From the IMG/VR virus record IMGVR_UViG_2711768002_000001: a DNA stretch of 7,847 nucleotides. One strand, 5' to 3'. Positions within the stretch are counted from its first letter, which is position 1. Each line of letters begins with the position of its first letter. The notes under the pieces were generated by a model, which worked only from the letters and a program-made list of their open reading frames with translations, searched no databases and had not been told where the DNA came from. The translations under genes and the position numbers were made by a program. This DNA comes from a virus (taxonomy: Duplodnaviria; Heunggongvirae; Uroviricota; Caudoviricetes). This document shows, one piece after another, positions 1 through 7,847 of the stretch.

Positions 1-98
1 AGGGACAGCTGATAGAAACAGAAGCCACTGGAGCACCTCAAAAACACCATCATACACTAAATCAGTAAGTTGGCAGCATCACCTCATTCGTCTGTTCC

Positions 99-605
99 TT
101 AAATCTTCCAGGAAATTTCTGCATTGCCGTCAGCATCACCGGCACCTGTGAATTCAGCGTTGGTCAGCACCACGTTTTTGCCACTGACTGACGTGGACAT
201 GAATCCACCCAGCGGCACTTTGATGGATTCATCAGTGGAGACGACAACGTATACCGGATCGCCTTTTTTGATAGTGCTGGCATCAAAATCAGAACCGAGA
301 TTAACGGTCACGTAGCCACGCTTCATGGCGTCGCCCGGGAAGTTCTTGCCTGTTCCCACCTGGCGAACCATGTCCGGCTGCGACGTGGTCGGATAAGGGC
401 GCACGTAGATCCCCTTCACCTTGTCTGCGGTATCACCATCTGCCAGCGGCACGAAAAAACCGTCATCATCGTATTTACCAGCCAGGCCATAGGCAGCGAA
501 GGCGTTATCGGATTTAAGGACCACCGGTTCGACGGTTAAGTCCTGCGGGCGAGAGACAGCCCCGGCAATGCCAACAGGCATCCGGTACAGAAATACATTA
601 TTCAT
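99..605 (-). CDS. Small phage head protein (168 aa), in the position of a head decoration/cement-type protein; product tentative
   Basis: Intact ORF with ATG at 605..603 and TAA at 101..99. An AAGGG Shine-Dalgarno lies 7 nt upstream. It starts 3 nt after the scaffold-like gene stop, in the lambda-like order scaffold -> small head protein. The sequence is Gly/Val/Thr-rich with no TM segment. Family assignment not verified. Confidence 0.6.
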   Translation of the reverse strand: MNNVFLYRMPVGIAGAVSRPQDLTVEPVVLKSDNAFAAYGLAGKYDDDGFFVPLADGDTADKVKGIYVRPYPTTSQPDMVRQVGTGKNFPGDAMKRGYVTVNLGSDFDASTIKKGDPVYVVVSTDESIKVPLGGFMSTSVSGKNVVLTNAEFTGAGDADGNAEISWKI

Positions 606-608
606 TTT

Positions 609-1829
609 TTACCCTTTACGGTTTGCCCAGAATTCAGCGTTTTGTTTGTTCAGGGAAGCGATACTGGTCATGCCCATGTTTAGGCGCTGTGCATCGCCGG
701 TGGTGGCGCGGGTGTTTCGCCCTTTGGCAACCTCAGACACGGCATTAAACGCCATGTCGACCGATTGTTTCGGTAATTTGCGGATATCCGCATCACCGAC
801 TATCTGGCGAACCAGCGTTTTGTCAGCAGAAGCCAGAACCTCGCGTTTGAACGCGGTCGGTTTCATCTTACGGCTCAGATCGATACCCGGAACGATAACT
901 TCGGCACGCCAGGCTGAGTCACCAGTAATCGTGGTTTCCTCTTCATCGTCCTCGCCGTCACCGGTCGGATTATCGTCAGGCTTATTATCGTTATCGCCCG
1001 TGGCATTTCTTTCCAGCTTAGCCAGCAGGGCTTTCAGTAATGTTTTGAGGTCATCATCACTGTCGCCGGTTGGATCTCCGCCCATCTCTGGTGCTTTGTC
1101 CGGTAGTGGTTGCTGCGGGGACAGGTTGATGTTGAGATTAACGCCCTGCGGCAAATCCCCCTCATCTCCTGTAACCGATGCGGGAGCCGACTCCACCAGT
1201 TCGTTCATGGTGTCGGCATCTCCTGTCTTGATGGCCGCACGCATGCGGTTCCACCAGTTTTTCTTTTGATTTGCCATTGTGTCTCTGTCTCCAATTGCAC
1301 AACGATTTCCGGCTCTGCCTTTAGGGACAAGAGCCACATGGTTTCCGGTAATATCGACCTGCTCGGCTTTACCTGGCTCGGTCTGCTCGTACTCCGCGTC
1401 ATAGCCGCACGACACTTCGCGCAGGCCATCTTCGATAAGCTGAATGGCGCTTTCGTCTTTGACGATAAGGTCAGCCAGCATCAAATCAGACTGCTCACCC
1501 GTCCCGCGCCGGACATTCTGGAGGTGCCCGACAGCAAGCTCTTTCCAGTTCTCGGGATTTACCAGCCGCACATTCCCGTTTTCATCTTCAGGATGCAGGA
1601 TCGTGATGCTCATCCCTTCGAATGAGGCAAGCGTGGCCGGATGGAATACCTGCTCAGGAGAACGCGTGACGACTATTTCACCGAACTTATCGGGTTTCAG
1701 TTTTGGCAGGTCATCAGCACCATAGAGCTGCTTACCTGTTCGTCCTATCGGCACGTCTTTGCACAGCAACGAGCCGTCAGCCAGGCGGTATCGGGTTTCC
1801 CCGAGCCTGGTCTCAAAAAAGTATTTCAT
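609..1829 (-). CDS. Phage head scaffolding/maturation-like protein (406 aa) with an acidic low-complexity central linker
   Basis: Intact ORF with ATG at 1829..1827, 3 nt after the upstream TAA, and TAA at 611..609. The central region is highly acidic (DSDDD ... DNDNKPDDNPTGDGEDDEEETT) with reiterated TGD motifs, typical of scaffold-like proteins. It sits between the head morphogenesis gene and the small head protein. Family not verified. Confidence 0.65.
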   Translation of the reverse strand: MKYFFETRLGETRYRLADGSLLCKDVPIGRTGKQLYGADDLPKLKPDKFGEIVVTRSPEQVFHPATLASFEGMSITILHPEDENGNVRLVNPENWKELAVGHLQNVRRGTGEQSDLMLADLIVKDESAIQLIEDGLREVSCGYDAEYEQTEPGKAEQVDITGNHVALVPKGRAGNRCAIGDRDTMANQKKNWWNRMRAAIKTGDADTMNELVESAPASVTGDEGDLPQGVNLNINLSPQQPLPDKAPEMGGDPTGDSDDDLKTLLKALLAKLERNATGDNDNKPDDNPTGDGEDDEEETTITGDSAWRAEVIVPGIDLSRKMKPTAFKREVLASADKTLVRQIVGDADIRKLPKQSVDMAFNAVSEVAKGRNTRATTGDAQRLNMGMTSIASLNKQNAEFWANRKG

Positions 1830-1832
1830 GGG

Positions 1833-2615
1833 TTATGCTGCCCTTTTCATTGCGAATGGAACGCGAACAAACACGATCTCTTTATAGCAGCGGCAGTTTG
1901 GCAGCTCGCCCGCGTGGCCGGTCATGCCGTCCAAAGTTGGAGGTGAATCCCAGCGGACGAATTTACCTTTCATGTGATCGTGGGAATCTCGGACATCGCC
2001 ATCATCGGCTGTACGCCAAATATAACCATCCGAGCCAATAGCTATCGCTCGGGCCATATCCAGCGCGCCCGTTGCTCTTCCCAGTTCCGTTCGGGCAATC
2101 AGATCGGCCCTAGACTTAGCAACATCGCCGGTAGATGCAATCTCTTTAGCAAACTGCTCCGCCCGACCACCGGTGACAACAGCCTCTATCGCTTTGTTCT
2201 GGATGTCGTACACCCTGTCTGCGGCCTCGAGAGGCAGAGATTTGATGTACTTGACCTGTTCGGCGATGATGGATTGCATCACCTGGCCCACAGGAGCGCT
2301 TTCCACAAGATTGCGGAGCTCGCGACTGATGTTCTTGCTGTGTTGCCGCCAAACTTTCTCGTTCTGCCGGGTTAGGTCCGCAGTAAAGTTTTCCGCGACC
2401 TTTGTCGCCCAGGGGGTGATGATTTCACTGTAACGCTCCAGCGCCGCAATAATTTCCGTGATACTGTCATTTGAACCATCGTAGCGACCATTTACGATGT
2501 CTCCGACCGCCCTCGCTATCCTGCGTAGGCTGGTTCGATACCGGATTTCCGCCTGACGGCTCCTGCGGTTCGTCATCAGGTTCGCCGATGCCGGGCGGCG
2601 CTTCATCTTCGGCAT
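1833..2615 (-). CDS. Phage head morphogenesis protein, Mu gpF / SPP1 gp7-like (260 aa)
   Basis: Intact ORF with ATG at 2615..2613 and a GAGGA Shine-Dalgarno 8 nt upstream; TAA at 1835..1833. It contains an ADLIARTELGRA-type motif and a basic N-terminus, and lies immediately downstream of the portal as in Mu/SPP1-type head modules. The 5' 149 nt overlap the portal 3' end in another frame. Confidence 0.75.
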   Translation of the reverse strand: MPKMKRRPASANLMTNRRSRQAEIRYRTSLRRIARAVGDIVNGRYDGSNDSITEIIAALERYSEIITPWATKVAENFTADLTRQNEKVWRQHSKNISRELRNLVESAPVGQVMQSIIAEQVKYIKSLPLEAADRVYDIQNKAIEAVVTGGRAEQFAKEIASTGDVAKSRADLIARTELGRATGALDMARAIAIGSDGYIWRTADDGDVRDSHDHMKGKFVRWDSPPTLDGMTGHAGELPNCRCYKEIVFVRVPFAMKRAA

Positions 2616-3549
2616 TCTCGATGTCCTCGTCGGTAATGGATGCCCCGATGCCGGTTACGTCAGAATTTTCTCGCAAATCAGTCATAGCGGCTTTCAGTGT
2701 CATCAGACCATCACCCAGCGCCGTACTGATTGCGTTGGTGGTGTTTAACGCCACCGTTGAGCGATCGACATCAGACATTTGCCAGAGCGGGTTAAACTCA
2801 AACGTGAAATCGTCCGGCAGCGGCTTGCCAAGTTCCGAACGATGCATGATGTCCAGTATCCGCCGCACCGGAAGACGTAAACGCCTCTCCTGCAACGAAC
2901 TGATGCGATCGTAATAGTTGGCAAGGTCTGCATCACCGGTAGAAAATCCTTTCGGGGACTGTCCGAACAACCGCACCAGTGGGATACCAACAGCGCCACT
3001 AATCTGTTCTACAAACTGCGAAAGGATGTCATCCAGACCACTGAAGCTGTACTGATGGGTTTCAAACTTATCCCGCGAGTCCATGAGCGTCATGCCTTCA
3101 TTACTCTGGAACTGTCGAATCAGGTCGATATTCTTCAGCAACGCTTCATACGCAGGACCACCAAGTGCGATAAGCTCGCGTAGCTTCTCCACGCTGTAGG
3201 TACGCAAATGCGCCTTGTAGACCAGCTGCGCCGCGCCGACAGTAGCGCTGTCGAACGCGGTAAGACGATCCCAGATACGCTCTACAACCGACATTCCCCA
3301 TTCGTTCTCGGTCATCTTCTGCTGAAATGGCAACGTGACGCCATCAAAGCGAATCAGGCGACTGTGATGAATGCGCCAGGCAGGAATTCCCGTTGCTGTG
3401 GTCACCACATCGTAAAACTCAGGTTTACCCAGGTCCGGCCCCATATCTTTAATGCGGCGGGTCAGTGCCGGGTCGACCATCCAGCGGTCGAGCGGGAGAA
3501 TCCCCTTAAACTTGCCCTTACCGATGGTTTCGGGTCGCAGCGGGGTCAT
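2467..3549 (-). CDS. Phage portal protein, intact 3' segment (360 codons) downstream of the second in-frame TAG
   Basis: ORF from ATG at 3549..3547 (GAGGGG 9 nt upstream) to TGA at 2469..2467. It has an acidic C-terminal tail (DEDIENAEDEAPPGIGEPDDEPQEP) typical of portals and sits directly after terL. This ATG is in frame with the upstream interrupted portal sequence. Confidence 0.8.
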   Translation of the reverse strand: MTPLRPETIGKGKFKGILPLDRWMVDPALTRRIKDMGPDLGKPEFYDVVTTATGIPAWRIHHSRLIRFDGVTLPFQQKMTENEWGMSVVERIWDRLTAFDSATVGAAQLVYKAHLRTYSVEKLRELIALGGPAYEALLKNIDLIRQFQSNEGMTLMDSRDKFETHQYSFSGLDDILSQFVEQISGAVGIPLVRLFGQSPKGFSTGDADLANYYDRISSLQERRLRLPVRRILDIMHRSELGKPLPDDFTFEFNPLWQMSDVDRSTVALNTTNAISTALGDGLMTLKAAMTDLRENSDVTGIGASITDEDIENAEDEAPPGIGEPDDEPQEPSGGNPVSNQPTQDSEGGRRHRKWSLRWFK

Positions 3550-3933
3550 TGGTGCCTACCCCTCAATCATGATGAAACCCACCGCGCCGCCGTAGAGGCG
3601 CGACCATTTCAGCACGTCATTCAGCGCATCCCAGATTTGCAACTCATCCAGTTGTGATTCGAGAATGCCACGATCTTTTGCATCAATTTCCGAAGTGATG
3701 CGAATGCCTTTGCGGGTCATATCATCCGGGATAGCATCGACTGCTTCGCCGATGATCTAGGATGAACGATAGGACCATTCCACCAGCATGCGGTTACGAC
3801 TGGTGAAATTAGCCCGGTAGGTGGATGCTGAGTGCTGGTTAGGTGTCTGCATCCCTACGCGGGCAATAAAATTCTCATAACCATCAGCTGTGGCCTGCAC
3901 AGTTCGCCGCAGGGCTTGTTTGTTTCGTGCCAT
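2467..3933 (-). pseudogene. Full-length portal reading frame (about 488 codons) interrupted by two in-frame TAG codons
   Basis: Hand translation of the minus strand from ATG 3933..3931 gives MARNKQALRRTVQATADGYENFIARVGMQTPNQHSASTYRANFTSRNRMLVEWSYRSS, then TAG (3759..3757), then IIGEAVDAIPDDMTRKGIRITSEIDAKDRGILESQLDELQIWDALNDVLKWSRLYGGAVGFIMIEG, then TAG (3558..3556), then APMTPLRPET... All are in one frame (3759-3558 = 201 = 67x3). The ATG overlaps the terL TGA (TGATG) and has a GGGGAGA Shine-Dalgarno. Confidence 0.7.
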
Positions 3934-5336
3934 CAGGCCTGTCTCCCCAGCTGTTCCCAGATATCCAGCGATGTATCGATTGGCGCGAAGGCCATAATGA
4001 ATGCATCAGCAACGTTTGGTGACGGTATCTCGCGTTTTGCGAGGTCTTTTTTACTTTCGACCATCACACGTCCGTTACGGTCGAAATCACGATGAGGTGT
4101 TGTCAGTTCCAGTTTCAGCTTTTCAAGCAACGGACAACGAGAATCTATGCTGATCAGCTCATCCACAGGATACTGTTCTCCGTTGTTAATGGCGTTAAAC
4201 GTATTTCTGAAACGGTCAGCCACCAGCCACCATGCCTGAGCCTTAAGATTTGCGAAAAAGTCTTTGTTGGGGATGCCGTTGTACTCGTCATCTGGCTCAT
4301 GCACACCAGCACCGGCGTTAAACCTCTGGTAATTCACACGTCGCGCGTATGCGTTCTCGCTCTTCCGGTCAGCGTTAATTTCAGAGAATTTAGCACCGGC
4401 AGACGCACCAACACCGATAGAGTCGTAAACAATATCTGCTTCACGCTCCAGCGCCGCCTGATAAGTACGCTGGCAGCTCTTCAGTAATTCATCTTCTTTG
4501 GCCTTCCATTCGTCGGCCCAGAAAACAACGGATCCGTGACGGTAAACGTTAGCGCACTTATCTGTACCACTGTCAGCCACGTCAAAGCCAATACGCTTTC
4601 TTCCACTGGGTTCGAAATTTAACGTTTTGTGCGCATCCACTGCGGCTTCTATCCAAGACAGTTTGATGATTGCCGCATCATCATCAGACTCCGGAACGCC
4701 CTCATACACATGTTTAAAACCATCCGGATCACGGCGTCGCGCCGCGTCGATAACCTTAAGCATGGTGTCAGACAGAAACGGATTTTCGTCATAGTTAATT
4801 TTGCGGATGAGAGTGCCTTCGGGCGGATCAACAACGAAGTTGCGCCAGACGAAATCAGTAACAAGTCCGGGGTTGAATATGAACCAGCATTCCGAACCCT
4901 CTTTACGGATCGTTGGCTCCAGAATTTTCCACTGGTATTCCGTCAGTGCGTGGGCTTCTTCCAGCCACAACACATCGATCCCCTCCAGTGACTTAATTTC
5001 TTCGATGTTGCGCCATAATCCATAAAAAACAAATTCCGAGCCAGTAACCCGGTTAATGATTTTGTTGTTCAGAATACGGAAACGGTGCCGCAGACCAAAC
5101 CTGTCTATCTGAATTTTGAGCAGGGTATACACCGACTCTTCGATTTTATTCTGGATCTGACGGGCACAACAAAAACGCAGGGTGTATTTATTCGACAGAA
5201 ATATGGCAATGCCAGCGGCATCCCATGATTTTGACGATGACCGACCACCATAAAGCACTTTGTTACGTGCCCGCATAGTCCAGAAACTACGTAAAGCCGG
5301 ATTCAGCGTCGGTTTGGATGTCAGAGTAGAAGTCAT
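3933..5336 (-). CDS. Terminase large subunit (ATPase/nuclease); start uncertain
   Basis: Long minus-strand ORF with TGA at 3935..3933. Walker A-like VLYGGRSSSKS and Walker B-like IDVLWLEEAH are present. The six-frame ORF extends to a TTG at 5444, but that would overlap terS by 157 nt. In-frame ATGs at 5375, 5363, 5360, 5354 and 5336 are candidate starts. I chose 5336 (about 50-nt overlap with terS) as a compromise. Confidence 0.85.
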   Translation of the reverse strand: MTSTLTSKPTLNPALRSFWTMRARNKVLYGGRSSSKSWDAAGIAIFLSNKYTLRFCCARQIQNKIEESVYTLLKIQIDRFGLRHRFRILNNKIINRVTGSEFVFYGLWRNIEEIKSLEGIDVLWLEEAHALTEYQWKILEPTIRKEGSECWFIFNPGLVTDFVWRNFVVDPPEGTLIRKINYDENPFLSDTMLKVIDAARRRDPDGFKHVYEGVPESDDDAAIIKLSWIEAAVDAHKTLNFEPSGRKRIGFDVADSGTDKCANVYRHGSVVFWADEWKAKEDELLKSCQRTYQAALEREADIVYDSIGVGASAGAKFSEINADRKSENAYARRVNYQRFNAGAGVHEPDDEYNGIPNKDFFANLKAQAWWLVADRFRNTFNAINNGEQYPVDELISIDSRCPLLEKLKLELTTPHRDFDRNGRVMVESKKDLAKREIPSPNVADAFIMAFAPIDTSLDIWEQLGRQA

Positions 5337-6051
5337 TGAGGTCACGCTCTCCATTGCCATCATCAATACCTGCATCACGGCGAAGACGATCAGCCTCCAG
5401 AGACACCTTATCAGTGGCGGCCTTGCGGTAGGCTGTATCAGCAAATATTTTTCCTACCGTCGCAAGCGTGCCAACGATGGACTCAATACGAACTGTATTG
5501 CGCATCATTGCTTTCTCGGCGGCGCTGATATTTTCAATCAGCATCTTCCTTTCCTGGTCCCCATTAGCATCTTCCAGCGACACCAACCACCGACCAATAT
5601 TCTCTGCAGCGACAAGGTTGTTAGCACGAAGGCGAAATAATTCGTCCTCGAGCGTCAACGCTTTAGCGTCCTCTATCACCTCATCTTTGAGCAGAAGGCG
5701 ACGGGCATAACCACCGTGTTTTAATGCCTGCTGGTTACCGGGTTGGAATGGGTTAGTCGGGGGATCGGTACGCATTCCGCGTATCGGTTTCGTATCCGGT
5801 GTAGATTCTGTTTTTAGTTGCGTACTTTTTTGTGTAAGGCCAGTAATGGCAGGCTTTCTGCTGGTACGCACTTTCCTTTTTTGCGTACCATTTTTGCAAA
5901 CCTGCGTACCGCCACTGCGTGCCCAACCAAGCTTTTTGGCCCTCTTCCTGATAGCCCCTTCTGTAACGCCGTATTTCTCGCCTATATCACGGAGGCTAAG
6001 GACTCCGGCCCGGTATGCCGATTCGATGGCCTCCCAGTCCGGTTTTGCCAT
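5287..6051 (-). CDS. Terminase small subunit (254 aa) with N-terminal helix-turn-helix
   Basis: ATG at 6051..6049 with an AGGAAG Shine-Dalgarno about 8 nt upstream; TAG at 5289..5287. The N-terminus (LSLRDIGEKYGVTEGAIRKRAKKLGW) is HTH-like. An NPFQPGNQQALKHGGY motif resembles conserved small-terminase motifs. It lies immediately upstream of terL. Confidence 0.8.
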   Translation of the reverse strand: MAKPDWEAIESAYRAGVLSLRDIGEKYGVTEGAIRKRAKKLGWARSGGTQVCKNGTQKRKVRTSRKPAITGLTQKSTQLKTESTPDTKPIRGMRTDPPTNPFQPGNQQALKHGGYARRLLLKDEVIEDAKALTLEDELFRLRANNLVAAENIGRWLVSLEDANGDQERKMLIENISAAEKAMMRNTVRIESIVGTLATVGKIFADTAYRKAATDKVSLEADRLRRDAGIDDGNGERDLNDFYSDIQTDAESGFT

Positions 6052-6165
6052 GATTATGCTTCCTGTGATTTACTGTTATCGCTGCCTGTCACAATAGGTT
6101 GCTTTAATTCTTCCTCATCACTCACTCCTGCGACGCTCCGTGGCAGGGCCCCCCACAGGAGTACC

Positions 6166-6195
6166 TTGTAAATGTAAGGTGTTTAAGCCTAAATT
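6166..6195 (+). promoter_or_regulatory. Candidate sigma70-type promoter for the moron (-35 TTGTAA, 18-nt spacer, -10 TAAATT)
   Basis: Hexamer match seen by eye in the AT-rich sequence 50-80 nt upstream of the 6249 ATG. Not scored computationally. Confidence 0.2.
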
Positions 6196-6248
6196 AAGTC
6201 GTATCACGGTTAAATAGCAAAGAAAAATTCACAGAAGGAAAGACATTG

Positions 6249-6758
6249 ATGGAGTGGATAAATGCTTTGATGAACTATTTTGTACTTCATCCATATCGCC
6301 TATGGGGGCTTCTTTTTATAATAGCGTTCACAAAATCCACTTTACTCATTTCGGCGATATTGCCACCAGCATCAATTATGATGGCCACTGTAATTACAGT
6401 CAGCAAGACGACTCTTTCACCATGGGAAGCTGGAATCACGGTCATGAGTGGCGCATGGTGCGGTACTATCGTTAATTACCATCTTGGTATAATAATTGGG
6501 CATATCCCTCAACTTGCATGTATAATATCAAGCCGTTCCAATACAATAGAACGGGTTCGCCTTCAGTTGCAAAATAACTCTGTGTCAATACTTTTCACTT
6601 CGCGCTTTATCGCCGTGCTGCGTTATATTGCTCCTTTGGTGGCAGGAATGTTGCAACTTCATCCAGTGAAAGTGTATACAGTGAGTCTGATTTCAGCTGC
6701 TAGCTGGTCAGCACTTTATGTTGGTAGTTTTAGCTTCGTGTTGCCTTTTTTTAGCTAA
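6249..6758 (+). CDS. Small polytopic inner-membrane protein, divergent DedA/YqaA (VTT-domain)-like; moron
   Basis: ATG at 6249 (the ORF track starts at a TTG at 6246) with a GAAGGAAAG Shine-Dalgarno; TAA at 6756..6758. It is the only plus-strand gene and is visibly AT-rich compared with the flanks. There are 4-5 hydrophobic segments. SRFIAVLRYIAPLVAGMLQL resembles the DedA GRFIPxxRxxxPxxAG motif, and NYHLGIIIG resembles the Y-x-LGR motif, but the conserved acidic/basic residues are not obvious. Confidence 0.55.
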   Translation: MEWINALMNYFVLHPYRLWGLLFIIAFTKSTLLISAILPPASIMMATVITVSKTTLSPWEAGITVMSGAWCGTIVNYHLGIIIGHIPQLACIISSRSNTIERVRLQLQNNSVSILFTSRFIAVLRYIAPLVAGMLQLHPVKVYTVSLISAASWSALYVGSFSFVLPFFS

Positions 6759-6846
6759 ACTGCCCATAAAAAGCTCTTGCGAATCCAGCTTCCCCCATTC
6801 CTCTGACAACAGAATCTGATTTGAAGGATAATGAGTAAAATTACCG

Positions 6847-7245
6847 CTACCCCCCAAGGCATTGGATCCTGATGTACTCCTGAAGCATTCTCAATGCTGT
6901 CTGGTCGCTGATGATTCCGTCCCGGATACCGAGAACGTTTCGTCCAGCAACTGGAGAGAGTTCGACGGTGGCATCATTGCCCATGCCGGAGGCGCTGGAG
7001 GTTTCGGCTGAGGATGGCACAGGGCATTTTCCTTTGACGAGCACCCGACCACCATTATCAAGCTTGCGCCGAAGAGCATCATTTTCAGCTTTCGCATCAG
7101 CTAACTCCAGCTTCAGTTCTCTTGCGTTTTTGTCGCGCTGCTCTTTGTAGGTAATGGCGTTATCACGGTAATGATTAACAGCCCATGACAGGCGGACGAT
7201 GATGCAGATAACCAGAGCGGAGATAATCGCGGTGACTCTGCTCAT
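6847..7245 (-). CDS. Rz: Rz-like i-spanin (inner-membrane spanin subunit)
   Basis: ATG at 7245..7243 overlaps the endolysin TGA as ATGA; TAG at 6849..6847. It has an N-terminal TM segment ([18 protein letters not shown]) followed by a charged, coiled-coil-like region ([29 protein letters not shown]). The ORF track's GTG at 7257 is probably an over-extension. Confidence 0.75.
6891..7097 (-). CDS. Rz1: Rz1-like o-spanin (outer-membrane lipoprotein), fully embedded in Rz in another frame
   Basis: ATG at 7097..7095. It has a signal peptide with a lipobox (LIMVVGC followed by SSK) and a proline-rich mature part ([17 protein letters not shown]). It lies entirely inside the Rz coding region, as in lambda Rz/Rz1. 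Confidence 0.7.
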
Positions 7246-7739
7246 TGCTGCCCCCACAAACAGACTTCACGCTCAATCTCACGACGGGTCATCAGCCCTT
7301 TCCATTGCTTACCGCCAGCATATGTCCAGCGACATAGCTGGTCACATGCGCCTTTGATATAGCCCTGGTTTATTTTGCGAAGAAGCGTCGATGTTCTGAA
7401 ATTGCCAGCGCCCACGTTGTAAACGAACGAGTAAAGAGCGCCGCGCGTTGTTTCCGGTATATCGACTTTGATGTACGGGTTAATTTGTCTGGCGACAGTG
7501 GCAAGGTCTTTATTCAGGAGAGCTTTGCATTCTGCTTCGGTATACGTTTTACCAGGCATGATGTCTTTTCCGGTGTGTCCGTGACATACAGTCCATACAC
7601 CAATGATATCTTTGTATAGTATGTAGCTGACACCTTCCAGACCATCGTTACCACCTGGGCCAGTGATTAACACAGATGCTATAGCAACAGCCCCGCCACC
7701 AATAGCAACTGCAACAGCCTTGCGTAATGATGGCGACAT
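7242..7739 (-). CDS. SAR (signal-anchor-release) endolysin, T4-lysozyme-like muramidase; phage 21 R-like
   Basis: ATG at 7739..7737 with a GAGAGGTGA Shine-Dalgarno; TGA at 7244..7242. The N-terminus has a Gly/Ala-rich weakly hydrophobic SAR segment ([23 protein letters not shown]). This is followed by a catalytic E-x8-D-x5-T arrangement ([16 protein letters not shown]). It is 165 aa and followed by Rz/Rz1. Confidence 0.9.
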
Positions 7740-7793
7740 TATTCACCTCTCGCAGCCTTACTAGACTGGCCCCCTGAATCTCCAGACAACCAG

Positions 7794-7813
7794 TATCACT
7801 TAAATAAGTGATA
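7794..7813. promoter_or_regulatory. 20-bp palindrome TATCACTTA-AA-TAAGTGATA (9-bp perfect arms), operator-like
   Basis: Arms verified as exact reverse complements. The half-site begins TATCAC, as in lambdoid repressor operator half-sites. It lies about 55 bp upstream of the endolysin start in a region with no ORF. Confidence 0.3.
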
Positions 7814-7847
7814 GTCTTAATACTAGTTTTTAGACTAGTCATTGGAG

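Follow-up and report, generated by a model that had tools for sequence, protein, structure and literature searches.

Two in-frame amber codons in the portal gene of a Shigella sonnei prophage remnant

Related portal genes and prophage decay

The portals of Salmonella phage SEN34 (Brunovirus; YP_009191609.1) and of E. coli prophages (WP_000113499.1) belong to the DUF1073 / PF06381 / TIGR01555 family, are encoded by 1467-nt genes with a start that overlaps the terL stop, and lie in the gene order terS, terL, portal, Mu F, DUF2213, cement, DUF2184 capsid. The portals of the Pseudomonas phages Pam3 (8hds) and E217 (gp19; 8fvh) are distant, functional homologues. Shigella evolution has involved massive pseudogenisation via IS elements and point mutations, and genome reduction is described in the same source, with reference to Hawkey et al. 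2020 and Feng et al. 2011 (PMC8072062). Laboratory amber (sus) mutants carry an in-frame TAG in an essential morphogenesis gene, arising via G:C-to-A:T transitions.

The DNA analysed here, a stretch of 7,847 nucleotides referred to as the window, carries a portal gene of the same family, length, terL overlap and gene order as those of SEN34 and the E. coli prophages (Table 1). Its frame differs from WP_000113499.1 at three residues (TAG at 59 and 126, Val for Ala at 308). Unlike the SEN34 and E. coli prophage genes, the window copy sits in a truncated element, and, because it contains two internal TAG codons, it is a pseudogene of the family and not a working member, in contrast to the Pam3 and E217 portals. 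It shares its type of lesion with the sus mutants but differs from them as a natural, lineage-fixed chromosomal remnant without capsid and tail genes and with no suppressor tRNA in the window. With its IS1 and IS2 insertions, an IS-adjacent deletion and nonsense mutations in genes that were needed no more, the element does not differ in substance from the published picture of Shigella decay; it is of an already known kind, and the gene is an ordinary pseudogene of a decaying prophage that public databases already contain. The reading that we favour, with a probability of roughly 0.93, is that of an S. sonnei prophage stump with a portal gene killed by two point mutations as part of largely neutral decay.

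Table 1 Features of the window and S. sonnei-specific changes in the portal gene.
Feature	Position	Strand	Details
IS1 end	1..83		
Structural cement / minor capsid protein	99..605	minus	Intact; last phage gene before IS1
DUF2213 head protein	609..1829	minus	Intact
Mu F-like head morphogenesis protein	1833..2576	minus	Intact; 110-nt overlap with portal 3' end
Portal pseudogene, DUF1073 / Phage_portal_3 / HI1409 family	2467..3933	minus	Identified by translation, PF06381, TIGR01555, 8hds and intact orthologues
Residual 360-aa portal ORF	2467..3549	minus	Met129 to end; Q3Z426_SHISS, 'putative bacteriophage protein'
Ala308Val	3011..3011	minus	GCA to GTA; third and only other S. sonnei-specific portal change
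Amber codon 126	3556..3558	minus	CAG (Gln) to TAG, coding-strand C-to-T; plus-strand 3558 A, relatives G
54-aa middle portal fragment ORF	3556..3720	minus	Met72 to Gly125
Amber codon 59	3757..3759	minus	TGG (Trp) to TAG, coding-strand G-to-A; plus-strand 3758 T, relatives C
58-aa N-terminal portal fragment ORF	3757..3933	minus	
Terminase large subunit (PBSX family)	3933..5336	minus	Intact, 467 aa; stop overlaps portal start
254-aa hypothetical protein	5287..6051	minus	Small-terminase position (assigned by position); ends in TAG
DedA/VTT-domain membrane protein (moron)	6246..6758	plus	Opposite strand
Rz spanin	6847..7245	minus	72-bp (24-codon) in-frame deletion at 7107/7108; ends in TAG
Rz1	7097..6891		Embedded in Rz
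Lysozyme (RrrD-like)	7242..7739	minus	Intact
Class II holin gene, last 23 nt	7739..7761	minus	Severed from remainder by IS2
IS2 end	7762..7847		Inserted 23 nt before holin stop

The portal frame and its interruption

Translation of the minus strand from 3933 to 2467 gave 488 codons closed by TGA and interrupted exactly twice, each time by TAG, in agreement with the preliminary description of a frame broken solely at these two codons. The portal ATG (3933..3931) and the terL TGA (3935..3933) have one A in common, and GGGGAGA lies upstream of the ATG at 3948..3942; the sequence and the annotations of intact orthologues both confirm that 3933, proposed earlier from this coupling and motif, is the true start. 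The gene lies between terL, which it directly follows, and the head morphogenesis genes. We ran the suggested comparison with portal families on the translation with its stops masked as X, and PF06381 (Phage_portal_3) matched residues 55-402 (E 5.8e-104; 348.1 bits, cut-off 33.8), so that both stops fall inside the match. The repaired portal sequence scored 255.5 bits for TIGR01555 (cut-off 196.25). The solved Pam3 portal (8hds) aligned to residues 15-413 with an E value of 5.8e-38, and 9jlf, 9l01 and 8fvh (E217 gp19; E 8.8e-15) were further solved homologues. The profile search, these structures and 55 species-level relatives uphold the identity of the N-terminal 128 residues as portal sequence. 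We rejected a true start at 3549 preceded by an unrelated gene, since in 52 of the 55 relatives a homologous N-terminus is open for at least 120 codons upstream of the Met129 equivalent, and since the RefSeq and phage annotations begin at the equivalent of 3933.

Both ambers are derived single transitions. Intact 488-codon portal genes at exactly equivalent coordinates are present in the prophages of E. coli FDAARGOS_943, FDAARGOS_944 and VL40 (99.8% identical; RefSeq), and intact 1467-nt genes with matching start and end are also found in E. coli P4, S. flexneri and the phages SEN34 and vB_EcoM-689R2. Over 2400..4050, the total difference from the nearest intact genes is 3 nt. At all three sites the intact state is found in P4, the next relative out (97.9% identical), and in S. 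flexneri, and Trp59 and Gln126 are conserved in 44 and 45 of the 55 species-level relatives, respectively. The exact 81-nt context of either amber was absent from all 5,426 complete E. coli genomes. Of possible intermediates, exact protein look-up found a 125-aa fragment that keeps Trp59 and stops at 126 in three Logan contigs and the 417-aa product running from Met72 to the end in one.

Recurrence in S. sonnei and decay of the element

Apart from the 72-bp Rz deletion, ten chromosomes or scaffolds of S. sonnei, among them the complete chromosomes of 53G, 75/02, CP022457 and CP044191, matched the window at 100% identity. The 58-, 54- and 360-aa portal fragments were each found in more than 2,500 public-assembly blocks (counts of 2,576, 2,737 and 2,758), mostly in contigs of 5-10 kb. 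Among the blocks read, the 58- and 54-aa look-ups returned S. sonnei only; in Ss046 the 360-aa fragment is the UniProt entry Q3Z426_SHISS. The strains 53G, 75/02 and Ss046 have been placed in lineages II, IIIc and III (PMC5447701), and both ambers are fixed across the S. sonnei genomes that we examined. The preliminary description had allowed for a sequencing or assembly error hiding sense codons at both sites. One Logan contig does encode a full-length 488-aa protein with Val308 (exact protein look-up), but the same sequence stands in independent complete S. sonnei chromosomes, both lesions are substitutions, whereas sequencing errors are typically homopolymer indels, and exact recurrence of the fragments in thousands of independent assemblies excludes such an error, to which we assign a probability close to nil.

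Compared with FDAARGOS_944, strain 53G lacks 19,075 bp that begin where the capsid gene starts and end just short of pgl, and has one IS1 instead; in the relative, this segment holds the major capsid, neck, tail and tail fibre genes and ipaHb. The S. sonnei holin gene is split by IS2. The locus thus has the two marks of a cryptic remnant: essential modules are gone relative to the orthologous element at the same chromosomal site, and remaining genes are disrupted (holin by IS2, portal by two ambers and, in the window, Rz by its 72-bp deletion). Judged by its gene content, the prophage is probably incapable of yielding virions. With ambers that are derived and fixed, this bears out the earlier proposal that an essential gene of a cryptic prophage was inactivated by nonsense mutation. 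The accompanying judgement that the element was otherwise intact does not stand, as the IS1 and IS2 ends of the window had been missed; the statement that all other genes are intact holds for the remaining complete ORFs, which are open, but not for Rz with its deletion or for the holin gene, represented by 23 nt, and the window itself begins inside IS1. With these two ends the window looks like a repeat-bounded contig. Among its other products, the cement protein matched the E217 gp24 / Pam3 gp6 family, the 254-aa protein had no family match in profile searches, and the 132-aa product of the deleted Rz had no record in the protein look-up.

Sister copies of the prophage carry different lesions, which indicates that they decayed independently: in FDAARGOS_943, terL is interrupted by IS2 and the Mu F gene contains an internal stop, and in S. 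flexneri terL has a 1331-bp insertion and there are truncations. In S. sonnei 75/02 the locus lies in region pp10 (3,461,614-3,492,646), labelled 'Intact' by PHAST (PMC5447701). The gene-level evidence contradicts this label, and such inspection indicates that this region, although scored as intact, would be unable to yield phage.

Suppression, selection and residual fragments

Two amber codons in an otherwise perfectly preserved portal frame could also point to a suppressor-dependent mutant or to programmed read-through or recoding, with TAG read as sense and a full-length portal still made. A search for tRNA genes found none in the window, hence no suppressor tRNA within it. Under a reassigned code TAG would be unused as a terminator, but here it is the normal stop of two neighbouring genes, those of the 254-aa protein and Rz; the relatives have Trp and Gln at codons 59 and 126, which indicates recent mutation and not a recoded lineage. 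Nor does the shared amber type require suppression: 28 of the 49 possible G:C-to-A:T nonsense transitions in the portal gene yield TAG, the commonest nonsense outcome here via CAG-to-TAG and TGG-to-TAG, and two ambers are therefore the expected flavour. A suppressor-dependent phage would keep the rest of its virion gene set intact, whereas at this locus the capsid and tail genes are gone and the holin gene is split, so that any portal made would have no assembly partners. The option of a suppressor-dependent, still-working phage, raised in the preliminary description, thus fails in practice, and we regard suppression or recoding of any kind as hardly credible; what the gene displays is most probably ordinary decay with no special translation mechanism. 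A related doubt concerns the 360-aa ORF from 3549, which might be an N-terminally truncated portal-like protein retained by the host for some function. In all S. sonnei assemblies read, this ORF is open and its sequence identical. It has a plausible Shine-Dalgarno motif (GAGGGG) 9 nt upstream, and has counterparts starting at the same Met annotated in S. dysenteriae Sd197, 1617 and 155-74. Its identity says nothing about constraint, however, because S. sonnei is too clonal; the GAGGGG corresponds to Glu-Gly codons of the intact gene and is no newly evolved signal; the absent 128 residues align to the Pam3 portal structure and are conserved in 52 of the 55 relatives; and the capsid and tail partners of the product are absent. 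Four amino-acid changes among the 360 residues are private to the Sd197 copy, one of them Trp-to-Arg and two Pro-to-Leu, and this argues for drift. Retention of this truncated protein is very improbable, and the 54- and 360-aa ORFs are presumably leftovers without function.

Whether loss of the portal was itself favoured was considered from the substitution pattern. The 13 differences of the window from both nearest relatives comprise two nonsense, seven missense and four synonymous changes, roughly the pattern of unselected mutation. Nonsense changes make up two of the three S. sonnei-specific portal substitutions, for which the naive P is about 0.003-0.011. As the portal gene was chosen for having a stop, the relevant test is for at least one nonsense change among the other two, which, calculated from the same rates, has a P of about 0.07-0.12; for at least two nonsense changes among all 13 window differences, P = 0.04-0.14. 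This mild excess of nonsense may reflect some selection for inactivation, such as locking in the prophage and its cargo, and the same-Met 360-aa fragments in the three S. dysenteriae strains and the ipaHb cargo of a related prophage are compatible with it. Yet the excess is not significant once the choice of gene is corrected for, other copies of the prophage decay by quite different lesions (terL, Mu F, truncation), a portal knock-out does not stop induction or lysis, and nothing is left to lock in because ipaHb itself is deleted in S. sonnei. Adaptive inactivation is accordingly unlikely. The S. dysenteriae annotations also mean that the Gln126 amber may predate S. sonnei. That this amber, perhaps with the other, is common to S. 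sonnei and S. dysenteriae, which are separate Shigella lineages, or else that the 360-aa fragment was kept for a host function, we consider quite unlikely; shared ambers would imply recombination that carried a dead prophage segment from one Shigella lineage to another, or a convergent, selected knock-out of the portal.

In the reading that we favour, the window is a stump, made up of lysis, terminase and head-assembly genes, of a SEN34-like (Brunovirus-type) prophage adjoining pgl on the S. sonnei chromosome. Two independent G:C-to-A:T mutations, Trp59 TGG to TAG and Gln126 CAG to TAG, inactivated the portal gene as one part of a general decay, presumably neutral for the most part, that also included the IS1-associated 19-kb loss and the IS2 split of the holin gene. 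The portal message would be translated for 58 residues and no further. The first stop, or the loss of the capsid and tail genes, would have freed the portal gene from selection, after which a second nonsense mutation would be unremarkable.

The biological weight of the locus is small, as it is a textbook instance of how a prophage decays while its host genome shrinks. Both ambers, like the junctions with IS1 and IS2, cleanly mark the S. sonnei lineage. The result is also of practical value for annotation: databases carry the three portal fragments as individual 'putative bacteriophage proteins' (Q3Z426_SHISS and others), and the UniRef name given to one of them is 'Alpha/beta hydrolase'.

The portal reading frame and its protein family

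Translation of the window yielded a portal frame of 488 codons followed by TGA, broken by exactly two internal stops, both TAG, at codons 59 and 126; on this point the preliminary description was correct as written. The A of the portal ATG (3933..3931) is common to the terL stop TGA (3935..3933), and a GGGGAGA motif lies ahead of the ATG at 3948..3942, both as previously described. Outside the largest surviving ORF, most of the frame is taken up by two short ORFs of 58 and 54 aa.

Features of the window and differences from its E. coli relatives
Feature	Position	Strand	Remark
IS1 end	1..83		window start
Portal frame	3933..2467	-	488 codons
58-aa ORF of portal frame	3933..3757	-	ORF call
54-aa ORF of portal frame	3720..3556	-	ORF call
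360-aa ORF of portal frame, largest surviving	3549..2467	-	ORF call
Amber codon 59	3759..3757	-	window translation
Amber codon 126	3558..3556	-	window translation
Trp59 TGG to TAG	3758	+	window T, relatives C
Gln126 CAG to TAG	3558	+	window A, relatives G
Ala308 GCA to Val GTA	3011	+	window A, relatives G
254-aa protein, terS position		-	packaging/head operon
PBSX-type TerL		-	packaging/head operon
Mu F-like head morphogenesis protein		-	packaging/head operon, after portal
DUF2213 protein		-	packaging/head operon
Cement protein		-	packaging/head operon
170-aa DedA/VTT-domain membrane protein	6246..6758	+	between lysis cassette and terminase genes
Lysozyme, Rz, Rz1			upstream of packaging operon
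Rz	6847..7245	-	
IS2 end	7762..7847		window finish

The stop-masked frame matched PF06381 (Phage_portal_3, formerly DUF1073) with an E value of 5.8e-104 over residues 55-402, so that the match runs through both stops. The repaired portal scored 255.5 bits against TIGR01555 (NCBIfam, HI1409 family), passing the cut-off of 196.25, and aligned over residues 15-413 with the solved Pam3 portal (PDB 8hds, E 5.8e-38); other solved portals, including E217 gp19, also aligned. These matches bear out the proposed portal assignment, and the window gene belongs to the DUF1073 portal family as a pseudogene. Some intact homologues (E. coli hits H18, H63 and H67; proteins P0034, P0049 and P0060) carry the PGAP label "anti-CBASS protein Acb1 family protein". 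Because the NCBIfam scan of the portal protein gave TIGR01555 alone and the solved-structure matches were all portals, this name looks like an annotation artefact. The 54-aa fragment is named "Alpha/beta hydrolase" in UniRef.

A standard packaging and head operon surrounds the portal on the minus strand. The annotated Mu F-like gene (start 2576) shares 110 nt (2467..2576) with the portal 3' end in another frame, and the size of its product varies by gene caller (152, 247 or 260 aa). The DedA/VTT gene is a moron-like insertion, kept in the closest E. coli copies (VL40, FDAARGOS_943 and FDAARGOS_944) and missing from the P4 copy and phage vB_EcoM-689R2.

Origin and distribution of the two amber codons

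The same prophage was found at 99.8% identity in three E. coli chromosomes (FDAARGOS_943, FDAARGOS_944 and VL40), all annotated with an intact 488-aa portal (WP_000113499.1) exactly at the equivalent of 2467..3933. Over 2400..4050, just three positions distinguish the window from all three relatives, namely the two nonsense changes and Ala308Val; FDAARGOS_944 has one extra private difference, at 4045 in terL. At each of the three, the intact allele is also present in a more distant E. coli copy (P4, 97.9% identical) and in the representatives from S. flexneri. The window therefore carries the derived alleles, and both stops are recent point mutations.

The portal genes of phages SEN34 and vB_EcoM-689R2 are likewise 1467 nt long and start at the terL stop. 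In 52 of 55 species-level relatives, the Met129 equivalent is preceded by 120 or more open codons, in a stretch homologous to the window N-terminus; Trp59 is kept in 44/55 and Gln126 in 45/55. Family portals beginning at the equivalent of 3549 behind an unrelated upstream gene, the arrangement that would speak against a start at 3933, were looked for and are ruled out by this open homologous N-terminus.

Public assemblies list the 360-aa ORF in 2,576 blocks (58-aa fragment, 2,737; 54-aa fragment, 2,758). Chromosomes with this ORF include HE616528.1 (S. sonnei 53G), CP019689.1 (S. sonnei 75/02) (PMC5447701), CP022457.1 and CP044191.1, and sources including UniProt (Q3Z426_SHISS) attribute it to Shigella sonnei. 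Over 1..7108 and 7107..7847 the window and these chromosomes are 100% identical, the sole difference being a 72-bp deletion in Rz, and no exact match to the 81 nt around either amber was found in 5,426 complete E. coli genomes. Given its IS1 and IS2 ends, the 5-10 kb contigs that hold the locus in most assemblies and the usual S. sonnei contig of 7,919 bp (7,847 plus the 72 bp missing from Rz), the window is a typical repeat-bounded short-read contig. The sequencing or assembly error entertained in the preliminary description has a negligible chance of explaining both stops, since the same portal fragments recur in thousands of assembly blocks and in complete S. sonnei chromosomes; the lesions are present in 53G, Ss046 and 75/02, which are assigned to S. 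sonnei lineages II and III (PMC5447701). Public databases have held the fragments since the genome of Ss046 was deposited (Q3Z426_SHISS), and the finding brings no new mechanism.

In three S. dysenteriae strains, exact-sequence look-ups showed annotated fragments of 360 aa that begin at this Met129 as well. Q32EP4 (Sd197 and 1617) has the ancestral Ala308 and five residue differences from its S. sonnei counterpart, and EGI96254.1 (strain 155-74) is identical to the ancestral sequence. Because three annotation pipelines chose Met129 over Met122, an in-frame stop is expected in codons 123-128, where a single-nucleotide change can make a stop only at Glu124 or Gln126, in both cases TAG. From these starts and limited routes on an Ala308 background, the Gln126 amber may be common to S. 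sonnei and S. dysenteriae and is probably older than Ala308Val. Exact look-up also found, in three Logan contigs, a 125-aa product that keeps Trp59 and terminates at codon 126, consistent with the Gln126 amber arising first.

Absence of capsid and tail genes from the locus and the state of the prophage

Beyond the cement gene, the FDAARGOS_944 prophage continues with genes for the DUF2184 major capsid protein, head completion, the neck, tail fibres and a contractile-type tail (with DUF3383 and baseplate J among its components). It also carries the T3SS effector gene ipaHb as terminal cargo adjoining pgl, and it ends in a DNA-invertase fragment beside pgl-ybhD-ybhH. The homology of S. sonnei 53G to this prophage breaks off 4 nt into the capsid gene, is followed by one IS1 and picks up again shortly ahead of the invertase fragment and pgl. 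The 53G locus has this single IS1 (L008, 13467..14234) in place of 19,075 bp, including ipaHb (983..20061 of L089, the FDAARGOS_944 locus). A second IS1 in 53G replaces the whole of ybhI, together with part of ybhH and the first part of ybhJ, and IS2 is inserted 23 nt before the holin stop. The S. sonnei locus has no capsid or tail genes and its holin is split, so that even a functional portal would lack partners for assembly. Of the explanations offered in the preliminary description, a nonsense-inactivated gene in a cryptic prophage accords with this state; its statement that every other gene is intact does not hold for the holin or for Rz.

The S. sonnei prophage is a defective, SEN34-like one. 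PHAST lists the 31-kb region pp10 of 75/02 (CP019689.1 3,461,614-3,492,646) as "Intact", with SEN34 as best match (PMC5447701). This region, which holds the 75/02 copy of the locus, contains the double-amber portal, the IS2-split holin and the chromosomal genes pgl to ybhC, and no capsid or tail genes; contrary to its label, it is not intact.

Probable neutral decay and alternative explanations

In the portal gene, stops are created by 3.6% of all single-nucleotide changes and 6.2% of G:C-to-A:T transitions; as 28 of the 49 stop-creating transitions of this type give TAG, amber is the expected flavour. The naive probability of two nonsense changes among three substitutions is 0.003-0.011, but the gene was picked for study for having a stop. 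Given one stop, the same rates put the probability of one or more further nonsense changes among the remaining two at about 0.07-0.12. Thirteen differences separate the window from both nearest relatives, of which 2 are nonsense, 7 missense and 4 synonymous, a split close to the unselected-mutation expectation; for this whole set, the probability of at least two nonsense changes is 0.04-0.14. Sister copies have lesions elsewhere: in the FDAARGOS_943 copy, terL contains an IS2 and the Mu F gene an internal stop, and the S. flexneri copy (SFBU1023 and "E. coli" ECMA0423 loci, L017 and L018; 7553..8883 and 9617..11083), cut off on both sides, keeps an intact 488-aa portal with a 1,331-bp insertion in terL and represents an independent route of decay. 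This is the pattern of neutral decay, and it agrees with what has been published on pseudogenisation in Shigella by IS elements and point mutations (PMC8072062). Selected inactivation of the portal is improbable, and nothing requires it.

Suppression or recoding, by which TAG would be read as sense as in a suppressor-dependent amber mutant, is extremely unlikely: TAG is the terminator of Rz as well as of the 254-aa gene, no tRNA lies in the window, codons 59 and 126 are Trp and Gln in relatives, and the virion genes are gone from the locus. A functional 360-aa product restarting at 3549 is likewise very unlikely. The GAGGGG taken for its ribosome-binding site consists of Glu-Gly codons of the intact gene, the 128 missing residues are conserved portal structure, and four amino-acid changes are private to the version in S. 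dysenteriae Sd197.

The 132-aa product of the deleted Rz has no record in the public collection. The deletion, which removes 24 codons in frame at 7107/7108 relative to every S. sonnei chromosome read and to the E. coli relatives, has GG microhomology at its flanks, and its end lies 10 nt upstream of the point where the embedded Rz1 starts (7097).

What the first reader, a model, noticed from the sequence alone, without database searches (positions are those of the whole stretch)
3754..3762. First portal amber codon lies in CTAGG, the expected deamination product of a Dcm CCAGG site
The plus strand reads ATCTAGGA at 3755..3762. If the ancestral minus-strand codon was TGG (Trp), the plus strand would have been CCAGG, a Dcm methylation site. 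Deamination of the inner 5-methylcytosine at 3758 gives exactly the observed CTAGG. Dcm sites are classic nonsense-mutation hotspots in E. coli. This would favour natural mutational decay in a Dcm+ enterobacterial host over an engineered change. The second TAG (3556..3558) is not in a Dcm context.
Basis: inference. Interest (0 to 1): 0.45.

Follow-up and report, generated by a model that had tools for sequence, protein, structure and literature searches.

The report
Amber stop at former Dcm site
A dead prophage in Shigella sonnei lost its portal gene partly through a Trp-to-stop change that sits exactly where a methylated cytosine (Dcm site CCAGG) would turn into T, which is a textbook kind of mutation and not a new phenomenon.

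Summary
The window is an IS1/IS2-bounded remnant of a lambdoid prophage in the Shigella sonnei chromosome.

- **The site.** The portal gene (PF06381; minus strand, 2467..3933) carries TAG at codon 59 (plus CTA, 3757..3759). It lies inside plus-strand CTAGG at 3757..3761.
- **Ancestral state.** Every close intact relative reads TCC-TGG, which is CCAGG on the plus strand. This holds for 9 fetched E. coli, Shigella and phage loci, for Salmonella phage SEN34, and for 142 complete E. coli genomes holding the C-form 53-mer. The change is therefore C>T at the inner C of a Dcm site (3758), giving W59*.
- **Natural origin.** Both ambers occur together in every S. sonnei locus inspected (17) and their fragments are indexed in more than 2,500 assembly blocks. 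This is natural decay, not engineering and not a nanopore artefact.
- **Cause.** 5-methylcytosine deamination is probable but not provable from one site. One of 6 derived GC>AT transitions hits the 0.8% of G/C bases that are Dcm targets, which chance gives about 5% of the time. Dcm activity in S. sonnei was supported only indirectly.

The phenomenon is ordinary and already known.

The parts
3757..3761 (+). CTAGG, a former Dcm site (ancestral CCAGG). Base 3758 is the derived T, which was the inner, methylatable C.
   Evidence: Searches give the sequence. Searches show C at 3758 in all 11 relatives aligned there. One search finds the C-form in 142 E. coli genomes and one search finds the T-form in none.
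3757..3759 (-). First in-frame amber of the portal gene: codon 59, TGG (Trp) changed to TAG.
   Evidence: Trp (TGG) is at this position in 51 of 59 orthologous loci, down to 35% identity.
3556..3558 (-). Second in-frame amber: codon 126, CAG (Gln) changed to TAG. The ancestral context GGGCAGGCA is not CCWGG.
2467..3933 (-). Portal pseudogene of the PF06381 / DUF1073 family. It carries W59*, Q126* and A308V (base 3011), all three derived on the S. sonnei branch.
   Evidence: The intact orthologue scores Pfam PF06381 E=3e-106 and phrog_146 'portal protein' E=1e-174.
84..7761 (-). Remnant of a lambdoid prophage late region. It contains cement protein, DUF2213 head protein, Mu-F-like head morphogenesis protein, portal, TerL, a hypothetical protein, a DedA moron on the plus strand, an Rz-like lysis gene, RrrD lysozyme and a truncated holin.
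   Evidence: Annotation of relatives, Pfam, S. sonnei loci.
1..83 (.). IS1 end that truncates the prophage on the structural-gene side.
   Evidence: 100% match to an IS1A copy in L006. An IS1 transposase is adjacent in the S. sonnei loci.
7762..7847 (.). IS2 end inserted in the holin gene.
   Evidence: 100% match to an IS2 end in L006. An IS3-family transposase follows in the S. sonnei loci.

Best explanation
The window is a defective prophage fragment in the Shigella sonnei chromosome, bounded by insertion sequences. Its portal gene was killed by point mutations.

The first stop (W59*) arose when the inner cytosine of a Dcm site on the template strand became T (plus-strand CCAGG at 3757..3761, base 3758). 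The most likely route has four steps. Dcm methylated that cytosine. The 5-methylcytosine deaminated spontaneously to thymine. The resulting T:G mismatch escaped Vsr very-short-patch repair. Replication then fixed CTAGG, which reads TAG on the coding strand.

Shown here: the ancestral CCAGG/TGG state, the direction of the change, that it is fixed in S. sonnei, and that the element is a decaying prophage. Inferred: that methylation, rather than an ordinary replication error or deamination of unmethylated C, caused this particular transition, and that the host lineage was Dcm-positive at the time.
For: - **Sequence and frame:**
- **Ancestral state:** the closest intact relatives (99.8% identity) have C at 3758 and G at 3558. 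Outgroups polarise both as derived in S. sonnei. TCC-TGG is present in all orthologues at 95% identity or more and in SEN34. The C-form 53-mer is in 142 E. coli genomes and the T-form in none of 5,426.
- **Source and spread:** the window is identical to S. sonnei 53G and nine other S. sonnei chromosomes. The 58-aa and 360-aa fragments created by the stops are listed in 2,737 and 2,576 assembly blocks.
- **Statistics:** 1 of 6 derived GC>AT transitions hits the 0.81% of G/C bases that are Dcm targets. The chance probability is 4.8%. The likelihood ratio is about 5.7 in favour of an 8-fold hotspot.
- **Literature on Dcm sites:** CCAGG sites were the amber hotspots in lacI, over-represented about 10-fold (Coulondre 1978, as reviewed in PMC12606429). 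The inner C of CCWGG mutates to T about 8-fold faster than other C in natural E. coli and Salmonella (Cherry 2018, as cited in PMC9520237). Vsr is expressed mainly in stationary phase, which leaves residual hotspots (PMC3527292, PMC2715241).
- **Host Dcm status (indirect):** a Dcm-aware basecalling model specifically improved S. sonnei nanopore consensus (PMC6591954).
Against: - GC>AT transitions are the commonest derived change on this branch. Five of the six fall outside Dcm sites, so an ordinary transition that happens to land on a Dcm site cannot be excluded. The chance probability of about 5-8% is not negligible.
- Dcm and Vsr were not located in any S. sonnei genome with these tools (searches were uninformative about organism).
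- No independent recurrence of the same C>T was seen in 142 E. coli copies of the site. Selection on functional prophages would, however, remove such nonsense alleles.
- One analysis of mutation-accumulation data at triplet level saw no excess at CCA/CCT (PMC5887664). That analysis did not isolate the full CCWGG motif.
Confidence: 0.75

Rival explanations
1. This is an ordinary, methylation-independent GC>AT transition, from a replication error or from deamination of unmethylated C to U. It happens to fall on a Dcm site, and the context is coincidence.
For: Five other derived GC>AT transitions on the same branch lie outside Dcm sites (3011, 3558, 6530, 7334, 7618). The second amber arose without any Dcm context. 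The chance probability of one hit is 4.8-8%. Host Dcm was not verified directly.
Against: If the host is Dcm-positive and the published 8-10-fold hotspot factor applies, about 85-90% of C>T events at such a base are attributable to methylation. The observed hit rate (1 of 6) is about 20 times the uniform expectation (0.8%).
Confidence: 0.22
2. This is a sequencing artefact. Nanopore basecallers miscall Dcm-methylated CCWGG sites, so CTAGG could be a false call of CCAGG.
For: About 95% of ONT-versus-Illumina discrepancies in E. coli lay at CC(A/T)GG sites (PMC6703438). About 70% of ONT consensus errors lay in Dcm motifs (PMC6591954).
Against: The same T is present in ten independent S. sonnei chromosomes, including 53G (HE616528.1). 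The resulting 58-aa ORF is indexed in 2,737 assembly blocks. About 2,300 of those have 5-10 kb contigs, the size expected when short-read assemblies break at the flanking IS copies. The other 15 CCWGG sites in the window are intact.
Confidence: 0.01
3. The amber codons are engineered laboratory amber mutations, or are functional through suppression, readthrough or TAG recoding.
For: Two TAG codons, rather than TGA or TAA, in one essential phage gene resemble classical amber mutants.
Against: The element is a chromosomal remnant cut by IS1 and IS2 with further decay: three missense changes in rrrD and a truncated holin. It is fixed across clinical S. sonnei assemblies. There is no tRNA gene in the window. 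Relatives encode ordinary Trp and Gln at these codons. No other in-frame TAG occurs in the neighbouring genes.
Confidence: 0.01

Closest known systems
lacI amber hotspots at CCAGG (Coulondre, Miller, Farabaugh and Gilbert 1978) and the lambda cI am6 CCAGG>CTAGG system used by Lieb to define very-short-patch repair
   Same: The same motif, the same base (the inner C of CCAGG) and the same product (CTAGG) creating a TAG codon. The same proposed chemistry applies: 5mC deamination that escapes Vsr. The lambda cI am6 detail is from my own memory.
   Different: In lacI the hotspots were CAG>TAG on the strand carrying CCAGG. Here the codon is TGG>TAG, because the deaminated 5mC is on the template strand. 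Here it is a single fixed natural event, not a measured recurrent hotspot.
Methylation-induced hypermutation in natural enterobacterial populations (Cherry 2018)
   Same: C>T at the inner C of CCWGG is elevated about 8-fold in natural E. coli and Salmonella genomes (as cited in PMC9520237). The present case is one such event in an E. coli-derived lineage.
   Different: That work is a population-scale rate estimate. This is one site in one pseudogene, and the original paper could not be read here.
IS-driven and point-mutational genome decay in Shigella
   Same: A prophage remnant bounded by IS1 and IS2, with nonsense and missense decay, in S. sonnei. The topic is covered by PMC7373316, which was listed but not read in detail.
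   Different: Nothing distinctive. This is a typical example.

Membership tests
Dcm-site 5-methylcytosine deamination mutation | The ancestral sequence is CCWGG. | tested here: met
   CCAGG on the plus strand (TCC-TGG on the coding strand) in L001, L002, L004-L008, L010, L091 and L092. The C-form 53-mer is in 142 E. coli genomes.
Dcm-site 5-methylcytosine deamination mutation | The change is C>T at the inner (second) C, or G>A opposite it. | tested here: met
   Base 3758 changed C>T. It is the second C of CCAGG at 3757..3761 and the change is polarised by outgroups.
Dcm-site 5-methylcytosine deamination mutation | The host lineage has active Dcm, so the site is actually methylated. | tested here: inconclusive
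   The K-12 dcm-vsr locus was retrieved and the exact K-12 Dcm protein is extremely widespread (54,742 blocks). Its UniRef100 cluster is assigned to the taxon Enterobacteriaceae. No look-up could be tied to an S. sonnei genome. There is indirect literature support for Dcm methylation of S. sonnei DNA (PMC6591954).
Dcm-site 5-methylcytosine deamination mutation | The mutation rate at the site is elevated, seen as recurrence or statistical excess. | tested here: inconclusive
   One of 6 derived transitions falls at the 0.81% target positions, P=0.048. There is no independent recurrence in E. coli genomes, but selection would purge it in functional prophages.
Phage portal protein, PF06381 (Phage_portal_3 / DUF1073) | Profile match over the full domain, and a position between the large terminase and head-morphogenesis genes. 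| tested here: met
   PF06381 E=3.3e-106 covering profile positions 7-355 of 357, and phrog_146 'portal protein' E=1.4e-174. The flanking genes are Terminase_3 and Phage_Mu_F.
Defective (cryptic) prophage pseudogene | Premature stops relative to intact orthologues, fixed in the host population, in an element that cannot form particles. | tested here: met
   Two in-frame stops. IS1 and IS2 truncate the element. The same fragments are present in all S. sonnei loci inspected and in more than 2,500 assembly blocks.
Programmed TAG readthrough, suppression or recoding | A suppressor tRNA, or TAG at conserved sense positions across relatives. | tested here: not met
   No tRNA in the window. Relatives have TGG and CAG, not TAG, at these positions.

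The most novel reading that the evidence does not exclude
Dcm methylation may be a quantitatively important driver of pseudogene formation during Shigella genome decay. That would show as nonsense mutations in S. sonnei pseudogenes enriched at CCWGG well beyond the roughly 8-fold seen in E. coli, perhaps because very-short-patch repair is weakened in this lineage. The portal W59* would then be one visible instance of a lineage-wide bias.
Probability: 0.12. Interest if true: 0.35.

Novelty: already known. Interest (0 to 1): 0.12.

Why it matters
It matters little beyond annotation. It shows that the two in-frame TAG codons in this portal gene are ordinary mutational decay of a cryptic Shigella sonnei prophage. 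They are not recoding, not engineering and not a sequencing artefact. One of them is a clean natural example of the classical Dcm-site (CCAGG>CTAGG) nonsense mutation. It could serve as a teaching example, or as one data point in a genome-wide test of methylation-driven pseudogenisation in Shigella.

Tried and rejected
- **Direct check for dcm in S. sonnei.** I searched the K-12 Dcm protein, listed its cluster and looked up encoding contigs for two alleles. The outputs carry no organism names, and none matched the S. sonnei accessions. This was inconclusive.
- **Nanopore-style errors as a proxy for methylation.** I compared ten S. sonnei loci looking for errors at CCWGG. The differences were homopolymer indels and IS variants, with only one near a Dcm motif. 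This was uninformative.
- **Primary papers not held.** Lee 2012, Cherry 2018, Gomez-Eichelmann 1991 and Militello 2012 were unavailable. Their content is cited only through secondary sources.
- **Independent recurrence in E. coli.** A 53-mer search for the T allele found none. This is not informative about mutation rate, because functional prophages are under selection.
- **Suppressor tRNA or recoding.** No tRNA was found, so this was rejected.
- **The 11 differences from the three nearest relatives.** I first treated all of them as window-derived. Outgroup polarisation showed that 622, 5055 and 5593 are derived in the relatives instead, so the statistics were redone with 8 derived substitutions, of which 6 are GC>AT.

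Full report
**Observation.** The window reads GATCTAGGA at 3754..3762, and CTAGG occupies 3757..3761. All structural genes lie on the minus strand. The ORF 2467..3933 translates as a 488-codon protein interrupted by two TAG codons. Codon 59 is plus CTA at 3757..3759, and codon 126 is plus CTA at 3556..3558.

**What the locus is.** The intact orthologue of this ORF matches Pfam PF06381 (Phage_portal_3, formerly DUF1073) at E=3e-106 over the whole profile, and matches PHROG 146 'portal protein'. It sits between a Terminase_3 large terminase and a Mu-F-like head-morphogenesis gene. The window's first 83 bases are an IS1 end and its last 86 bases are an IS2 end.

An exact-protein look-up of the 360-aa C-terminal fragment returned ten chromosomes. 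These include HE616528.1, CP019689.1 and CP022457.1; that these records are Shigella sonnei (HE616528.1 being strain 53G) is from my own knowledge, because the look-up outputs carry no organism names. The window is 100% identical to most of them, apart from one 72-bp deletion. The remnant lies beside pgl, ybhD-like and pectinesterase genes. From my own knowledge, that is the lambda attachment region.

The 58-aa N-terminal fragment and the 360-aa C-terminal fragment created by the stops are indexed in 2,737 and 2,576 assembly blocks. About 2,300 of each have contigs of 5-10 kb, which is the size of this IS-bounded piece. Every locus inspected carries both stops. The stops are therefore fixed features of S. 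sonnei.

**Ancestral state.** Three E. coli genomes (FDAARGOS_944, FDAARGOS_943, VL40) carry the same prophage segment at 99.8% identity with an intact portal. They have C at 3758 and G at 3558. This gives TGG (Trp) at codon 59 preceded by TCC, and CAG (Gln) at codon 126.

A scan of species-representative genomes, plus phage records, gave 59 orthologous loci.
- Trp (TGG) is at codon 59 in 51 of them, down to 35% protein identity.
- All loci at 95% identity or more, from E. coli, S. flexneri and phage vB_EcoM-689R2, read TCC-TGG. So does Salmonella phage SEN34. This is CCTGG on the coding strand and CCAGG on the window's plus strand.
- More distant relatives use TCG or TCA for the serine, so they lack the Dcm site.

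A 53-mer designed so that every 28-base seed spans position 3758 found the C form in 142 of 5,426 complete E. coli genomes and the T form in none. Codon 126 is CAG or CAA in 58 of those 59 loci (the one exception, at 29% identity, has Gly). In the close relatives it sits in GGG-CAG-GCA, which is not CCWGG.

**Branch-specific changes.** Outgroup polarisation leaves eight substitutions derived on the S. sonnei branch within the 7.7-kb prophage part.

| Position | Change | Effect |
|---|---|---|
| 3011 | G>A | portal A308V |
| 3558 | G>A | portal Q126* |
| 3758 | C>T | portal W59* |
| 6530 | G>A | synonymous in dedA |
| 7194 | A>G | downstream of the 72-bp deletion, in the Rz-like gene |
| 7334 | G>A | rrrD R136C |
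| 7361 | C>A | rrrD D127Y |
| 7618 | G>A | rrrD P41L |

Six of the eight are GC>AT transitions, and only 3758 lies at a Dcm position.

**Statistics.** The ancestral sequence has 16 CCWGG sites, matching the 15.9 expected from composition. They provide 32 methylatable positions, or 0.81% of G/C bases.
- Under uniform rates, the probability that at least one of six transitions falls there is 4.8%.
- Conditioning on nonsense changes, 2 of 49 GC>AT nonsense paths in the portal are at Dcm positions, which gives 8% for at least one of the two observed.
- Against an 8-fold hotspot the likelihood ratio is about 5.7.

**Mechanism.** Established knowledge supplies the rest.
- Dcm methylates the second C of CCWGG.
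- 5-methylcytosine deaminates to T.
- Vsr-initiated very-short-patch repair restores C but is active mainly in stationary phase (PMC2715241, PMC3527292).
- CCAGG sites were the amber hotspots in lacI, over-represented about 10-fold (PMC12606429).
- In natural E. coli and Salmonella genomes, the inner C mutates to T about 8-fold faster than other C (Cherry 2018, as cited in PMC9520237).

If S. sonnei or its E. coli ancestor was Dcm-positive, roughly 85-90% of C>T events at such a base would be due to methylation. I could not locate dcm in an S. sonnei genome with the available tools. Indirect support comes from a Dcm-aware nanopore basecalling model, which specifically improved consensus accuracy for K. 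pneumoniae and S. sonnei. Its authors attribute that improvement to Dcm motifs (PMC6591954). From memory, dcm-vsr is core to E. coli apart from the B lineage. Overall I put about 0.75 on 5mC deamination as the cause, and about 0.2 on an ordinary transition that coincides with the motif.

**Rivals rejected.**
- **Nanopore miscalls.** These are well documented at Dcm sites (PMC6703438). However, the T is present in independent chromosomes and in thousands of short contigs, and the other 15 CCWGG sites are intact.
- **Engineering or functional readthrough.** This is excluded by the IS truncation, by further decay in the lysis genes, by the absence of any tRNA, and by ordinary sense codons in relatives.

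**Verdict.** This is a textbook Dcm-site nonsense mutation in a decaying cryptic prophage of Shigella sonnei. It is already known in kind and of low interest.

Noticed in passing
window 7108|7109: The window lacks 72 bp (24 codons, in frame) of the Rz-like lysis gene. These bases are present in all ten S. sonnei chromosomes and in every E. coli relative examined. Neither possible product of the shortened gene (132 or 136 aa) exists in the 153-billion-gene index. It could be a strain-private deletion or an assembly artefact.
   Followed up: partly
window 7242..7739 (rrrD lysozyme): Three of the eight S. sonnei-derived substitutions are missense changes in rrrD (P41L, D127Y, R136C), and three more are in the portal. 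None falls in the roughly 4.5 kb of capsid, head-morphogenesis and terminase genes. Decay is clustered.
   Followed up: partly
window 1..83 and 7762..7847: The window begins in an IS1 end and finishes in an IS2 end. About 2,300 assembly blocks carry this segment on 5-10 kb contigs. The window is therefore probably a whole short-read contig that broke at repeated IS copies.
   Followed up: partly
window 3556..3720 (54-aa ORF between the two ambers): PHROG family phrog_28295 ('unknown function', 54 positions) matches residues 72-125 of the intact portal exactly. This suggests a database family built from this pseudogene fragment.
   Followed up: no
orthologous portal genes in E. coli genomes: RefSeq names some orthologues of this portal, for example in BL21 and other strains, 'anti-CBASS protein Acb1 family protein'. 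Others are named 'DUF1073 domain-containing protein'. Pfam and PHROGs call it a portal, so this looks like an annotation inconsistency.
   Followed up: no
window 84..7761: CTAG occurs 3 times against about 30 expected from base composition, which is the usual enterobacterial CTAG depletion. One of the three is the derived amber site.
   Followed up: partly
window 3754..3761: The ancestral Dcm site overlapped a Dam site: GATCCAGG, with GATC at 3754..3757 sharing C3757. The GATC is still intact.
   Followed up: no
L006 (E. coli FDAARGOS_943) 4750..9589: The nearest E. coli copy of this prophage is decaying independently. It has an IS2 inside terL and an internal stop in the head-morphogenesis gene, while its portal is intact.
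   Followed up: no
window 6246..6758 (+): A DedA/VTT-family membrane protein gene lies on the opposite strand, between the packaging and lysis modules. It looks like a moron and is intact in S. sonnei, with one synonymous change.
   Followed up: no

What the first reader, a model, noticed from the sequence alone, without database searches (positions are those of the whole stretch)
6166..6846. AT-rich, opposite-strand membrane-protein moron (divergent DedA/YqaA-like) inserted between lysis cassette and terminase
This is the only gene not on the late-operon strand, and its composition is visibly more AT-rich than its flanks. It has its own candidate promoter and a strong RBS. The product is a small polytopic membrane protein with DedA/VTT-like motifs but lacking obvious conserved charged residues. 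This lysis/terminase junction is a classic moron site in lambdoid phages (for example bor in lambda). Lysogenic-conversion functions such as superinfection exclusion, envelope modification or membrane stress tolerance are plausible. The function is unknown from sequence alone.
Basis: partly seen in the sequence, partly recalled or inferred. Interest (0 to 1): 0.5.

Follow-up and report, generated by a model that had tools for sequence, protein, structure and literature searches.

The report
Phage-borne short DedA membrane-protein cargo gene
A decaying Shigella/E. coli prophage carries, between its lysis and DNA-packaging genes, an AT-rich backwards-facing cargo gene for an unusual short DedA-family membrane protein that was copied from a stress-induced chromosomal gene of other enterobacteria; it is a real and mildly unusual lysogenic-conversion candidate, not a new kind of system.

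Summary
A 169-aa ORF (6249-6758, + strand) is the only plus-strand gene in a minus-strand late operon. Its GC is 41.8% (GC3 38%) against about 52% for the flanks. It passes the Pfam VTT/DedA gathering threshold.

It is DedA-like of the COG0586 type (YabI/YqjA/DedA), not YqaA-like. It belongs to a compact subfamily of 163-180-aa "core-only" DedA proteins. This subfamily keeps the two arginines (YqjA R130/R136) but has an invariant lysine where YqjA has the essential Glu39, lacks Asp51, and lacks the C-terminal helix.

Subfamily members are chromosomal in Enterobacter, Lelliottia, Kosakonia, Citrobacter, Morganella and Arsenophonus. They often sit next to mgtE. In Enterobacter they lie behind two strong PhoP boxes, and published RNA-seq shows about 23-fold induction when PhoPQ is de-repressed.

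A roughly 600-bp cassette (6174-6769) carrying the gene and its promoter region sits at the lysis/terminase junction of two unrelated lambdoid prophages, this one and one in Citrobacter youngae. In this window the PhoP box is degraded. The gene is under purifying selection (dN/dS 0.15-0.23) and stays intact while the prophage decays.

Most likely function is lipid or lipid-carrier translocation for envelope homeostasis without the usual proton-coupling residues. That function is inferred, not shown.

The parts
6174..6769 (+). Mobile cassette: the DedA gene plus 75 bp upstream and about 10 bp downstream
   Evidence: blastn homology to the C. youngae prophage copy spans window 6174-6768 (82%). 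Homology to the C. meridianamericanus chromosomal copy spans 6179-6769 (77%). There is no homology beyond these limits.
6249..6758 (+). CDS for a 169-aa short DedA/VTT-family inner-membrane protein (PGAP starts it at TTG 6246)
   Evidence: PF09335, E = 9e-14, 52.4 bits against 33.9. AF2 model has pLDDT 78.9 with helices 2-13, 15-30, 32-35, 41-52, 58-84, 87-95, 97-109, 111-118, 124-134 and 139-168. dN/dS is 0.15-0.23.
6235..6239 (+). Shine-Dalgarno AAGGA, 9 nt before ATG 6249
   Evidence: Read directly from the sequence. AGGAG-type sites sit at the same place in homologues.
6210..6215 (+). Conserved -10-like hexamer TTAAAT
   Evidence: Invariant block TTAAAT in the window, C. youngae, C. meridianamericanus and C. 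amalonaticus. Present as TTAAAT or TCTAAT at the same distance in Enterobacter and Lelliottia.
6180..6198 (+). Degraded remnant of a PhoP box (TGTTTA-AGCCT-AAATTA), 13 nt upstream of TTAAAT
   Evidence: A PWM built from 26 footprinted Salmonella PhoP boxes scores this site 5.8 bits. The homologous site scores 13.8 bits in the C. youngae prophage, 12.1 and 10.6 bits in the other Citrobacter copies, and 16-19 bits in Enterobacter and Lelliottia. The window copy has a 1-nt insertion and G>A changes.
6166..6195 (+).
   Evidence: Matches 8 of 12 consensus positions and was not reported by the scan. The -35 lies outside the conserved cassette. Function untested.
6059..6173 (.). Spacer of unknown origin between the terS-like gene start and the cassette
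   Evidence: Homology of the terS module to a related prophage ends at 6058. The stretch has no match other than the 5 near-identical full-length E. coli/Shigella-type copies.
6770..6802 (.). Short spacer between the cassette and the shared lambdoid Rz-downstream sequence
   Evidence: Homology to common lambdoid lysis regions starts at 6803.
6755..6862 (-). Truncated and altered small hydrophobic ORF that follows Rz in O157-type prophages
   Evidence: The window [21 protein letters not shown]... compares with O157 MPSMIAIILLIILHIWLC.... Similarity is lost upstream of 6803, where the cassette region begins.
6847..7245 (-). Rz spanin gene (with Rz1 at 6891-7097 embedded), convergent with the DedA gene
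   Evidence: Pfam Phage_lysis and Rz1.
5287..6051 (-). terS-position gene (no Pfam hit), divergent from the DedA gene, followed by the Terminase_3 large subunit

Best explanation
Window 6174-6769 is a roughly 600-bp horizontally acquired cargo cassette inserted between the spanin genes and the terminase genes of a now-defective lambdoid prophage. It is transcribed against the late operon.

It encodes a minimal 'core-only' DedA-family inner-membrane protein of the COG0586 lineage. The predicted layout is three transmembrane helices plus two re-entrant hairpins, with no C-terminal helix.

The gene was captured from a chromosomal gene family of Enterobacterales. In Enterobacter that family sits next to mgtE, behind PhoP boxes, and is strongly induced when PhoPQ is active.

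The protein keeps the two arginines thought to bind the phosphate head group of undecaprenyl phosphate or phospholipids. It has replaced the proton-binding Glu/Asp pair with Lys/Ala.

The most likely action is therefore translocation of a phosphate-bearing lipid or lipid carrier across the inner membrane without the canonical proton coupling. In the lysogen this would support envelope remodelling under low-Mg2+ or cationic-peptide stress.

Shown here: gene, family, subfamily signature, origin, mobility, purifying selection, and regulation of the Enterobacter orthologue.

Inferred: the substrate, the uncoupled mechanism, expression in Shigella, and any benefit to the host.
For: Family: PF09335 above the gathering threshold. 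The subfamily profile scores 58-61 bits on E. coli YabI, DedA and YqjA, against 12 bits or less on YdjX, YqaA and YdjZ. The next-nearest relatives are DedA-PAP2 fusions.

Signature: K29 occurs in 30/30 subfamily members, where 128/131 of the nearest other DedA proteins have Glu. R119 and R125 are conserved. P40-A41 replaces G50-D51. The protein ends before the C-terminal helix.

Literature: E39, D51, R130 and R136 are required in YqjA/YghB. The arginines are thought to bind the UndP phosphate and the acids to bind protons (PMC6849406; PMC10127716).

Structure: the AF2 model (pLDDT 78.9) shows the helix pattern of the core DedA domain.

Origin and mobility: 73 genomic loci were found, chromosomal in Enterobacter, Lelliottia, Kosakonia, Citrobacter, Morganella and Arsenophonus. 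The copy is phage-borne here and in a different lambdoid backbone in C. youngae, at the same junction and on the opposite strand. Cassette borders are shared. The phage copies nest in the Citrobacter/Kosakonia clade.

Regulation: Enterobacter loci have two 16-19-bit PhoP boxes, the proximal one 12 nt upstream of TTAAAT. This matches architecture II of Zwir 2012. The mgtE-dedA-SDR trio is up 19.6-, 23.1- and 3.1-fold in an mgrB-deleted E. hormaechei (PMC10434160 supplement). The same gene order is seen.

Selection and retention: dN/dS is 0.15-0.23. The exact protein occurs on at least 1000 contigs, mostly S. flexneri. The gene is intact although the portal gene has two stop codons. It is also intact in a strain where the whole morphogenesis module is deleted.
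Against: - No experiment addresses this protein or its subfamily.
- Glu39 is essential in the characterised relatives, so a Lys there could mean a different activity or a different substrate rather than uncoupled flipping.
- The PhoP box is degraded in this copy (5.8 bits). No convincing sigma-70 promoter or terminator was found.
- The AT-rich gene may be silenced in Shigella.
- The prophage is decaying, so retention could be recent history rather than selection.
- The re-entrant geometry of the model could not be checked against a structural library. There is no PDB match and afdb50 was unavailable.
- The equation of the RNA-seq locus with the orthologue rests on synteny, not on sequence.
Confidence: 0.55

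Rival explanations
1. Silent hitch-hiker. The cassette is real but has no role in Shigella. It is an unexpressed remnant riding in a decaying prophage.
For: The prophage is defective: the portal gene has two in-frame stops, Rz has a 72-bp deletion relative to L001 and relatives carry IS elements. The PhoP box is degraded to 5.8 bits. No scan-level promoter or terminator was found. AT-rich foreign DNA is typically H-NS-silenced (general knowledge).
Against: The ORF is intact and identical on at least 1000 contigs. dN/dS is 0.15-0.23, including on the window branch. The gene is retained, with IS911 47 bp upstream, when all structural genes are deleted. The -10 element and RBS are conserved.
Confidence: 0.2
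2. Divalent-cation (Mg2+) homeostasis factor that works with, or like, MgtE, rather than a lipid translocase.
For: mgtE is adjacent in Enterobacter, Lelliottia and Huaxiibacter (divergent orientation) and in Arsenophonus (tandem). The two genes are co-induced about 20-fold. DedA mutants in Xanthomonas and Klebsiella show Mg2+/Ca2+-related phenotypes (PMC10470534 and PMC10846249).
Against: The conserved intramembrane residues are all cationic (K29, R119, R125), which suits cation binding poorly. The phage cassette moved without mgtE. The Kosakonia, Citrobacter and Morganella copies are not linked to mgtE. The cation phenotypes of DedA mutants are generally read as indirect membrane effects.
Confidence: 0.12
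3. Modulator of host DedA proteins. The truncated, acid-less subunit heterodimerises with YqjA, YghB or others and alters or poisons their activity.
For: YqjA is dimeric, with the re-entrant hairpins and the charged residues at the interface. The C-terminal helix has been implicated in oligomerisation (bioRxiv 10.64898/2026.09.20.752871). This protein lacks that helix and the acidic pair.
Against: The same features are invariant in chromosomal orthologues under purifying selection. These include copies in Arsenophonus symbiont genomes below 1 Mb, which argues for an autonomous function.
Confidence: 0.08
4. Superinfection-exclusion or anti-phage membrane protein.
For: It occupies a classical moron position and is a membrane protein expressed independently of the late operon.
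Against: There is no PADLOC match. The family is chromosomal in many genera, mostly outside prophages. DedA homologues are almost absent from 50,697 phage records.
Confidence: 0.05

Closest known systems
E. coli COG0586 DedA proteins (YqjA, YghB, YabI, DedA) and UptA/PopT-type undecaprenyl-phosphate flippases
   Same: VTT/DedA domain. The best profile scores are to YabI, DedA and YqjA. The F-x3-R-F-x5-R-x3-P-x3-G motif with both arginines is conserved. The predicted core has two re-entrant hairpins plus transmembrane helices.
   Different: About 50 residues shorter, with no C-terminal helix. Lys replaces the essential Glu39, and Pro-Ala replaces Gly-Asp51. Full-length NCBIfam equivalog models are far below cut-off: 31 bits against 236 for PRK10847 and 20 against 250 for UptA.
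Lambda bor and other lambdoid 'morons' at the Rz/terminase junction
   Same: A single cargo gene between the spanin genes and the packaging genes, on the strand opposite to late transcription. Its composition differs from the flanks, and it is present or absent among related phages. The position and orientation of bor are from general knowledge.
   Different: Bor is an outer-membrane lipoprotein for serum resistance, whereas this is a polytopic inner-membrane DedA protein. No terminator of its own was detected.
Enterobacter mgtE-adjacent DedA family gene (N5F16_08430 in E. hormaechei 4236)
   Same: Same subfamily by synteny and signature, about 50% identical. The promoter region is homologous, with a box 12 nt upstream of TTAAAT.
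   Different: It is chromosomal, has two strong PhoP boxes and is 23-fold PhoPQ-induced. The window copy is phage-borne, AT-richer and has a degraded box.
COG1238 YqaA-type and COG0398 YdjX/YdjZ/TMEM41B-type DedA proteins
   Same: Same superfamily. YqaA is also short (142 aa). COG0398 also lacks the acidic pair (PMC10127716).
   Different: Profile scores are only 8.4 bits (YqaA), 11.8 bits (YdjX) and -1.2 bits (YdjZ). COG1238 lacks the arginines and keeps the acids, which is the opposite pattern. COG0398 lacks one or both arginines.

Membership tests
DedA / VTT superfamily (Pfam PF09335) | Significant match to the VTT domain HMM above the curated threshold | tested here: met
   52.4 bits against a gathering threshold of 33.9, E = 9e-14, covering model positions 3-121 of 123.
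DedA / VTT superfamily (Pfam PF09335) | Core fold of transmembrane helices plus two facing re-entrant hairpins | tested here: inconclusive
   The AF2 model (pLDDT 78.9, pTM 0.73) has helix breaks at 36-40 (LPPAS tip) and 119-123 (R119 tip), as expected. No structural library could confirm it. The PDB holds no DedA-like match, BFVD gives only a weak giant-virus hit and afdb50 was unavailable.
COG0586 DedA subfamily (putative PMF-driven UndP flippases) | Two conserved arginines at the tip of re-entrant helix 2 (YqjA R130, R136) | tested here: met
   R119 and R125 align with R130 and R136. Within the subfamily, R119 is Arg in 28/30 (Lys in 2) and R125 is Arg in 30/30.
COG0586 DedA subfamily (putative PMF-driven UndP flippases) | Two conserved acidic residues in re-entrant helix 1 (YqjA E39, D51) | tested here: not met
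   E39 is replaced by K29, which is invariant in 30/30 subfamily members, whereas 128/131 of the nearest other DedA proteins have Glu. D51 is replaced by A41.
COG0586 DedA subfamily (putative PMF-driven UndP flippases) | Closest sequence similarity is to COG0586 members | tested here: met
   YabI 60.6, DedA 58.4 and YqjA 57.8 bits, against 12 bits or less for COG0398 and COG1238 members.
COG0586 DedA subfamily (putative PMF-driven UndP flippases) | Undecaprenyl-phosphate binding or flipping activity | not testable with these tools
   Needs native mass spectrometry or complementation and amphomycin-sensitivity assays.
COG1238 YqaA-type DedA | Acidic residues kept, arginines absent, sequence similarity to YqaA | tested here: not met
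   The residue pattern is the opposite. Only 8.4 bits to E. coli YqaA.
Phage moron (lysogenic-conversion cargo gene) | Inserted between genes that are adjacent in related phages, and variably present | tested here: met
   Related terS and lysis modules lack it and carry other small ORFs. Only 6 of 5426 complete E. coli genomes have it. The cassette borders are defined.
Phage moron (lysogenic-conversion cargo gene) | Nucleotide composition distinct from the flanking phage genes | tested here: met
   GC 0.418 and GC3 0.382, against 0.49-0.55 and 0.46-0.61; z = -4.
Phage moron (lysogenic-conversion cargo gene) | Autonomous transcription unit with its own promoter and terminator | tested here: inconclusive
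   A conserved -10-like TTAAAT and an RBS are present. No promoter reached the scan threshold and no terminator was found.
Phage moron (lysogenic-conversion cargo gene) | Expressed in the lysogen and confers a host phenotype | not testable with these tools
   Needs RNA-seq and phenotype tests.
PhoP regulon (architecture I/II promoter) | PhoP box in direct orientation about 12 nt upstream of the -10 hexamer | tested here: inconclusive
   The window site scores 5.8 bits and lies 13 nt from TTAAAT, which is within chance level on its own. The homologous site scores 10.6-13.8 bits in the Citrobacter and C. youngae phage copies and 16-19 bits (two boxes) in Enterobacter and Lelliottia. The architecture definition comes from PMC3335776.

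The most novel reading that the evidence does not exclude
The Lys29 'core-only' DedA proteins would be a distinct functional class: PhoPQ-controlled, proton-independent translocases for a polyprenyl-phosphate or another anionic lipid. Temperate phages would have repeatedly picked this class up as a lysogenic-conversion factor that strengthens the envelope of pathogens such as Shigella flexneri against low Mg2+ and host cationic peptides.
Probability: 0.2. Interest if true: 0.6.

Novelty: new variant of a known kind. Interest (0 to 1): 0.42.

Why it matters
DedA proteins are currently being recast as lipid and undecaprenyl-phosphate flippases and as determinants of polymyxin resistance. Their mechanism is argued from four charged residues.

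This subfamily is a natural, conserved variant in which the supposedly essential glutamate is reversed to lysine while the arginines stay. It is small (a minimal core domain), strongly PhoPQ-induced in Enterobacter, retained in tiny symbiont genomes, and mobilised by phages into Shigella.

It therefore offers a compact test case for what the acidic pair really does. It also provides a rare example of a phage carrying a DedA gene into a pathogen. If inert in Shigella, it is simply one more annotated prophage cargo gene.

Tried and rejected
- The first AF2 run with 19 sequences gave pLDDT 58 and was discarded. A 47-sequence alignment gave a usable model.
- Foldseek against the PDB found nothing and BFVD gave only a weak giant-virus hit. 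afdb50 was not available. A PDB sequence search gave only a spurious hit.
- Megablast of the region against 50,697 phage records found nothing. tblastn found 9 weak records, several looking like bacterial contigs.
- PADLOC found no match and Rfam found no RNA family anywhere in the window.
- A search for target-site duplications or terminal inverted repeats around the cassette gave only short chance-level repeats, so no transposition signature was seen.
- No terminator lies downstream.
- The YqaA-like idea was rejected.
- Literature searches found no paper on the Shigella gene.
- It could not be established whether the 'dedA(Ecl)' required for colistin heteroresistance (Huang 2019, cited in PMC7771540) is this subfamily.

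Full report
**What is there**

The window is the late region of a lambdoid prophage read on the minus strand. It holds lysozyme (7242-7739), Rz (6847-7245) with embedded Rz1 (6891-7097), a terS-position gene (5287-6051), a Terminase_3 large subunit, a DUF1073 portal and head genes.

Between Rz and the terS-position gene lies one plus-strand ORF from 6249 to 6758, 169 aa. PGAP starts it at TTG 6246. ATG 6249 is the start conserved in all homologues. An AAGGA ribosome-binding site sits 9 nt upstream.

Composition is clearly different. The gene has GC 0.418 and GC3 0.382, against GC3 0.46-0.61 for its neighbours. The lowest-GC 510-bp stretch of the whole window starts at 6169. The gene lies 4 sd below the rest.

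**Family**

The protein matches the Pfam VTT/DedA domain above the gathering threshold (52.4 bits against 33.9). RefSeq annotates it as 'DedA family protein' WP_011069285.1. The full-length NCBIfam equivalogs for DedA and UptA match only weakly. A PHROG of unknown function matches at 3e-7.

A profile of the protein's own subfamily scores 58-61 bits on E. coli YabI, DedA and YqjA. It scores 11.8, 8.4 and -1.2 bits on YdjX, YqaA and YdjZ. It therefore belongs with the COG0586 lineage and is not YqaA-like. The nearest proteins outside the subfamily are DedA-PAP2 fusions. Todor et al. use that fusion type to link COG0586 to undecaprenyl-phosphate recycling (PMC10127716).

**A distinct short subfamily**

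Homologues of 163-180 aa form a tight group. Only 12 representatives score below 1e-30, followed by a gap to about 1e-20.

Aligned with YqjA, DedA and YabI, the protein ends before the C-terminal helix. R119 and R125 align with YqjA R130 and R136. K29 aligns with the essential E39, and P40-A41 aligns with G50-D51.

Across the sampled proteins, K29 is invariant in 30/30 subfamily members. Of the nearest other DedA proteins, 128/131 have Glu at that position. The Asp51 position is variable in those outgroups, so the Glu-to-Lys reversal is the real signature.

E39, D51, R130 and R136 are reported as required for YqjA/YghB function (PMC6849406). [quoted passage not shown] Todor et al. read the acids as proton binders and the arginines as phosphate binders. 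They describe three residue patterns: acids plus bases, neither, and acids only. This subfamily shows the fourth pattern, bases only.

An AlphaFold model built with a 47-sequence alignment has pLDDT 78.9 and pTM 0.73. Its helix pattern fits a core DedA domain, with breaks at the LPPAS and R119 tips. No structural library could confirm the fold.

**Origin and mobility**

A genome scan found 73 loci.
- In Enterobacter, Lelliottia and Huaxiibacter the gene lies divergently next to mgtE and upstream of an SDR gene.
- In several Arsenophonus it lies just upstream of mgtE.
- In Morganella, Kosakonia and two Citrobacter species it has other chromosomal neighbours.
- It is present even in Arsenophonus symbiont genomes of 0.85-0.94 Mb.

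Only two contexts are phage-borne. One is this prophage, found in S. flexneri and a few E. coli (6 of 5426 complete E. coli genomes). The other is a C. youngae prophage with a different backbone: GpA-type terminase, DUF1441, a GH19-like endolysin and different holins. There the 78%-identical gene again sits between lysis and terminase genes on the opposite strand.

DNA similarity to both the C. youngae phage copy and the C. meridianamericanus chromosomal copy runs from about 6174-6179 to 6768-6769 and then stops. This defines a cassette of gene plus 75 bp of upstream sequence. The neighbouring 6059-6173 and 6770-6802 are unmatched. Similarity to common lambdoid Rz-downstream sequence resumes at 6803. 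There the cassette region has replaced the 3' part of a small hydrophobic ORF found in O157 prophages.

No target-site duplication or terminal repeats were seen. In a neighbour-joining tree the phage copies nest inside the Citrobacter/Kosakonia clade, with the window copy on the longest branch.

**Regulation**

The 75-bp upstream block is conserved well beyond the close relatives. The pattern is [T/C]GTT[G/T]A-N5-[T/G]ATT[T/G]A-N12-TTAAAT. This matches the PhoP box, (T/G)GTTTA-N5-(T/G)GTTTA, placed 12 nt upstream of the -10 hexamer. That is architecture I/II of Zwir et al. 2012 (PMC3335776).

A weight matrix built from their 26 footprinted activation boxes has leave-one-out scores of 4.4-21.4, median about 14.5. 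It gives the following scores.

| Locus | PhoP-box score |
|---|---|
| Enterobacter and Lelliottia | two sites of 16-19 bits, at -67 and -104 from the ATG |
| C. youngae prophage cassette | 13.8 bits |
| C. amalonaticus | 12.1 bits |
| C. meridianamericanus | 10.6 bits |
| This window | 5.8 bits |

In the window a 1-nt insertion and G>A changes have damaged the second half-site.

Independent experimental support comes from published RNA-seq. In E. hormaechei with an mgrB deletion (PhoPQ de-repressed), the consecutive genes for MgtE, a DedA family protein and an SDR oxidoreductase are up 19.6-, 23.1- and 3.1-fold (PMC10434160 supplement). This is the gene order of the subfamily locus in Enterobacter.

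The chromosomal ancestor is thus very probably a PhoPQ regulon member. For the window copy, PhoP control is doubtful. No terminator follows the gene.

**Selection and retention**

dN/dS between the window gene and its relatives is 0.15-0.23, against 0.11-0.25 among the relatives themselves. The exact protein occurs on at least 1000 contigs, mostly S. flexneri.

Meanwhile the prophage is decaying.
- The portal gene here has two in-frame stop codons.
- Rz carries a 72-bp in-frame deletion relative to the E. coli FDAARGOS_943 copy.
- That copy has IS2 in terL and an internal stop in the head-morphogenesis gene.
- In E. coli VL7S7 the whole terS-to-baseplate module is gone and IS911 sits 47 bp upstream of the intact DedA gene.

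**Mechanism and rivals**

The best-supported reading is a lysogenic-conversion cargo gene encoding a minimal DedA protein. It would handle a phosphate-bearing lipid or lipid carrier, because the arginine pair is kept and the nearest relatives are PAP2 fusions. It would do so without the canonical proton-coupling pair. Its ancestral role would lie in the PhoPQ envelope-stress and low-Mg2+ response. The substrate, the uncoupled mode and any benefit in Shigella are inferences.

Rivals are the following.
- An unexpressed hitch-hiker.
- A role in Mg2+ homeostasis. The mgtE linkage and the literature on DedA mutants support this. An all-cationic intramembrane site argues against direct cation transport.
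- A modulator of host DedA dimers. Conservation of the same features in chromosomal and symbiont copies argues against this.
- Superinfection exclusion, which has no support.

**Novelty**

The gene is already annotated as DedA family, and moron insertion at this junction is classical. Three points appear undescribed in the literature I could search.
- The short Lys-for-Glu subfamily.
- Its mgtE/PhoPQ association.
- Its capture at the same junction by two different phages.

I rate it a new variant of a known kind, of moderate interest.

Noticed in passing
window 2467-3933 (- strand): The DUF1073 portal gene has two in-frame premature stop codons (at 3757-3759 and 3556-3558), so this prophage copy cannot make particles. 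The same gene is annotated intact in E. coli FDAARGOS_943.
   Followed up: partly
window about 7100 (- strand, Rz 6847-7245): Rz lacks 72 bp (24 codons, in frame) relative to the L001 copy. The deletion lies just upstream of the embedded Rz1 start and may affect spanin function.
   Followed up: partly
L026-L057 (about 4600-6000) and L058-L062 (about 7000-8200): The short DedA gene is adjacent to the Mg2+ channel gene mgtE in two families, in different orientations: divergent in Enterobacter, Lelliottia and Huaxiibacter, and tandem in Arsenophonus. The Enterobacter intergenic region holds two near-consensus PhoP boxes.
   Followed up: partly
L065, L079, L084-L087 (Arsenophonus symbionts, genomes of 0.85-0.94 Mb): The subfamily gene is retained in strongly reduced endosymbiont genomes, which hints at a housekeeping role. 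Whether it is their only DedA gene could not be checked.
   Followed up: no
L093 3492-3545 (E. coli VL7S7), equivalent to window about 6202: IS911 abuts the DedA gene 47 bp upstream of the ATG, in the same orientation. It removes the PhoP-box remnant but keeps TTAAAT. All morphogenesis genes are deleted but the DedA gene is intact.
   Followed up: partly
L004 6311-9005 (C. youngae prophage): The lysis/terminase junction of this unrelated prophage holds several further cargo ORFs besides the DedA gene: DUF6694, and unknown proteins of 119, 161 and 89 aa, on both strands.
   Followed up: no
L021, L023, L025 about 5870-6000 (Kosakonia and a soil MAG): These close orthologues (72-73% identity) have a different upstream region without the PhoP-box/TTAAAT block. 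The regulatory region has therefore been swapped within the clade.
   Followed up: no
L007/L008 7584-7826 (C. meridianamericanus): The chromosomal copy sits directly downstream of a dinI-like gene, a common prophage-border gene. This locus may itself be a prophage remnant.
   Followed up: no
window 6424-6437 and 6781-6794: A 14-nt inverted repeat (93% complementary) pairs a site inside the DedA gene with one in the downstream spacer. It is probably chance.
   Followed up: no
window 6120-6165: A G+C-rich stretch with a 7-nt inverted repeat (ACTCCTG...CAGGAGT) lies in the unmatched spacer upstream of the terS-position gene. Its origin and role (perhaps packaging-related) are unknown.
   Followed up: no

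Follow-up and report, generated by a model that had tools for sequence, protein, structure and literature searches.

The last 86 bp of the window, by which we mean the whole 7,847-nt stretch of viral DNA analysed here, are the left end of the insertion sequence IS2, which has transposed into the last codons of a class II (phage 21-type) holin gene in a lambdoid prophage remnant; we hold this with a probability of about 0.97. The first-pass annotation, made from the letters alone, had taken the 108 bp upstream of the endolysin gene for a noncoding stretch with an operator-like palindrome and CTAG-rich repeats and had suggested a regulatory site, a recombination junction or a scar left by a displaced holin. 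What appeared to be an operator-like, CTAG-rich spacer within a lysis cassette is a textbook insertion sequence end, and the outcome is in this respect a clean negative. The IS2 element, the type of cassette and the insertion itself were all already known, the insertion being present in public Shigella sonnei reference genomes.

The minus strand of the window reads as a lambdoid late region, in which endolysin, Rz and Rz1 are followed by terminase, portal and head genes. Endolysin, Rz and the embedded Rz1 stand in canonical order and with overlaps, as in the phage 21/434-type cassette composed of the class II pinholin S21, the SAR endolysin R21 and Rz/Rz1, and the endolysin DNA is 94-99.5% identical to genes annotated as rrrD, endolysin or SAR endolysin. 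As had been noticed before, no ORF in the list of open reading frames that could be a holin abuts the endolysin start at 7739: in place of the holin-to-endolysin overlap of phage 21, only the last 22 bp of a holin gene adjoin the endolysin. The description of the spacer as noncoding thus fails for 7740-7761, which is coding in origin and represents the 3' end of the holin gene. The canonical TAATG overlap of stop and start survives in these 22 bp, the last A of the holin stop codon being the A of the endolysin ATG. The same 22 bp carry the Shine-Dalgarno sequence of the endolysin (GAGAGG), so that the remnant still supplies its ribosome-binding site.

In a megablast search of 7200-7847 that covered 50,697 phage records as well as 5,426 complete E. 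coli genomes, relatives matched only up to about position 7761. In these relatives a class II holin directly underlies the match; the last 86 bases match elsewhere. The endolysin has matches in 227 phage records, and among the matches listed none continues past query position 563, corresponding to window position 7762. In a three-way alignment that includes E. coli CFSAN029787 (L001, holin at 2040-2255), whose holin/endolysin junction is intact, the breakpoint falls at 7761/7762, with the window following the intact junction to ...GCAGCCTTAC (7761) and continuing as IS2 from TAGACTGGCCCCC (7762), 22 bp upstream of the endolysin start codon. From 7762 (TAGACTGG...) to 7847 the window is identical at 86 of 86 positions to 3771-3856 of the E. 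coli 042 locus (L002), a match that ends 5 nt before a CDS annotated as 'IS3-like element IS2 family transposase'; the IS2 copy of E. coli 042 is 1331 bp long and flanked by a CTAAA duplication. Searched alone, the 86-bp end was found at 20,770 places in 4,678 of the 5,426 complete E. coli genomes, on chromosomes as well as plasmids and mostly with 95-100% identity. The junction in one contiguous piece was absent from the 5,426 complete E. coli genomes and the phage records, and its exact 32-mer and 21-mer had no match in the species-representative genomes, as is expected if Shigella has no separate representative there.

Table 1. Features at the holin/endolysin breakpoint and in the adjoining IS2 end (window coordinates).
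Feature	Position	Strand	Remarks
Rz	from 7245	-	
Rz1	7097..6891	-	embedded in Rz
Endolysin	7242..7739	-	rrrD-like, phage 21/434-type SAR lysozyme; intact, 165 aa, PF00959 Phage_lysozyme
Cys-rich ORF, 64 aa	7648..7842	-	start antisense in the IS2 leader; runs across the insertion junction and through the endolysin start
Class II (S21-like) holin, 3' remnant	7740..7761	-	..KAARGE and TAA stop
Target-site duplication, one copy	7757..7761		CTTAC on +, GTAAG on -; second copy past the far IS2 end, outside the window
IS2 (IS3 family), first 86 bp	7762..7847	+	ends at the window edge; start codon of orfA expected at 7853
IS2 left inverted repeat (IRL), 42 bp	7762..7803	+	outer cleavage domain 7762-7772; inner transposase-binding domain 7773-7803
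TAGACT	7762..7767	+	IRL tip; position read from the sequence
9-2-9 palindrome	7794..7813		left arm, IRL positions 33-41; right arm, IS2 positions 44-52
Palindrome centre, TTAAATAAGT	7800-7809		IS2 positions 39-48; footprinted segment with the OrfA/InsA site TAAATAA
Extended -10 promoter P_IRL, TGATAGTCT (TGaTAGTCT)	7809..7817	+	transcribes orfA/orfAB rightwards, away from the endolysin; putative hexamer extent
IS2 orfA leader	7818..7847	+	both ACTAGT sites, second TAGACT, Shine-Dalgarno GGAG (7844-7847)

The published IS2 coordinates of the IRL, the OrfA site and TGAT map base for base onto the window (Table 1). The segment 7762-7803 is identical to L002 3771-3812 and, at 41 of 42 positions, to the IRL oligonucleotide printed in PMC3219604; the length of 42 bp and the domain limits of the IRL are those of PMC3299598. 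The single difference from the laboratory IRL lies at IS2 position 32 (CCAGT in the window, CCAAT in the laboratory sequence), and the CCAGT variant is common to many natural IS2 copies, for example that of E. coli 042. The window moreover has the OrfA site, the extended -10 element, the leader and the Shine-Dalgarno sequence of IS2. The palindrome spans the inner end of the IRL, and its left-arm 9-mer also occurs in the right end of IS2. A transposase footprint of the IS2 left end is among PMC3299598's own data; according to that paper, residues 39-42 (TTAA) and 43-48 (ATAAGT) are strongly protected and include the docking site of the OrfA repressor, TAAATAA, and P_IRL begins with the four bases TGAT, residues 48-51. 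In sequence, the OrfA site at 7800-7809 and TGAT at 7809-7812 (IS2 positions 48-51) match these published elements. PMC3219604 likewise describes a weak extended -10 promoter just inside the IRL, as well as a TA-ended IRL tip that becomes the -10 (Pribnow) box of the strong minicircle junction promoter Pjunc on circularisation.

All the motifs listed for the spacer are present. ACTAGT can be read at 7822-7827 and 7834-7839 and TAGACT at 7762-7767 and 7832-7837, and a repeat search recovered TATCACTTA-AA-TAAGTGATA at 7794-7813 as a 9-nt pair with 100% complementarity and a gap of 2 nt. This is the sole perfect 9-nt inverted repeat with a loop of at most 10 nt in the entire 7847-nt window; first-order Markov simulations give an expectation of 0.33 such repeats per 7847 nt and of about 0.005 per 108 nt. 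Over the window as a whole CTAG is rarer than expected, with 6 copies observed versus 16.6 (Markov-1) or 30 (mononucleotide) expected, and 3 of the 6 fall within 7761-7838. One of these, at 7761-7764, is made by the insertion junction, and the remaining two in the spacer are the only CTAGs of the entire 1331-bp IS2.

A palindrome so far above chance for 108 bp, with a half-site TATCAC that we take to resemble the lambda operator half-site, would suit a spacer that is a phage regulatory region, be it a late promoter, a lambdoid repressor operator or a target of Q or another antiterminator. The same sequence, however, is scattered over thousands of sites outside phages, plasmids among them, and is an IS2 end in every case; the palindrome travels with IS2 on chromosomes and plasmids rather than being conserved with a phage context, as a lambdoid operator or late site would be. 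Nor is the spacer ordinary intergenic DNA between a canonical holin and the endolysin, as relatives without IS2 have no spacer at all and their holin stop overlaps the endolysin ATG. A scan of 7600-7847 for sigma-70 consensus promoters and terminators found nothing on either strand and no endolysin-facing promoter, a scan that is blind to an extended -10 element without a -35 and is thus not evidence against P_IRL, and Rfam at a permissive threshold gave no match in 7400-7847. Since the published promoter in addition reads away from the endolysin, we give almost no credence to a phage late promoter, lambdoid operator or antiterminator target at this place. The term operator-like is nevertheless apt in one sense, because the centre of the palindrome corresponds to a published repressor site overlapping a promoter (PMC3299598); judged from the alignment, the repressor would be IS2 OrfA/InsA and the promoter that of the IS2 transposase.

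The likeness to the lambda-type operators OR and OL comprises the palindrome, the outer half-sites TATCAC/GTGATA, a small helix-turn-helix repressor and the overlap with a promoter. In contrast to these operators, the IS2 palindrome is 20 bp long where they have 17 bp, belongs to the end of a transposon and not to an immunity region, is bound by OrfA and transposase and occurs wherever IS2 does. As the OrfA/InsA site overlaps the weak P_IRL, binding would throttle the transcription of orfA/orfAB and with it the synthesis of transposase. The original publications on the OrfA footprint and on the promoter are those of Hu et al. from 1994, Lei and Hu from 1997 and Lewis et al. from 2004; the account followed here is that of PMC3299598, together with its transposase footprint. 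The transposase shares the N-terminal DNA-binding domain of OrfA, and both proteins bind the site at the palindrome centre, according to PMC3299598.

The window itself contains 86 bp of IS2, and it is from other genomes that we know the element to be complete, the duplication to have a second copy and the holin to follow. An exact-sequence look-up of the endolysin yielded ten complete chromosomes (L005-L014), among them HE616528.1 of Shigella sonnei 53G and CP014099 of S. sonnei FDAARGOS_90 (PMC5447701). The segment 7107-7847 is 100% identical in 9 of the 10 chromosomes and 99.9% identical in L011. IS2 is essentially full length at the site in nine of them, six of which were aligned; it occupies 4648-5978 (1331 bp) in L009, L012 and L013 and, with a 1-bp indel, 4649-5978 in L005, with GTAAG on both sides in all four. 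At the identical loci the element encodes a product of about 409 aa with HTH_Tnp_1 and rve domains, and it is 99.3-99.8% identical to the copy in E. coli 042; a complete IS2 measures about 1.33 kb, has a right inverted repeat (IRR) and makes its HTH and DDE (rve) transposase from overlapping orfA and orfB by a programmed -1 frameshift. A 5-bp duplication is expected for IS2 transposition, and both of its copies (GTAAG/CTTAC) were seen in L003, L004, L005, L009, L012 and L013. Two IMG/VR contigs agree with the chromosomes in junction, duplication and holin fusion. In one of these contigs (L003, IMGVR_UViG_2526164617_000009, 2164-4530) the Rz region is only 93.5% identical to the window and the holin N-terminus differs, which points either to this insertion within a prophage that has diverged or recombined, or to a further copy of the prophage.

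These loci also bear on the idea that the breakpoint is a mosaic joint between phages or an assembly chimera at a contig end. Lambdoid phages are mosaic in general, and the window behaves as a short-read contig would, starting 83 bp within IS1 and stopping 86 bp beyond the breakpoint; yet the same junction is found in ten complete chromosomes and two IMG/VR contigs, and the 5-bp direct duplication that flanks the 1331-bp element in the six chromosomes and two contigs aligned is a hallmark of transposition. We therefore consider a mosaic joint or chimera exceedingly improbable, and the recombination junction proposed earlier is a transposition junction with a 5-bp target duplication rather than a phage recombination joint.

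It is less far-fetched, though still quite improbable, that the IS2 of the source genome is truncated or has recombined with another IS2 copy by inversion or deletion, in which case the holin would not be found on its far side. Shigella genomes rearrange often across IS copies, as stated in PMC8072062, the far end of IS2 in L014 is truncated by another IS, and a 72-bp deletion in Rz already sets the source apart from every relative inspected, so that it is none of those genomes. Set against this, 9 of the 10 inspected chromosomes have an essentially full-length IS2 gene at the site, and in the six that were aligned the complete IS2 is followed by the holin.

An IS2 insertion that separates the holin from the endolysin accounts for the arrangement on both sides of the element. 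The uninterrupted homologue in E. coli CFSAN029787, in which the ancestral holin/endolysin arrangement is found, has 71 aa and ends in KRKAARGE, with its TAA overlapping the endolysin ATG. In the loci identical to the window the displaced holin (PF04971) lies immediately beyond IS2 and keeps 66 native residues with both transmembrane segments (MYQMEKISTGIAYGTS...KIREDKRK, beginning MYQMEKISTG). It has lost the last 5 residues, AARGE, and gained 28 residues from the IS2 right end, so that KIREDKRK is followed by WICPYISRHLLSLNPLQARCRRYSRGER; the fusion has 94 residues, or 91 when counted from the Met4 start. This holin is S21-like and has an MxxM dual start, in keeping with the phage 21/434-type cassette; the differences from that cassette are the 1331 bp of IS2 between holin and endolysin, the altered C-terminus of the holin and the absence of 24 residues from the window's Rz. 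The earlier suggestions that the spacer is a scar where the holin was displaced, or that the holin may lie further upstream, were essentially right: comparison with related prophages finds the holin behind a complete IS2, 1331 bp further on in the matching chromosomes, and no extra DNA between holin and endolysin where IS2 is lacking.

The 64-aa Cys-rich ORF that covers the junction exists as described and enters the endolysin out of frame. It qualifies the statement that all three minus-strand frames of the 108 bp hit stops, which is true of two frames, the third being open throughout and constituting this very ORF. The ORF is composed of three unrelated origins, IS2, the holin remnant and the endolysin; it was called by one genome annotation (L012, 5898-6092), where it has no Pfam match. 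We reject it as a real gene and regard it as a chance frame.

The IS2 genes are antisense to phage late transcription, and because P_IRL fires away from the endolysin it should be unable to drive that gene; the outward -35 in the IS2 right end would likewise not point at the endolysin. The ribosome-binding sites of endolysin, Rz and Rz1 are retained, but these genes would be 1.3 kb further from the late promoter, and their expression would require read-through of the 1.3 kb of IS2 and of further insertion sequences upstream. Upstream of the holin, within 1200-4700 of L005-L014, there are transposase genes of the IS3 family (385-389 aa) and the IS110 family (398 aa) in strain-specific combinations. 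An IS3-family element lies between a Q-like antiterminator gene and the holin in 53G and L013, and an IS110-family element is situated upstream of the holin in many S. sonnei strains; in some strains a Q-like gene was not seen in the 6-kb flank. Owing to the distance imposed by IS2 and the further insertion sequences between the Q-like gene and the holin in S. sonnei, the lysis cassette is probably poorly expressed or silent.

The portal gene of the window (2467-3933, minus strand) is split into three ORFs of 360, 54 and 58 aa, a set also annotated in several of the S. sonnei chromosomes, 53G among them, whereas the E. coli relative L023 encodes an intact portal of 488 aa. With its portal gene in three pieces and further insertion sequences present, the prophage is a decaying, defective one, and the analysis flags it as a degraded, IS-riddled remnant of a kind typical of Shigella sonnei. 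The holin::IS2 fusion occurs together with intact endolysin, Rz and Rz1 frames in every S. sonnei chromosome inspected. Rather than reflecting decay, this combination might represent a retained lysis module that has been freed from phage control, although we regard this as doubtful.

Conservation of the IS2 end was followed in IS2 relatives on plasmids of Citrobacter, Enterobacter, Klebsiella and Phytobacter, whose first 240 bp show 82-84% identity. All four relatives in which the left end is intact share the core TATCACT-N6-AGTGATA; the fifth relative, that of Klebsiella oxytoca, is without the IRL and retains only the right arm. Conservation of the palindrome, which had been proposed as a check, thus holds in the IS2 lineage and not in the phage lineage. 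The block AGTGATAGTCTTAATACTAG(T)TTTTAGACTAGTC has zero substitutions in the relatives, its T-run being one T shorter in two of them. Over IS2 positions 33-86 the relatives differ at 2-3 of 54 positions, versus 31-36 of 154 at the start of orfA, where the changes are mostly synonymous (2-4 amino-acid changes in the three relatives with an intact orfA frame). Within the leader itself, IS2 positions 53-86, there are 1-2 differences in 34 positions versus 20-23% at the adjoining coding positions. Given so few differences beside diverged coding positions, the leader region, and with it IS2 positions 33-86 as a whole, is by this sequence comparison under strong constraint as part of the insertion sequence. 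We found no published role for the ACTAGT sites or the leader beyond their position downstream of the -10 element, which leaves the near-invariant leader with its two ACTAGT sites as a mildly curious remainder. That it harbours an undescribed control element of the IS2 group is a tentative and rather unlikely notion; such an element could be a leader structure or an additional binding site, be it for OrfA/transposase or for a host factor.

The other edge of the window also lies in an insertion sequence. Positions 1-83 are an IS1 terminus (reverse complement of GGTGATGCTGCCAACTTACTG...) found at 72,684 places in E. coli genomes, and S. sonnei 53G carries IS1 at the exact spot of window 1-83. 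In 53G this IS1 is located 70 nt past a gene for a 168-aa decoration/cement protein and replaces the major capsid gene that comes next in the E. coli relative L023. The window therefore resembles an entire short-read contig whose two ends each broke within a repeat and retain about 85 bp of insertion sequence, and it would end at 7847 because the assembly broke inside a repeated IS. In agreement with a short-read break, the endolysin sits on contigs of 5-10 kb in 690 of 852 collection blocks. In draft assemblies, the edges of such windows should accordingly be compared with IS termini before any biological meaning is read into them.

Two further observations concern the neighbouring genes. Rz carries a 72-bp in-frame deletion at 7107/7108, 10 nt upstream of the Rz1 start and with GG microhomology at the joint, which removes 24 residues (ANATITDMQQRQRDADALDAKYTK) and preserves the Shine-Dalgarno sequence and start of Rz1. 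None of the ten matching S. sonnei-type chromosomes has the deletion, nor do L001-L003 or any of the 5,426 complete E. coli genomes, in which the best matches to this region consist of two pieces spanning 188 bp, and a search of the protein collection for the shortened Rz protein, in versions of 132 and 136 aa, gave no entry. A gene for a DedA/VTT-domain membrane protein (PF09335, 170 aa) is encoded on the plus strand at 6246-6758, between Rz and the gene for the small terminase, and looks like a moron-like cargo gene in the late region.
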